Below, in pieces: positions 1-60,643 of a DNA stretch of 60,643 bases. This DNA is from a virus. Taxonomy: Duplodnaviria; Caudoviricetes. Made by a program: the position numbers and the translations under genes. The notes under the pieces were generated by a model. It saw only the letters and a program-made list of their open reading frames with translations, had not been told where the DNA came from and made no database searches. The stretch spans positions 1 to 60,643 of the IMG/VR virus record IMGVR_UViG_3300030104_001233. One strand, 5' to 3'. How positions within the stretch are numbered: position 1 is the stretch's first letter; the number at the start of each line of letters is the position of its first letter.

Positions 1-98
1 CTAACGTCTAGTGAAATACAAATACCAAAGTATACGTACGAAAGAGACTTACTACCGCAGTTTGGTGGTCCTGTTGGGCAACCCTCTGTAGGTCAACC
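1..98. repeat. Terminal direct repeat, left copy (assembly overlap indicating a circular or permuted genome)
   Basis: 1-98 is identical to 60545-60642; base 99 (t) differs from 60643 (c), inside a 15-bp tandem repeat. Confidence 0.95.
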
Positions 99-1356
99 TT
101 CTGTAAGTCAACCCTCTGTAAGTCAACCCGTTACATTGCCTGTTGAATCAGACACTGTAGACCAAACTCAACAAAGATCGCCCTTCTATGACGCAGATAC
201 TTTATCTAATCTTTTTAACTCTTTCTCGTCAATTTTTGGTGGAGGTGGGGGTGAAGGAAGCGCGGCTACAGGATCAAACGCTGTTGCTACCACGCCTACA
301 ACTGAAACTGTCTATACTACTGAAGTTGTAGCAGACCCTTTAAAGGACTACTTAAGTTCGCTTGGGTATGGCACTTCAGCTAAATCAATAACTAAAGATG
401 ATGTAGCGGCTTTTAAAGGACAAGAATCTTTTTCGTTAGACGATATAGCTGGTGCTTTGGGTACTAGTGAAGACGTTTTAAACCAAATTTATAACTTTGA
501 ACCTACTCAAGCTACTACAACTACAGTAGCAGACCCTTTAAAAGATTTTTTAAATTCGCTTGGGTATGGCACTTCAGCTAAATCAATAACTAAAGATGAT
601 ATAACAGCTTTTAAGGGTCAAAGCGCTTTTTCGTTAGACGATATAGCTGGTGCTTTGGGTACTAGTCAAGATGTTTTAAATCAAATTTATAATTTTGAAC
701 CTACTCAAGCTACTACAACTGTAACAAAAGCACCGGGCACTGGACCTACAGCATTGCAACAATACCTTTTAGATCAAGGCTTTAGCACTCAAAAGGATAT
801 TACTAAAGATGATATAGATGCTTTTGCAAGCTCTGGATTTGATATGGGAGATATAGCTAGTGCTTTAGGTGTTACAGCAAATGATTTACAAGCTGTCGCT
901 AACTACACTGCTCCTACCCCTGCCGATGATGCAGCTTTGTATGAATTTCTTAAAGACCTTGGTTTTGTGGGAGCTACTAAAACAGTAACTAAAGATGATG
1001 CTGATGCCGCAGAAGCATTTTTAGCGGCTAACCCTCAGTTTTCTAAAGATGATATGGCTGCTATGCTAGGCATAACTGAATATGCACAGGGTGGCATGAC
1101 TCAAGGATACTATTTAGGTGGGCCTACGGACGGTATGGCTGACCTTATTCCTGCAACAATAGATGGAACACAGCCAGCCGCATTAAGCGATGGTGAATTT
1201 GTAATCCCTGCGGATGTCGTTAGTCATTTAGGTAATGGCAATTCCGATGCAGGAGCAAAACAATTATACTCAATGATGGATAGGGTACGCGATGAACGCA
1301 CTGGGACTACTAAACAAGGTCCAGAGATAGACCCTACCAAGATGATGCCAGCATAG
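1..1356 (+). CDS. 3' part of a ~1029-aa putative internal virion (ejected core) protein that starts at 58811
   Basis: Frame is open from base 1 and continuous with 58811-60544 across the terminal repeat. Has four helical repeats and a C-terminal GPTDGMADLIPA...LSDGEFVIPADVV domain typical of podovirus core proteins. Confidence 0.8.
   Translation, partial: LTSSEIQIPKYTYERDLLPQFGGPVGQPSVGQPSVSQPSVSQPVTLPVESDTVDQTQQRSPFYDADTLSNLFNSFSSIFGGGGGEGSAATGSNAVATTPTTETVYTTEVVADPLKDYLSSLGYGTSAKSITKDDVAAFKGQESFSLDDIAGALGTSEDVLNQIYNFEPTQATTTTVADPLKDFLNSLGYGTSAKSITKDDITAFKGQSAFSLDDIAGALGTSQDVLNQIYNFEPTQATTTVTKAPGTGPTALQQYLLDQGFSTQKDITKDDIDAFASSGFDMGDIASALGVTANDLQAVANYTAPTPADDAALYEFLKDLGFVGATKTVTKDDADAAEAFLAANPQFSKDDMAAMLGITEYAQGGMTQGYYLGGPTDGMADLIPATIDGTQPAALSDGEFVIPADVVSHLGNGNSDAGAKQLYSMMDRVRDERTGTTKQGPEIDPTKMMPA
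79..129 (+). repeat. 15-bp coding tandem repeat (QPSVG/QPSVS), about 3.4 copies
   Basis: caaccctctgtaggt caaccttctgtaagt caaccctctgtaagt caaccc. Confidence 0.9.
328..720 (+). repeat. 198-bp (66-aa) coding tandem duplication, followed by two degenerate copies to ~1080
   Basis: VADPLKDYLSSLGYGTSAKSITKDD...YNFEPTQATTT begins at 328 and again at 526. Confidence 0.9.
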
Positions 1357-1365
1357 GAGACAGCC

Positions 1366-2208
1366 ATGAGTAATGGATCAGCAGTAGGATCAGAAACAGC
1401 AGCAACGGAATCAATATCCCCTTACGCTGCCCCCTATGTAACCGAGATGTTAGGCAAAGGGCAAGCTCTTGCTGCCACACCTTATCAAGCGTATACAGGG
1501 CCGTTAACTGCTGGCCCTTCTGCATTACAAAGTCAGGCATTTAGTGGTCTTGGTTCTCTTGCACTTCCCGCTGCCAGTGGAGCAGGTTCTTTTACTGGAG
1601 CGGCTTACAGTTTACCTACAGATGGTACAGCCCCTGAGTTAACAACATCACCTACAAGTATTGTGCAACAGTACATGAACCCCTATCTTGAGGCTGCGCT
1701 TAATCCGACAATAAGACGGGTACAGGAAGAAACAGCAAAAGCGCAACAAGAATTACAAAGTCAATACGCTAAAGCAGGGGGATATGGAGGTGGACGACAA
1801 GCTGTAGCTGAAGCGGGTTTACAAAATCGTGCATTAGACAGGATTGGTGATATTACAGCACAGGGTTACCAGACAGCTTATGACAAAGCTGCTCAGTTGT
1901 TTGGGGACGAACGGAAGTATGGTTTAGATGCTTTGCGTGCTCAACAGATGGGTGGTAGAGAACAACGAGCTATAGAGCAACAAGGCGTAGCTGCTGATTA
2001 TGCACAGTTTAAAGAAGAGCGAGACGACCCCTTCAAAAAAGTACAGTACATGCAGTCTCTATTACAAGGACTACCCATAGAAGCAGTTACTCGTGACTAC
2101 ATCGAACCTAGTGGTTTAAGTCAATTCCTAAGTGATTTAGGTTTAGCAGGGGTTGCTGGGCAATTATTTTTTGGCGGTGAAGACGCTATATTTAAAGATT
2201 TCTTTTAA
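1366..2208 (+). CDS. Putative DNA ejection / internal virion protein
   Basis: Gln/Ala/Gly-rich helical protein (QQYMNPYL, AGGYGGGRQAVAE) located among core-protein genes; AGGAG RBS. Confidence 0.6.
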   Translation: MSNGSAVGSETAATESISPYAAPYVTEMLGKGQALAATPYQAYTGPLTAGPSALQSQAFSGLGSLALPAASGAGSFTGAAYSLPTDGTAPELTTSPTSIVQQYMNPYLEAALNPTIRRVQEETAKAQQELQSQYAKAGGYGGGRQAVAEAGLQNRALDRIGDITAQGYQTAYDKAAQLFGDERKYGLDALRAQQMGGREQRAIEQQGVAADYAQFKEERDDPFKKVQYMQSLLQGLPIEAVTRDYIEPSGLSQFLSDLGLAGVAGQLFFGGEDAIFKDFF

Positions 2209-2219
2209 AGGTATAAACC

Positions 2220-4955
2220 ATGATAAATAACATTCAAGAAGAAGTTGATACTTATGAAGGCATGGGATTACCTGCGTTGCAAAAAATGCAGCAACAGAAC
2301 CCTAAGTTACTTGTTGGTATTGCCCTAGAAAACTTAGAAAAAACCGTACAAGAAGACCAACGTGCAAAGTTGATGGGTACTGGAGCAGTTGGTCCTAGTG
2401 TCATAGATAAGAAACTCATGGGTTTAGGTGGTTTAGGACAACAACAAGCCCTTGCAACCGCACGTCCGGGGCTTCAACAACGTGGTAAACAAATGCAAGC
2501 AGCCCAGATGCGTAAGGCAATGGGTATGCAGCCCGGTATGCAACCGGGTATGCAACAGGCTCCTATGCGTATGGCAGACGGTGGGATTGTTGCACTCAAG
2601 GAAGGTGGCTTTCCAGACCTAAGTGGAGATGGAAAAGTTACACAAAAAGACGTTCTTATGGGTCGTGGTGTAGTGGATAAAGCACAGGGTGGTGTTGTTG
2701 GTTTTGCTAACCGTGGTTTAGTACGAGCAGATGATATAGATATGGAGAACCTTCTTAACGCTTTGATGATAGCGGAAAGCAGAGGTAACCCTGATGCAGT
2801 TGGTAGGGTGGGCGAGTTAGGTGCGTACCAAATTAGACCTTCAACTGCGGCACAACCGGGGTTTGGTGTAACTCCTTTTACAGGCGATCTTTTTGATCCA
2901 GAGGCTAGTAGGTCATTTGCTAGAGAATATCTTCAAGCCATGATTGACCGATACGATGGAGATATTGAAGCAGCTCTTATTGCGTACAATGCAGGGGCAG
3001 CTAACGCTGATAGATTTTTAGCTGCTAACAGAGACTATGAAAAACTACCTAAATCTGGCATAACTGAACCTTATGTACGTAAAATAATGGGCGATTTGGA
3101 AAAAGAAAGTCGTAGACGAGATATGGTATTTGGAGGTGGTAGGACTATATCTACTACCGCACCTGAAAGCTATACGGAAAGACAACGTAGGCTTAAGCGT
3201 GAAGAACAAAGAGCTAGAGAAACAGCGTCCTACCCAAGACAGGTAAAAGAAGGGACTATGTATGAGCCGAACATACCTGACGCTCTTTTAGTAGCTCAAG
3301 CGCAAGATAAACTATTAGCTCCTGCACGGCTTCAAGAACAACTAATTGCAGCGGGCGATGCCAAAGACCAATATACACCAGAGGAACAAGCTGCTGGTGG
3401 AGTAGGTTATCTTCAATCTATAGGTAGAAGACAGGAAGAAGCAGCGAACCGCGCTAGTAATTTTTTAAAGATGATGGCTAATAATCAAAGCATGATTAAT
3501 GCAGCCGACCCCGCTACTAACCTTGCGGGCATCAATACTAATCAAGAGTTTATACCTGCGGGCGGCATGGATAGCCCTGCACAACGTATGGACAAAGCCT
3601 TTCCGGGTTTGGCAGATTCAGCGGCCCGTTATGCTATGAGCAAAAATGTGCCTGACATAAACACGAACAAGGTTGCTGTCCCTGAATCAACCAGAGGCAA
3701 TAATCTTTTTACTAACATTAGAGATGACTTTGGTGAAATTGTGGACTACATACGTGGCTTATTTAACGAAGGTGGTGAAGTTAGAGGTTTCCAAGAAGGA
3801 GATTTAGTAGAGCTAGAGGGTGGTGAACAAGGAGTACCTATTGAGTCCATAGTTAAAGATGAAGGTAAGTTATCTCAAATATACAATTTTGCTGCTGAGA
3901 ATCCGGGGCTACTATTAAGTGCGGGACTTATGTTTGTACCCGGTGGTGGTTTATTTGCATTAGGTCGCCTAGGGGCGGGTGCGGCTAAATATGCACCTAG
4001 AGGATTAGCAGCTTTGAAAGGTAGCTTTGGTCCGGGTGGTGTGTTTGGCGCAGGTAGTAAGACACGTAATGTATTATCTAGCCCGTTTACTAAACGTAAT
4101 CCTGACCCTAGGATTGGGGTACGTGACCCCGGTTTAGGTAAAACCGTGAGTATGAAAGAAGCTATGAAACCACGGGGTAAAGTATCAAGAGGTAGAGATA
4201 AAAGCGGTAAGCTATTACCAGATGCTCCTGCACGAGGTCCATTAGTTGCTCCTAGAGTTTTTAGCCCTTTACAAACTGTACGTTCAGGTGCGGGAGTAGG
4301 ATTAGGCGCGGCAGGTTTAGCCAGTCTTCTTGGTAGCGACGAAACAACCGCACAAGCCCCTGAAGCACTTACAGATATGCAGCGTTTACAACGAGACTTA
4401 CCTAATGTGTACGAAGCTATGCAAGAACAAGTCACAGCTTCTGAAGAAGATTTTGCAAAACGCACTAGCGAAGCTGCTGAAAACACACGTAGAAGGATGC
4501 AGGAGAGAGGGGCACAGGAAGACAAAGGGGGTATTCTAAGTCGTCTTGGTTCAGCCCTGTCCTCTGACCGAGCTAACGATCTTTATAGTGCGTTTCAAAC
4601 ATTAGGCATGGCAGGTGGCGCTGCTAGAGGACAAGAAGGTACTCAGCTAATAGCTAACCAAATGGCTAGAGACTTCCAGCAACAAGAAATGGATGCTATG
4701 CGTGAAAGAATAGACGTGGATAGAGAAGCATTAGAAACAAACCAGTTACTGGCGCAATACGATTTATATGCTTCAGTGTTACCTTATGCTGACATGATTA
4801 GAGCTGGTGTAGCAGAACAAATGGAAAAAGACGAATTTGATCCTGAAGTTTTAAGAGAGTCTATAAGAAGGTTAATAAGTGGGATGCAAATGCCTAATAT
4901 GGGCGGTGGTCCCTTAGTAGAAGAAGCTGCGGATTATTTTCGACCTCAAGAGTAA
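2220..4955 (+). CDS. Internal virion protein with a soluble lytic transglycosylase (SLT) domain
   Basis: SLT motifs AESRGNPDA, GAYQIRPSTA and ALIAYNAG; also an EF-hand-like loop DLSGDGKVTQKD. Confidence 0.8.
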   Translation: MINNIQEEVDTYEGMGLPALQKMQQQNPKLLVGIALENLEKTVQEDQRAKLMGTGAVGPSVIDKKLMGLGGLGQQQALATARPGLQQRGKQMQAAQMRKAMGMQPGMQPGMQQAPMRMADGGIVALKEGGFPDLSGDGKVTQKDVLMGRGVVDKAQGGVVGFANRGLVRADDIDMENLLNALMIAESRGNPDAVGRVGELGAYQIRPSTAAQPGFGVTPFTGDLFDPEASRSFAREYLQAMIDRYDGDIEAALIAYNAGAANADRFLAANRDYEKLPKSGITEPYVRKIMGDLEKESRRRDMVFGGGRTISTTAPESYTERQRRLKREEQRARETASYPRQVKEGTMYEPNIPDALLVAQAQDKLLAPARLQEQLIAAGDAKDQYTPEEQAAGGVGYLQSIGRRQEEAANRASNFLKMMANNQSMINAADPATNLAGINTNQEFIPAGGMDSPAQRMDKAFPGLADSAARYAMSKNVPDINTNKVAVPESTRGNNLFTNIRDDFGEIVDYIRGLFNEGGEVRGFQEGDLVELEGGEQGVPIESIVKDEGKLSQIYNFAAENPGLLLSAGLMFVPGGGLFALGRLGAGAAKYAPRGLAALKGSFGPGGVFGAGSKTRNVLSSPFTKRNPDPRIGVRDPGLGKTVSMKEAMKPRGKVSRGRDKSGKLLPDAPARGPLVAPRVFSPLQTVRSGAGVGLGAAGLASLLGSDETTAQAPEALTDMQRLQRDLPNVYEAMQEQVTASEEDFAKRTSEAAENTRRRMQERGAQEDKGGILSRLGSALSSDRANDLYSAFQTLGMAGGAARGQEGTQLIANQMARDFQQQEMDAMRERIDVDREALETNQLLAQYDLYASVLPYADMIRAGVAEQMEKDEFDPEVLRESIRRLISGMQMPNMGGGPLVEEAADYFRPQE

Positions 4956-4964
4956 GGGAATGTT

Positions 4965-7900
4965 ATGCCTGTAGTTAGGATGCCAGATGGGGCATTAGTT
5001 AACTTCCCTGATACTATGCCCAGAGAAGAAATAAAGGGGTTAATTGCTAGTAAGTTTCCTGATATTGCTACTGCACCCACTACACCTGCGCCTATACCGT
5101 CCCTTGCAACCCCTCCTACGCCTTCTACAAATCGTCCGTTACCTGATGCAAGAGAAAGGTCGTTTACGAGAGAGGCTCTTGACGTACCTATTCAATTGGG
5201 TAAAGGAGTTGTTACAGGCACTCGTTTTCTTACCGATGTTTTTGGGGCAGATAACCCTGTATCCCGTACTCTAAGTGGTGTAGAAGACACCCTAGATAGC
5301 TTGCTTTCTGCTCAATCCAAACGCGACCAAGAAGAAATAGCACGCATCATGGAAGAAGCAGAGAATAAGGGCATGGGTGCCCAAGTCATGGCAGGTTTAC
5401 AAGCCTTAACCGTTGCTCCTGTAGATTTAATAGCTAATGCGTTTGGTACGTCTGGACCTACGTTAGTAGCAGGTGTACTAGGTAGTGTAGCGGGCCTACC
5501 TGCTTTGGGTGTGGCTACTGGGGTAGGTGTACTCACCGGAGTTGGTATTACTAAAGATGCTGCTTACGATGCTGTTTTTCAAGAATTAGTAGACGCAGGT
5601 GTACCTGAAGGACAAGCCAAAGAAGCTGCACAGGAAGCACAAGCGTACGGTGGAGAAAACCTAGATAACATTGCATTTGGTGGATTCCTTGGTGCGTTAG
5701 CTGCAAGAGTGGGACTAGAACCAAAAATACTTACCCGTGCGGTGGGCCAAAGGTTAGCGGGCGATGTATCTGAAACAGGGCTAAAGAACGCAACTAAAGC
5801 AGGGATTATAAAAGAAGCATCTCGCACAGCATTAAAAGAAGCATTGCCTGAAGCTCTACAGGGTGGACAAGAACAGTTCACTCGTAACGTAGCCTTGCAA
5901 CGAGAAGGGTTTGACGTACCTACATTCAGAGGTGTGACAGGAGCTGCTACTTTAGAAGGTGCAGTCGGTGCGCCTGTTGGAGCTATAAGTTCAGTCGGTT
6001 CAGATGCAATAAAACCAAGAGGCACAAGGCTTGCGGAAGTAGAAGAACGCCTAGCTACTTTAGCGGAAGAACAAACAAAGACTGCACAAGAAGAAGAAAC
6101 TGAGCGTGAAAAAAGAAAAGCTACACAAGCTGAAATAGATGAGTTCCTTAAGCCTTACGAAGAGTCTATACAGGAAGAAGAAAAGCAAGCGTCTAGGGTA
6201 AAAGCGGCTATAGCAGCCGAACTAGAAGTAGATATAGACAGCCGCAAAGTAGAACAAGAATACCAAAGAAGAGTCAGAGAAGCTGAAGATAGAGCATCGG
6301 GGGAGTTTGCTGACCCAGAAAGATATGCAGGAGAGCAAAGATTAAGAGCTGCCGAAGAGCAAATAAAACTGGGGGCTAGACCCGACGCAAGCCCAAGAGA
6401 TCAAGCATACGTAGAGGACGTACTAGATGGAATGCGTGGGCCAGAGTTACAACAACTGGCTGAACGAACACTTACGTCTGATGGAATAAATTTTGTAGAA
6501 GGTAGAAGACAAGCAGAAGAAGATGCGTTAGCAGGGCGACTAGGACCAGAAACACAAAAACGTGCTGAAGAAAGACGGAAAGAACTAGAGCCTCAAGAAG
6601 AAGCAGATTTTGAAATAATAGATGAATTCGCTTTATCTGCTGACCAGCGAGCAGCGATGAATAAGTTTTTTAAAGAACTTGAAACTAAACCAGACAAAGA
6701 CAAGCGATCTTACCTTAAAACGGCTAGTACCGAGAGAGGTGTAGATTCTCTTGATAATGTGCTTAACTTTAAACTTACTAAAGACCAAAAAAGAGAATTT
6801 AGAAGAAAACATGCAGCTATACAGGAAGAAGAAGGCCAAGCCACTACAACACACGATAAGGCAGTTAGAAACGCTTTAGCAAAAGGGGAGTATGAACCAA
6901 GAAAAGATTATGTATATCCTTCTGGAAGAAAACAAACAGGAAAAAAGAAAAAATCTAACTTTATAAAGTTTGTTGAAGCAGAACAAAAAGCAATAGCCAA
7001 AGGGATACCTCTAAGCGAAGCTGTTAAAAAAGAATTTCCTAACGTACCTGTAGAAACACTAGAAGCAATAACAACAGCGCGGGCTGGCATGAGGAAAGCC
7101 CAAGAAAAAATATTTACTTTAGGTGCTAGAGGTATAGCTACAGGGAAAAGAGCAGAAGCTGATGATCCAGTAAAACCAATACAGGAACTAGCTACAGAAG
7201 AAAGCATAATAGAAACAATACAAGGAGAGTTAAAAAGTTTTGACGCTAACGAAGAAAATAGTTTAGCTGCTTTAAAAGATGTAAGAAAAGAAAAACCTTC
7301 TGGAAAAAAAGCAATAGCTGCGGGTAAATATTTTAAACTTCCGGTGGCTAAAGATACCCCAAAAGCAGGTCTTTATGAAATAGCGTACGACCTTGCTACT
7401 AATCCAGACAGCATGGTGGAAGACCTCCAACCTACTACTATTAAAGAAGATATAGATGCCAATCCTCCCAGTCCGCCATTGCCCAGTGCAGGTATACAAG
7501 GAAGAATACCAGAAAAAAATTTAAACGACGCAATTAAAAATTTTGATGTTGGGTTAAAGAGGGGCACAATAACGCGCACTGATTTAAAAGCAGAAGATGT
7601 ACAGAATGCGGCTAGTTGGGTTTACTTTGATTCGGAACTTAGTCCTGAAGTAAAAGAAGAGTTTGCAAGATTAGTAGCAAGATTTAGAAAAGAATATAGA
7701 GAAGACATTATAAACGCTGCTAGAAGTGAACAGTTAGCTGACAAAAAGAAAGCCAGAGAAGAACAAATAAAAAAAGACAGAGAAGCAGATGAAGAAGCAA
7801 CGGAACAAAGAAGGCTAGAAACAGATGAAATTGTAGAAAAATTAGAGAAAGCACTTGGACGACGTGTTAGAAGAGGGGGTATAGAAGTATTAGCGGTAAG

Positions 7901-10900
7901 AGAGCTAGGCTATTCAATAGAGGAAGTTGTAGATGAACTTCAAGGAGGTACAGCACTTGCAGATGTAGTAGCGGAGGCTGAAGAAGATACAAGTGCTGAT
8001 ATAGAAGAACTTGAAAGGCAAGTGGAAGGAGTGCTTACTGCGGCGGAAGAAGATGTTCTTAAACAACAAGCTATAGAACATGCAAACAAGGTAATGACTG
8101 AAAGATATAAGGATAAATCATTAGTAGATTACCCTAGTGACAGAGCAAAAGAATGGGATATTGAATTTATAAAAGAAAGAAAAACGTTACAAGAATTAGT
8201 TTTAGCAGAAAAGAAAGCACAAATAGAAAAAGCACGGATAGAACAAGAACGACTAGACGCGGAAGCGACAGAAGAACGCCTTGAAAATTTAGAGCAAGCT
8301 CAAAAAGAATTTGTAGAAAAGGGAGGTCAAGCAACAGTACTCCCATACTTTGATAAATTTATAGAAGGGAAACTTGAAAAACCTTATACAGCAACTGCAT
8401 CGTCCAGATCAAGAAAGGCTTTTCCTGATACTAGCGTAGACCCTGTAATAGCAGAAGCAGCTCGGACAGGTAACCTTAATCAAACTATTAAAGCAATTAT
8501 AGACTCAGAGCCTAAAGAAATAAGACCCATCATCCGTAAACTACGTGAGATGGCTACAGGCGTTAAGATACGTTTGGAATCTTTTTCTGACCCAGAAGAA
8601 ACAGGGCGTTACTACTATGATGAAAAAGTAATCGCTTTAGACCCAGAACGTGGGCTTAACAAAGAAACTGTATTCCATGAACTTTCTCACGCTGCCCTAG
8701 ATAAAATCTTAGCTAACCGTGAGTCTAAAGAAGTAAAACAACTTTTTAACTATTACGAAACTATAAAGACTCAAATGGGAGATGCGTATGGAGGCACTGA
8801 TCTTTATGAGTTCGTTGCAGAATTAGTAGGTAACTCTGAGTTTCAAAATTTACTTAAAGAAATAAAAGCACCTAAGAGTAAATCTCTTTGGGATACTATA
8901 GTAGAAACTATTCTGAATTTTCTTGGTATACGTAAAGGGCAAAGTGCATACGACAAGTCCCTTAAGTTTTTAAACGATATACTAACTGCACGGCCCTCCA
9001 TAGAACCTTCTTCTGCGGAAAGTGTATTCCTTGGTAATAAGAATCCAGATGTAGCTTTTAAAGAAGAGTTAGCTAAGTTCCCTCCTTACCGCGCTCGTCG
9101 TTTGAAAGAAGCAATGGAAAATATAAAAGGACCAGAGGCAGGGAAGTTAAAAGGTATTTTATCAGGTGCAGCACGTCTGGATAATTTGTTTGACCTGTAC
9201 AAAAAAGAGTTACCCGGTATTAAAGAAATTATAGATAACACCGAGATGCGTCAAGCAGATCAAGAAAGAAGAATAGAAGCGGTTAACAAAAAGTATAACG
9301 ATTTCCATATCATAGCCCACAAGTTCAAAGCTGCTTACGAAGCAATGGGTAAAATGGCTATGGAGATGAGACTTGCACGGGTAGATATATTTAAACCTCC
9401 TCCTAACCCTAACGCTTCTAATATAACAAGTGATAAGGCAAAAGCTAAAGTAGAAGAACAATTAAAAGCCTACAATAAAGGAAAAGCTGCTTTTGAAAGG
9501 ATAGGAAAAATGGAAGGCGGCAAATCTGTACAGAACATGTACAAAATTATGCGTACTGATTTTGATAAAATGTACAACGATTATATAGATGTAGTGTTGT
9601 CTAGTATATCAAACCCACAACTAAGGCAAGAAATAGAAAAGAAATTTGATGAAGCTCCCCCTATAGCAGGGTACATACCTTCTCGTAGGTATGGAGAGTT
9701 TGTACTGGTTTATAAAGACAAAGACACAGGGAAGAAAACTGTAGTTGCATTTGAGTCTCAATCAAAAAGAAACGAAGAGATAAAGGCGCGAGGGTTAACT
9801 AAACGCTTTGATATACAAGCTGACTTAGAAAAAGCTACTACGGAAGAAGAAAAAGAAGCCTTACGTAAAAGAAAACGCGATGCAGATTTAAATAAAAATG
9901 AATACTTCACTGTAAATAGTATACAAGATTTAGCACGTAAGACCTTACCACCGGAAGGTTTCGTTGCAGATGCAATGCAAGCCGTTAAAGACAGCGCAAA
10001 AGATTTGGGTTTAGACGACAAACAGGGTGACATTTTAGCCACAGATGTATACGAAGCGTATGTAGATTTGTTTCCAGAATCTTCTGTAATGCAAAGTTTT
10101 AGAAGTTCTGAAGACGTATTAGGACCATCTGAAGATGTGCTGCGTGTATACGGAGACACAATGGTTAAGTGGTCACGTAAACTAGCAGATATAGAATATA
10201 ACGGTAAGATACAACAAGGGTTTAACAGAGTAAGAAGTCAAGCAGCAGATTATGGCAACAGAAAACAAAGGTCTCCTTCAGACCCTACGGAATTAACCAT
10301 ACAATCAGTTGCCAAGAACATATCATCAAGAGAAGATTTTACTTTAAACCCTACTTACGGACTGATAGCTTCCAAAGCTACTAGTGGCAGTTACTTTATG
10401 TACATGGCAGGTAACATATCTTCTGCCTTAGTTAACTTAAGCTCCGTTCCTTTGATGTCCTATCCTATACTTGCAGGGCGATTTGGCACTGTGAAAGCAG
10501 CCGCTGCACTCAAGACAGCAGGGGGAGTAGCTATAAACTCTGACTGGGGTTCTGATCCTAAGTATCAAACTCTATATAAAACACTAAGCGATCATGCTCA
10601 ACTACGACATACTTTAGAAAGAGAAGTCTTAGAAGGAGCTAGACAAACTACTGAACAGTATAGAACTGGCACAGCTAAACTACTTAGTTTTCTTTCTAAA
10701 CCTATATCTGCAACGGAACGCTATAACCGTGCTACTACTGGAGTAATGGCATACGACTTAGCACGCGCTGATGGTATGTCTGAACAAGATGCGGCCAATT
10801 ACGCACTTAAAATAGTAAAAGATGTAAACACTTCAGGCATGGCGACGACTGCACCTAAATGGATGCAGAATGATATAGGCCGTGTCATGTTGACGTTTAA

Positions 10901-11885
10901 AGGTTTTATCTGGCAAAGCACGTACGTTACAGGACGGGCGTTTTATGAATCAGTAAAAGGTCAAGATGCAAAAACAAAGAAGGCAGCTCTTAAACAATTA
11001 GCTCTTATGTATGGCATGAGTTACGCCATAGGTGGGATGTACGGATTACCCCTTTTTGGGTTAACTGCAACGTTAATTAACATGGTTGCACGTATATTTG
11101 ATGTATTTGATGATGAAGAAGATGCACCATTCAACACTCGTCAAGCTCTGCAAGAAATGGGTTTATCTGAATTAATCCTTAAAGGCCCAACTAACAGTTT
11201 CCTAAATATCGAAGTATCAGGAAGAGCTAGTATTGCAAACGGTATAGGGTTTAGAGAAGACCCTTATGAAATAGAAAAGTTTGGTTACATGAATTCTATG
11301 ATTCTTCAAATGCTTGGCCCTATGGGAAGTTACGTTGCAGATGCTCCTGAAAATTTAGGGCTTGCACTTAATGAAATAATAGAGGGAGATTTGGACAGAG
11401 GCTTTGAACGTTTATCACCTAGTTTTCTACGCAACGGTATTAAAACTATGCGTTTCTTAGAAGAGGGCGCTAGAACAAAAGATGGTCGTCCCATAGTTCA
11501 AGATTTAAATGCTTATAATCTGTACATGCAAGCGTTTGGATTTACTCCTGCTAATGTATCTTTTACTTATGAAACACGGGCACTTGCTAAACAATATGAA
11601 AACAGAGTAATGAGAAAACGTTCTGAGCTATTGCAAGCGCGTTACTTAGCAGTTACTACTGGTGACAGAGAACTACGTAGGCGCACAGATGAACGTATAA
11701 CTAATTTTAGAAGGCTTTACCCTAGGTTAATAACAGGTGACACACTTATACGCTCGTACAAAGCACGTCGAGCAGCGGAACGAGAGTACATAGCAGGTAT
11801 ACGTTTTAACCGTAACTTTAGGCAAAACCTTGATCCTCTTTTCCGCAGTTTATCAGATGTAAATTACTACGGTGGTATCAGCTAA
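4965..11885 (+). CDS. Giant (2306 aa) internal virion / polyvalent-type protein with a zincin metallopeptidase motif
   Basis: Size and terminal position in the late arm; HELSH followed by EFVAE; YIPSRRYGEF resembling the PLxRFG domain; long charged helical regions. Confidence 0.7.
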   Translation: MPVVRMPDGALVNFPDTMPREEIKGLIASKFPDIATAPTTPAPIPSLATPPTPSTNRPLPDARERSFTREALDVPIQLGKGVVTGTRFLTDVFGADNPVSRTLSGVEDTLDSLLSAQSKRDQEEIARIMEEAENKGMGAQVMAGLQALTVAPVDLIANAFGTSGPTLVAGVLGSVAGLPALGVATGVGVLTGVGITKDAAYDAVFQELVDAGVPEGQAKEAAQEAQAYGGENLDNIAFGGFLGALAARVGLEPKILTRAVGQRLAGDVSETGLKNATKAGIIKEASRTALKEALPEALQGGQEQFTRNVALQREGFDVPTFRGVTGAATLEGAVGAPVGAISSVGSDAIKPRGTRLAEVEERLATLAEEQTKTAQEEETEREKRKATQAEIDEFLKPYEESIQEEEKQASRVKAAIAAELEVDIDSRKVEQEYQRRVREAEDRASGEFADPERYAGEQRLRAAEEQIKLGARPDASPRDQAYVEDVLDGMRGPELQQLAERTLTSDGINFVEGRRQAEEDALAGRLGPETQKRAEERRKELEPQEEADFEIIDEFALSADQRAAMNKFFKELETKPDKDKRSYLKTASTERGVDSLDNVLNFKLTKDQKREFRRKHAAIQEEEGQATTTHDKAVRNALAKGEYEPRKDYVYPSGRKQTGKKKKSNFIKFVEAEQKAIAKGIPLSEAVKKEFPNVPVETLEAITTARAGMRKAQEKIFTLGARGIATGKRAEADDPVKPIQELATEESIIETIQGELKSFDANEENSLAALKDVRKEKPSGKKAIAAGKYFKLPVAKDTPKAGLYEIAYDLATNPDSMVEDLQPTTIKEDIDANPPSPPLPSAGIQGRIPEKNLNDAIKNFDVGLKRGTITRTDLKAEDVQNAASWVYFDSELSPEVKEEFARLVARFRKEYREDIINAARSEQLADKKKAREEQIKKDREADEEATEQRRLETDEIVEKLEKALGRRVRRGGIEVLAVRELGYSIEEVVDELQGGTALADVVAEAEEDTSADIEELERQVEGVLTAAEEDVLKQQAIEHANKVMTERYKDKSLVDYPSDRAKEWDIEFIKERKTLQELVLAEKKAQIEKARIEQERLDAEATEERLENLEQAQKEFVEKGGQATVLPYFDKFIEGKLEKPYTATASSRSRKAFPDTSVDPVIAEAARTGNLNQTIKAIIDSEPKEIRPIIRKLREMATGVKIRLESFSDPEETGRYYYDEKVIALDPERGLNKETVFHELSHAALDKILANRESKEVKQLFNYYETIKTQMGDAYGGTDLYEFVAELVGNSEFQNLLKEIKAPKSKSLWDTIVETILNFLGIRKGQSAYDKSLKFLNDILTARPSIEPSSAESVFLGNKNPDVAFKEELAKFPPYRARRLKEAMENIKGPEAGKLKGILSGAARLDNLFDLYKKELPGIKEIIDNTEMRQADQERRIEAVNKKYNDFHIIAHKFKAAYEAMGKMAMEMRLARVDIFKPPPNPNASNITSDKAKAKVEEQLKAYNKGKAAFERIGKMEGGKSVQNMYKIMRTDFDKMYNDYIDVVLSSISNPQLRQEIEKKFDEAPPIAGYIPSRRYGEFVLVYKDKDTGKKTVVAFESQSKRNEEIKARGLTKRFDIQADLEKATTEEEKEALRKRKRDADLNKNEYFTVNSIQDLARKTLPPEGFVADAMQAVKDSAKDLGLDDKQGDILATDVYEAYVDLFPESSVMQSFRSSEDVLGPSEDVLRVYGDTMVKWSRKLADIEYNGKIQQGFNRVRSQAADYGNRKQRSPSDPTELTIQSVAKNISSREDFTLNPTYGLIASKATSGSYFMYMAGNISSALVNLSSVPLMSYPILAGRFGTVKAAAALKTAGGVAINSDWGSDPKYQTLYKTLSDHAQLRHTLEREVLEGARQTTEQYRTGTAKLLSFLSKPISATERYNRATTGVMAYDLARADGMSEQDAANYALKIVKDVNTSGMATTAPKWMQNDIGRVMLTFKGFIWQSTYVTGRAFYESVKGQDAKTKKAALKQLALMYGMSYAIGGMYGLPLFGLTATLINMVARIFDVFDDEEDAPFNTRQALQEMGLSELILKGPTNSFLNIEVSGRASIANGIGFREDPYEIEKFGYMNSMILQMLGPMGSYVADAPENLGLALNEIIEGDLDRGFERLSPSFLRNGIKTMRFLEEGARTKDGRPIVQDLNAYNLYMQAFGFTPANVSFTYETRALAKQYENRVMRKRSELLQARYLAVTTGDRELRRRTDERITNFRRLYPRLITGDTLIRSYKARRAAEREYIAGIRFNRNFRQNLDPLFRSLSDVNYYGGIS

Positions 11886-12075
11886 CTCTCCACATGCGTA
11901 CACCCCGCACTCCGTCTTCTACTGTTATTTTAGTAGTCACTTCGTACTTAAGTCTTTTAGCTTCCGCCAATAAAATCTGTTTAGCTTCTACTGGTTTTAA
12001 ACACGGGATAAAAAACGACCACCCCTGTTTAAATTTTTTCCAGTTGATCTGGTATTCCACCTTCTCTATCTGCAT
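11878..12075 (-). CDS. Small hypothetical protein (last gene of the replication arm)
   Basis: 65-aa ORF overlapping the primase-helicase 3' end and converging on the giant gene with an 8-bp overlap. Confidence 0.65.
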   Translation of the reverse strand: MQIEKVEYQINWKKFKQGWSFFIPCLKPVEAKQILLAEAKRLKYEVTTKITVEDGVRGVRMWRVS

Positions 12076-14842
12076 CTTCTTTAACTTTCTCTACTACCTT
12101 TTCCATATCTATAAATTCAGAATGAGCTGTATCAAACACCACGCATCTTTGTGCAGGTGCTGTAAACGCCATACCTTTTGACATTCTTTTATTTACAGTT
12201 TCTATGTATATACCACGCGTACCTAAATCTTTTATAAAGGCTTTATAGTCTGTGTAATCTTTGTCTAACGTATCCCGCAATTTTTTTACAGGTATAAATA
12301 ATTTTTTTGTATCAGGTTCGTAACGTAAAACTAATTCGCCCCATTTAGGTTCTAGGAGAGGTGAGGCTTGTTTCTGACTGCGTTGGTCTACCTCACCATT
12401 CACTATTAACAACTTATTAAAATTGTCTACGATAAAAGCGCCAAGCACGGATACATAAGAATCCACAGGTGCTGTAGTTTCTTCCCTTAATACTTGTATA
12501 AGTTCAGCAGCTTTTTTGTAGATGCGCTTCATGTTAAATTTTATTATCCCTAATTGATTTGCAATCAACCCACCTGCTATGTTAGCTGCAATAATGGCTG
12601 ACCAATTCCTTTCTCGTGGTGTCAAACGCAATTCTTTATCTATTTTGTTTTGCACCATTATTACTTTCTTCTTAACCTTTTCGGGGTTTGCTATTATATA
12701 TTGTATAAAAGGTACAATAGCGTGCCCGTAGTTTTCATTTAACTGTCTATCAAATAAATCCTTTCCGTTCTCGGTAATAATTTCACCCGCATGTTCCACG
12801 TTAAATTCAATAATCCTCATAAGCTCACCTTCAGGTAAACCTTTCTTTGCCATCAAACGTTGGTAAAACGGAGAGTTAGCTGTGGTTAAAGTTATGTTGT
12901 TCCACGTAGTATAGTTCTCACGATTACCACTTATGTCGGCTCTACCTTTGTCTTTACCTTTTCCTTGTGATATTTCATAAGCAAAGTTACTTACTCCCTC
13001 ACCGTCCATGTTACTAAGCTCATCAACGGTATGTACTACATTATTTAATATGCCTAATTTGTTTATACGTGATACTTGAGTATCATTAAATTTACCAAGC
13101 AGTTCTTTAGGGTGTCCGTATATGCTATTAGCCATACGCAGCACAGTAGTTTTACCAGTACCTGCGTTCTTATGCACAAGACTTATAACTGCTCCGCTTT
13201 GTCCTGTAATCTTTAACAAGGGAGAGCCAAACCCAGACAGCGCAGCGAACGCTTGCACCTCCAGCCCCTTCTTGTTATATAAATTAAATACTTCTTGCCA
13301 TTTCTCAAGGGTGCCTCTTGGTTCGCAATAACCCACATACGCTTTGGTTACTGAAGAAGCAGGAGAGTGATACACCCCGTCCACAGTTATTTCTCTTTCT
13401 CCAACGATAAACTTAGTATCGTTATCTGCCCACCCAAATTGTCTTCTCATTGTTTCTGATGCCTTGTCCTGTTGTTGCAATCTAATTGAAGTAGTGACGT
13501 ACTCGTGAAGTAAACCTTGGTTTGATATACCTGCTACCACTCCATTCTTTGCAAGAGTTCTAATCAATAATCTTTTTTCTAGTCCATCGTTAGGTATGGA
13601 AAACTCACGCACGCCATCATGTGGAGAATGAAATACAAAAACAGATTGGTAACCGTCCACGTCATCCCACATTTGTTTCTTCAAATAAAAGTCGTGGTCA
13701 TATATGAACTGTGCATCGTCCCCATCCTTTTTGTATACCCCTCCATTCTGCCCCCTAAAGTAGGGTTCAAATTTGTTAATGGGACTATTGACAGCTTTCT
13801 TTACTATTTTACCTAGGTTGTACGGACCCTTAATTTCTTTACTCTTTTTATGTACGCATTTTTTACAACCGTCAGGATTATTCTTTTCAAATTCTTCACA
13901 AGAATGCGGTCCTTTTATACCAACAATTTTTCTTTCTACGGCAGCATAGTCGTAATCGGGATGCCCTATGGATACACTATGCACAGCTTTAGCACCGTCA
14001 TCACAGAACTTAGCTACAGACAACGCATCAAACCATCGTGGCTCTATGATAGTATCTCTATTTATAAGGCTGTCTTTTAGCTGTAGGCACGGGTCTTTAC
14101 GGCCTATTATTTTAGAAAACTTATAGTTTGTATTCTGGTCAAATAGTTTTTCCAGTGCGTTTGGTGTAAACGTATTACTCTTTTTCTTCACTACTAAAGT
14201 AGAGTCTACGCCAAGCAACTCACGTATAGAGTCAGGTGTGTACCGTTTAGTGTTAGGGTTTCTAACCACTACTTCTCTAGGAGAATCACCCTTATGATTA
14301 AAGGTGCCGGGTACACGTAGTATCCGTGCAGCGTCAAAAACTCTAGGGTCAGCACAAAACTTCTGCGTAACGCAGACGTCCTTCAGTCTATTTGCTATAG
14401 GTTGCCATTTTTCTGTAGGCACTTCTTCAGTAAAAGCCCAGTATACGTGCAAACCATACCCTGAATGTACTATTACTGGTTCAGGTAAACCGATAGTTTT
14501 ACTAAATCTTACGAGTGCTCTTTCGCCCTCTTTCCTATCAGCGTAACCTTGTGGTAAACCCGTAGATACTTCTACCTTTTCTGCTTTGTCACCACCGCAA
14601 TCTATATCTAACCAGATAGCTCCAAGTGACTCTACATTATCTACCCTTCTGTTCCCTTTTTCTTTAAGTTTACCTAACGCAAAATAAACATCTAAACCTT
14701 GCTCTGAAAAAACATCTGCTATTTCGTGTGCTTCTTCTAAGCTATCAGTAAACCTTGGTACTGGTTTACCTTCCTTCATGCCGACCACACTATAGATGCC
14801 GCCCTTTGGGACAACATGATCTAGCAGGTCATAATCAGTCAT
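12029..14842 (-). CDS. Primase-helicase (RepB/AEP-like primase, Cys/His cluster, DUF927-type P-loop domain)
   Basis: IWLDID, HSGYGLHVYW and ARILRVPGT primase motifs; C...CKKCVH; QFGW; Walker A GTGKTT and Walker B TVDE. Confidence 0.85.
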   Translation of the reverse strand: MTDYDLLDHVVPKGGIYSVVGMKEGKPVPRFTDSLEEAHEIADVFSEQGLDVYFALGKLKEKGNRRVDNVESLGAIWLDIDCGGDKAEKVEVSTGLPQGYADRKEGERALVRFSKTIGLPEPVIVHSGYGLHVYWAFTEEVPTEKWQPIANRLKDVCVTQKFCADPRVFDAARILRVPGTFNHKGDSPREVVVRNPNTKRYTPDSIRELLGVDSTLVVKKKSNTFTPNALEKLFDQNTNYKFSKIIGRKDPCLQLKDSLINRDTIIEPRWFDALSVAKFCDDGAKAVHSVSIGHPDYDYAAVERKIVGIKGPHSCEEFEKNNPDGCKKCVHKKSKEIKGPYNLGKIVKKAVNSPINKFEPYFRGQNGGVYKKDGDDAQFIYDHDFYLKKQMWDDVDGYQSVFVFHSPHDGVREFSIPNDGLEKRLLIRTLAKNGVVAGISNQGLLHEYVTTSIRLQQQDKASETMRRQFGWADNDTKFIVGEREITVDGVYHSPASSVTKAYVGYCEPRGTLEKWQEVFNLYNKKGLEVQAFAALSGFGSPLLKITGQSGAVISLVHKNAGTGKTTVLRMANSIYGHPKELLGKFNDTQVSRINKLGILNNVVHTVDELSNMDGEGVSNFAYEISQGKGKDKGRADISGNRENYTTWNNITLTTANSPFYQRLMAKKGLPEGELMRIIEFNVEHAGEIITENGKDLFDRQLNENYGHAIVPFIQYIIANPEKVKKKVIMVQNKIDKELRLTPRERNWSAIIAANIAGGLIANQLGIIKFNMKRIYKKAAELIQVLREETTAPVDSYVSVLGAFIVDNFNKLLIVNGEVDQRSQKQASPLLEPKWGELVLRYEPDTKKLFIPVKKLRDTLDKDYTDYKAFIKDLGTRGIYIETVNKRMSKGMAFTAPAQRCVVFDTAHSEFIDMEKVVEKVKEDADREGGIPDQLEKI

Positions 14843-15072
14843 TTTTTCAATTCATCTATTAATTCTTGTATTAAAGGAGTTAGTATTTCTTTAGGTTCAT
14901 GGGTTCCCATAAACCAGTTGTACACGGTTTGTCTGCTGACTCCCAACTGGGAAGCTACGTCAATAACAGGTACTTCGTATTTAATACATAACCTGCCTAA
15001 CTTAACTCCCAGAAGAGAACCATCTGCTTGCTTGTTCAGACTACCGAGACGTGTCGTATAGCCGTAGCTCAT
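14839..15072 (-). CDS. Cro/XRE-like helix-turn-helix protein
   Basis: VIDVASQLGVSRQTVYNWFMG HTH signature. Confidence 0.85.
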   Translation of the reverse strand: MSYGYTTRLGSLNKQADGSLLGVKLGRLCIKYEVPVIDVASQLGVSRQTVYNWFMGTHEPKEILTPLIQELIDELKK

Positions 15073-16346
15073 TAGTCGTCATCACCCCAATTTGCAATGA
15101 TGTCTTCGATGTCATCCTCATCATCGTCGTCATCTTTTTTCTTTTTACGTTTGACGGGTTCCTTAACTTCTTCTTCCTCGTCATCATCAAAAGGGTCTGC
15201 TTCGGGTTTTTCTTCTACTTCTTCATCAGCCGACTCAAAAGGATTTGATGAGTCCTCATCTGAGGTAAAGCCATCCTCTTCATCAAAAGGTGAAGGAGCC
15301 TTGTAAGGTACATACTCTAGCACCTGTACACCCCGCAACCTAAGAGATACACCTGTTGCCCCAGAAGCCTCTATCTTATAAGGTATAAAATCTACCGCTA
15401 TGTTTATTACACTACCTGTAGTAAGCATAAAGTCTGAACCTAAAGGTTTGTTCTTTGAATCAAACTGCACAGGAGGAGAGGTTGGAACGCCATCATAAGA
15501 TGCTTTACGAGTTGCTTTCCCTACGAAAGTACCACCATCATGCTTCTTAAAATTAATTTCTAATTTTTTAGGCCAGCTTTTATCCCGTCCCGCTGCGTTG
15601 GTATACGCGTCTTGCATTAATCCGTGCAGTTCTTTTGCTTGTGCTTTAGTCAGTACAAAATCTAAATCGTAACTAGCACCTTGTACAGTTGCATCACATG
15701 GAACGCTTTTACCGTTTGGCCCTGCTTTACGATCAAACTTATACGGTTGATCTAAGCGTGGGTAACGGGCTGTTACGTTCTTTATAATGTGAGATTGATT
15801 AGACATAAAAATTTCCTCTGTATCTTTCATTTGTTGTATATTCGCAAGCTCTTCCTCTGCTAAAGGTCGAACTGGTTTAAAAAACATTTTGTAAAAATCT
15901 CGGTGCTGTACAAAATATATTTCGGTTAGCACATTCCCAATATGTTCTTGGTTGCGCTCAAGATGCGTTACGTATTTATATAAACTCATCCTGTTATCTT
16001 CTTTTGAAAACAAACTCAATGCACCTAGTCTGATTTCGTAGAGATATTCTTCAGAAAGAAAAGCTACTTTAATCTTAGTAAAGAATTTACAAGCGGCCCT
16101 CCCTCCAGCACCTGCGTTCTTTATACTCTTACTACAGTCTAAACAACGTTGTGCTTGCTTGTTACTCTCCCAAACGGCTTCGTCTGGAAAGTCACAGTCA
16201 AAGGACCAACACGTTAAATCACCATCTGGTCCATAATAGTTTCTTGATAAAACACCCTTATCTACAATTACTACTTCTAAAGAATTTAAAGGTTCATAAG
16301 TATGCGGATGCACAAAACATCCCTGTTGTGTTTTTATCCTTTTCAC
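15072..16346 (-). CDS. Putative single-stranded DNA-binding protein with acidic tail, fused to an N-terminal Cys-containing domain
   Basis: C-terminal half has GSVINIAV...GVSLRLRGVQVLEY and a very acidic tail, as in T7 gp2.5-like SSBs; internal RBS plus ATG at 15806. Confidence 0.6.
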   Translation of the reverse strand: MKRIKTQQGCFVHPHTYEPLNSLEVVIVDKGVLSRNYYGPDGDLTCWSFDCDFPDEAVWESNKQAQRCLDCSKSIKNAGAGGRAACKFFTKIKVAFLSEEYLYEIRLGALSLFSKEDNRMSLYKYVTHLERNQEHIGNVLTEIYFVQHRDFYKMFFKPVRPLAEEELANIQQMKDTEEIFMSNQSHIIKNVTARYPRLDQPYKFDRKAGPNGKSVPCDATVQGASYDLDFVLTKAQAKELHGLMQDAYTNAAGRDKSWPKKLEINFKKHDGGTFVGKATRKASYDGVPTSPPVQFDSKNKPLGSDFMLTTGSVINIAVDFIPYKIEASGATGVSLRLRGVQVLEYVPYKAPSPFDEEDGFTSDEDSSNPFESADEEVEEKPEADPFDDDEEEEVKEPVKRKKKKDDDDDEDDIEDIIANWGDDD

Positions 16347-16732
16347 TTCTTAGGTGGCTTTCGCACAGAAACAATAAACTTTCTATTAGTCTGAAGACCG
16401 GGCGGTGCAACGTCAGGGTTGGATTCTAAAAACTCTTTCATGTTAGAGTTATGCACACGTTTCTCTAGTAGATGTAAAGCGTCATTGTCCTTCAGAAAAA
16501 CGTGCATTGATTCCCAATCGCTAGTCCAGAAACTGGTATGCACTCGGCGTGTTACAGTTCCATACGGTGTTCTTATACTGTCTATGTTTTCTTTCTCAAG
16601 AAACGTTTGTAGTTTCTGCTCAACCTTTTCCTGTTGAGCTTTAATATCTTTTATCTCTTCTTCTTTTTTCCTTATAACTTCTCGCATCTTTATGTAGATG
16701 TCGGCAAGTTGATCTGGTGTTTGCTTTTTCAT
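16343..16732 (-). CDS. Hypothetical replication-module protein (N-terminal coiled coil)
   Basis: 129-aa ORF with strong AGGAGG RBS downstream of a sigma70 promoter. Confidence 0.75.
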   Translation of the reverse strand: MKKQTPDQLADIYIKMREVIRKKEEEIKDIKAQQEKVEQKLQTFLEKENIDSIRTPYGTVTRRVHTSFWTSDWESMHVFLKDNDALHLLEKRVHNSNMKEFLESNPDVAPPGLQTNRKFIVSVRKPPKK

Positions 16733-16759
16733 CGCTCCTCCTATTAAGTCGGGACGATA

Positions 16760-16787
16760 AGTTTAGCAAGTACTTTTACATTGTCAA
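16760..16787 (-). promoter_or_regulatory. sigma70-type promoter driving the SSB/primase genes
   Basis: Minus strand TTGACA-16 nt-TAAACT with extended -10 TG. Confidence 0.75.
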
Positions 16788-18337
16788 GTATTGATTTCCT
16801 GTCTGTACAAATCAATTATCTTGTGGTGATGTTTTATGTTGGACTGCAACATTTTGTACAAACGTGTCTCCACTTCACTACCACGTATATGTACAACCGT
16901 CATCGGACTATGTTGCCCCGGTCTATCTACTCTAGCATTTGCTTGTAGATATGTTTCCACACTTGTTACTGGGGCATACCAAACGACTGTATTAGCAGCG
17001 GTTAAAGTGAGTCCGTGAGACGCAGCTTGCGGTTGTATGATAAGCACTTCTACGTTATCAGTTTCTTGGAAGTCTTTAATAATTTCACTTCGTTTGTTTA
17101 CTGACACCTTTCCAGATATTATCTTGCAACTTATTTTGTTCTTAAGTAGAAACTCGTTAAGGAGTTCTATAGTATGAGTAAAAGGTACAAACACCAGCAC
17201 TTTGTTGGAAGACTCATCTATCGCTTCCTTAACTACTTTAAGTCTGTTACTCACATCAAACTCAATGACTTCTTTATCATCCGAATAGACCGCACCTCCT
17301 GATATTTGGAGCAGCTTGTTGAGGTTTGTGGCTGCATTGACAGAGGTGACTTGTTCCCCATCCGCTTCCATCATCATGCGTTCTTTGAGTAACTTATAGT
17401 AAGAGGCTTGTTGTTTAGTCAAAGGTGCTTCACGTTCTATATACGTAAGCGGAGGTAAGTCTAAACATTGGTCTTTTTCAAACCTTATGGCGGGTTGTAG
17501 TACTTCGTGTACAATTTTATCTGCTGTCCTTTTGGGCTTCCATATAAACTGGGAAGCCTTGTACATTACTTGGTCTCTAAACTGCCCGAAATATTTAGGT
17601 GCTTTCTTTGGGTTTACTAGCTTTGCTAAACCAAACGCGTCTACAGGTGATTGTGCTGCTGGAGTACCTGTAAGCATCCAAAGCCACGGGACATCCGCAA
17701 CTATATCTCGTAAGGTTTTCCATCGGTTGGTCTGTGCGTTCTTGTAAGCGTTAGCCTCATCGACCACCACCATATTAAAACCACCCTTCATTATTTCATC
17801 TTTGATTACAGCTACACCGTCAAAGTTAATAATGACAAACTCAGCACCTGCTTCCAGTATCTTCTTTCTTCTTGCAGAAGTTCCATGAGCAACAGAACAA
17901 GTACGGTGCATGGCAAACTTAAACAAGTCTTCTTGCCATGCAGATTTCATAATAGACAAAGGACATATAACTAATACACGGTTCACTTGCCCTGCGTTTA
18001 TTAGATAGTCTGCTGCCCATATTACAGAAGCTGTTTTACCTGTACCTTGCTCATTAAAACAAAACGCTTTTTTGTTTAACGTTAGAAAAGAAGATGTCTC
18101 TTTCTGATGGGCAAAGGGTTTGTACCTACCGTTAAACTCATAGTCCCTAAACATAGGGGAGTTAATCTGTTTTACTTTAAGGTCAGCAAGTACTTGGGCC
18201 TCTTCTAAACCCCAAGGAATTACAATCTTGTAAACCCCTTTGTCCTCTGCAAGTATTTTATAGTTCTTGACTTTCTCAGTAATGAGATGAGGCCGTCTGG
18301 TTTTAAGAACAACTGCTCTATCGTTGACTATTTTCAC
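16784..18337 (-). CDS. SNF2-family (SF2) helicase
   Basis: EQGTGKT, VVDEA, LTGTP, HGLTLTAA and QANARVDRPGQ motifs. Confidence 0.92.
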   Translation of the reverse strand: MKIVNDRAVVLKTRRPHLITEKVKNYKILAEDKGVYKIVIPWGLEEAQVLADLKVKQINSPMFRDYEFNGRYKPFAHQKETSSFLTLNKKAFCFNEQGTGKTASVIWAADYLINAGQVNRVLVICPLSIMKSAWQEDLFKFAMHRTCSVAHGTSARRKKILEAGAEFVIINFDGVAVIKDEIMKGGFNMVVVDEANAYKNAQTNRWKTLRDIVADVPWLWMLTGTPAAQSPVDAFGLAKLVNPKKAPKYFGQFRDQVMYKASQFIWKPKRTADKIVHEVLQPAIRFEKDQCLDLPPLTYIEREAPLTKQQASYYKLLKERMMMEADGEQVTSVNAATNLNKLLQISGGAVYSDDKEVIEFDVSNRLKVVKEAIDESSNKVLVFVPFTHTIELLNEFLLKNKISCKIISGKVSVNKRSEIIKDFQETDNVEVLIIQPQAASHGLTLTAANTVVWYAPVTSVETYLQANARVDRPGQHSPMTVVHIRGSEVETRLYKMLQSNIKHHHKIIDLYRQEINT

Positions 18338-18618
18338 TTTTTCTTACGCTCGCGTTTACTAGTTTCAGACACTAGTTTTCCTTTAGAGTTCCTTTTAAAT
18401 GAACGATTCTTTGCGGCTGACTCTACTTTAGTATTACCTGAGTTCTTACCGCCTTTTGATATAGCCTTCTTATGCGCTACATCTTTACCATCGCCCTTTG
18501 TTACCTTTCCTTTGCGTGCAGCTTTGCGTCTGGCTGCGTTACGTTTAGCACGATTCTTTTTCTGCTCTTCCGTGCCTTGGTAGTTTTCATATTCTCTTTT
18601 GTAATTACGTTTTTTCAT
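18334..18618 (-). CDS. Small basic HNH-type endonuclease-like protein
   Basis: KDVAHKKAISKGGKN...N...NRS pattern; start placed at MKKRNY after an AGAGGA RBS. Confidence 0.65.
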   Translation of the reverse strand: MKKRNYKREYENYQGTEEQKKNRAKRNAARRKAARKGKVTKGDGKDVAHKKAISKGGKNSGNTKVESAAKNRSFKRNSKGKLVSETSKRERKKK

Positions 18619-18991
18619 TTGTCTTCCTCTTAGGGTAGGCACTCCTATGCCTTTCTGTTAAAACACGTCCTACATTGCCTTCAGCTTTCATCGCATCTTT
18701 TATCAAGTGCATACCCCATTCCGCAGCGCACTCAGCATGAACAAGATATAACCAAGTTACCCTATTGTGTTTTTGCATAAAGTCATCTTTGTGTTCTTGT
18801 ATGACTAATTTTGCTACGGCAGGAAGTGTAGTATATAAATGTTCTAAGTCTAAATTACCATGCCATGATACATAGGGTGTCTCTCCTGTTATTTTCCCTT
18901 TTCTACAACTAGGGTAGGCACAATCAACTCCACCTTCAGGCACTGGGGGTATTCCCAGCATATCTTCTTCACTACTTTTATAGCCTGACAT
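18605..18991 (-). CDS. Hypothetical protein, possibly Zn-binding
   Basis: CAYPSC and HAEC motifs; AGGAG RBS. Confidence 0.6.
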   Translation of the reverse strand: MSGYKSSEEDMLGIPPVPEGGVDCAYPSCRKGKITGETPYVSWHGNLDLEHLYTTLPAVAKLVIQEHKDDFMQKHNRVTWLYLVHAECAAEWGMHLIKDAMKAEGNVGRVLTERHRSAYPKRKTNEKT

Positions 18992-18999
18992 CTTTACTC

Positions 19000-19263
19000 C
19001 TAATGTGTTACATTCTCATCAATAGCTGCTACTACAGCAGTGCCACGTTCGTTAGCAATTTCTAAAGTCTTTCTGTTGTTAGCCATAAAAAGTTCATCTG
19101 CTATAGGCCACGATCTACCCATTACAGCACACAAATCAAAGTGTAAGTTTGGATAATTTTTCTTCCAACGCCCAAAGGCATCTTGGGCTAACGCTTTGTC
19201 TGCATAATGCCCATCTACAAATGTTGTATCCCCAACGTCTACTAATATTGCGTAGTAACTCAT
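19000..19263 (-). CDS. Hypothetical protein
   Basis: ORF translationally coupled to the upstream exonuclease; AGGAGG RBS. Confidence 0.6.
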   Translation of the reverse strand: MSYYAILVDVGDTTFVDGHYADKALAQDAFGRWKKNYPNLHFDLCAVMGRSWPIADELFMANNRKTLEIANERGTAVVAAIDENVTH

Positions 19264-19928
19264 CACCACCTCCTATTATGTTCACAACTAACAACTGGAC
19301 AAAACTTACACAACCCACTCTCTACTGCATTCCAAACGTCTTCTTTAGCAGCCACTTCAATTCTTTCTAGTAGTTCATCAAATACATTTATGTACGCTTT
19401 GTACATATCGGCTGTGTGTTCTTTAGCTATAAACTTATTACATACTACAAAAGACAGAGCAGACTTTATCTTTTTTACTTCAGGAAAGTTTATGAAGACT
19501 GCCCCTGCAAGTAAGTCTAACTGTTTAGTATCCGCATAGTTCGCACTTTTACCTGTCTTGTAGTCTATAAGATACGCTTTATCTTCGTTTAGTATCAGTA
19601 AGTCAGCTATACCTCTATACCAAACATCTTTTGCAAAAAACTTAGTGGGTTCGTATGCGTCATCATACTTGGCTACCCCAAGTCTAATCTCACAGTGTTT
19701 GTCTCCCTCAATGTTATTAAAAGCATCAAGAGTGCGCTGCATGAAGTCATATTTTTTTGGTAAATCCTCTCCATCTTTTATATATTTTTCAGCAGCCGTA
19801 TGCACTAACGTGCCATACCTTGTGGCAACGCTACCTGTATCTTTCACATCTTTCTTAACATACAGATGATAATATTTCTTAGGGCACTGCTTAAAAGAAT
19901 TAACCCTACTGTAACTCCAAGCTGTCAT
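19263..19928 (-). CDS. PD-(D/E)XK exonuclease, Cas4/RecB-like
   Basis: WSYS, N-terminal CP, GIADLL...IDYKTGK, QL and C-terminal CKFCPVVSC. Confidence 0.85.
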   Translation of the reverse strand: MTAWSYSRVNSFKQCPKKYYHLYVKKDVKDTGSVATRYGTLVHTAAEKYIKDGEDLPKKYDFMQRTLDAFNNIEGDKHCEIRLGVAKYDDAYEPTKFFAKDVWYRGIADLLILNEDKAYLIDYKTGKSANYADTKQLDLLAGAVFINFPEVKKIKSALSFVVCNKFIAKEHTADMYKAYINVFDELLERIEVAAKEDVWNAVESGLCKFCPVVSCEHNRRW

Positions 19929-19936
19929 AGTATTAC

Positions 19937-20128
19937 CTAATGTTTTCTTTCAAAATCTTGCAGGAGTTCGTTATAAGTAGCAGTAAGAGAAGTAATCCAG
20001 TCTTTTAATACATCTAGTTGAGCAAGCAAAGACTCGTCACTAAAATCTTCTATTATTTCTACAGAGCCTTCACCGTTTTCCTCACTCCAAATTAATACAC
20101 CTACTTGATCTAATTTCTTTCTCATCAT
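19937..20128 (-). CDS. Hypothetical protein
   Basis: 63-aa ORF overlapping the upstream gene's stop codon, in operon context. Confidence 0.6.
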   Translation of the reverse strand: MMRKKLDQVGVLIWSEENGEGSVEIIEDFSDESLLAQLDVLKDWITSLTATYNELLQDFERKH

Positions 20129-20547
20129 AATTTTCCCTCTTCAACTAACGCTTTACGATTCGTCTCGTGAGCTGCTTTAATTTCTTTTTTATTCTGCCCA
20201 TGATACTCAACTGCGAGCTTGTTCTTGATAAGTAATTTTGTAATAAGTCCCTTTCGCGTTTTAATTTCGCCCAACCATCTTCCAAATTTTCCTTTCTCTT
20301 TTGTTCGGAGGATATATCTTTCCCCGACTTGGCAATGTTCTTGGACAAACTTCTTTGCAAGAAGACCATGTGCTTTCTCCTGTCTATTTCGTGTACGAGA
20401 TTCGGGTGCGTCAATTCCAAATAAACGAATATTAACGCCCCTACCATCATCACCCCTAAGAGTGACACCAAAACCCAAGTCGATGTCCACGCGTAGTCCA
20501 TCACCATCAGTAATAGATCGTATAATGCAACTGTATTCATAGAGCAT
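20125..20547 (-). CDS. Thermonuclease (staphylococcal nuclease-like)
   Basis: ITDGD, IDLGF, IRLFGIDAPE and GKFGRWLG motifs. Confidence 0.9.
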   Translation of the reverse strand: MLYEYSCIIRSITDGDGLRVDIDLGFGVTLRGDDGRGVNIRLFGIDAPESRTRNRQEKAHGLLAKKFVQEHCQVGERYILRTKEKGKFGRWLGEIKTRKGLITKLLIKNKLAVEYHGQNKKEIKAAHETNRKALVEEGKL

Positions 20548-20557
20548 GGTCCTCTCC

Positions 20558-20740
20558 TTATATACGTATTTTCTTTATGTCAGCTTCTGTTATAACTGTT
20601 TCACGCAATATAGCTGCTTCAAAATAGTGACACTCCAGACAATACCATCCAACTCGTTTACCTGTTTCCATATTAAGTACTTGGTCTGAGGTAGCTTTAC
20701 ACTTTGGGCAAGTGTTGGTACGCAAATCATCCGTCATCAC
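20558..20740 (-). CDS. Small zinc-ribbon protein
   Basis: CPKC and CLEC pairs. Confidence 0.65.
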   Translation of the reverse strand: MMTDDLRTNTCPKCKATSDQVLNMETGKRVGWYCLECHYFEAAILRETVITEADIKKIRI

Positions 20741-20852
20741 TACTTTCCGTTTCTTCTTCTAACGCATCAGCTATACGCTCTAATACAGTCAATAAACGTT
20801 CTATATATCTATCCGCTGTATCGTGGTCATCTAGTTCTATATTTATTTTCAT
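20727..20852 (-). CDS. Small acidic hypothetical protein (41 aa, not in ORF track)
   Basis: MKINIELDDHDTADRYIERLLTVLERIADALEEETESSDDG, preceded by a GAGG RBS. Confidence 0.6.
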   Translation of the reverse strand: MKINIELDDHDTADRYIERLLTVLERIADALEEETESSDDG

Positions 20853-20871
20853 ATTAACCTCAAATTCAATG

Positions 20872-21065
20872 CGTGCTCTCAAGTAGAAAAAGGAAAAACC
20901 CTTAAGGCACGACTAACCGTAGCGTGGCTTACTCGGCGTATGCACGTAAGCGAGTGAAAATATCAGAGAACCTAGACTCTGAAACAAGGAGGCTCACGTC
21001 ATATGCTGTGGGTGTTTTCGGGGAAGAATGATAAAAAACCCCTGCCCACCGCCCACTGGGGCTAA
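20872..21065 (-). ncRNA. Putative structured non-coding RNA (three-hairpin cloverleaf plus 3' hairpin)
   Basis: Four stem-loops and a closing stem in a ~200-bp gap without a plausible in-operon ORF; G-U pairs favour the minus strand. Confidence 0.6.
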
Positions 21066-22909
21066 CAAGTTCCATAAGAATTACCATAGCCTCCCTCACA
21101 ATCAAGAGGCAAATCTGGTGCCCATTTGGGCCTGACTTTCATAACTCTCTCAACTAACTGCATCCCTTTTTCAACCTCATCTTCTGGGACTATACATCCA
21201 ATAGCATCGTGTACAGTCATAACAACTTTATATTTCTGCGATACACGGAGCAACTGTTCACCGATAACGATTCTTGCCAGTGCCTGACATACGTTCTCGA
21301 TAACCTTACCTCCATATATTCTAGTAGACATAATCGTTCGACCTTTCCGGGTGTCGTACACAACTTCAGTTCTACCTTCTTCGTCCCTTTCCCTTCTTAG
21401 GTTAGGGTACTTAACATATAGACCGTTAGGGAGCTTTATGCCTTTAACACCATCCACCATGAGTATTCCAGAGCAGCCAAAGTAAGCAATCTTATCTTGC
21501 ATAATGCTCTCTAGTTTATCGCCCGCCGCTCTCCACAACTTGGGTATACGTGCGTAGGTGCTTCTATATACCTTTATAATACGCTCACATTCATACTCAT
21601 CCAGTTCCACCCCAAAGTTCTTGAGCTGGTTTCTAAATTTAACAGCCCCCATTCCATATCCTGCACCTAGTATAGTAGTCTTACCTACGAACCGTTCTTC
21701 TTTTGATATGTCTTCTTCGGGCTTATCGTAGATAGCGGAGGCCATCATCTTGTACACATCATCACCATTATCGAACGCCTCAACTAACCCTCCTTCCTCG
21801 GCCAACCACGCCAGAGTCCGTGCCTCTATCTGAGAGAGGTCACAGTCCACAAACTTGTACCCTTCTGGAGCGCACATAGCTTTTTTAAGCTCACTGCCTC
21901 GCGGTAAGTTCTGCATATTAATCTTGTCATCCCCACCCCATCTGCCTGTGTGGGCAGCGTAGTAGCGTAGTGGTATAGGTAGTGTACCCCTCTGAGCTAT
22001 CTCTATGAACCGCTGTGTTCTTGTTTCTTCGATGGTAGACCTTACTCCTAGTCTAGCAGCTACAAGAGCTTGTACCGACGGATTTTCGTGGTCCTGTAGA
22101 GCCTTAAAGCCCTCATCACTTTTTGCGAAGGCGAACGTCTCCTTGCCTGTGGTAGGGCTTATTTTCGTAGGAGGTTCGATATTGTACTCACGCAACAGCT
22201 CGGCAAACTGTGGATTAGAAGTTAACTGTGTTTTCTCATGGGTAATCTTATCCATTAGAGCTGCTTTAGTATCTACTACGTCTTTTAAGTGCTGGTCAAG
22301 TATATCTTTATCTAGTTCTAAAGCAGGTTCAGTAAACATGCGTAGGGTTAAGTCTATTAATGAAAGCTCAAAATTAGGAAACCCTTTTCTCAATACCTTA
22401 AATAGTTTGTGCGTAAGTTCTACATCTTGTATACAGTACCCACCATAGGCTTCTAGTTCCTCTGGTGTAAAATCTAAACGCTTCTTACCTATCGCATCAT
22501 GCACCTCAGTTCCTTTCTTACCTAATTCGTAATACTCAGATAAAGCTGCTAACCCCCCACCCACTTCAATAGAGTGGATAGCGCGTGACATTGCTAACGT
22601 ATCAGCAATCAACTTGGGCTTAATACCGAAGTGCCAGTTAAGGATAGCCATGTCGAACATGGCGTTGTGAGCTAGAGCCACAGAGTTTGACCAATCAAAC
22701 TGAGACAAAAACTGTTTTGTTTGTTTCTTGCTGCCAGAAAACCATTGTGCCGCAGCAGCTCTGCTTGATGATAGTTCCTGCCCATTGCATTTGACAGCAA
22801 CTCCGATAACCTCAAAACGAGGATCGCGTATATATTCTTCAGTAGTTAGTTTACTTAAACTAAAATCTTTTGAGTAATAAGTTTCAAAGTCGAGGGTGAG
22901 TATGTTCAT
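21062..22909 (-). CDS. polA: DNA polymerase family A with 3'-5' exonuclease domain
   Basis: LDFETY and AHNAMFD exonuclease motifs; HTGRW; motif A DLSQIEAR, motif B RFVGKTTILGAGYG, motif C VHD. Confidence 0.95.
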   Translation of the reverse strand: MNILTLDFETYYSKDFSLSKLTTEEYIRDPRFEVIGVAVKCNGQELSSSRAAAAQWFSGSKKQTKQFLSQFDWSNSVALAHNAMFDMAILNWHFGIKPKLIADTLAMSRAIHSIEVGGGLAALSEYYELGKKGTEVHDAIGKKRLDFTPEELEAYGGYCIQDVELTHKLFKVLRKGFPNFELSLIDLTLRMFTEPALELDKDILDQHLKDVVDTKAALMDKITHEKTQLTSNPQFAELLREYNIEPPTKISPTTGKETFAFAKSDEGFKALQDHENPSVQALVAARLGVRSTIEETRTQRFIEIAQRGTLPIPLRYYAAHTGRWGGDDKINMQNLPRGSELKKAMCAPEGYKFVDCDLSQIEARTLAWLAEEGGLVEAFDNGDDVYKMMASAIYDKPEEDISKEERFVGKTTILGAGYGMGAVKFRNQLKNFGVELDEYECERIIKVYRSTYARIPKLWRAAGDKLESIMQDKIAYFGCSGILMVDGVKGIKLPNGLYVKYPNLRRERDEEGRTEVVYDTRKGRTIMSTRIYGGKVIENVCQALARIVIGEQLLRVSQKYKVVMTVHDAIGCIVPEDEVEKGMQLVERVMKVRPKWAPDLPLDCEGGYGNSYGTC

Positions 22910-23195
22910 GGGACGATAAGTACTCTTCGAGTACACCTAGGTTATTTTCGTTGATTATGAATGTTGTGCCTTTGGCTTCTTTAATAGCGTTAAGCTCTCG
23001 TTCCTGTAGTGGAGTAGGTTTGTTCTTACCTGCTTTGCATTCTATTCCAATGAAACGGCCAAAAAAACAACAGACAATATCAGGCACTCCGCTTCGCCCC
23101 ATGCCATAAGTGGCAGGAAAAAAGTAATAGACTTGGTACTGCTTGAGTATATTAACTACTTTGTTTTTGACTTTCTTTTCAGGTGTAAGAGCCAT
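22884..23195 (-). CDS. VRR-NUC domain nuclease
   Basis: TPEKKV, GVPDI, IECKA and TPLQ motifs. Confidence 0.9.
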   Translation of the reverse strand: MALTPEKKVKNKVVNILKQYQVYYFFPATYGMGRSGVPDIVCCFFGRFIGIECKAGKNKPTPLQERELNAIKEAKGTTFIINENNLGVLEEYLSSHEHTHPRL

Positions 23196-23201
23196 TCAAG
23201 T

Positions 23202-23230
23202 AGAATAGCTTAAAGGTTGGACTTTGTAAA
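23202..23230 (-). promoter_or_regulatory. sigma70-type promoter for the polymerase operon, probably leaderless
   Basis: TTTACA-17 nt-TATTCT, then 6 nt to the ATG at 23195, with no RBS. Confidence 0.7.
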
Positions 23231-23232
23231 GT

Positions 23233-23260
23233 AAAAAGAACCCCGCCCGAAAGCGGGGTA
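23233..23260 (-). terminator. Rho-independent terminator ending the early operon
   Basis: Minus strand ACCCCGC-tttcgg-GCGGGGT followed by TCTTTTT. Confidence 0.85.
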
Positions 23261-23272
23261 TAGTAGGAAGGT

Positions 23273-23292
23273 TGCATAGGAATTCCTATGCA
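23273..23292. repeat. 20-bp perfect palindrome TGCATAGGAATTCCTATGCA, copy 1 of 5
   Basis: Exact sequence; supplies the TAG stop of the 23286-23438 ORF. Confidence 0.97.
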
Positions 23293-23438
23293 GATTTTGG
23301 AGGGAGTATCTTTTTGTTTTTAACTTGTAGCCATCCTCGCTTGTAGGATGCGTATCTGCTTTTGTTCATTGTCGGGTCTTGCTTGCGTACCTCTGCTAGA
23401 GTAGGACAAGACCCATCATCTTTTTGTTTCTTCATCAT
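23286..23438 (-). CDS. Small basic hypothetical protein (50 aa, not in ORF track)
   Basis: MMKKQKDDGSCPTLAEVRKQDPTMNKSRYASYKRGWLQVKNKKILPPKSA with AAGGAG RBS. Confidence 0.6.
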   Translation of the reverse strand: MMKKQKDDGSCPTLAEVRKQDPTMNKSRYASYKRGWLQVKNKKILPPKSA

Positions 23439-23847
23439 TGTTCTCCTTTAAACATTTTAGTTTTAACCATTCGATTGCCTTGTTTACTTCTGCGGGTACA
23501 GGTATGTCTTTCCCACCTTCAACATATAAAGTATCGCAAGGGTAAGTACCCCCACCGTTATACTCCAACTCTCCATCAACTGGAATCCACGTTGTAATAT
23601 CTAATAGGTAGTAAATGTCTCCTATTTCTAGCGGTTTTTCTTCTTCACAAAAAATATCTGCTATATTTTCCCATGACCAATCACACTCTTTCTCGTCAAA
23701 AAGTTCAAAAGAACCATCAGCTAGAATTCCCTGATACCCTATCTTCTCAGCAGAAACTTCTTCCCTGTTCTCTAGTCCAATACATTTCATGCCAATGCAA
23801 TCAAATTGATATATGGGTTCGCCTCTTTTTGTTTCTTCACTCATCAT
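23416..23847 (-). CDS. Acidic hypothetical protein
   Basis: Start placed at MMSEETK after the AAGGAGAACG leader. Confidence 0.7.
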   Translation of the reverse strand: MMSEETKRGEPIYQFDCIGMKCIGLENREEVSAEKIGYQGILADGSFELFDEKECDWSWENIADIFCEEEKPLEIGDIYYLLDITTWIPVDGELEYNGGGTYPCDTLYVEGGKDIPVPAEVNKAIEWLKLKCLKENNDEETKR

Positions 23848-24040
23848 CGTTCTCCTTTTCTTTTTGTTTTTTTTCATACTCACCCAAGTCAAAAGACATA
23901 CCCTCTAAGGTAGCCATCATTTCATTGTAGATGTAACTTTTACATTCCTCGTGGGTTGCGAGTTTTTCGTATCCAAAATAATGCGAAATAGCTTCTCTGT
24001 GGTCTTTGAGTAAATCAAAAGTTATTCTAACTTTCATCAT
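23837..24040 (-). CDS. Hypothetical protein
   Basis: 67-aa ORF with AAGGAGAACG leader. Confidence 0.7.
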   Translation of the reverse strand: MMKVRITFDLLKDHREAISHYFGYEKLATHEECKSYIYNEMMATLEGMSFDLGEYEKKQKEKENDDE

Positions 24041-24314
24041 CGTTCTCCTTTATCCCGACAATGCCTCCATCGTCAGGCCAGTTCTTATCATCAGCAAGAA
24101 TATCTTGCCAGCGTGGTTGGTCTAGGGCTACTTGCGTAGCCCCTTCCTTGTCTGCTTTGTTGACGTGTTCCTCAAGCACTCTTCGCATCTCCTTGGTGTA
24201 ACTAGGAAACTCCTTGAAGTAATCCACTACATACTTAGGTAGTCGCACGTTAGTGTGTAGCATAGAAGGCTTAACGCCTTTGCCTCTGGTTTGTTTATCA
24301 TTCGTCAAAGTCAA
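24027..24314 (-). CDS. BrnA-antitoxin-like ribbon-helix-helix protein
   Basis: RGKGVKP...TNVRLPKYVVDYFK...YTKEMRRVLEEHV matches the BrnA pattern (RG.P....K..v.lRld..V...fk.....yq..in..Lr). Confidence 0.55.
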   Translation of the reverse strand: MTLTNDKQTRGKGVKPSMLHTNVRLPKYVVDYFKEFPSYTKEMRRVLEEHVNKADKEGATQVALDQPRWQDILADDKNWPDDGGIVGIKENDDES

Positions 24315-25206
24315 AATTTAGTTCCTCCATAATGAAAAATTTATCGGCAGTTGCTTTGTATCCCACACCATCAATGGCTGTGTTATCTTCTGCAACTTTG
24401 AGTAAACCAACGGCGGTGCGTACATCTTCAGGCAGATCATCACGTTTCATACGTTTAACTCCCTTGTTTAGCGAGTAATACATATCACCCTTGTTAAGAA
24501 TAAATTGACCCTTATCATTTTCTACAGCATCGTTAAGACTTTTAGTAATTGATATGGCTTCTTTATCTTTCGCCCTTGCTTCTAGTTGCTTACTCATGCC
24601 ATGCGCGTTGACAAACTCAAATAACTCAGACGATTCTTGTTTGAGCATTACGCTAAGTTTATCTATGATGTCACGCGTTGCATTATCCCTTGTTCTCTTT
24701 AGTGAATAAGTGTGGTCAGACAAAGCACTTATTACATCACTCTCCACTTCATCCATTTCTTCCTGTAGGGTAAGAGGGTAAAAGTAACGAGCAAAGACAT
24801 TCTTTGCCGTACCTAGTTTTGAAGTTTTCTTACAACTACCTCGTCTTATATCCTCAGTTACTCGTTCATTGTAAAACTCCATTTGATCGCTGTAATAACT
24901 CCATTCAACTCTACCCAAACACTCTGTATCTGCAAGCACCAAAGCCTGAGTCATATAAACTTTATTTCCTTCTGAGTGATTAGCCTCAAGATAAAACGTA
25001 TATTCTGGATGCCTCTCAGCCAAGTAAGTAAATAAGTTAAGTGAGAAATCTTTGTAGTCTCTGTTTATAAGTTCTACAGGGTCTACAGTGTTTTGCCAAT
25101 ACAACACATTCCTTGGCATGTTCACAAACGATCCAAGTTCCTTATTTTCTATTTGTTCGCGTATTCTTTTTAGTTTACCTCTTTGTCCTCTGTGTACTGC
25201 TTTCAT
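24298..25206 (-). CDS. Hypothetical protein
   Basis: 302-aa ORF with AGGAGG RBS. Confidence 0.8.
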   Translation of the reverse strand: MKAVHRGQRGKLKRIREQIENKELGSFVNMPRNVLYWQNTVDPVELINRDYKDFSLNLFTYLAERHPEYTFYLEANHSEGNKVYMTQALVLADTECLGRVEWSYYSDQMEFYNERVTEDIRRGSCKKTSKLGTAKNVFARYFYPLTLQEEMDEVESDVISALSDHTYSLKRTRDNATRDIIDKLSVMLKQESSELFEFVNAHGMSKQLEARAKDKEAISITKSLNDAVENDKGQFILNKGDMYYSLNKGVKRMKRDDLPEDVRTAVGLLKVAEDNTAIDGVGYKATADKFFIMEELNFDFDE

Positions 25207-25216
25207 ATCACACCTC

Positions 25217-26080
25217 CTACCAGTCGTATGAATTAATAATAGAGTCCACTTCTTCTTTCACTGTCTTACGCACAGTGGGAGAATCTTTGAACATCTCTTT
25301 TGTTTTACCTACCATAATGTCCTCAAGGCGTTGACGTGCTTCTTCAACCTTGGGGTCATCAGTTAAGTTCATATGCTTTAGCATACGGCATAGGTTCAAC
25401 GGATTAGAAACAAACGTGTCATGCCATCGTTTATTATCGTCACTCTCTTCGTCTCCAGTATCCGTACACTTCGCACTTATACCTTGCAGCTCTTTGAGTA
25501 TCCGTTTCTCATTCTCCTTACTCGCTTCAGCTACCTTACGCTCTACTTCTGCATCGCATGAAAGTTTAAGTTCTTCCATTTCCTGTGTAGGTAAGTCCAC
25601 ACAAAAGTGTCCTGACTTCGGTACAGGTATAGATACAAAGTCCCAGTAAAATTTCCCCATGACTTCATTCACTGGTGGGTAATCAAGCGCGTTGAACATC
25701 TCCCCTCTATATTCTTCAGCAGTCTCACGATAACTGAAATACTTAACTCGGAAGGTATCCACTAGTTTGTTAAACCCCGCTTCTTTTAAGTTGTGCTGGG
25801 ATTTGTAATCTAAGAATAGACTAGTAGGACAAAGCCGATAGCCACGTTCATCCCAAGGCAACGTCATGGTGTTGTGCCATAGACGTGCTCCCGCTGCATA
25901 TTTCTGAATATCACTATGGCCTGTTGAACCAACCATTAAGTTGTCATACATACGCATGGCTTTGGGACTAGCTTTCTTGTTCGCAGCAACCTCATGTTCA
26001 AGTTGCTTGTTACGCTTGCTTGCTCCCCATACACCAATACTTAGACGTACCAATACTGCACTGTTTGCTATACCACTCAT
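25217..26080 (-). CDS. Helical phage protein usually found with AAA/vWA genes (DUF3150-like, tentative)
   Basis: IANSAVLVRLSIGVW, TLPWD, DYP and NLTDDP motifs; gene neighbourhood. Confidence 0.55.
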   Translation of the reverse strand: MSGIANSAVLVRLSIGVWGASKRNKQLEHEVAANKKASPKAMRMYDNLMVGSTGHSDIQKYAAGARLWHNTMTLPWDERGYRLCPTSLFLDYKSQHNLKEAGFNKLVDTFRVKYFSYRETAEEYRGEMFNALDYPPVNEVMGKFYWDFVSIPVPKSGHFCVDLPTQEMEELKLSCDAEVERKVAEASKENEKRILKELQGISAKCTDTGDEESDDNKRWHDTFVSNPLNLCRMLKHMNLTDDPKVEEARQRLEDIMVGKTKEMFKDSPTVRKTVKEEVDSIINSYDW

Positions 26081-26376
26081 ATCTCTCTCCTTTTTCTGTC
26101 ATCTATGTAGCGTTCATCTTTTCTTAGTTCACCCGTTGGATCATTTTCTGCAAGCCAATCTTGTAGAAGTAAAGTGATAACTTGGCTAATGGTTAACTTA
26201 ACTCCTATCTTTACAGACATAACAACCACGCAATCCCATAGTATTCCTACGGCTTCCTTGCTTGCGGTTATGTTCCTGCTCTTAAGAGCACTTTTCTTTT
26301 TCCATTCTTTCTCCCTAAGTTTTCGCTCTTCGTCACTCATTGGTGGTCTACCTCTTTTTCTTTTTACTTCACTCAT
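26077..26376 (-). CDS. AT-hook-containing small DNA-binding protein (paralog A)
   Basis: N-terminal KRKRGRPP; C-terminal WLAENDPTGELRK shared with the neighbouring gene. Confidence 0.65.
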   Translation of the reverse strand: MSEVKRKRGRPPMSDEERKLREKEWKKKSALKSRNITASKEAVGILWDCVVVMSVKIGVKLTISQVITLLLQDWLAENDPTGELRKDERYIDDRKRREI

Positions 26377-26651
26377 TGTTGTTCTCCTTTTCTTAGTTCA
26401 CCTGTTGGATCGTTCGTTGCAAGCCACTCATCTATAATAGCTGTGAGTGTTTGGCCTTTAGTTACTGAAAGATTCTTCAACCCTACCACCTCACCTAACT
26501 TATGCTGAAGCACTGCTTGGGCTTGCGTAATTCTCCCATGTACAGTTTTCGGTACGTTTACGCTTGCGTAAGCCTCTATATGTTTTTTCTTAGCGGCTTT
26601 GCGTTGTTCCTCTGTATGAGGTTTGCGTCCTCTTTTCTTTACTTCACTCAT
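26373..26651 (-). CDS. AT-hook-like small DNA-binding protein (paralog B)
   Basis: N-terminal KKRGRKP; SVNVP strand followed by helices; C-terminal WLATNDPTGELRK. Confidence 0.65.
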   Translation of the reverse strand: MSEVKKRGRKPHTEEQRKAAKKKHIEAYASVNVPKTVHGRITQAQAVLQHKLGEVVGLKNLSVTKGQTLTAIIDEWLATNDPTGELRKGEQQ

Positions 26652-26663
26652 TGTCGTTCTCCT

Positions 26664-27851
26664 TTAGTCAATGTTAATTGTTTTACCCATAGGGGCAGTT
26701 AGTGTTTTGTGATTAGCGATACCCCACAACACAGGCACAGTCCAATTACCCCAATCGCCAATCTCTCCGTCGGTGAGCACTACAACGCAATCGGGTTTGA
26801 TGCCTTCGTTCTTCATGTAATCAACCACACATTGAGGGGTGGTTCCTCCTCCACCCATTGCGGTCTTAAGTTCGGGGGCTTTCTTTAGTTGGTCACTGGT
26901 GAACACACCTCTGTACTCAACACTCCCATCCCAATCGAGCAGATGAATCTTGTTGATGTCGAGGGTGTCACATATACCAACCATCTCGCTTGTCACTTCG
27001 GTTAGTCTATTCTCAAAGTACATAGAGCCAGATGAATCACGAGCAAACACAATCTCATTAATGCTATTACCTTCTAGCGTAGGCATAATGACATCTTCGT
27101 GTAAGAACCTGCGATTAGGTCTGCGCCATGTAGATCGTTCCTTCTTACGACAAGTCGCATTGAGGAACATCCGCAACGCCACTCGCCAATCTACTTTCGG
27201 TGTCACCAACTCACCAAGACCCAGTGCATCTTGCAGTCCTGCTGTACCTGCTCTTGTCCCGTGCATACTTTGTCTTACAGCTTCGTTAATATCACCTTCG
27301 ACTTGTTTCTGTTCTTCCTTGGACAGCTTCTTCGCTCCTTCCCAGTCATGGTCATCAAGACCACCACCTCCTCCTACTGGTCCTTCTCCTTGCTTTGCTT
27401 TCTCAAGTAAGTCATAGAAGATAGCTTTGACCGCCCAGTCGTGATACTCAGGCATGTGTATACCTATGCGGTTACCATCCTTGTCTACTGGAAACTCAAT
27501 GTAGACTGCATTGGGGTCAGCCGTTTCAAGACGATCATTAATCCAAACATCCAAAGCTATATCAGCAATCTGTTGGTTTATCCTTTCCAACCCTTTGTAT
27601 GTATAGAAATGTTTGGCAGCTTTGTGCATCCATTCGTGCGCCAGTACAAACGCCACACCTTTGTCTCCGTTAGCTATAACATTGAATAGAAAGTCAAGGT
27701 TGTACCATTCGTCTCTACCGTCAGTACACGCTGTAGGTATTTCAGTAGTCATATGAGTATTACCGTACATGGCAATACCACGCAGTAACCCAAACGGCGG
27801 TGACCGCATGAGTCCAATCTTTATAGCTTTAAGTTTTCGTTCTTCACTCAT
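26664..27851 (-). CDS. Metallopeptidase-like plus vWA domain protein (DUF2201 type)
   Basis: TACTDG, HEWMH zinc motif, MIDAS DSSGS, GGGT and VLTDG. Confidence 0.88.
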   Translation of the reverse strand: MSEERKLKAIKIGLMRSPPFGLLRGIAMYGNTHMTTEIPTACTDGRDEWYNLDFLFNVIANGDKGVAFVLAHEWMHKAAKHFYTYKGLERINQQIADIALDVWINDRLETADPNAVYIEFPVDKDGNRIGIHMPEYHDWAVKAIFYDLLEKAKQGEGPVGGGGGLDDHDWEGAKKLSKEEQKQVEGDINEAVRQSMHGTRAGTAGLQDALGLGELVTPKVDWRVALRMFLNATCRKKERSTWRRPNRRFLHEDVIMPTLEGNSINEIVFARDSSGSMYFENRLTEVTSEMVGICDTLDINKIHLLDWDGSVEYRGVFTSDQLKKAPELKTAMGGGGTTPQCVVDYMKNEGIKPDCVVVLTDGEIGDWGNWTVPVLWGIANHKTLTAPMGKTINID

Positions 27852-27863
27852 AGTCGTTCTCCT

Positions 27864-28937
27864 TTATAGTAAGTCCTCATTGTCAGCAGCCCATTGAGCA
27901 AAGTCTCTGTTAGAGAATGCAATCAACTTCTTAGTCTCATGCTTGGCAAGTGCAACACAGAAGATAACTTGCCACTCCTCTTCCATTCGACGTAGGTACT
28001 TCAAGATGTTAGATAGCGTATCCTTCTCGACATGCGTCAGCAGTCCGAAACACAACACCGCACGAGCACCTGCTTCATCTGGTATTAGCGCAGTCGTAGG
28101 AGTCTCTTTGATAGACTGAATTGATGGTAAGGATTCTTGAAAGCGTATGAAGGAAGTAATACTAGCTGCAAACGCTGCCCCCGCTGCACCTGTCAAAGCT
28201 GCTGCTAGAGCAGTATCAGTGTAGTTATCGCGGTTCGCAATGATGCGACTAGCTATCTCCAGTATACGAGGTGATACCACATTGTCATTGGGACTAGATG
28301 GATGAAAGATAAACTCGTTCTTAACCCCATCAAGATAAGAGTCAAGAGCTTGGGGGTATCTGTCCACCCATGCCATCACAATAGGTTCAATGCCGTTGTT
28401 GAGTGCCCATGCCAACCATTCAGGCGCATTGGGTTTACGCACAATCAATTCAACAATACGTTGACGTGTATGTTGGGCCAGACCATCACCCACACCATCG
28501 GTATCAAGGTTACCCGTCATGTAGATAATGCTTCCTTCTGGTATTAGTAAGTCTCCCAGTCTGGGCATAAATACTTCTAGCGCAGGGTGAAGCATATTCT
28601 TTACAGGGTCAGCACCTTTGGTGAATTCGTCAAAGCACATAACAACTGGTTCACCGTTATGGATACCGAACCTAGCATTGGGGTAGTAGCGTGTGACTTT
28701 ATTCTCGTGGTCAATGACAGGCATACACACGTCACCGAGATCGAGATTGCCTACGTCAATAGGTCTACCCATAGCAAGAGGTAATCCAGACTGTCTTGCT
28801 ATTTCGTGAGCAATACTAGTCTTTCCAACCCCCGGCTCGCCTCGGAGCATAAATCTCACGTTGGGGTTGTGGACGATAAGTTGGATGGCTTCGTTAAGTG
28901 TTACAGTTTGAGTTTCATTAATCATTGATATTGTCAT
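27864..28937 (-). CDS. AAA+ ATPase (MoxR/AAA_5-like)
   Basis: Walker A GEPGVGKT, Walker B CFDEF, sensor TGN and SPR motif. Confidence 0.9.
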   Translation of the reverse strand: MTISMINETQTVTLNEAIQLIVHNPNVRFMLRGEPGVGKTSIAHEIARQSGLPLAMGRPIDVGNLDLGDVCMPVIDHENKVTRYYPNARFGIHNGEPVVMCFDEFTKGADPVKNMLHPALEVFMPRLGDLLIPEGSIIYMTGNLDTDGVGDGLAQHTRQRIVELIVRKPNAPEWLAWALNNGIEPIVMAWVDRYPQALDSYLDGVKNEFIFHPSSPNDNVVSPRILEIASRIIANRDNYTDTALAAALTGAAGAAFAASITSFIRFQESLPSIQSIKETPTTALIPDEAGARAVLCFGLLTHVEKDTLSNILKYLRRMEEEWQVIFCVALAKHETKKLIAFSNRDFAQWAADNEDLL

Positions 28938-28951
28938 TCTGTTTCTCCTTT

Positions 28952-28971
28952 TGCATAGGAATTCCTATGCA
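28952..28971. repeat. 20-bp palindrome, copy 2 of 5
   Basis: Exact sequence, abutting the AAGGAG RBS of the AAA ATPase gene. Confidence 0.97.
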
Positions 28972-29005
28972 GATATTTAAAGTTAATGTTAAGGTCGTGC
29001 GCGTT

Positions 29006-29890
29006 TTAATCTCTTCCTCCTTCGTATTTTTTCCAGATGTATTTTTCATTACCGTTAAAAGTCCTTTTGCTCACTTCCCTTTGTTCAAAGAGTTCATCAG
29101 CGAACGCATACTTCACAATGTCGCTGATCGTATCCTTGATTATTTGTTTATCGAAAAGGTGAGTGGTTTGGTACGTTCTTGCTTTTAGATCCCATTTAAC
29201 AGCTCGCTTTCGCGCTGTCTCTAGCATCATAGGTACAAGCCGACCCCATGAGCTTGATCCATCCACGAGGTCTTTGTGGTAGTGCAGAGTCAGGTCTTTG
29301 TATATATCGCGGTAGTACCAATCTTCATGGACACCATAAAGTTTATCCCCTTGCACCTCTTTAGCGTCGGCCAGTTTAGCCATGCGTATGCAATGCTGTT
29401 CAAACTCTTTAAGTGGTTTACGGTGGGCGTTGTACTCCTTGCGTTTAAGGTAGTACTCAAAGTTTTTTGGTGGATCAATGGCAACCCATTTGTCACCTTC
29501 ACGTTTCATCTTGAAGGTTCCGTTTGAGTCAACATGGTAGGATTCAGTGCGACTAAGACATACTTCCGTAAAAAATGCCTTCGTACGGAGATAAACATAC
29601 GGATAGAGAATCCCACTGACAAATGCGTGCGTAGTGTTACTGACGTAACCACCTGAGTGGTACTCAACTGTGCCATCCTTGTAGAAGGTCAGCACGTCGG
29701 TATCGTATAGCCGACACGCTATCGCATCATCACGCTTGATGATCTGCATGTGCTTCTTGCGTCTACCATTTTTAGTCTTACATATGGGGCGTACGTTGTT
29801 GCTGCCCCTGATAGGTTTTATCTGGGTGTAATGTCCCAGTGCTGATTCGTATGAGTGTAGCTGTGGTAAATCTGTTATTCCTCCAAACAT
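29006..29890 (-). CDS. Hypothetical protein
   Basis: 294-aa ORF with GAGGAGG RBS. Confidence 0.8.
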   Translation of the reverse strand: MFGGITDLPQLHSYESALGHYTQIKPIRGSNNVRPICKTKNGRRKKHMQIIKRDDAIACRLYDTDVLTFYKDGTVEYHSGGYVSNTTHAFVSGILYPYVYLRTKAFFTEVCLSRTESYHVDSNGTFKMKREGDKWVAIDPPKNFEYYLKRKEYNAHRKPLKEFEQHCIRMAKLADAKEVQGDKLYGVHEDWYYRDIYKDLTLHYHKDLVDGSSSWGRLVPMMLETARKRAVKWDLKARTYQTTHLFDKQIIKDTISDIVKYAFADELFEQREVSKRTFNGNEKYIWKKYEGGRD

Positions 29891-29905
29891 AATAACCTCC
29901 TCACT

Positions 29906-30091
29906 TTATGATGATCTGTATCTTCGTTTGATTTGCCTAACCACTTCTTCGTGCAGTTCGGGCGCACCCTCCTCCATGACATTCCATAGCATGGAGTCGG
30001 TTTCACGTAACCCTCGTTCAAGTTTGTATATTCGTAGTGCCATGACTACGTTAGCAGCCACAAGTGCTGCTAGTATGAAATTAATATCCAT
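29906..30091 (-). CDS. Small protein with N-terminal hydrophobic segment
   Basis: AGGAGG RBS; INFILAALVAANVVMAL. Confidence 0.7.
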   Translation of the reverse strand: MDINFILAALVAANVVMALRIYKLERGLRETDSMLWNVMEEGAPELHEEVVRQIKRRYRSS

Positions 30092-30121
30092 CTTCTATCC
30101 TCCTAGTTAGTTTGGTTTGCG

Positions 30122-30322
30122 TTATCGTGCGTGAAACTCTCTTGTCAAATCTTCAAATTTTCTATCAAAGGCTCTATGTAAAAACCTTAGTTCGCTTCTA
30201 ATTTTCTCGGCTTGCTCTGGTGTTGTATTCTCATGTACGAGAACAGCAACCCAATTCCTATGAGCAAAATCAAGCGTCCTTTGTAGCTTTTCCCATTTCT
30301 TATTAAACTTTTTCCTTTTCAT
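30122..30322 (-). CDS. Small hypothetical protein
   Basis: AGGAGG RBS identical to that of the next gene. Confidence 0.7.
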   Translation of the reverse strand: MKRKKFNKKWEKLQRTLDFAHRNWVAVLVHENTTPEQAEKIRSELRFLHRAFDRKFEDLTREFHAR

Positions 30323-30325
30323 CTT

Positions 30326-30514
30326 CTATCCTCCTATTTGAAACATGATGATTGTGAATAGACTCCATATAGCTGCTACACCCATACCACCTGCTATGAA
30401 AGCGGATGTGTAGCCCATCCACTTCAATACTGTTACCCAAACAGGGGTAGTGTCTGCCCATACGTGTTCGTTGTGTGGGTCATGTATGTTTAGCTTTTCA
30501 AAGTTGTTATCCAT
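30326..30514 (-). CDS. Small membrane protein
   Basis: Hydrophobic C-terminal half; AAGGAGAACG leader. Confidence 0.7.
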   Translation of the reverse strand: MDNNFEKLNIHDPHNEHVWADTTPVWVTVLKWMGYTSAFIAGGMGVAAIWSLFTIIMFQIGG

Positions 30515-31394
30515 TGTCGTTCTCCTTTTTCTGTTTCCAATTACTTGTATCTATTTTGCTAGTAGCCGTATCGATATGATGTACTAGCTTGTCTCGCCAC
30601 AACTCTTTCTCCTTTAGTTGTCGTTCGAGTCCTACCAAGGTGTTCATTAACCTTTCAGCAACCTCGTTGTAGTACCCACGCTCACGAGTGACCAGAAACT
30701 TAAGTTCTTCCATAGTCAGGTCATCAAGGTCAGCTTCCATGAGGTGGTGTCGCTTGGGTTCCTCCTTCCACGCGTCTACCTGTAGACACCGGAACCCTTC
30801 TTTGCGCCACATATCAACCACGCTTTGCCTATCGTCTAGTATGCACAAGACATCATCAGGGGTTATCTTTAACTCGTACATCATCTCGTACTTAATAGTG
30901 GTGTCCGGTCTATAGTCACCTTCCTTACGCATATACAGATAGGGTCGGCCATCGTTCTTAAGGCTAGAAGGGGAGACAACCCATCTTTGTAACCACTCTT
31001 CTGTCTCTTTGCGTACCACTTCGCTACGTCCTGAGAAGAAGTAGATGAATCTATCGCTAACCTTTTGTAGATCAGTGGGGCGTTCACCATGTTTGCGGCC
31101 AGCGTCATACATATTCCACAGTATCTCAATCACATCCTTGTACGGTTCATCATCCACACACGCTTTGGTGAATGAATCCCAATCTGGACGTAACTTTTTC
31201 TTTAGCTCATCAATCTCCTGTTGATCCTCGGTGCATATATTAGGAAACTTGTTATGGCCTTTTGAGTCGCTGCTTAACGTAGCTATCCTCTTCTTTATCT
31301 CGGCTTCTTTGGGATTCCTGATGTAATGTAGTCTGTGTTCGATGTTGGCTATCGTGCCATCTATGTCACATATGATTAGGTTTTTATCTTTCAT
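30507..31394 (-). CDS. HAD phosphatase of the T4 PNK (PseT) 3'-phosphatase type, with C-terminal coiled coil
   Basis: ICDIDGT, FSGR, MRKEGDYRPD..IK and LDDR..VV.MWR..G..CLQV; no kinase P-loop. Confidence 0.85.
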   Translation of the reverse strand: MKDKNLIICDIDGTIANIEHRLHYIRNPKEAEIKKRIATLSSDSKGHNKFPNICTEDQQEIDELKKKLRPDWDSFTKACVDDEPYKDVIEILWNMYDAGRKHGERPTDLQKVSDRFIYFFSGRSEVVRKETEEWLQRWVVSPSSLKNDGRPYLYMRKEGDYRPDTTIKYEMMYELKITPDDVLCILDDRQSVVDMWRKEGFRCLQVDAWKEEPKRHHLMEADLDDLTMEELKFLVTRERGYYNEVAERLMNTLVGLERQLKEKELWRDKLVHHIDTATSKIDTSNWKQKKENDNG

Positions 31395-31405
31395 TCTCTT
31401 TCTCC

Positions 31406-31597
31406 TTATGTAGTACGTTTAGGGTTTAGTTGCTTTAGTTCATCCTTCGACAGCACCATGTAGTTGCTCTTGTTTAGTGGTGCTATCGTATGTCTTACTT
31501 GTTTAGCTTCGAGTTCTCCACACTCGAAACAGGTGTCAATACCCAAGCTCTTTCGTGCTGGTGAGTATGGTTTGTTACATAAACGGCAAGTTGCCAT
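31406..31597 (-). CDS. DksA/TraR-like C4 zinc-finger protein
   Basis: CRLC...AR...TCFECG; start at MATC after an AAGGAGGAG RBS. Confidence 0.65.
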   Translation of the reverse strand: MATCRLCNKPYSPARKSLGIDTCFECGELEAKQVRHTIAPLNKSNYMVLSKDELKQLNPKRTT

Positions 31598-31619
31598 AGG
31601 TCTCCTCCTTTGTGGTGAT

Positions 31620-31930
31620 ACAATGTTATGAAAGTAATGTGTAATGTTATGCCTAGTATAACAATGTGGTACAAATGTGGAAGCCACGAATACGTTGGTC
31701 TGTAGGAATGTTATGTTTGTATTGTTATATTGTTATGAGAAAAAAGAAAAAAGGTATACGTTTTGTGCTTTGCTTTTTCATTGCACAAGAGGCCCGAACA
31801 AACACTCGTAAAAGTTTGTATGCTCTTTTTTTGTGTAACATTACACAATAGGCCGTTTTGCCTTGTGCATCAAAGCGTTGGAACGTAAAGTTAAACATAA
31901 CATTATAAAATACTGTAACATTGTGGTACA
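31620..31930. other. Putative replication origin: inverted AATGTTA iteron-like repeats around an A/T-rich core
   Basis: AATGTTA at 31622, 31643 and 31707; TAACATT at 31836, 31898 and 31916; A and T tracts between them. Confidence 0.5.
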
Positions 31931-31986
31931 TAGTATGGCGCAGCTCCTCCATAACTATCATCAGTAGCTACTGATGATTTAAGATC

Positions 31987-32006
31987 TGCATAGGAATTCC
32001 TATGCA
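31987..32006. repeat. 20-bp palindrome, copy 3 of 5 (flank in opposite orientation)
   Basis: atc-TGCATAGGAATTCCTATGCA-a. Confidence 0.97.
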
Positions 32007-32045
32007 AGCGAAAATGAGCGAAATCTGGGCACTTTTTTAAGGCCC

Positions 32046-32081
32046 AAAAAAATTGCCCCGCGTAATAAAACACGGGGCAAT
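32046..32081 (-). terminator. Rho-independent terminator
   Basis: Minus strand ATTGCCCCGTG-loop-CGCGGGGCAAT followed by a T run. Confidence 0.85.
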
Positions 32082-32098
32082 GTGTGACGTGGTACGTT

Positions 32099-32215
32099 TT
32101 ACGACTGACGTTTTAACTTGCGAGCTTTTTTGATTGCTTTACGTCTAGCAATATCCTGCTTGAGTCTAGACTTTGAGGCAATGAAAGCTTTATGTTTGAT
32201 TCTGCTATTCATCAT
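32099..32215 (-). CDS. Small basic peptide (38 aa, not in ORF track)
   Basis: MMNSRIKHKAFIASKSRLKQDIARRKAIKKARKLKRQS; GGAG RBS; overlaps the upstream stop codon. Confidence 0.5.
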   Translation of the reverse strand: MMNSRIKHKAFIASKSRLKQDIARRKAIKKARKLKRQS

Positions 32216-32876
32216 TCGCTCCCTTAACTTCTGCTAGGTTATGCTCGATAACACCAATCACATCGATCAAATTCTCAGTAATATATTGTTTAAGCTCTCT
32301 GTCCTTGTTTAATTTCTTTATGTCATTAAACAATGCTTTAATATCACTAAGGCGATTAGTTGCAGAGGTGATTTTGTTTTCTAATCTCTTTTGATTAGAG
32401 ACAGTAGACGTTTTCTTTTTGTCTGCGATCTCTTGCACCAATTCAGAATTTTTCTCTGCACGTTCTTCAGCGTCGTTACTTTGTTTCGTTCCTTGGTACA
32501 ACATAAAGTGACGTTTGAATGTTTGACAGAATTGCGAAAACTCTTGTGCGCCATTGGCATGAGATTCATTAAACTTGCCACGTATACCATTCAATATGTC
32601 ACGAGCATTATCCCAAACTGTTTCAGTCCATCCTTTTGATTCACAGAATTCCTTTCCGTATTTACTTTCGAAGTTTTCGTATTTGGCTTTCGGATCGGCG
32701 TTAACTAACGGGATAATTTCCATATGTGCTTTCGGATCGGTATCACAAGCTAATGCAAAATCCTTTATGCTTGAATCCATATCCTTTTTATTGTTACCAG
32801 TTTTCTTGATCGCATTATGTAATTGTCTTTTTGCTACGCTAATAGATGGAACATCTTTAGTAGTTAGTTTGTTCAT
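32205..32876 (-). CDS. Hypothetical protein, first gene of the early arm
   Basis: Start placed at MNKLTTK because the upstream extension is repeat DNA. Confidence 0.7.
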   Translation of the reverse strand: MNKLTTKDVPSISVAKRQLHNAIKKTGNNKKDMDSSIKDFALACDTDPKAHMEIIPLVNADPKAKYENFESKYGKEFCESKGWTETVWDNARDILNGIRGKFNESHANGAQEFSQFCQTFKRHFMLYQGTKQSNDAEERAEKNSELVQEIADKKKTSTVSNQKRLENKITSATNRLSDIKALFNDIKKLNKDRELKQYITENLIDVIGVIEHNLAEVKGANDE

Positions 32877-32897
32877 AACTTTTTCACTCTTAGTTAT

Positions 32898-32917
32898 TGC
32901 ATAGGAATTCCTATGCA
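32898..32917. repeat. 20-bp palindrome, copy 4 of 5
   Basis: Exact sequence, 21 bp upstream of the ATG at 32876. Confidence 0.97.
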
Positions 32918-32934
32918 GATTATGTTTGACTCTT

Positions 32935-33041
32935 AATGTGATACACGCGCTCCCCCTGTAACAATGTGATACACGCGCTCCCACTAAGTTAATAGTGTGA
33001 CGTGGTACGAATTGGTAAAGAGTGTGACGTGGTACGAATTG
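32935..33041. repeat. Two pairs of direct repeats: AATGTGATACACGCGCTCCC x2 and AGTGTGACGTGGTACGAATTG x2
   Basis: Copies start at 32935, 32963, 32994 and 33021; a third GTGTGACGTGGTACG at 32082. Confidence 0.95.
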
Positions 33042-33055
33042 AGAGCCGATTGGAT

Positions 33056-33075
33056 TGCATAGGAATTCCTATGCA
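33056..33075. repeat. 20-bp palindrome, copy 5 of 5 (22-bp perfect with flanks)
   Basis: t-TGCATAGGAATTCCTATGCA-a. Confidence 0.97.
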
Positions 33076-33104
33076 AAGTGAGAAACTTTCTCTCACTTAT
33101 ATAT

Positions 33105-33132
33105 ATTCTAGCATATTTACAGAATCTTGCAT
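33105..33132 (-). promoter_or_regulatory. Putative early leftward promoter
   Basis: Extended -10 TGcTAGAAT, weak -35 ATGCAA, upstream T tract; 8-bp hairpin at 33076-33098 right at the predicted start. Confidence 0.55.
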
Positions 33133-33253
33133 TAAAAAAGGGTACGGGTGGGGTATACCCCTTTCCACCAATTAAGTACCGCGCCCCTATATACATAATA
33201 ATTTGCACATTGAGTCACACAACTTGACAAACTCAAGTAACAAACTCTAATTA

Positions 33254-33266
33254 AATCAATGACTTA
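33254..33266 (+). promoter_or_regulatory. IHF consensus site in the region upstream of terminase
   Basis: AATCAATGACTTA matches WATCAANNNNTTR. Confidence 0.45.
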
Positions 33267-33356
33267 CCCCCACCCCCCTTCTTTTTATACCTGTCTGGCT
33301 CGCACCCCACCCTGTCCCACACAGAAACACCCCCCTTTGGAGTCCCGTACCTCCTC

Positions 33357-33387
33357 TTGAATACAGGGGGTATACCTGTGTTACACT
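33357..33387 (+). promoter_or_regulatory. Putative rightward promoter for the packaging/structural arm
   Basis: TTGAAT ... TGtTACACT (extended -10; 19-nt spacer is long). Confidence 0.4.
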
Positions 33388-33418
33388 CCGCAAAACTCGG
33401 TATTGCGGATACCTGCGT

Positions 33419-34039
33419 ATGTCAGTTGTACAAGTGGAACCTACAAAGGACCACCCCGTTCCCTACGATTTATCGGAGGAGAAACCTGCGACTCTGATTG
33501 AAGAGATAGCAGTGGCGGGCAACACGGCAGAACTACAAGTAGAAATGGGCGCATCTTTGGATATATCTGAAGGGGATGCGGCTAAAGAGAAAGAATTACT
33601 CCGCGCTGTAGCGGAAGCAAAGAAACCATCAAATCTGACAAATCAGACCACGGCGTTTGCTGCGGCTGCGTTTCTTCGGACCTATGGTGCCCAACTAGCG
33701 ATGGATGCGGCACAGGCACGGTCTGCGATTACTAACAAACTCATGGAAATAGCTGACTGTGGTGACACACGTTACGAGCTTAAGGCATTGGAATTGTTAG
33801 GAAAACACAGTGATATAGGTATTTTTACTGAGCGAAGTGAAATTACCATTAACTACAAGAGTCCAGAAGAGCTGGAAAAAGCGATTAAGGAGAAAGTTAA
33901 GAATCTTCTTAATGCTACGTTGGTAGATGTAACACCTCTAGCCGATGATTCTGAAGAAGAACTGGACGAACTACTGGGTGTGGTCGATTTGGATACTGAA
34001 GAAGAGAATGTAGATGACGAGCACAGCCTCTCCGTTTGA
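33419..34039 (+). CDS. Putative terminase small subunit
   Basis: Directly upstream of and overlapping TerL; helical with LKALELLGKH motif. Confidence 0.6.
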   Translation: MSVVQVEPTKDHPVPYDLSEEKPATLIEEIAVAGNTAELQVEMGASLDISEGDAAKEKELLRAVAEAKKPSNLTNQTTAFAAAAFLRTYGAQLAMDAAQARSAITNKLMEIADCGDTRYELKALELLGKHSDIGIFTERSEITINYKSPEELEKAIKEKVKNLLNATLVDVTPLADDSEEELDELLGVVDLDTEEENVDDEHSLSV

Positions 34040-35549
34040 TAATATTTCTCTTAAAGACATACCTAGTGTCTTGCCGTTGTTGTCACAGGCGGATCAGGAA
34101 AAGTTATTAGCCGAGCTGGAGCATCTGGCGAAGCTAAAAAAGCAGAAAAAGGCCCAGACGAGGTTCTTGGACTTTACCAAGCAGATGTGGCCTACGTTTA
34201 TTAGTGGGAAGCATCATGCAAAGATGGCTGAAGCATTTGAACGAGTGGCTAGGGGCGAGTGTAAGCGCCTTATTGTCAATATGCCTCCTCGTCATACTAA
34301 GTCTGAGTTTGCTAGTTACCTTCTTCCTGCTTGGTTTTTGGGTCAATATCCGCATAAAAAGGTTATCCAGACCTCACATACAGCGGAGTTGGCTGTTGGA
34401 TTCGGTAGAAAAGTAAGGAATTTAGTCGATCAGGACGCATATCACGAGATATTTCCTGATTTACACCTGTCAGCAGACAGTAAAGCGGCAGGAAGGTGGA
34501 ACACCAGCAAGGGTGGAGACTACTTTGCGATAGGTGTGGGCGGTGCGGTTACTGGTAAGGGCGCGGATTTGCTGATAATTGACGACCCGCACTCGGAACA
34601 AGAGGCAGCACTGGCTGAAATCAACCCAGATGTCTACGATAAGACGTACGAGTGGTACACATCAGGGCCAAGGCAGCGTCTACAGCCGGGTGGAGCCATC
34701 GTCATAGTGATGACACGCTGGAGTTTGCGGGATTTGACGGCAAAAGTTATCAAATCTTCCGCACAAAGGGGTGGAGATGAGTGGGAAGTCATTGAATTTC
34801 CTGCACTTATGCCAAGTGGCACTCCACTGTGGCCTGAATTTTGGTCGAAAAAGGAATTAAGTGCGCTAAAAGAGGAATTACCTAACTCTAAGTGGATGGC
34901 GCAGTACCAACAGCAGCCGACATCGGAAACATCGGCTATTGTGAAGCGCGAATGGTGGCAAACGTGGGAAGAAGAGAACCCTCCCCCGTGTGATTTCGTG
35001 TTAATGGCGTGGGATACGGCATTTGAGAAGAATAATCGGGCTGACTACTCGGCTTGTACGACATGGGGGGTGTTTTACCACCCAGATGACAACGGAGTAG
35101 AGCAAGCAAACGTGATATTACTCAATGCGTTCAGGGAAAGGATGGAGTTTCCCAAGCTAAAGCGCGTATCTATAGAACAGTACGACGAGTGGCAACCAGA
35201 TTCGCTACTTGTAGAGAAAAAAGCGTCAGGAGCGCCGCTAATTTACGAGCTTCGGGCGATGGGAATACCCGTGCAGGAGTTTACTCCGACGCGAGGTAAC
35301 GACAAAATAACAAGATTGAACGCAGTGTCAGACTTGTTTGCTTCAGGTTTGGTATGGGCACCGAATACAAACTGGGCAGAAGAAGTAATAGACGAGGTTG
35401 CCTCCTTCCCATCAGGAGAGCATGATGACTATGTGGACTCTGTATCATTAGCAATGATGCGGTACAGGAAAGGTGGATTCATAAGGTTGCCTTCGGATGA
35501 AGCAGAAGAAGTGCAATACTTTAAGCAACGTAGAGGCGGGTACTACTAA
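34014..35549 (+). CDS. terL: Terminase large subunit
   Basis: MPPRHTKS, LIIDDPH, VMTRW, AWDTA, VEKKASG and HDDYVDS motifs. Confidence 0.96.
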   Translation: MTSTASPFDNISLKDIPSVLPLLSQADQEKLLAELEHLAKLKKQKKAQTRFLDFTKQMWPTFISGKHHAKMAEAFERVARGECKRLIVNMPPRHTKSEFASYLLPAWFLGQYPHKKVIQTSHTAELAVGFGRKVRNLVDQDAYHEIFPDLHLSADSKAAGRWNTSKGGDYFAIGVGGAVTGKGADLLIIDDPHSEQEAALAEINPDVYDKTYEWYTSGPRQRLQPGGAIVIVMTRWSLRDLTAKVIKSSAQRGGDEWEVIEFPALMPSGTPLWPEFWSKKELSALKEELPNSKWMAQYQQQPTSETSAIVKREWWQTWEEENPPPCDFVLMAWDTAFEKNNRADYSACTTWGVFYHPDDNGVEQANVILLNAFRERMEFPKLKRVSIEQYDEWQPDSLLVEKKASGAPLIYELRAMGIPVQEFTPTRGNDKITRLNAVSDLFASGLVWAPNTNWAEEVIDEVASFPSGEHDDYVDSVSLAMMRYRKGGFIRLPSDEAEEVQYFKQRRGGYY

Positions 35550-36394
35550 TGGCAGATGCAACTTACGAAGAGCGGATGCGTAGGCTGTATCCTATGGGTT
35601 TGGAAGAAGCTCGAAAAGCCTCTGAAGAGTTTGCCAATCAAGAGATGATGGCGGAAATTCAACGCAAACTGCCTGAAAGATTGAGGTTTGGTGGTGAGTT
35701 TGGCCTACCCAGTGCTGTAGCTTACGGCAAAGATGCCGATAGTCGGGCGCAAATCCGTAACTATACTTCTACAGGATCAACAGGAGGTATTCCTACTATA
35801 CTTGGCGAATACTCTAAATCTGCCAGAGGTTTAGGAGTAACTCCAGAATATTATAAAGAGATAAAAGAGCGACGTAAAATTGACCCCCTCATGGATAGCC
35901 CTCTAATTAAGTATATAAGTGGTAAACCAGACTTTGACTCAGCTACTGGTGCAGAGGGAGTATCTGTATTTCAACCGTTAGGGCGCAGTCCTATGGAACG
36001 TGCTTTCAATACTGAAGAAGGGTTTACAGATATACGGGGTGGACGACACACACAGGCTGGAACTATAGCTCACGAACTTACGCATAAGTTTTTTGACAGC
36101 CCTGCGTTTTTAGACTTCTTAAAAGAAACTGGGCGTAACCAAGGAAAGCCGTTTACATTAGCAGGAGACCACCGCTACATTGAAAGTGTCCAACCTGTTG
36201 ACGAAGCTAAAATAGCAGCGCCAGCATTTAGAGCACTTGCACAAGAGGACTACCGTGAATTGTTAAATGATTTTAAACAGTGGGCAACCCCAGAGAAGCA
36301 AGAAAAGTATGGCATTAGACTACCTGTTGAATCTACAAAACCAGAATACCCGTCAATGCTAGATAACCTCATAGATTTTATAAAAGGGCGGTAA
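35549..36394 (+). CDS. Hypothetical protein with HExxH motif
   Basis: TIAHELTH; coupled to the TerL stop codon. Confidence 0.7.
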   Translation: MADATYEERMRRLYPMGLEEARKASEEFANQEMMAEIQRKLPERLRFGGEFGLPSAVAYGKDADSRAQIRNYTSTGSTGGIPTILGEYSKSARGLGVTPEYYKEIKERRKIDPLMDSPLIKYISGKPDFDSATGAEGVSVFQPLGRSPMERAFNTEEGFTDIRGGRHTQAGTIAHELTHKFFDSPAFLDFLKETGRNQGKPFTLAGDHRYIESVQPVDEAKIAAPAFRALAQEDYRELLNDFKQWATPEKQEKYGIRLPVESTKPEYPSMLDNLIDFIKGR

Positions 36395-36401
36395 CATACT
36401 A

Positions 36402-38879
36402 ATGGCTATTGAGAAAGGATTATACGCAACACCAGAAGGCATAAGTGTAGAAGAAGAAACTTTAGAGATTGGGATTGTTAACCCCGATATGGTGACGATG
36501 GATGATGGAAGCGTAGAAGTTACGCTAGTTCCTGAAGAAGGCATGGAAGAAACTATGGGAGCGCCGTTCGACGCTAACCTTGCCGAGTATTTGGACGACC
36601 AGCTTCTAACCACCATAGCCTCTGATTTAATTGATGATTTTGAATCTGATAAGTCAAGTCGTAAGGACTGGGCTGATACCTTTGTTAAAGGGCTTGATGT
36701 TATCGGATTTAAGTACGAAGAACGTACAGACCCGTGGGAAGATGCCTGTGGGGTGTACAGTAACGTACTAGCTGAAGCTGCTATTCGTTTTCAAGCTGAA
36801 GCTATGAGCGAAACGTTTCCCGCCGCTGGTCCTGTCAAGACTAAGATTCTAGGTGAGATTAGTCAGCCAAAGGAGGATGCTGCCCTCCGTGTTCGTACCG
36901 ACATGAACTATGAACTTACTGAAGTCATGGTCGAGTACAGGCCAGAGCATGAGCGACTACTCTATAGTCTCGGTCTTGCAGGATCAGCCTTTAAGAAAGT
37001 GTATTACGACCCCAACCTTGGTCGGCAGGTATCCATGTTTATACCTGCGGAAGATGTGGTTGTGCCGTATGGTGCGTCTAATCTGGAGACAGCAGAGCGT
37101 GTTACGCACGTAATGCGTAAGACCAAGAACGAACTCATCAAGTTACAGGCATTGGGTTTCTATCGGCAGATAGACTTAGGTGACCCTGAAACATTCCATA
37201 CTGACATTGAAGAAGCTAAAGCAGAACAAGGGGGTTACACGCTAAATGCTGATGACCGCTATACAGTCTGTGAGTTTCACGTTGATATGGTTATTGATGA
37301 CATAGACCAAGAGGATGACGAGTTACAGATAGCTAAACCCTACGTCATTACTGTAGAGCGTGGTACGGGCGAAGTGTTAGCGGTAAGACGCAACTGGAAC
37401 CCTGACGATCCTTTGACACTCAAGCGCCAACATTTTGTCCATTACGCTTACGTACCGGGATTTGGCTTCTATGGTCTTGGTTTAATTCACATTATTGGTG
37501 GATATGCTAAAGCAGGTACTTCTCTTATCCGTCAATTAGTTGACGCTGGTACGCTAAGTAACCTACCGGGCGGTCTAAAAACTCGTGGACTACGTGTGCT
37601 TGGTGATGACGGACCCATAGGACCGGGGGAGTTTAAAGACGTAGATGTGCCCAGTGGCAGCATCAAAGAGAACATAATGACTCTTCCTTACAAGGAACCC
37701 AGTCAAACACTACTCGCACTGCTTAAACAGATTACGGAGGAAGGCCGTAGGCTAGGGGCTATTTCAGATATGAACATATCTGACATGAGTGCTAATGCTC
37801 CGGTTGGAACAACATTAGCCCTACTAGAACGTACCTTAAAGCCAATGGCTGCGGTACAGGCGCGGGTACATTATGCAATGAAACAGGAGTTTAAACTGCT
37901 CCGTGCGATTATTGCTGAACACGCTCCTGAAACTTACATATATGTACCAGATCGAGGTGAACCTCGTGCAAGACGTGAAGACTACGCGATGGTTGAAGTC
38001 ATTCCTGTTAGTGACCCTAATAGCAGTACGATGGCCCAACGGGTAGTGCAGTATCAGGCTGTGTTGCAGATGTCACAGGCTACTCCACAGATATACGACC
38101 TGCCTCAGTTACATAGACAGATGATCGAAGTGCTAGGCATAAAGAATGCAGACAAGCTAGTGCCTACTAAAGATGATATTAAACCTATCGACCCAGTAAG
38201 TGAAAATATGAACGTGCTGGTGGGTAAACCGATAAAAGCCTTTATATATCAAGACCATAAGGCACACATTGCTGTACATGAAGCGTTCTTGCAAGACCCA
38301 CAGATAGCTGCGTTTATTGGACAAAACCCTGCTGCACAACAGATTGTAGCTGCTCTTAAAGCGCACATAGGGGAACACATGGCCTTCTTGTATAGGCAAC
38401 AGATAGAAGAAAGACTAGGTGCGCCGCTTCCGCAGCCTGATGAAGAGATGCCAGAGGTTGTAGAGGAGAACTTGTCTAGGCTGATGAGCCAAGCTGCTAT
38501 AGAGCTTACACAACAAAAACAGGCTCAAGCTGCACAACAGCAAGCACAGCAGCAAGCACAAGACCCTGCATTCCAGATGAAGCAAGCAGAATTGCAGCTT
38601 AAGGCGCAAGAACAACAGAGAAAAGCGGCTAAAGATCAAGCAGATACAATGCTTGACGCTGCAAAACTTGAGCTTGATAAAGAAAAAGCAACCACTAATG
38701 CTACTTTAGAAGCCAATAGAATAGCCGCGCAGAACCAAGCTGCGGAAGCCAAGAACGATATAGAAGAAGCAAAGGTAATCATGGATGCGACTAAGACGGC
38801 TAACGAAGATAGAAGGACTAGAGCCGAAGCAGAACGAGCCAGAGCTGAAGCACTACGCGACGATAGAGAGGATAGGTAA
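36402..38879 (+). CDS. Portal protein (P22-like, long C-terminal barrel)
   Basis: 825 aa after TerL; SRKDW, GSAFKKVYYD and GFGFYGLG; Gln/Ala-rich coiled-coil C-terminus. Confidence 0.85.
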   Translation: MAIEKGLYATPEGISVEEETLEIGIVNPDMVTMDDGSVEVTLVPEEGMEETMGAPFDANLAEYLDDQLLTTIASDLIDDFESDKSSRKDWADTFVKGLDVIGFKYEERTDPWEDACGVYSNVLAEAAIRFQAEAMSETFPAAGPVKTKILGEISQPKEDAALRVRTDMNYELTEVMVEYRPEHERLLYSLGLAGSAFKKVYYDPNLGRQVSMFIPAEDVVVPYGASNLETAERVTHVMRKTKNELIKLQALGFYRQIDLGDPETFHTDIEEAKAEQGGYTLNADDRYTVCEFHVDMVIDDIDQEDDELQIAKPYVITVERGTGEVLAVRRNWNPDDPLTLKRQHFVHYAYVPGFGFYGLGLIHIIGGYAKAGTSLIRQLVDAGTLSNLPGGLKTRGLRVLGDDGPIGPGEFKDVDVPSGSIKENIMTLPYKEPSQTLLALLKQITEEGRRLGAISDMNISDMSANAPVGTTLALLERTLKPMAAVQARVHYAMKQEFKLLRAIIAEHAPETYIYVPDRGEPRARREDYAMVEVIPVSDPNSSTMAQRVVQYQAVLQMSQATPQIYDLPQLHRQMIEVLGIKNADKLVPTKDDIKPIDPVSENMNVLVGKPIKAFIYQDHKAHIAVHEAFLQDPQIAAFIGQNPAAQQIVAALKAHIGEHMAFLYRQQIEERLGAPLPQPDEEMPEVVEENLSRLMSQAAIELTQQKQAQAAQQQAQQQAQDPAFQMKQAELQLKAQEQQRKAAKDQADTMLDAAKLELDKEKATTNATLEANRIAAQNQAAEAKNDIEEAKVIMDATKTANEDRRTRAEAERARAEALRDDREDR

Positions 38880-39076
38880 TGGCTAAAACAGTCTTTCAGG
38901 TTCTTGAAGAAAAGCTAGACGAGCTACAAAAACAGCAAGAAGAATGGATGCACGGCGGTAGTGCGCAAGACTACGCCGAATACAAAGAATCGTGCGGGGT
39001 AATCCGGGGTCTAGCTGCCGCACGCAGAGAAATACAAGACCTCTCGCGTAACTATATGGAAGACGATGATGACTGA
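38879..39076 (+). CDS. Small helical hypothetical protein
   Basis: Coupled to portal; DYAEYKESCGVIRGL. Confidence 0.75.
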   Translation: MAKTVFQVLEEKLDELQKQQEEWMHGGSAQDYAEYKESCGVIRGLAAARREIQDLSRNYMEDDDD

Positions 39077-39497
39077 ACCAGCAGTTGAAATGACGGCTAT
39101 TGAGGCCAAGCGAAAGAAGAAGATAGAAGAACAGGAGCTTGAACGACAAAAGGAAGTGGTGCTAGACAAGCACATACCGAAACCCGTTGGGTATCGTGTG
39201 ATGGTGGCTCTTGCCAATGTAGACGACAAATTCGACGGTGGTATTGCAAAGGCTACTCAAACTATAAGGGAAGAAAACATTCTCCAAATGACAGGTGTTA
39301 TCTGCGATATGGGGGACGAAGCCTATAAGGATAAAGAGCGTTTCCCTAATGGTCCGTGGTGCAAAGAAGGAGATTATGTGGTCTTTCGAGCTAATACAGG
39401 TACAAGAATTAGAGTGGGTGATGTCGAGTATCGCATTATGAACGATGACTCGATTGAAGCCGTAATTGATGATCCGAGTAAATTAACTCGTGCGTGA
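39066..39497 (+). CDS. groES: GroES-like co-chaperonin
   Basis: PKPVGYRVMV, GGI, KEGDYVVF and YRIMNDDSIEAVI. Confidence 0.85.
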   Translation: MMTEPAVEMTAIEAKRKKKIEEQELERQKEVVLDKHIPKPVGYRVMVALANVDDKFDGGIAKATQTIREENILQMTGVICDMGDEAYKDKERFPNGPWCKEGDYVVFRANTGTRIRVGDVEYRIMNDDSIEAVIDDPSKLTRA

Positions 39498-39507
39498 GGA
39501 ATAAATT

Positions 39508-40611
39508 ATGCCAATGCAACAAGTAGAATATGAGTTTCCTGATCCAGAGAAGAATGAAAAAGTACAGGAAGTAGAAGTCAAGGAAGAAGAAGTAATAGAT
39601 ACCAATATAGAGGTAGAGGGTGCGGTAGGGCGTGAAACTATAGGGAAGCCTGCTAAAAAGGAAGAAAAAGCAGAGAAACCAGAAAGCACTATAAAAACAG
39701 GTGATGTTGAAATAGAAGTAGAAGATGATACTCCCCCTGCGGATAGAGGGCGTAAACCTTCTGAGCCTCCTGAAGAAGTGACTAACGAAGAGTTAGAGAA
39801 CTATTCAGAAAAAGTTAAAAAGCGTATCCAGCATTTTAGTAAAGGTTACCACGATGAGCGTAGGGCTAAAGAGCAAGCTACTCGTGAAAGGGAAGAGGCT
39901 ATACTTTATGCCCAGAAACTTGTTGAGGAAAATCAACGACTAAAGGCTACAGGGGACCAAAACCATAATGCTTTAATTCAATCTGCTAAAAAACAAGTTG
40001 AGTCTGAACTTGTTGTAGCCCAACAGAACCTTAAAAAAGCGCACGAAGATGGAGAGACTGATAAACTTATTGAAGCACAACAACAGTTAAACCAAGCGCA
40101 AATACGAGCAGATAAAGTAAATAGCCTTAAACCTAAAGCAACGCAGAATGTACAAGGCTCTTTACAACCGCAAGAAAATAATGTTCAATCACAAGAACTT
40201 GCGTCTCCAGAGCCACAGCAATTTCAACGTGATGAGAAAGCTGAAGCATGGGCCGATAAGAATACATGGTTCGGAAACGGGCCAGAAGGTGATCCAGAGA
40301 TGACAGCGTTAGCTTATGGATTACATACAAAATTAGTTAATGAGGGCATTAGTCCTCAGTCTGATGAATACTACGAGAAAATTGATTCTCGTATGCGAGA
40401 AGTATTCCCCAGTCAGTTTGATGACGGGATAGACGACGAGCCAGAGGAGGCTCCCAAGAAGAAATCGAGCAATGTGGTTGCACCCGCTACGCGGAGCACT
40501 GGACCTAAGAAGGTCAAATTAAAGCAATCACAAATAGCTTTAGCGAAACGTCTTGGGGTTCCACTGGATCAATACGCCAAACAGGTTGCTGAATTAGCGA
40601 GGAAACAATAA
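39508..40611 (+). CDS. Putative capsid scaffolding protein
   Basis: Acidic N-terminus, coiled coil, C-terminal IALAKRLGVPLDQYAK helix; upstream of the capsid genes. Confidence 0.7.
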   Translation: MPMQQVEYEFPDPEKNEKVQEVEVKEEEVIDTNIEVEGAVGRETIGKPAKKEEKAEKPESTIKTGDVEIEVEDDTPPADRGRKPSEPPEEVTNEELENYSEKVKKRIQHFSKGYHDERRAKEQATREREEAILYAQKLVEENQRLKATGDQNHNALIQSAKKQVESELVVAQQNLKKAHEDGETDKLIEAQQQLNQAQIRADKVNSLKPKATQNVQGSLQPQENNVQSQELASPEPQQFQRDEKAEAWADKNTWFGNGPEGDPEMTALAYGLHTKLVNEGISPQSDEYYEKIDSRMREVFPSQFDDGIDDEPEEAPKKKSSNVVAPATRSTGPKKVKLKQSQIALAKRLGVPLDQYAKQVAELARKQ

Positions 40612-41061
40612 ATGGGTGAAATTAATAGAGATAAACGAGAGGCAGACTCCAGAGTTACAAAAACCAGAAAGCGTTCATGGGAAAGGCCAGAAGTATTGCC
40701 TAAACCTGAAAAGCAAGACGGTTATGAGTATCGCTGGATACGTATAAGCACTCGTGGTACTCCTGATGCCACCAATGTTTCCGCAAAGCTACGAGAAGGT
40801 TGGGAGCCAGTAAAAGCTCAAGACCACCCAGAAATCTTTACTGATTCTATTATAGATGATCGGTTTAAAGATAATGTTGTTGTAGGTGGTTTAATGCTTT
40901 GTAAAGCTCCCGAAGAGCTTGTCAAAGAGCGCAATGACTATTACAAGCAGCAAACCGCTGCTCAAATGCGTTCAGTTGACAATAACTTAATGCGTGAAAG
41001 TGATCCTCGTATGCCTATATTTAATGATAGGAAATCGACGGTTACTTTTGGTAAAGGATAA
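40612..41061 (+). CDS. Hypothetical head-module protein
   Basis: GYEYRWIR, LREGWEPV and GGLMLC motifs; between scaffold and capsid genes. Confidence 0.75.
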   Translation: MGEINRDKREADSRVTKTRKRSWERPEVLPKPEKQDGYEYRWIRISTRGTPDATNVSAKLREGWEPVKAQDHPEIFTDSIIDDRFKDNVVVGGLMLCKAPEELVKERNDYYKQQTAAQMRSVDNNLMRESDPRMPIFNDRKSTVTFGKG

Positions 41062-41075
41062 TTTAGGAGTCTATC

Positions 41076-41681
41076 ATGGCATCTTCTGCTACCCCTTACG
41101 GTTTAAAAGCCGTAAATCTGATAGGAGGACAGCCTTATGCTGGTTCCACCCGTCAGATAAAGATAGCGTCCGGTTATGATACCAATATCTTCAATGGGTC
41201 TGTTGTATCCATTGTAGCTGGCGGTACTATTGAAATCGTGACGACAAATGGAGATAACTCAACTGGGTTTCCAGCAGGTACTATTGGTGTATTTGTTGGT
41301 TGTACCTATACTGATCCAAGTACTAGCCAAATAACATTTAGGCAAAGCTGGCCCGCTAATACAGTGGCTGCTGACGCAAAAGCCTATATTGTTGATGATC
41401 CTGATGTGGTCTTCCAAGTACAGGCCGATGGCGCTGTTACTCAGGCGGATTTGGGTCAGAACGTCAAATTGGCAGCAGTTCAGTCTACAAGCACTGGAGA
41501 TACCACTACTGGTAATTCCACTAGTGCTGTGTCGGCTACAACTGCTTCAACTTCTGGTTTTGCCTTCAGAATCGTTGATTTTGTTGACGGTCCAGAGTCA
41601 TCTGTCGGTGATGCGTTTACGGATTTATTAGTTAAATTTAATCCAGATTCGCATTCATACACTAACAAGACTGGAATATAA
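41076..41681 (+). CDS. Putative capsid decoration/cement protein
   Basis: Gly/Thr/Ser-rich beta protein immediately before the MCP; AGGAG RBS. Confidence 0.6.
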   Translation: MASSATPYGLKAVNLIGGQPYAGSTRQIKIASGYDTNIFNGSVVSIVAGGTIEIVTTNGDNSTGFPAGTIGVFVGCTYTDPSTSQITFRQSWPANTVAADAKAYIVDDPDVVFQVQADGAVTQADLGQNVKLAAVQSTSTGDTTTGNSTSAVSATTASTSGFAFRIVDFVDGPESSVGDAFTDLLVKFNPDSHSYTNKTGI

Positions 41682-41695
41682 GGAGTTATTGAGAT

Positions 41696-42607
41696 ATGGC
41701 TATTTCAAGAGCGCAATTACTCAAAGAGCTTCTTCCGGGCCTGAACGCCCTGTTTGGTCTTGAGTATGCAAAATATGGTGAGGAAGCCGCAGAAATCTTT
41801 GAAACAGAGAGTTCTGACCGTTCCTTTGAAGAAGAAACTAAGTTATCAGGCTTCGGAGCTGCCCCAGTTAAAAACGAAGGCGCTGCGATTGCTTATGATA
41901 ATGCCCAAGAAGCGTATACTGCTAGGTATAACCACGAGACAATTTCTATGGGATTCTCAGTAACTGAAGAAGCTATTGAGGACAACCTGTATGATTCCTT
42001 GTCTGCTAGATATACTAAAGCACTAGCACGCGCAATGGCTTATACCAAGCAAGTTAAGGGAGCTGCAATATTAAACAATGCGTTTGATAATACGGTAACT
42101 TATGGCGATGGTGTAGAGCTTTGTTCTACTGCACACCCTTTGGTGTCTGGTGGTACTAACTCTAATGAGCCAGCAACTGGTGCTGATTTGAACGAAACTT
42201 CTTTAGAAGCTGCGGTCATTCAGATTGCTGGTTGGACTGACGAGCGTGGTCTGTTAATAGCAGCCAAGCCTCGCAAGTTGGTAGTTCCTTCGGACCTTCA
42301 GTTTGTAGCAACTCGTTTGTTAGATACTGAACTTCGCACAAACACGGCTGATAACGACCTCAACGCTATCAGGCATAACGGTTCAATCCCAGAGGGTTAC
42401 ACAGTTAACCATTATCTGACTGATACCAATGCTTGGTTCTTGATGACGGACGTTCCAAACGGCCTTAAGCATTTTGTGCGTACGCCCATGCAAACCTCAA
42501 TGGATGCTGATTTTGATACTGGTAACAGTAGATATAAGGCCCGTGAGCGTTATAGCTTTGGTGTATCTGATCCGTTAGGTATCTTCGGTTCCCCCGGAGC
42601 TAGCTAA
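41696..42607 (+). CDS. Major capsid protein
   Basis: MAISRAQLLKELLPGLNALFGLEY N-terminus and KARERYSFG C-terminus; strong RBS; followed by a terminator. Confidence 0.9.
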   Translation: MAISRAQLLKELLPGLNALFGLEYAKYGEEAAEIFETESSDRSFEEETKLSGFGAAPVKNEGAAIAYDNAQEAYTARYNHETISMGFSVTEEAIEDNLYDSLSARYTKALARAMAYTKQVKGAAILNNAFDNTVTYGDGVELCSTAHPLVSGGTNSNEPATGADLNETSLEAAVIQIAGWTDERGLLIAAKPRKLVVPSDLQFVATRLLDTELRTNTADNDLNAIRHNGSIPEGYTVNHYLTDTNAWFLMTDVPNGLKHFVRTPMQTSMDADFDTGNSRYKARERYSFGVSDPLGIFGSPGAS

Positions 42608-42615
42608 AGCTAGTT

Positions 42616-42647
42616 GAGAGAGGGGCACTTGTTGCCCCTTTTTCTTT
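42616..42647 (+). terminator. Rho-independent terminator after the MCP
   Basis: GAGAGGGGCA-cttgt-TGCCCCTTTT followed by TCTTT. Confidence 0.85.
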
Positions 42648-42720
42648 GTTATACTATAAATCCATCCTGACTGCGCTCCATTGGGGAGGCGGCAGACTTT
42701 AGCCACGACAGGAGAAATAT

Positions 42721-43422
42721 ATGGCTACTCATCACAATACCCCCGTGTTGTACAGCGGCTATGCGTCCGGTTACAAAGACCTTCGTGAAATGCCAATGTC
42801 AATCAACCCCGACTACTATTGCCTAGAAGACGATTTCGTTTATGAACTCGACACAGGTTGGGTAGTTGTCAAAGACTCTGGTGCTACTGTAGCTATTGTA
42901 GCTGACACTATAGGTGGAGAGCTTGCGATTACTTCCGCAGGTACTACCGATAATGACGGCGGCTCTGTGCAGGGCAATGAAATTTTTGCTGTTGCAGCAA
43001 ATAAAAATATGTTTTTTCAAACCCGCGTTAAAAATAATGATGTAGATCAAACTGATATGTGTTTTGGTTTTACCGTTAATTTTGCTACTAACCCGGAAAA
43101 CATGTTGACCGCAACAGATCGTATCGTATTTCAAGTAAATGATGGAGATGCTTCTATTCTGTGTAAAACAGAAAAAGATGGCACTGAAACTTCCACTGAT
43201 TCTGGCGTAGATATGGTCGATAATACTTACATTAAACTAGGTATCTCATGTGAAGGTACGGGTAGAGTTGAATTTTTCATCAACGACAACCTTGTAGCCA
43301 CACACGGCACAAATATTCCTGATGATGAAAATTTAACCATAGCAGCCATGAGCTTATCTGGTAGTGCATCAGGTACTCGTGCGACTACTATTGATTATCT
43401 AATGGGCGCTAGAACTCGTTAA
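42721..43422 (+). CDS. Putative virion structural protein (beta-rich, lectin-like fold possible)
   Basis: 233 aa, acidic and beta-strand rich (VEFFINDNLVATH); AGGAG RBS. Confidence 0.6.
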   Translation: MATHHNTPVLYSGYASGYKDLREMPMSINPDYYCLEDDFVYELDTGWVVVKDSGATVAIVADTIGGELAITSAGTTDNDGGSVQGNEIFAVAANKNMFFQTRVKNNDVDQTDMCFGFTVNFATNPENMLTATDRIVFQVNDGDASILCKTEKDGTETSTDSGVDMVDNTYIKLGISCEGTGRVEFFINDNLVATHGTNIPDDENLTIAAMSLSGSASGTRATTIDYLMGARTR

Positions 43423-43434
43423 TAGGGGGTAATT

Positions 43435-43563
43435 ATGGCTACGGCTAAGAAAAAAGCACCCGCTAAAAAGAAAGCGGCCCCCAAAAAAGCTGCAAAAGGC
43501 GGTCTTGTACCCGGCACTGCTGAGTATAAAGCCGCTGTATTGCGGGGTGAAATTAAGGAGTAA
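43435..43563 (+). CDS. Small Lys/Ala/Pro-rich histone-H1-like peptide (42 aa, not in ORF track)
   Basis: MATAKKKAPAKKKAAPKKAAKGGLVPGTAEYKAAVLRGEIKE; AGGGGG RBS. Confidence 0.75.
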   Translation: MATAKKKAPAKKKAAPKKAAKGGLVPGTAEYKAAVLRGEIKE

Positions 43564-43566
43564 GTT

Positions 43567-44166
43567 ATGTCCAAAGGTGATATTTTCGCCATAACTCCCT
43601 CCACTAGTGCTACGTTGTTAAAAGCAGCGGCAGGTATTAGTGGTGCTGGAGCTGTTACGTTGCTTACTAATGATGTTAGTCCTTTTGGTACTGGTTATAA
43701 CCTTTTGTTTACCTCTGCGGGTGATGATAGGGGTATAACTTTTACCATCACAGGAATTAAAGTGGGTAGTCTTACTGGTGAAGCCGTTACTGAAGTAGTG
43801 ACGGGCGCTAACGCTAGTACTGCTTCTTCTACTAATTTCTATACGGTGGTAACTAGTGTAGTAGCTAGTGGTGCTTCTGCGGGTAACGTAAGTATTGGTA
43901 CTACAGGTTCGTTAGCGTTTGGTCGCACTAGGATTAAGAGTGTTTATTATGTAGGTGCAGGTTCTGCGGGGTCGTTAAAGTTTAACCTTAATAGCGCCAG
44001 CGGAACTCTTCTTCTACAAGTTGATACTCCTGCGTCCTCTTCTTCGTTTGCTGACAGTGTAACTATACCTGACGAGGGTATTCTTACTCAGCGCAGCAAT
44101 AGTAGTAGTGACTTTACAATACTGACTCTAAGCAACATTACTAATGTAACGGTGTTCTGTGGTTAA
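43567..44166 (+). CDS. Putative virion structural protein
   Basis: Gly/Ser/Thr-rich beta protein; AAGGAG RBS. Confidence 0.65.
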   Translation: MSKGDIFAITPSTSATLLKAAAGISGAGAVTLLTNDVSPFGTGYNLLFTSAGDDRGITFTITGIKVGSLTGEAVTEVVTGANASTASSTNFYTVVTSVVASGASAGNVSIGTTGSLAFGRTRIKSVYYVGAGSAGSLKFNLNSASGTLLLQVDTPASSSSFADSVTIPDEGILTQRSNSSSDFTILTLSNITNVTVFCG

Positions 44167-44449
44167 GAAAAAGGGAACTATGAAAGGCCACACCATTAAA
44201 GGTGGTCATAAGCGTCCGACTAAATCTGGCGCAGGTATGACCAAGAAGGGTGTGGCTAAATACCGTAGGGACAATCCCGGCTCTAAACTCAAAACAGCCG
44301 TTACTGGTAAAGTGAAGAAAGGCAGCAAAGCCGCAAAGCGGCGTAAGTCATTCTGTGCGCGTTCTGCTGGTCAGATGAAAAAGTTTCCAAAAGCAGCTAA
44401 GAATCCTAATTCTAGGCTGCGCCAAGCAAGAAAAAGGTGGAAGTGTTAG
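44159..44449 (+). CDS. Small highly basic protein
   Basis: NPGSKLKTAVT, RRKSFCAR and C-terminal RWKC. Confidence 0.75.
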   Translation: MVKKKGTMKGHTIKGGHKRPTKSGAGMTKKGVAKYRRDNPGSKLKTAVTGKVKKGSKAAKRRKSFCARSAGQMKKFPKAAKNPNSRLRQARKRWKC

Positions 44450-44832
44450 TGCCTAGTAAATCTAAAAAACAACATAGGTTTATGAAAGCAGTAGCAAACA
44501 ATCCTGATTTTGCAAAAGAAGTGGGTGTCCCACAAAGTGTAGGACGTGAATACGAAAAAGCTGATAAAGGTAAAACCTTTTCGGGAGGTAAGAAAGTGTC
44601 TAGTAAACGTATGAAAGCGGTTGAAGAAGAAGTAGAAGAAATGGAACGTGTTAAAAAACGTCGTTCAAAAGACTCAAAAGAAAGAAAAGATAAAAAGCAA
44701 GAGATGAAGCGTATTAGAGACGAAGAAGGACAAACCTTACGTGATATGAGAATGAATAAAGGCGGTAAAGTACGTGGGTGTGGTATTGCTTCACGCGGAG
44801 TACGTCCTACTAAAATGGTTACAATGGGTTAG
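44449..44832 (+). CDS. Basic hypothetical protein
   Basis: GTG start coupled to the upstream stop; PSKSKKQHRFM.AVA.NP.FAK.VG; MNKGGKVRGCG. Confidence 0.7.
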   Translation: MPSKSKKQHRFMKAVANNPDFAKEVGVPQSVGREYEKADKGKTFSGGKKVSSKRMKAVEEEVEEMERVKKRRSKDSKERKDKKQEMKRIRDEEGQTLRDMRMNKGGKVRGCGIASRGVRPTKMVTMG

Positions 44833-44837
44833 TCGTT

Positions 44838-45020
44838 ATGATGAAGTGTAGAGGTATGGGTAGAATAAAACCTGTAGCGTTAAAGAAAGGTGGTTCTACT
44901 AAAGATGCCTGTTATCACAAAGTAAAGTCTCGGTATAAAGTATTTCCATCTGCTTACGCATCTGGGGCTATTGCCAAGTGTCGTAAGAAAGGTGCAAAAA
45001 ACTGGGGAAATAAGTCTTAG
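44838..45020 (+). CDS. Small basic protein
   Basis: KDACYHKVKSRYKVFPSAYASGAIAKCRK. Confidence 0.75.
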   Translation: MMKCRGMGRIKPVALKKGGSTKDACYHKVKSRYKVFPSAYASGAIAKCRKKGAKNWGNKS

Positions 45021-45313
45021 TGGCTGTTCGTAAAACCAAAAAGGGAGCTGCGTTAAAACGTTGGTTCAAGGAAGATTGGAAAGATGTGCGAACGGGCAAG
45101 GCTTGTGGACGGCAGAAAGGTGAAAAGAGAGGAACGCCTTATTGTAGACCTAGCAAAAGAGTTTCTAGTAAAACACCTAAAACCTCTGGAGAAATGACCA
45201 CCGCAGAAAAAAGAAAAAGAGTCGCACAGAAAAAAAGGTTAGGACAACCAGCAGGTAAGCCAAGAAGAGTTCAAGCGGCTAGACGGAAGAAACCTGTTAA
45301 GAAAAAGAAATGA
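45020..45313 (+). CDS. Small basic protein
   Basis: LKRWFKEDW, CGR and CRP..RVSSKTPKT. Confidence 0.75.
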   Translation: MAVRKTKKGAALKRWFKEDWKDVRTGKACGRQKGEKRGTPYCRPSKRVSSKTPKTSGEMTTAEKRKRVAQKKRLGQPAGKPRRVQAARRKKPVKKKK

Positions 45314-45900
45314 TTAATAAGATCGAACGTAACGCCATAATTAAAGAGATAAAAGATTGGTCAAAATATACTTTAGAGGTTAGCAATCCAGAATATAACA
45401 ATTTACCCGTTTGTCCTTATGCGAAGGCGGCGTGGAAGCAAAAAAAGGTAGATATAGTTTTTAAAACTAAAGAAAAAGATTACGAACAGTTATACATGGC
45501 ACTACATAATTGGGATGATACAAAAGAGTTATTAATAATATCAGACATAGCGTATATAAAAGATGAAGATGAGTTTCATCAATTTGTAGATAGCATTAAT
45601 AAAGCTATTGCAGACAATGTTTTTAGAGATAGAGATATGTGGGTGATGGGGTTTCACCCAGAAGATGAAGAAAATGAATTGATAGAAGATGGAGAATACG
45701 AACCCCAATCGGAAATAGATTATGCCATATTTTTCGTGCAGAGGCTTTCTAAACTGGAAGAAGCTGCCGAAAAGTTAAGACCTCTTGGATATTACGATAA
45801 GTACTTTCAAGAGTATGATGTAAAAGAAATGTATAAATTACGCACTAAATTTTACAGGAGACTACAAAATGCGTGGAGCAAAAAAGAAAGGCCCAGCTAG
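45310..45900 (+). CDS. Hypothetical protein (DUF1415-like, tentative)
   Basis: NLPVCPYA and MGFHP motifs. Confidence 0.55.
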   Translation: MINKIERNAIIKEIKDWSKYTLEVSNPEYNNLPVCPYAKAAWKQKKVDIVFKTKEKDYEQLYMALHNWDDTKELLIISDIAYIKDEDEFHQFVDSINKAIADNVFRDRDMWVMGFHPEDEENELIEDGEYEPQSEIDYAIFFVQRLSKLEEAAEKLRPLGYYDKYFQEYDVKEMYKLRTKFYRRLQNAWSKKERPS

Positions 45901-46024
45901 AGGTATGCGTGGCGGTGGTATGGCAGGTAAAAAAGTCATGGGCATGAAGGGCGGTGGCAAAGCGGGCGCTAAGAAGAAAGGCCCAGTTAAAAGAAAGACC
46001 AAGAAAACTAAAAAGAAGAAGTAA
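45869..46024 (+). CDS. Protamine-like Lys/Gly/Met-rich peptide (51 aa, not in ORF track)
   Basis: MRGAKKKGPARGMRGGGMAGKKVMGMKGGGKAGAKKKGPVKRKTKKTKKKK; AGGAG RBS. Confidence 0.75.
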   Translation: MRGAKKKGPARGMRGGGMAGKKVMGMKGGGKAGAKKKGPVKRKTKKTKKKK

Positions 46025-46027
46025 ATT

Positions 46028-46732
46028 ATGGCTACTTCCGGCACTACTGCGTTTAACATGGATTTCACTGAAATCGCTGAAGAAGCGTGGGAACGGGCTG
46101 GGCGCGAAATGCGTTCTGGTTACGACCTACGCACTGCAAGGCGGTCTATGAATTTGCTTACTATTGAGTGGCAAAACCGTGGTATCAATATGTGGACCAT
46201 AGATTCTGGAACTATAAACTTAGTAAAAGGTACAGCTACGTATGATTTACCCGCTGATACTATTGATTTATTAGAGCAAGTTATTAGAACGGGTTCTGGA
46301 AACGTCAGTACGCAATCTGATCTTACTCTATCTCGTATTAGTGTAGCTACGTACGCAACTGTCCCCAATAAACTAAGTCAGGGTCGTCCCATACAAATCT
46401 ACATAGATAGAGCACGGGACAACCCTACAGCTACGTTATGGCCTGTACCCGATCAAGGCACTGCTGATTCTCCTACGTACGTATTAAAATATTACAGAAT
46501 GCGCCGTATTCAAGATGCAGGGGCAGGAGTACAAACTCCAGATGTTAGCTTTAGGTTTTTACCTTGCCTAGTAGCGGGACTGGCCTATTACGTAGCAATG
46601 AAAGATCCAGAGTTAGTTGCACGACTACCAATGTTAAAAGTTGAGTATGAAGAAGCATTTGAATTAGCCGCAGGAGAAGATAGAGAAAAAGCTACCATTA
46701 GTTTAATACCGCGTTTATTTGGGACAAATTAA
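46028..46732 (+). CDS. Putative head-tail adaptor protein
   Basis: ARRSMNLL..EW.NRG and LVAGLAYY motifs; position in the tail module. Confidence 0.6.
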   Translation: MATSGTTAFNMDFTEIAEEAWERAGREMRSGYDLRTARRSMNLLTIEWQNRGINMWTIDSGTINLVKGTATYDLPADTIDLLEQVIRTGSGNVSTQSDLTLSRISVATYATVPNKLSQGRPIQIYIDRARDNPTATLWPVPDQGTADSPTYVLKYYRMRRIQDAGAGVQTPDVSFRFLPCLVAGLAYYVAMKDPELVARLPMLKVEYEEAFELAAGEDREKATISLIPRLFGTN

Positions 46733-46735
46733 ACA

Positions 46736-47191
46736 ATGGGACAAAGGTATGCAGCGGGACACAACGCATTAGCTATTTGTGATGTGTGTGGTTTCCAGTA
46801 TAGATTGGGGCAATTAAGAAGTTTAGTTGTTAGAGGTATAACAACGCAAGTAAAAGCTTGCCCTGAGTGTTGGAATCCAGACCAACCGCAAAACAAACTA
46901 GGAGAGTTTCCGGTAGACGACCCGCAAGCTCTAAGAAACCCTAGACCTGACTTTGCAGAACTAGCTGCAAGCAGGGCGCATATAGAGCCAATCGACCCCT
47001 CTATAGTAGTTGGGTTTGGTAAAGTAGGGGAAGTTGTAATAGGACCAGTAGAAGGAAATGTTACAGTAGCTACCGCCAATGTAAGTGCAACAGGAAGTGT
47101 AGGTTCTGTAAACGTTTCTACAGTTGCACCGAGGTTTGACAGCACTTCGATTACACTTGATTCAACTATAGATACATTTGACGAAGGATAG
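46736..47191 (+). CDS. Hypothetical protein with zinc finger
   Basis: CDVC and CPEC pairs; DPQALRNPRPD. Confidence 0.7.
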   Translation: MGQRYAAGHNALAICDVCGFQYRLGQLRSLVVRGITTQVKACPECWNPDQPQNKLGEFPVDDPQALRNPRPDFAELAASRAHIEPIDPSIVVGFGKVGEVVIGPVEGNVTVATANVSATGSVGSVNVSTVAPRFDSTSITLDSTIDTFDEG

Positions 47192-47194
47192 AAC

Positions 47195-47845
47195 ATGGCA
47201 AAGCAAACGATAGGTATAGGCTCTTCTGCTAATGATGGAACAGGTGATACTCTTCGTGTGGGTGCGGATAAAGTCAATGATAATTTTAATGAGGTGTACG
47301 CGGCTCTTGGAAATGGTACAACTCTTACAGACATCATAGATTCTGGTGGTCTTTTAGACGTAAGTTCTGGAGCAAACAAAATTGTTTTTTATTATGCGAA
47401 TCTGAGTGATTTACCTAGCGCATCCACTTACCACGGGGCTGTGGCTCACGTTCATGCGACTGGAGGACTTTACTTCGCACATGGCGGCGCATGGATTAGG
47501 CTAAATGATGAGACAACTGGCCCTGTAACTAAATATACAGCAGGTGTGGTAGGGTCTACGGCATATACGTTTACTGGTCCCGGTGCTACATCTGGCAATA
47601 ATCCAAATTTTACTTTTTATAAAGGGCATACTTATCTTATAGATAATACGGCTAATGTATCAAGTCATCCTTTACAAATTAGGACTTCTGCGGGTGGTTC
47701 CGCATTTACAACAGGAGTTACGGAAAATTATAACTCTACTACAGGTTTGACACAGTTTATCGTGCCTCACGAACCAAGTGACACGTCTTTGGTATATCAA
47801 TGCACTAATCATGGTTCTATGGTTGGTAACATAACAATAGTATAG
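47195..47845 (+). CDS. Structural protein with T4 gp9/gp10-like N-terminus and cupredoxin-like C-terminus
   Basis: MAKQTIGIGSSANDGTGDTLR...K.NDNF.E.Y; SHPL...YQCTNHGSM. Confidence 0.65.
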   Translation: MAKQTIGIGSSANDGTGDTLRVGADKVNDNFNEVYAALGNGTTLTDIIDSGGLLDVSSGANKIVFYYANLSDLPSASTYHGAVAHVHATGGLYFAHGGAWIRLNDETTGPVTKYTAGVVGSTAYTFTGPGATSGNNPNFTFYKGHTYLIDNTANVSSHPLQIRTSAGGSAFTTGVTENYNSTTGLTQFIVPHEPSDTSLVYQCTNHGSMVGNITIV

Positions 47846-47856
47846 AGGTATTCAGT

Positions 47857-48030
47857 ATGAAACGAGAAAGCAAAAAAGCACCTAAGATTATAGAGTTTCC
47901 AAATGAACCTACAGTTTACAGTCCCGGCACACAAGTTAATCAGCCTATAGATATGAAGACAAGTGGAGTAGAAACTCGTGGTAATGGTGCGGCTACTAAG
48001 GGTACTAAAGCAAGAGGTCCGATGGCGTAG
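47857..48030 (+). CDS. Small protein (57 aa, not in ORF track)
   Basis: MKRESKKAPK...TSGVETRGNGAATKGTKARGPMA; GAGG RBS; coupled to the next gene. Confidence 0.7.
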   Translation: MKRESKKAPKIIEFPNEPTVYSPGTQVNQPIDMKTSGVETRGNGAATKGTKARGPMA

Positions 48031-48656
48031 TGAACTACACAGAGCTTAAAACAAACGTTAATGACATTTGTGAGCAAACGTTCACAGATGATCAGCTTGC
48101 TATGTTTACCAAACAGGCAGAGCAAAAAATATACACTACGGTGTCTTTACCTGCGTTGCGGAAGAATCAAACAGGTTCCTTAACTAGTGGTAATAAGTAT
48201 TTAACAGTTCCTTCTGGCTTTTTGTATGCTTATTCTTTAGCCCTAATAAGTGGTAGTGATTACATTTATTTGTTGGATAAAGATGTAAACTTTATGCGAG
48301 AAGCCTACCCTAATCCTGCTACGACAGGAGTGCCTGTGCATTATGCCATTTTTGACGAAACTAGCTTTATAGTAGGGCCAACTCCTAATGCTAATTTTGA
48401 AGCAGAAATACACTTTGCTTATTATCCAGAGTCTATAGTTACTGCTGGTACTACATGGTTAGGTACGGAGTTTGATTCTGCTCTTTTGAATGGAGCCTTG
48501 ATGGAAGCTATTAGGTTCCAAAAAGGAGAGCCTGATATGATAGCTACTTATGAAAAGATGTATGTACAATCTATAGCATTACTTAAAAATTTGGGTGATG
48601 GCAAGTTACGTGAGGATACATACCGAGGTGGTCAAGTTAAAGTGGAGACGGCTTGA
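48030..48656 (+). CDS. Putative tail tubular/adaptor protein
   Basis: MNYTELK, GPTP and LLNGALMEA motifs typical of podovirus adaptor-like proteins. Confidence 0.55.
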   Translation: MNYTELKTNVNDICEQTFTDDQLAMFTKQAEQKIYTTVSLPALRKNQTGSLTSGNKYLTVPSGFLYAYSLALISGSDYIYLLDKDVNFMREAYPNPATTGVPVHYAIFDETSFIVGPTPNANFEAEIHFAYYPESIVTAGTTWLGTEFDSALLNGALMEAIRFQKGEPDMIATYEKMYVQSIALLKNLGDGKLREDTYRGGQVKVETA

Positions 48657-48943
48657 TGATAAGCTCTGAAAGCGTTGTAGAATTAGGTAACGTAAAGGTT
48701 ACTACTATATCTAAGCGAGGGTTTACTCCCGAAGAGTTAGCTGAACAGGCGTTGGATAAAATAATTTATGTGGGTGGCAATAGTCATCCTTTGATTGTGG
48801 AACAGGCAGAAACGTTTAAAAATCAAATCCGTGGGGTACTGGTTGAGTATATGAAACAAGCTATTCGTTCAGACCGCACAACTTTGGCAAACCAATTCCG
48901 CGATGCTGGGCATTCGGAACTTGTAAAATTATTGGAGATATAA
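48653..48943 (+). CDS. Hypothetical protein
   Basis: 96-aa ORF in operon. Confidence 0.7.
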   Translation: MMISSESVVELGNVKVTTISKRGFTPEELAEQALDKIIYVGGNSHPLIVEQAETFKNQIRGVLVEYMKQAIRSDRTTLANQFRDAGHSELVKLLEI

Positions 48944-48944
48944 C

Positions 48945-49400
48945 ATGGCAATAACGATAGCAACAGCAATGCCCACGACTTTTAAAGTTGAATTGCTTAA
49001 AGGGCTACATGATTTACAAAACGGTGCGGATACCTTAAAGATTGCACTGCTTAAATCAGTATCATCAGGTTCAGGAACCTATGGCGCTGCAAGCACTAAC
49101 TACTCTGACATCACAGGTAATTCTGATGAGACAAGTGGTTCAGGTTACAGCGCAGGGGGTAACACCCTTACTAACGTAACCCCCGTTGCTTCTAGCACTA
49201 CGGCTGTTTGTGATTTCAATGATACTACTTGGTCAAGTGCTTCTTTCACAACGTGTGGAGCAATGATCTATAACACTAGCAACAGTAATTCAGCCTGTGC
49301 AGTATTAAGTTTTAGTGGAGATCAAACAGTAAGTTCAGGAGATTTCCAAATCCAATTCCCTGCTGCTGGTGCTTCTACTGCGATTATACGTATCGCCTAG
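48945..49400 (+). CDS. Putative tail structural protein
   Basis: FKVELL, GYSAGG.TL and C-terminal AIIRIA. Confidence 0.65.
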   Translation: MAITIATAMPTTFKVELLKGLHDLQNGADTLKIALLKSVSSGSGTYGAASTNYSDITGNSDETSGSGYSAGGNTLTNVTPVASSTTAVCDFNDTTWSSASFTTCGAMIYNTSNSNSACAVLSFSGDQTVSSGDFQIQFPAAGASTAIIRIA

Positions 49401-49409
49401 AGGTTTTGA

Positions 49410-50120
49410 ATGGCTGATAAAATTGTAGGTCTTGGAGCTACATGGGGCGCAGGTACGTGGGGCCAAGGCTCGTGGGGGAATAATGTCAATATTTCCGTAT
49501 CAGCTACAGGAGCAATAGGCACTGTAGGATTCTCCATAGGAGGGTCTGTAATCCCTACTGGAGTACAGGGAACTAGCGCAGTAGGTGGTGTTGGTATAAA
49601 CCGTACGGGACTTATAATCCCAACAGGCACAGCAGGAACAGGTAGTGTAGGAACTGTAACTACTGCATATACCAGTGTGCAAACACCGACAGGCGTAAGT
49701 GGTACGGGTGCAGTAGGAACTACTTCAATAAGCGTAGTAGATTCTGTAACTCCTACAGGCGTAAGTGGTACGGGTGCTATAGGCGCTGTTGGACTTGTGG
49801 TAGGAGATTTACTTGAGCCTATTGGAGTTCAAGGCGCGGGTGCTGTCGGTACGGCTACTCCAGCTTACGATAGGATTGTAGCTGTTACAGGGGTAGTTGG
49901 TACAAGTGCTGTCGGAGCACCTACTGATTTAGTGTTACCTGCGATAACTGGAGTGGTGGGGACAGGTGGAGTTGAGCCTGTTACTATTGCATTTGGTGGT
50001 TCTATAGTAGCTACAGGTGTAAGTGGTACAGGCGCGGTAGGAACAATAAGTAGAGGTGGTTGGACTACGATAGATGATTCTCAAACACCTACTTGGGTAG
50101 ATATAAACAAAGCAGCATAG
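49410..50120 (+). CDS. Repetitive Gly/Thr/Val-rich structural protein
   Basis: Multiple (P)TGVSGTGAVG repeats; N-terminal WGAGTWG. Confidence 0.7.
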   Translation: MADKIVGLGATWGAGTWGQGSWGNNVNISVSATGAIGTVGFSIGGSVIPTGVQGTSAVGGVGINRTGLIIPTGTAGTGSVGTVTTAYTSVQTPTGVSGTGAVGTTSISVVDSVTPTGVSGTGAIGAVGLVVGDLLEPIGVQGAGAVGTATPAYDRIVAVTGVVGTSAVGAPTDLVLPAITGVVGTGGVEPVTIAFGGSIVATGVSGTGAVGTISRGGWTTIDDSQTPTWVDINKAA

Positions 50121-50129
50121 GAATATATT

Positions 50130-51239
50130 ATGGCTACTTATGTAAATAATTTAAGACTTAAAGAAATTACTACAGGCGATGAGGACGGTACTTGGGGTAC
50201 TAGTACTAATACTAATTTAGAACTTATTGCTGATTCTCTTGGGTATAACACTCAAGATTGTTTTGGTTCAGATGGTAACCAAACGACTACTGTGGCGGAT
50301 GGTTCTGCTGATCCTGCTCGTGCGCTTTATTTTAAAGTCACTTCTACAGCAACTCTTTCTACGACTAGGGAACTTACGATAGCGCCAAATACTGTTTCGC
50401 GGGTTATGTGGATAGAGAATGCTACAACAGGCAGTCAGACCATAACCATAAAGCAGGGGTCAGGAGCTACTGTAAATATACCTACAGGGCAAACTAAAGT
50501 TCTTTACCTAGATGGAGCAGGATCAGGAGCTGCTGTTGTAGACGCTAACGCTAATGTTGCAGCCGATGGAGTTACTTCGGTAGCTGGAACTGGAACCGTT
50601 AACGGGTTGACTCTGACAGGCACAGTAACTAGTACAGGAAACTTAACGCTAGGGGGCACACTTTCGGGAGTTAGTTTAACGGCTGCTGTATCAGGCACGT
50701 TACCTGTAGCAAACGGGGGCACTGGAATTACATCTTTTGGTTCAGGAGTAGCTACGTGGATTGGCACACCTTCAAGTGCAAATTTAGCTAGTGCTGTTAC
50801 TGATGAAACTGGTTCTGGTGCATTGGTCTTTGGTACAGCCCCAACGATAACAGGCATGACTTTAGCTGGTGCGGTAACTGGTGCGGATCAGACTGTTTCG
50901 GCAATTAATCTTAAAGATTATGGTGAAGTTACTAATGCTTTAGGCAGCGTGTCAGGCAGTACAACGATTGATTTGACGGCTGGTAATTCTGTAACTGCAA
51001 CTACTGGTGGTGCAATTACTTGGACGTTTAGTAATCCTACAGCCTCAGACGAGTTGTGTGGGTTTGTACTTAAACTAGTAAACGGAGGTAGTGCAACCCA
51101 AACATGGCCTGCAAGTGTAGATTGGCCTAGTGCAACTGCACCAACATTAACAACAAGCGGCACAGACGTATTAGTTTTTATCACTTGTGATGGTGGTACG
51201 ACTTATTACGGCTTTACTGCGGGGCTAGCTCTAGCATGA
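50130..51239 (+). CDS. Tail fibre-like protein
   Basis: GTWGTSTNTN, GTLPVANGGTG, VTDETGSGALVF and WP...APTLT...D. Confidence 0.7.
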   Translation: MATYVNNLRLKEITTGDEDGTWGTSTNTNLELIADSLGYNTQDCFGSDGNQTTTVADGSADPARALYFKVTSTATLSTTRELTIAPNTVSRVMWIENATTGSQTITIKQGSGATVNIPTGQTKVLYLDGAGSGAAVVDANANVAADGVTSVAGTGTVNGLTLTGTVTSTGNLTLGGTLSGVSLTAAVSGTLPVANGGTGITSFGSGVATWIGTPSSANLASAVTDETGSGALVFGTAPTITGMTLAGAVTGADQTVSAINLKDYGEVTNALGSVSGSTTIDLTAGNSVTATTGGAITWTFSNPTASDELCGFVLKLVNGGSATQTWPASVDWPSATAPTLTTSGTDVLVFITCDGGTTYYGFTAGLALA

Positions 51240-53200
51240 CCAATATTCGTAACGCTTTAATGCAAGCTGCTGGTTCTTCCGGTGGTGATAAGGTTTATGT
51301 AGAAGATGTATTTTCTACTTATTTGCTCAATGGAACAGAGGCTGAATCTGGGTCTTCTGTAACAGGTATAGTTAATGGAGTTGATTTAGATGATAAAGGT
51401 GGTCTAGTTTGGATAAAAAGACGGGACGCTACAGCAGATCATCGTCTTTTTGATACTGTAAATGTCCCTAACAAGTTTTTAGAATCAAATACAACTGATG
51501 CTTTGTTTACTAACTCGTACTGGTCTACAACTAATGTCAATGGCTTTAACAGTAATGGTTTTGATTTTATCGGAGAAAACACTTCAGGAATTAAATTTGC
51601 TTCTTGGACATTTGCCAAACAACCGGGATTTTTTGATGTTGTCACTTATACGGGAACAGGTAGTAGCAAAACTGTAAGTCATAACTTAGGTTGTGTTCCC
51701 GGCATGATTATCGTGAAGATGACAACTACGGCAGGGTATAAATGGCGTGTATGGCACAAGTCTCTCGGAAATAATATGGCTCTTTGCCTAAACGACAATA
51801 GCGCAGAAAGTGATGATGGTGGCGGCGGTGGAGGTTGGTGGAATAATACACCACCAACGTCAAGCGTTTTTAGTGTCGGTACTTATGGGCAGGTTAATAA
51901 TAATGGCGATACTTTTGTTGCCTATCTTTTTGCTGATGGTGATAATTCAGACGCACAAATTTTTGGTGATAATTCTGATGAACAAATTATAAAATGTGGT
52001 ACTTATAATGGTAATAGCACAATACCTTATACAGTAGATTTAGGGTTTGAACCACAATGGTTATTGATTAAACGAACAGATTCGGGCAGTGCAGATGATT
52101 GGATGATTGTAGATAACATGAGAGGTCAAGCGATTGACGATTTACATATATTAGAACCAAACAACTCTGATGCTGAAAATGCTACATCTTTTAATTGTTT
52201 TCCGGCAGCTAATGGGTTCACTATAAATACTAATGTTGGTCAATTTAATGGAAATGGAGCACCTTACATTTACGTCGCAATACGTCGTGGACCTATGAAA
52301 GAACCTTCTGCGGGCACTGATGTTTTAGGACTCGACGCTTCTTCCGCAAGCTCCTATGAGTCACCTTTTTTTCAAGGCAACAATGTTGTCGATCATGCCT
52401 TTTGGCGAACTTCTACTGGTGGCACTAATTATGTAAATCCCCGGCTGCTATCACAGCAATTTATGCAGGCTCAAGCAAAATCAGCAGCGGGAAACAACCA
52501 AGATGCTCTTTTTGATTTTATGAATGGCTTCTATGATTTGGGTTCTGGCACCGCCCCCGGCTATTACGCATCAATGTTTACACGATATCCAAAAGTATTT
52601 GATGTGGCTGTTTATATAGGAACAGGATCAAACACGACTCATGCTCATAATCTTGGCGTTGTTCCAGAAATGATGATAATCAAACAAACAGATAATGCCG
52701 ATTATGGATGGTTTGTTTATGAGTCAAATGGAGGAAAAGACAAATATATGTATTTAGATGGTGTTGATCAACAAAACACAAGTTCTAATATTTTTGGAAG
52801 TACTCCTACTGCTACGAACATAGTTGCAAATCCAACTAATAATTATATCAATGCAAGCGGTGTACCTCATTTAGCCTTACTTTTCGCCTCATTAACCGGA
52901 ATATCGAAAGTAGGTACATATACAGGTACAGGGAGTGATTTAAATGTAACTGGTCTAGGTGCTGCCGTAAGATGGGTAATGATTAAGCGCACTGATAGCA
53001 GTGGTGATTGGTATGTTTTCGATACCCTAAGAGGTATTGTTGCAGGAAATGATGATTATTTTTTGATGAATACTACTGGTGCTGATGTGACAAATACAGA
53101 TTACATAGACCCTCATAGTTCAGGATTTACAGTTACCTCTAATGCCTCCTCAACTATAAATGTTTCTGGTGGCACATATGTTTATTTAGCTTTTGCGTAG
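51236..53200 (+). CDS. Tail fibre / receptor-binding-like protein with internal repeats
   Basis: Repeated FDVVTYTGTG..HNLG.VP.MIIVK and WIKR.D modules. Confidence 0.7.
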   Translation: MTNIRNALMQAAGSSGGDKVYVEDVFSTYLLNGTEAESGSSVTGIVNGVDLDDKGGLVWIKRRDATADHRLFDTVNVPNKFLESNTTDALFTNSYWSTTNVNGFNSNGFDFIGENTSGIKFASWTFAKQPGFFDVVTYTGTGSSKTVSHNLGCVPGMIIVKMTTTAGYKWRVWHKSLGNNMALCLNDNSAESDDGGGGGGWWNNTPPTSSVFSVGTYGQVNNNGDTFVAYLFADGDNSDAQIFGDNSDEQIIKCGTYNGNSTIPYTVDLGFEPQWLLIKRTDSGSADDWMIVDNMRGQAIDDLHILEPNNSDAENATSFNCFPAANGFTINTNVGQFNGNGAPYIYVAIRRGPMKEPSAGTDVLGLDASSASSYESPFFQGNNVVDHAFWRTSTGGTNYVNPRLLSQQFMQAQAKSAAGNNQDALFDFMNGFYDLGSGTAPGYYASMFTRYPKVFDVAVYIGTGSNTTHAHNLGVVPEMMIIKQTDNADYGWFVYESNGGKDKYMYLDGVDQQNTSSNIFGSTPTATNIVANPTNNYINASGVPHLALLFASLTGISKVGTYTGTGSDLNVTGLGAAVRWVMIKRTDSSGDWYVFDTLRGIVAGNDDYFLMNTTGADVTNTDYIDPHSSGFTVTSNASSTINVSGGTYVYLAFA

Positions 53201-53209
53201 GAGACAACA

Positions 53210-53710
53210 ATGAGCGAATACAGACTTAAAGCAGATGGAAGCGTAAAAACAAAAAGCGAAGTTGTTGCGCTGAATTCTAATACTTCTATTCCTAAAGTTT
53301 GGACTGACCAAGTTTGTGAGGACTTAGGTATAGACGTAGTGTTTGAAACTCCAAAGCCTACAAGCTCTGAGCCTTATAAGCATTATGTACGCAATGGTGT
53401 TGAGCAAAATTCTAAAGAACAGTGGGTACAGGCGTGGGTTGAGCAAGATATGTTTGAAGATACTACTGTTGATGACGTAACAACAACTAAAGCAGAACAT
53501 GAAGCAGCTTATCAGGCGATGGTAGATGCTAATGCAGCAAAGGCAGTTAGGTCTAGGCGTGATGGCTTATTAGCTGAAACAGACTTTTATGCCTTGTCTG
53601 ACGTGACTATGACGGATGCTATGACAACCTATAGGCAAGCATTAAGAGACATAACTGCACATAGTAATTTCCCCCATAATTTAACTGATGATTGGCCTGA
53701 AAAGCCATGA
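53210..53710 (+). CDS. Tail fibre assembly chaperone-like protein
   Basis: R..RD.LL.ETD...YRQALRDI....FP....WP.KP. Confidence 0.8.
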   Translation: MSEYRLKADGSVKTKSEVVALNSNTSIPKVWTDQVCEDLGIDVVFETPKPTSSEPYKHYVRNGVEQNSKEQWVQAWVEQDMFEDTTVDDVTTTKAEHEAAYQAMVDANAAKAVRSRRDGLLAETDFYALSDVTMTDAMTTYRQALRDITAHSNFPHNLTDDWPEKP

Positions 53711-53713
53711 GTT

Positions 53714-53908
53714 ATGGTTTTATTTATATTAATTGTAAGTATTGGGGGGCAAGATGTATCGCGTTCTTGCGAACAGGCGTTGTGTTTTAAGGATATTGAT
53801 AGGTGTCTTTACTTTGCCGAGCGATTGAACCAACAACCTAATACTCCAGATTTAAAAGCTCATTGTCAGCATATAAATGCAGACGAAGATAGCAGGTGGT
53901 ACAAATGA
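53714..53908 (+). CDS. Small Cys-containing protein with hydrophobic N-terminus
   Basis: 64-aa ORF coupled to the next gene. Confidence 0.6.
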   Translation: MVLFILIVSIGGQDVSRSCEQALCFKDIDRCLYFAERLNQQPNTPDLKAHCQHINADEDSRWYK

Positions 53909-54393
53909 TCGGTGAAGCGTTATTAGCAATAAAAGCCTTAGACTCTGCGTTTGTCGTTGTACAGGGCGCTATTGCTAAGAAGAAAGAAGTTGAAGACATG
54001 GCCGGTGAAGTTGGGCGCTTCTTCACGGCCAAGAAAAAAGTTGAGGAGCATATACAAAAAGCTCGTCAGGCTGGTACTGATGACTTGATGGTAGGTTCTG
54101 CGCTTGAAGAAGCGATTACCATTGATCAGCAAGAAGAGCGTATCGAGAAAATGATGAAGAAAGTGGGGGACTATTACTCCCGCAAAGGTCAAACGCATCG
54201 TTGGGTCAAGATTAAAAAAGAAGCGGTAAAAATAGAAAAGAAACGGGAAGTTAAAAGAAAACAAAAAGCCGCCGCAGAAAAAGCAGAAGATATTTTAATA
54301 CACGATTTAGCAGTAATGTTTGCGTGGATTATAGGGGCGGTTATTTTTATCTTTGGTGCAATATTTTTAATTTTTGGAATAGGTGGCGAGTAA
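53905..54393 (+). CDS. Coiled-coil protein with a C-terminal transmembrane helix
   Basis: LAVMFAWIIGAVIFIFGAIFLIFGIG; ATGA coupling at 53905. Confidence 0.7.
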   Translation: MIGEALLAIKALDSAFVVVQGAIAKKKEVEDMAGEVGRFFTAKKKVEEHIQKARQAGTDDLMVGSALEEAITIDQQEERIEKMMKKVGDYYSRKGQTHRWVKIKKEAVKIEKKREVKRKQKAAAEKAEDILIHDLAVMFAWIIGAVIFIFGAIFLIFGIGGE

Positions 54394-55133
54394 TGAAACT
54401 AGACCCCGTTTTACTTAATATGGCGTGTAGTTGGACGATGAAAGCCTACAATGATGAAAACAAAGATTCTATAAAGATAGAAAGTAAACTTACTTCTACT
54501 ACAGTCTATGTAGCAAAACGTAAATCCATAGACATCATAGCGTTTCGTGGGACGCAACAGGGGCGTGACTGGCTTACCGATGCGTTAGTAGTACCAGTAC
54601 CTTACGTAGGTAGGTTGTGCCACGGCGGGTTTACCGCAGCTCATGCCTCTGTTTGGGGTAAAGTCAAGAAGCACCTAGACATGAAGAAGCGCACTTTAAT
54701 ATGTGGGCACAGTCTTGGTGGAGCGTTAGCAGAGCTAACTGCGGCTAAATTGTGGAAAAAACATCCTAATATCAATCTGATAACCTTTGGTAAACCTAAT
54801 GTGTTCTTCAAAGGGTTCAAGCGTCCTATGAAACTGGATAACCAGATTTCTTGCGTGCAAGGTTCCGATATGGTGGCACGCATACCACGCCTTTGCTATG
54901 GCCCCTCTAGGTCGCAGACTATGCTGTACTTTGCTAACTCCATGCAAGATTACATAAACCCTTCAAAAGAAGTTAGGAAGGAAGACAGAAGCCTGAAAGA
55001 TGCTATCTCTGACCATTTTATGGAAGGGTATAAAGAACGACTAGGTGTATTCTTAGATGCCCAAGACAAAATACTTAATCCAGAAGAACTTAAAGAACTC
55101 AACAAAATGATTGACGAGGTTGAAAATGCTTAG
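54393..55133 (+). CDS. Lipase, class 3 (alpha/beta hydrolase)
   Basis: IAFRGT, HGGF, GHSLGGA nucleophile elbow, TFGKP, DMVARIP and DH. Confidence 0.9.
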   Translation: MKLDPVLLNMACSWTMKAYNDENKDSIKIESKLTSTTVYVAKRKSIDIIAFRGTQQGRDWLTDALVVPVPYVGRLCHGGFTAAHASVWGKVKKHLDMKKRTLICGHSLGGALAELTAAKLWKKHPNINLITFGKPNVFFKGFKRPMKLDNQISCVQGSDMVARIPRLCYGPSRSQTMLYFANSMQDYINPSKEVRKEDRSLKDAISDHFMEGYKERLGVFLDAQDKILNPEELKELNKMIDEVENA

Positions 55134-55335
55134 AATCGCTGCGTTATGTGTACTAATGGCGGGATGCTCTGTATCCGAGGAAATGATAGCCAACAAGGAA
55201 TTGTACTGCTCTGGTGTCTACAAAGGCATACGAGCTGTAGGGCGTGTCACCACTGAGGTTACAACAGGCATCCGAATCCCAGACGTTTGTGATACGATTG
55301 ACGAGATCGTGGAGGAAGACTCCACGGGAAAGTAA
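55126..55335 (+). CDS. Small lipoprotein (possible spanin component or lipase partner)
   Basis: Signal peptide and lipobox MLRIAALCVLMAG-C; GAGG RBS. Confidence 0.7.
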   Translation: MLRIAALCVLMAGCSVSEEMIANKELYCSGVYKGIRAVGRVTTEVTTGIRIPDVCDTIDEIVEEDSTGK

Positions 55336-55378
55336 TTAACGAACTAGAGGCACTGATTAAAGTGTATTTACTACTACA

Positions 55379-55846
55379 ATGAAATTAGGTGGATTACTCA
55401 AGTCTCTTGCCCCTACTATAGCCAGTGCAGCAGGTGGGCCTATGGCGGGTATGGCAGTCAAAATGGCTGCACAAAAACTAGGCGTACCCGAAGCTACTGC
55501 TAACGAAATAGAAGACTTAATCGAGCGAGAACCAGAAAAAGCGGTGCTTCTCAAGGAAGCAGACAATGACTTTAAAGACCGTATACGAGAAATGGAAATT
55601 GATCTGGAGTCATTTAAAACCGAAGTAGAAGACAGGCAACACGCGAGAGAAACTTTCAAAAACGATTGGACACCAAAAGTGTTTGGGATATTGGCGTTAC
55701 TGTTATACGGAGCCTATGTAATGGCTGTAACTATTATGCCTCACGATCAAAATGACGAAACCATAATTAGCTTGGTGTTGGGCCAGCTATCAGGGATTCT
55801 GGGGACTATGGCAGCTTTTTGGTTCTCTGGGTCTAGTACGAAATGA
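55379..55846 (+). CDS. Putative holin
   Basis: LAPTIASAAGGP N-terminus, two C-terminal transmembrane helices, FWFSGSS; directly before the endolysin. Confidence 0.65.
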   Translation: MKLGGLLKSLAPTIASAAGGPMAGMAVKMAAQKLGVPEATANEIEDLIEREPEKAVLLKEADNDFKDRIREMEIDLESFKTEVEDRQHARETFKNDWTPKVFGILALLLYGAYVMAVTIMPHDQNDETIISLVLGQLSGILGTMAAFWFSGSSTK

Positions 55847-56277
55847 GTAACATGAAAAAATTAATTGCCATGTTAAAGCGCCATGAAGGTGTAGAAACTC
55901 ATGCTTATGAGTGTTCTGAAGGAAAGATTACTGTTGGGGTAGGTAGGAATATCGACCAACGGGGCGGCATGGGTTTGTCTGAAGATGAAGTAGAATATTT
56001 ACTTGAGAACGATATTGAACGTGTTATCAAGGAGTTAGCAGAAGAGTACGCTTGGTTTAATGCGTTAGACGATGTACGAAAAGATGCAATGATTGATATT
56101 AGCTTTAATCTTGGAGCAACAAGATTGAGAGGTTTTAAACGTGCTCTGGCTGCTATGGAAGATGGAGACTATAAGGTAGCTGCTACCGAGTTCCTAGACT
56201 CACGTTGGGCTAAACAAGTGGGTGGTAGAGCGTTAGAGCTTACCGACTTAATCAAAACAGGCGAGTATGTAGAGTAA
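55843..56277 (+). CDS. Endolysin (T4-lysozyme-like, GH24)
   Basis: HEG....Y.C..GKITVGVGRN, FNLG and DSRWAKQVG.RA. Confidence 0.9.
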   Translation: MSNMKKLIAMLKRHEGVETHAYECSEGKITVGVGRNIDQRGGMGLSEDEVEYLLENDIERVIKELAEEYAWFNALDDVRKDAMIDISFNLGATRLRGFKRALAAMEDGDYKVAATEFLDSRWAKQVGGRALELTDLIKTGEYVE

Positions 56278-58166
56278 TGCCTTACAAAAAAGTACAGTTT
56301 AAGGCAGGAGTAGACCGAGAAAACACCCGTTATGCGGCTGAAGGTTCTTGGTACGAAACTGAAAAGGTGCGGTTTAGAAGGGGGTTGCCTCAAAAGATAG
56401 GTGGTTGGGAGCGACTGTCTGCTAATACTTACCTAGGAGTAGCGCGTTCTCTACATAACTGGGCTACTTTGAGTCTTCAGAATCTTGTCTCTGTAGGTAC
56501 TAATCTTAAATACTACATAGAGAAAGGCGGGGCTTATAACGACATTACCCCTATTAGAGCTACCACAGCAGCAGGAGATGTTACTTTTGCGGCTGTGAAC
56601 GGCGATGCAACTATTACTATTACGGATACTGCACATGGAGCGGTTGTTAACGATTTTGTTACTTTTAGCGGTGCTGTTTCTCTGGGGGGAAATATTACTG
56701 CTGCTGTTCTGAACCAAGAGTATCAGATAGCAACTAAAGTAAATGACAATTCTTACACCATAGAGGCTAAAGATACCTCTGGTAGTACAGTTACCGCTTC
56801 TGCGGGGGACTCAGGTAATGGAGGGTCTAGCACTGTAGGTACTTATCAGATTAATACCGGAAACGAAATAGAAGTTCCGTTTACTGGTTGGGGCGCAGGT
56901 ACATGGAGTTCAGGTACATGGGGTACAGGTGGCACTACCCTTGCGGGAATGCGTTTGTATAGTCAGGCTAATTTTGGAGAAGATTTATTTTTCTTACATC
57001 GTAACGGAGCTTTATTTTACTGGGATGCAAGTAACGGCGTTACTACAAGAGGGGTGTTAGTAAGTTCACTAGGAGGTGCAGCGCAAGTGCCTACTGTGGC
57101 TAACATTGCCTTCGTATCAGATGTATTCAGGTTTGCTTTTTGTTTTGGCGTAAATGCTGTAGGTAGTTCTGCTTTAGACCCTATGCTTTTACGGTGGTCT
57201 GACCAAGAAGATATTGCTGATTGGAACCCTACCGCTACTAATCAAGCGGGAAGCCTTAGTCTTTCTGAAGGCACAGAAATAGTACAAGCTATACAGGCAC
57301 GTCAGGAAGTATTGGTATGGACTGACGCGGCTATGTACGGCCTACAGTATCTAGGTGCTCCCTTAGTGTGGGGTGCAACGTTACTGGGGTCTAACACTAC
57401 CATAGCCAGCCCTAATGCCGCCGTCTACTCTAACAATATTGCCTACTGGATGGGTACAAGCAAGTTTTACTATTATGATGGTACGGTCAAGACACTACCT
57501 TGTTCGGTACGCAGTTACGTATTTGATGATTTTAACAGTGACCAAGCCCAACAGGTTATCTGTGGGTCAAACGAAGAGTTCGATGAGATATGGTGGTTTT
57601 ACTGCTCTTCTGGGGTGACTCGTAATGACCGCTATGTTGTGTATAACTATGTGGAAAACATCTGGTACTACGGTACGTTATCACGTTCAGCGTGGATGGA
57701 CTCTGACTTACGGGATTTCCCAATGGCTGCTACGTTTGATGGCAAATTAATCAACCAAGAGAAAGGCGTGGATGATAACGAAACAGGTACTCCAGCAGCT
57801 ATAACAGCTAGCATTACTTCTTCCCAGTTTGATTTGGATGATGGTGACAGATTTATGTTAATAAACAAGATGTTACCTGACTTGACCTTTGAAGGTTCTA
57901 CCGCAGGTTCTCCCAGTGCCACGGTTAGTTTACTGCCGTTACAGGATTCTGGGTCTGGTTATTATAGCCCTGCTTCAGTAGGAGGTAACGACAGCGCGGC
58001 TGTTACCCGTACAGCTACAACACCAATAGAGGCTTTTACTGGCATAGTGGATACGCGAGTACGGGGTAGGCAGATGTCGTTTAAGTTAGAGTCTACAGCG
58101 GCTGGGGTTACTTGGAAACTAGGCGTACCGCGTTTGCAGATGCGTCCTGACGGCAGGAGGGGATAG
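56277..58166 (+). CDS. Putative tail nozzle / DNA stabilisation protein (P22 gp10 / T7 gp12-like)
   Basis: 629-aa beta-rich protein (KVRFRRG.P.KIGGW, LRWSDQE, EIWWFY) preceding the core-protein genes. Confidence 0.65.
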   Translation: MPYKKVQFKAGVDRENTRYAAEGSWYETEKVRFRRGLPQKIGGWERLSANTYLGVARSLHNWATLSLQNLVSVGTNLKYYIEKGGAYNDITPIRATTAAGDVTFAAVNGDATITITDTAHGAVVNDFVTFSGAVSLGGNITAAVLNQEYQIATKVNDNSYTIEAKDTSGSTVTASAGDSGNGGSSTVGTYQINTGNEIEVPFTGWGAGTWSSGTWGTGGTTLAGMRLYSQANFGEDLFFLHRNGALFYWDASNGVTTRGVLVSSLGGAAQVPTVANIAFVSDVFRFAFCFGVNAVGSSALDPMLLRWSDQEDIADWNPTATNQAGSLSLSEGTEIVQAIQARQEVLVWTDAAMYGLQYLGAPLVWGATLLGSNTTIASPNAAVYSNNIAYWMGTSKFYYYDGTVKTLPCSVRSYVFDDFNSDQAQQVICGSNEEFDEIWWFYCSSGVTRNDRYVVYNYVENIWYYGTLSRSAWMDSDLRDFPMAATFDGKLINQEKGVDDNETGTPAAITASITSSQFDLDDGDRFMLINKMLPDLTFEGSTAGSPSATVSLLPLQDSGSGYYSPASVGGNDSAAVTRTATTPIEAFTGIVDTRVRGRQMSFKLESTAAGVTWKLGVPRLQMRPDGRRG

Positions 58167-58804
58167 TGGCTAACGATCTTATAAATCAGATTACTAACCC
58201 AGCTCTCCCCGTTGCTCCAAGGGAAACCTCTCTAAGTACTTACCTAGATGATTTAAACAACATTTTACGTTTGTTTTTCAATGGCATAACAAATACTGTA
58301 AACTTGTTGTCTGGAGATTACGGGGGTCGTTTTATTAGCACCCCCAATGGTAAGTTCTTCTCCACAGTCGATCAAAATGCAGGGTCTACGGGCACTGCAT
58401 ATGCTATACAGTTTGAAAACACGTATCTTGGCGAAGCCATGAGCGTAGCGTCTAACACCCGAATAACCCCAACTCATTCAGGGGTTTACAACTTTGAGGT
58501 GTCGGCTCAGTTAACCAGTAGTTCAGCCGCTGCCAAGACAGTTGACGTTTGGGTAAAAAGAAGTGGTACGGATGTTACTAATACTGCCAAACAGCATGTG
58601 TTGTCTGGGTCAGGTAGTATAGACGCAATTAACTATAACTTTACGATTGATGTGCAAGCAGGGCAATACATAGAGATTATGTGGGCAACTAGTGATACAG
58701 ACGTAAGCCTTAACCATCAGGCCGCTTCAAGCCCAAGACCTGTAGTACCATCAGCGATTGTGAGTGCGTTTTTAATTTCAGCACTCCCAGAAACTTTACC
58801 GTAG
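58166..58804 (+). CDS. Putative structural protein with C1q/BclA-like C-terminal domain
   Basis: LNNILRLFFN helix; GVYNFEVSAQL and GQYIEIMW strands. Confidence 0.6.
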   Translation: MANDLINQITNPALPVAPRETSLSTYLDDLNNILRLFFNGITNTVNLLSGDYGGRFISTPNGKFFSTVDQNAGSTGTAYAIQFENTYLGEAMSVASNTRITPTHSGVYNFEVSAQLTSSSAAAKTVDVWVKRSGTDVTNTAKQHVLSGSGSIDAINYNFTIDVQAGQYIEIMWATSDTDVSLNHQAASSPRPVVPSAIVSAFLISALPETLP

Positions 58805-58810
58805 GTAGAT

Positions 58811-60643
58811 ATGGGCACCAGACGAAAATTAGGCGCAAATTCTATGGTCGTTACTCCGGGGGGTCTGAGTATTCCTGCGGGCTATGCCAATATACCTTCT
58901 GTAACAAGCACGGCATCCAGAGGAAACTTAGGGTCTGTTAACTTAGGCGCTATGGGGCTAGGTTCTTTAGGTGCTAGCGGTGGTGGTTTTGATCTTCTTC
59001 CTTCCGCATTTTCATCGAGTAATCCTTTTTACGGCCTATCCTTTAGGGATGCAGCGGCTAAAGCAGCAGCAGAAGCAGGGACACCCGCAGCGGGCCAAGG
59101 TTTTGCCCAAGCATCCGATGCCAACAAAGAAAAAAATCAAATAGAAGCCGCTAATCTAGGGCTTTTTTCCACTGATTTTGACCCTAACACTTACGATTCG
59201 TTAAAAGAAGATTGGATAGCAGCGGGAGAAAAGTTAGCAGCGCATAATCAAAAATACCGTGAATTAGCTATAACTGACCCTACATTTAAAGAAGTTACAG
59301 ATCAGTTTTTTGAAGATCAAAAAGATTTACAAGATAATTTACAAAAAGCTAGAAGTGCTTTTATAGCCGCAGGTGGTGACCCAGACGGACTGACTCAAAG
59401 AGCTATAGCAGCGGCAGCGGGTGGAATAGGGGGGATTGCTAATACTTTACCTCAATTAGCAGGAGCAGGGACATGGAACCAAGTAAAAGTAACGCCGGGG
59501 ACTATTACAGGAACTTTTAATCCACAAGGCCCAAACGAACTAATATCTATAGGCAAGGCTGGACCTACAGGAGATACAACTGTTGTAACCAGTACAGGAG
59601 TACCTGCTCTTGATGATGCTGTAAATGACTTATTGGGGGGTGAAAGTGTAGCCACCGCAGACGTTCCTACTGCGGGTGAAATAGGCGAGGCAGTGGGAGA
59701 GTTAATAGGTGGAGGATTAGAGGAAGTAGCGGCGGGCACGTTGGCTGCTACTTCTGATGCAGATAAAAGCACTGAAGGCACTGATGTAGTTGTAGGTGGT
59801 GACAATAAAGGCGGTGCTCCTGCTGGTGGTGACAATACTCTGGATAGTGACAATAAAGGCGGTGCTCCTGCTGGTGGTGACAACACTCTGGGTAATGTAG
59901 GGGCAGCGGGTACAACGACAGACACAACGACAGACGCACTGAAAGGCACTGTAGCTGTACGGGATATGGCAGGTTCAGTTGCACCTCAAGTAGAGGGTCA
60001 GGTAGATGTTAGTAATGCCGTTAAAGGTGGGATAGGAACTATAACTACTACAGACGGCGTTAGTGCTTTAGATGTAAAAGGTTCTGTATCCCCCTATGAC
60101 ATAGCTACCACAAAAGGTGTTGATAATTTAGATGTAGAAGGTTCTATAAATCCTTATGAGTATGAAACTACAGGAGAAATTAAAAGCGACGAAGTAAAAA
60201 CTCTTGAAGATGTTAAAGGTGGCGGGGGCAGCAACAGAGGTGGAGGAGATGCTAGTCTGTTTTTACCTCAAAGTTTTAGAGGTATCAGAGAAGAACCGGG
60301 TGATTTAGTTGATATTGATTATCTCTATGATTTTGATGATGGTTTAGAACAACTTTTTGAAGCTACAGAAGACGAAGAAGAGATAGAAAAAGGTTTATAC
60401 GTATACGAAGAGGGTGGCGAAGTGGCTAAACAAGATGCGGTAGATGTAGTGACTAGAAGACCGGGAGAGTACGGTAGAAGTTATTTTACACAAGGAGAGG
60501 GAACAGGTTTTATACCCACAGGCACTGCACTTGGTGGCGAATCTCTAACGTCTAGTGAAATACAAATACCAAAGTATACGTACGAAAGAGACTTACTACC
60601 GCAGTTTGGTGGTCCTGTTGGGCAACCCTCTGTAGGTCAACCC
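58811..60643 (+). CDS. 5' part of the ~1029-aa internal virion protein, continuing at base 1 (missing from ORF track)
   Basis: Manual translation from the ATG at 58811 shows no stop to the window end; frame matches 1-1356. Confidence 0.85.
   Translation, partial: MGTRRKLGANSMVVTPGGLSIPAGYANIPSVTSTASRGNLGSVNLGAMGLGSLGASGGGFDLLPSAFSSSNPFYGLSFRDAAAKAAAEAGTPAAGQGFAQASDANKEKNQIEAANLGLFSTDFDPNTYDSLKEDWIAAGEKLAAHNQKYRELAITDPTFKEVTDQFFEDQKDLQDNLQKARSAFIAAGGDPDGLTQRAIAAAAGGIGGIANTLPQLAGAGTWNQVKVTPGTITGTFNPQGPNELISIGKAGPTGDTTVVTSTGVPALDDAVNDLLGGESVATADVPTAGEIGEAVGELIGGGLEEVAAGTLAATSDADKSTEGTDVVVGGDNKGGAPAGGDNTLDSDNKGGAPAGGDNTLGNVGAAGTTTDTTTDALKGTVAVRDMAGSVAPQVEGQVDVSNAVKGGIGTITTTDGVSALDVKGSVSPYDIATTKGVDNLDVEGSINPYEYETTGEIKSDEVKTLEDVKGGGGSNRGGGDASLFLPQSFRGIREEPGDLVDIDYLYDFDDGLEQLFEATEDEEEIEKGLYVYEEGGEVAKQDAVDVVTRRPGEYGRSYFTQGEGTGFIPTGTALGGESLTSSEIQIPKYTYERDLLPQFGGPVGQPSVGQP
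59801..59891 (+). repeat. 48-bp-period coding duplication (DNKGGAPAGGDNTL)
   Basis: Copies start at 59801 and 59849. Confidence 0.9.
60545..60642. repeat. Terminal direct repeat, right copy
   Basis: Identical to 1-98. Confidence 0.95.

Follow-up and report, generated by a model that had tools for sequence, protein, structure and literature searches.

A conserved structured RNA domain behind a phage DNA polymerase gene belongs to a large family of intergenic phage elements

Structured RNAs of phages and the locus analyzed

The C4 RNA of phage P1 and the CI RNA of phage P4 adopt a cloverleaf-like fold whose loops pair with targets within the same operon, and the active RNA is processed from a longer transcript by RNase P. 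The Bacillus EAR element is an RNA-only antiterminator. Complex, deeply conserved pseudoknotted folds with many invariant nucleotides have mostly proved to act as ribozymes or riboswitches or to bind core cellular machines. For motifs with pseudoknots or multistem junctions in which many nucleotides are at least 97% conserved, a passage of Weinberg et al. 2017 (PMC5737381) points to sophisticated tasks as the usual outcome. The putRNA of phage HK022 is, according to a section of PMC9378689, a two-arm RNA with a triplex in its first arm. The main text of Fremin, Bhatt and Kyrpides 2023 (PMC10690425) reports 10,006 unnamed candidates for structured RNAs of viruses and phages in contigs of the IMG/VR type, some of them upstream of genes.

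The window, i.e. the whole stretch of DNA analyzed here, is a complete virus record, 60,643 bases long, with an estimated completeness of 98% and ends that are mutual repeats; the sequencing runs listed as containing the phage are 20 DNA runs, marine or estuarine, with no RNA run among them. Between about 33 kb and 12 kb, its minus strand carries replication and recombination genes, with products that comprise polynucleotide kinase, an ATPase, an HNH endonuclease, an endonuclease, a family-A DNA polymerase, SNase-type and PD-(D/E)XK nucleases, an SNF2 helicase, a gp2.5-like ssDNA-binding protein and a primase/helicase. The polymerase gene (21062–22936, minus strand; Pfam DNA_pol_A plus 3'-5' exonuclease) has its nearest named counterparts at just 34–36% identity. 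Between the polymerase stop codon and the ATG of an ORF of 41 amino acids lies a non-coding gap of 210 nt on the minus strand, and this gap holds the element. In some records, a hypothetical protein is annotated across the gap. A blastn search with the gap region against the named-phage collection gave no match, and ARAGORN found no tRNA or tmRNA gene in the window. Beside a palindromic repeat, at 23.20–23.26 kb, there are a promoter-like site and a strong terminator.

The element begins 1 nt past the TAG stop of the polymerase gene (21062–21064). The whole structured domain spans 20872–21061 on the minus strand, with a core at 20915–21061 and a lineage-specific hairpin, P5, at 20872–20911. 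It is followed by the conserved linker CAUUGAAUUU, the Shine-Dalgarno sequence GAGG (20858–20861) and the ATG (20850–20852) of the 41-amino-acid ORF, which together occupy 20850–20871 on the same strand.

Conservation and fold of the domain

The original prediction had placed in this gap a multi-helix RNA of the cloverleaf type, encoded on the strand of the replication genes. That a conserved multi-helix element exists on this strand is borne out by relatives and by compensating changes. Folded alone, the 194 nt gave −62.0 kcal/mol against −50.0 ± 4.3 for shuffled sequences (z −2.81; 1 of 200 shuffles as low). Relatives of the polymerase were confirmed in viral contigs in 593 cases, and the best 80 of the 593, with 68–98% amino-acid identity, were used. 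Both anchor motifs of the element were present 3' of the polymerase in 79 of these 80 loci, and the remaining locus matches the covariance model. Among relatives, the anchor-to-anchor length varies from 108 to 169 nt by increments not divisible by three, and the ORFs downstream of the element differ; the element is therefore not coding. The covariance model R1 matched the window at 20905–21064 (116.9 bits, E 1.1e-24), which is the sole copy in the window. The window also shows the features of the R1 family, i.e. P1, P3 and P4 with compensating changes and the strands CCCCAG-N-GGGCGGUGGG, AACACCC-N-CA and CCG. This stretch is a genuine structured RNA domain, conserved between the polymerase gene and the next ORF.

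Helices were read from compensating changes in an alignment of 59 distinct copies (A1); alignments in this work were made by MAFFT, hand anchoring and model-based alignment. In the proposed fold 97.9% of 1357 cells are paired versus 81.5% in column shuffles, a statistic that is inflated, like the other shuffle comparisons, by the kinship of the sequences; sliding the partner strand by 1–3 columns drops pairing to 25–57%. Both sides change in 18 of the 23 pairs, distributed as 4 of 5 in P1 (GNGGG/CCCN'C), 11 of 11 in P3 and 2 of 4 in P4. A second set (A2), of 72 distinct sequences largely different from those of A1, was gathered with R1, itself built from A1; here pairing reaches 95.2% of cells and both-side changes are seen in 16 of 20 pairs, in an alignment that is fitted to R1 and favors the fold. 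Against the fold, the second pair of P1 is U-U in 15 of the 72. At the level of sequence comparison, compensating changes establish four helices; S1 is graded as probable.

Cells of the fold include 76 G-U against 3 A-C combinations, which assigns the structure to the gene-sense strand and makes it RNA-like. This bears on the reading of the locus as a DNA-level element, such as an origin, a single-strand initiation site or a recombination or packaging signal, with hairpins formed in single-stranded DNA. Its position in the replication and recombination modules of many phages would suit such a role, but tolerance of wobble pairs on one strand is what RNA would show, and the element also occurs between lysis and terminase genes; the DNA-level reading is highly improbable.

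All features described next are on the minus strand. The domain opens with the conserved CCCCAG, whose CCC (21059–21061) is the 5' strand of S1, a proposed pseudoknot with GGG at 21045–21047. All three positions of S1 pair in 59 of 59 sequences, and their variation consists of five U-G pairs and one U-A double change (locus L059). Since this amounts to one double change plus wobbles, the S1 helix, interlaced with P1 as a pseudoknot, is considered probable. The 5' strand of P1, GUGGG (21052–21056), has 4 of 5 pairs changing on both sides and 99.3% of cells paired in A1; its 3' strand, CCCAC, follows the near-invariant A-rich strand GAAAACA, the two together occupying 21008–21019. Next to the 5' strand of P1 lies the near-invariant CGGUGGG (21045–21051), composed of a CGGU joiner and the 3' strand of S1. 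In the 59 sequences G15–G19 are invariant and C14 and G20 are at least 90% conserved, and the strand is kept in an alignment of 100 sequences.

P2 (21020–21042) is a hairpin of GGGG, a 15-nt loop and CCCC that is optional in the family and has a loop that is not conserved. At this site 51 of 59 distinct relatives are predicted to form a hairpin of at least 3 bp, and in 6 of 59 the segment is merely 8–10 nt long. P2 corresponds to the inner part of the first arm (H1) of the original prediction, which stands. The outer helix drawn for that arm, GCGGUGGG/CCCACAGC, does not: it is paired in 83% of cells, with no both-side change and one position that never pairs, and it is an alternative register of P1, whose compensating variants do not compensate it.

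P3 (20936–21006) is a long irregular helix with its 5' strand at 20995–21006, its 3' strand at 20936–20948 and an interior at 20949–20994; one base is unpaired in the 5' strand and two in the 3' strand. All 11 tested pairs change on both sides, and 59 of 59 sequences, when folded singly, show this hairpin architecture as well. The interior contains CCUCCUU (20986–20992), the window's copy of a CUCC-type word of the family resembling an anti-Shine-Dalgarno sequence, an apical hairpin UCAGAG-(8 nt)-CUCUGA (20963–20982) that is variable in relatives and, on the 3' side, UAUUUUCACUC (20952–20962), a degenerate form of the CGUUCUC(C) strand of most relatives. The apical hairpin is the inner portion of the second predicted arm (H2), retained here as the P3 tip; the outer helix of that arm, paired in 53% of cells, is lost.

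After P3 comes a CCG joiner (20934–20936) in which C130 and G131 are invariant, and then P4 (20915–20929), a hairpin AGCC-(ACGCUAC)-GGUU with 100% of cells paired and covarying pairs numbering 2 of 4 in A1 and 4 of 4 in A2. P5 (20872–20911) has the base CGUG...CACG and a pyrimidine-rich loop of 17 nt. It is the 3' hairpin (H4) of the original prediction and was confirmed, with compensated stems, in 28 of 28 distinct sequences of the window's lineage. In the window, 10 nt separate the end of P5 from the Shine-Dalgarno sequence of the next ORF, and in the lineages inspected the last hairpin ends about 9–15 nt before the next Shine-Dalgarno sequence; this placement directly before a ribosome-binding site may reflect tight gene packing alone. 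An intrinsic terminator was considered and rejected, as P4 and P5 lack U tracts and P5 is followed by CAUUGAAUUU. A terminator scan of the window region flagged only the P3 tip hairpin and one site within the polymerase gene.

A1 has 24 invariant columns. The consensus of 100 diverse copies retains CCCAG-N-GGGCGGUGGG, AACACCC-N-CA, CG and, in P4, the frame CC-CG-A-GG. An all-against-all covariation scan for further pseudoknots, run on alignments of 59 and 100 sequences, gave none except S1 pair 4-20. Pairing of CGG (21049–21051) with the CCG joiner, both of them invariant, is an attractive candidate. Complementarity between the CUCC strand of P3 and a purine-rich element, CUGAAU-R-GGUGGGG, present in one subgroup, was inconsistent and this pairing was discarded.

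The remaining parts of the cloverleaf did not survive the covariation check on the 59 distinct sequences. As a whole it paired in 61.6% of cells against 59.8% in shuffles, with 65% for its closing stem, 68% for the UGG/CCA helix and 36% for the third arm (H3). The predicted object is real and interesting; it was drawn wrongly, and two of its loops were over-read, as the pairing analyses below indicate.

The CUCC word and pairing with Shine-Dalgarno regions

Although the P3 interior differs in length between members, 81 of 105 distinct members have the word CUCC in it, compared with a mean of 25.1 and a maximum of 36 in shuffles, and 60 of 105 have UUCUC, where about 10 are expected. In most relatives of the polymerase lineage the word is CGUUCUC(C), on the 3' side of the interior, a place where the window lacks it through loss; the window's CCUCCUU is on the 5' side. 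The description of CCUCCUU as an anti-Shine-Dalgarno sequence agrees both with this conservation and with its pairing capacity, for which loops and strands were tested against 82 predicted leaders of the window phage with shuffled controls. The CCUCCUUGUU strand gave −7.85 versus −6.33 ± 0.61 for shuffles (2 of 200 as low), an advantage that would be expected of any anti-Shine-Dalgarno word.

The two loops proposed as further seeds fared differently. For the loop of the 3' hairpin, the announced duplex of 13 pairs with the leader at 30520–30532 exists, at −15.1 kcal/mol, but 13% of shuffled loops match its energy; a long pyrimidine loop is present in only 7 of 28 lineage sequences, and 13.5% of shuffles pair as well. 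The first arm and its loop are absent in 6 of 59 sequences and variable elsewhere, and 83% of shuffles reach an equal or lower mean energy. Neither the H1 loop nor the long H4 loop occurs outside the near relatives of the window.

These data bear on the model of the original prediction, by which a stable small RNA would be processed from the operon transcript and its pyrimidine loops would base-pair in trans with Shine-Dalgarno regions of the phage or the host, shutting off early genes. Conservation of CUCC and the advantage of CCUCCUUGUU over shuffles are in its favor, as are a compact fold, which favors stability, and the presence in many relatives of the strand CGUUCUCC, the exact complement of the GGAGAACG context found before early genes of the window (repeat family D2). 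However, the window itself lacks CGUUCUCC, and the Pseudomonas members lack the CUCC word although their genes use GGAGAAC. A generic anti-Shine-Dalgarno seed, moreover, gives no target specificity, the two loops are neither conserved nor better at pairing than shuffles, and a deeply conserved pseudoknot core would be unnecessary for antisense action. A promoter and a terminator of its own were looked for as well, and no site resembling either was seen next to the element in the window or in the annotated contexts of phages PMG1 and YMC11/02/R656. Action in trans is, on this comparison of sequences, decidedly unlikely. With P1 C4 and P4 CI the element would share an origin as a phage RNA from a longer transcript and loops that could pair with ribosome-binding regions; it differs from them in that the cloverleaf is unsupported, the named loops are not conserved and no C4 model was matched in Rfam, the sole match there being to an unrelated lncRNA model at the chance level of E 8.5. 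The proposed likeness to these two RNAs was abandoned accordingly.

Pairing in cis was assessed between the P3 interior and the ribosome-binding site downstream of it. Energies were −10.07 kcal/mol for the own site and −10.64 kcal/mol for the sites of other members, so that sequestration of the Shine-Dalgarno sequence in cis gains no specific support; the own-site value also barely beats that of a shuffled interior (−9.62 ± 0.25). A riboswitch proper was rejected on these grounds together with the variation of downstream genes and the lack of a terminator-like site at P4 or P5. The wider possibility, a riboswitch or a protein-binding translational operator for the next gene, has the pseudoknot operator of T4 gene 32 as its model. 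As in that operator, an H-type pseudoknot would stand on the 5' side of an untranslated stretch leading into a ribosome-binding site, in a replication or recombination module. A conserved pseudoknotted core directly upstream of a ribosome-binding site would fit this role, and so would the frequency of recombination genes among the neighbors and the position of the element directly before an SSB gene in the bacterial contig L380. But L380 is the only such locus among those examined, whereas elsewhere the downstream gene differs by lineage and is often a small ORF of unknown function; no expression platform is evident, P4 and P5 having no U tracts, and pairing with the ribosome-binding site is not cis-specific. 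Conservation across phages with unrelated proteins argues, in addition, against an operator for a phage protein. Control of the next gene by a ligand or by a dedicated protein is thus very improbable.

Distribution of the family and its possible role

A search of all 4227 families of Rfam 15 with window positions 20500–21500 in E-value mode gave only the chance match mentioned above, and in gathering mode nothing was found on the whole window or on 8 diverse family loci; the family is absent from Rfam 15. No description of the motif was found in the literature on structured RNAs of phages and prophages or on put RNA, and searches with 12-nt words of the core led to unrelated papers only. Excerpts of 2026 preprints and of papers from the Breaker and Weinberg laboratories do not mention it. 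The catalogue of 10,006 candidates by Fremin et al. 2023 may already contain the element; its main text gives the family no name or function (PMC10690425).

A scan of viral contigs for the core pattern in its short-P2 form retrieved at least 120 contigs; R1 matches 118 of the 120 compared, and the other two look like chance pattern matches. Two scans of genome contigs with unspecific patterns yielded chance matches only and were discarded, and on 100 of these chance loci, used as a control, R1 gave no match. A third scan of genome contigs returned mostly chance or coding matches and 5 true distant members. By blastn, the element is present in 38 records of Pseudomonas aeruginosa temperate phages, including PMG1, PAJU2, YMC11/02/R656 and phi1. 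In PMG1 and YMC11/02/R656 it is unannotated and lies between small ORFs of a recombination-gene operon, and in these two phages as well as in the window all flanking genes are on its strand. Among bacteria, five contigs that bear phage genes carry it; by record title they derive from Halomonas, Alkalilimnicola, Kistimonas, Saccharospirillaceae and a Lysinibacter MAG, and in the Lysinibacter MAG only the 5' core matches. One of these five genomes has two copies. No match was obtained in 150 other genomes of one bacterial class, searched under strict filters with a model built on the marine lineage, nor by blastn with three other subfamily members against phages or E. coli genomes.

Genes upstream of the element include those for DNA polymerase A, YqaJ and PD-(D/E)XK nucleases, methyltransferases, Mu Gam, Rha and Rz, and downstream ones include RecT, Erf, VG64, HNH, T5orf172, the small terminase and numerous small ORFs of unknown function. 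Genes for recombination (exonuclease, RecT, Erf, SSB, Gam) are often found nearby, and one subgroup has the element between lysis and terminase genes. A crude count found long ORFs on both sides on the RNA's strand in 77 of 138 loci only, a figure made unreliable by spurious ORFs in GC-rich DNA. In search of a shared partner protein, loci outside the polymerase family were compared with the window over at most about 14 kb around the RNA, and no window protein was matched, save for two ORFs of the lysis region that matched weakly. The element is a member of a large family that occupies intergenic gaps in the operons of many otherwise unrelated phages.

The position of the element on the sense strand and within the operon, its occurrence as a single copy, its compact conserved core and the failure to find a partner protein favor action in cis. 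Neighbors that vary widely, together with the failure to find a partner protein, suggest either a host partner or self-action. From the compared sequences, the domain would thus act in cis on its own operon transcript, through a conserved host machine or by itself, a reading to which a probability of roughly 40% is given. The element would be read as part of the mRNA of the minus-strand replication operon, and its core would fold during transcription into a compact module. A universally conserved machine of the host would then recognize this module, unless the module acts on itself, and the outcome would be to set the processing, stability or translation of the following cistrons; the CUCC strand would be the part that deals with Shine-Dalgarno sequences. 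Within action in cis, the evidence does not separate translation control through CUCC, processing or stabilization, and read-through.

One form that self-action could take is a new class of self-cleaving ribozyme, which by its cut would separate the polymerase part of the polycistronic transcript from the genes downstream and serve as a natural insulator. Some 25 nucleotides, invariant or nearly so, cluster in joining strands and in the pseudoknotted core, and the peripheral stems P2, P3 tip and P5 are optional or variable. This combination is shared with the twister, pistol, hatchet, hammerhead and HDV-like ribozymes. Twister, pistol, hatchet and many hammerheads also show the same kind of distribution as the element, which is largely confined to phages, with none in the 150 other genomes mentioned, and, like phage-associated ribozymes, occurs in phages and prophages without a fixed gene partner. 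On the other hand, no ribozyme model of Rfam 15 is matched, and mapping by hand onto the HDV-like and twister layouts failed; the order of helices is unlike that of the known ribozyme layouts. To our knowledge, complex orphan motifs have seldom turned out to be ribozymes. Self-cleavage is accordingly regarded, from conservation patterns, as unlikely.

Read-through would be achieved by an RNA-only processive antiterminator like HK022 put or Bacillus EAR, which would bind RNA polymerase of the host and enable it to read past terminators further downstream. As with put and EAR, the element is a cis-encoded structured RNA on the sense strand of long phage operons with no dedicated protein, found here in one copy per phage genome, and its conservation across phages of different hosts would fit a conserved target such as RNA polymerase. 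Like put, it has a two-arm fold with a higher-order first arm, a triplex in put (as described in a section of PMC9378689) and a pseudoknot here. But put is about 70 nt long and the element about twice that, and in the window the element is not beside a promoter, the likely one at about 23.2 kb being some 2.2 kb away. Searched with R1 at E values up to 1, the complete HK022 genome (L563) yields no match, and the element is hence not the put RNA of HK022. Its position between lysis and terminase genes in one subgroup is a further argument against antitermination, and no strong minus-strand terminator was seen after the element, between 21.0 and 12.0 kb, so that this function is not favored in the window. 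Antitermination, a role proposed by analogy with put and EAR, is quite improbable.

A bolder proposal, doubtful but possible on the pattern of conservation, is that the family represents a new class of catalytic or machine-binding RNA, either a ribozyme or a reprogrammer of the host RNA polymerase or ribosomes. It would then be a portable, protein-free operon module in phages of many Gammaproteobacteria, ranging from lytic ones in the sea to temperate ones of P. aeruginosa.

The fold is abundant in marine viromes and is carried by well-studied temperate phages of P. aeruginosa (PMG1, PAJU2 and YMC11/02/R656). Because these phages are genetically tractable, the function of the element is directly testable in them, and the family is worth bench work. 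Even as an orphan motif, it would correct phage annotation by turning the gap behind the polymerase gene into a functional element. Should it prove to be a protein-free insulator, antiterminator or ribozyme, it would provide a compact part for synthetic biology and would explain how long phage operons are partitioned.

Repeats at the ends and in the early region of the record

The two ends of the record carry identical copies of a 98-base direct repeat (window positions 1–98 and 60545–60642), on the basis of which the genome, as assembled, is circular or terminally redundant. Repeats were also found within coding sequences, namely a tandem repeat of 198 nt (328–720) lying in the ORF at 136–1356, and short Gly-rich or collagen-like repeats in ORFs near 49.4–50.0 kb (49428–50041), probably coding for fibre proteins.

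A perfect 20-bp palindrome, TGCATAGGAATTCCTATGCA, occurs five times in the window, always in gaps of the early region (23272–23299, 28951–28978, 31986–32013, 32897–32924 and 33055–33082), and resembles the operator of a dimeric regulator. Downstream of the 23.2-kb copy, reading along the minus strand, come a strong terminator-like hairpin (23259–23240) and a promoter-like site (23230–23202), the latter situated ahead of the endonuclease-polymerase unit.

A second repeat family, D2, comprises six sites within 23418–27865, at minus-strand early genes. Across the six genes, the sequence around the translation start, AAAGGAGAACGA-YR-ATG, is nearly identical, as are the first codons. The D2 core, GGAGAACG, is exactly complementary to a strand, CGUUCUCC, present in many relatives of the structured RNA that follows the polymerase gene (20872–21061, minus strand).

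Variable parts of the RNA family

In many relatives of the RNA (L019, L022, L034, L038, L041 and others) an extra hairpin, made of GGGG and CCCC strands enclosing a U-rich loop of about 15 nt, is inserted between the polymerase stop codon and the core, the 5' part of the RNA. In the window, a similar-looking hairpin is placed inside the core, as P2, instead of ahead of it. The GGGG/CCCC hairpin behaves as a movable module.

The first and last bases of the P4 loop (columns 179 and 185 of A1, the alignment of 59 distinct copies) covary in a non-Watson-Crick manner, being A...C in most copies, G...A in about a dozen and A...A in one. Their joint changes suggest a candidate non-canonical closing pair. 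Further 3', P5 is expanded in a marine subgroup (L448, L454, L457, L466, L480, L493, L497, L530, L536 and others) to a longer domain with a conserved strand, CUGAAU-R-GGUGGGG, resembling the GGUGGG of the core. Complementarity of this strand to the anti-Shine-Dalgarno-like CUCC strand of P3 was checked in the marine subgroup and was not consistent.

A subgroup in late operons

In another subgroup (L462, L464, L513, L534, L453 and L473), the 3' part of the RNA is divergent. Here the element follows lysis or Rha genes and precedes genes for HNH or T5orf172 proteins or the small terminase, and these flanking genes therefore place it in late, not early, operons.
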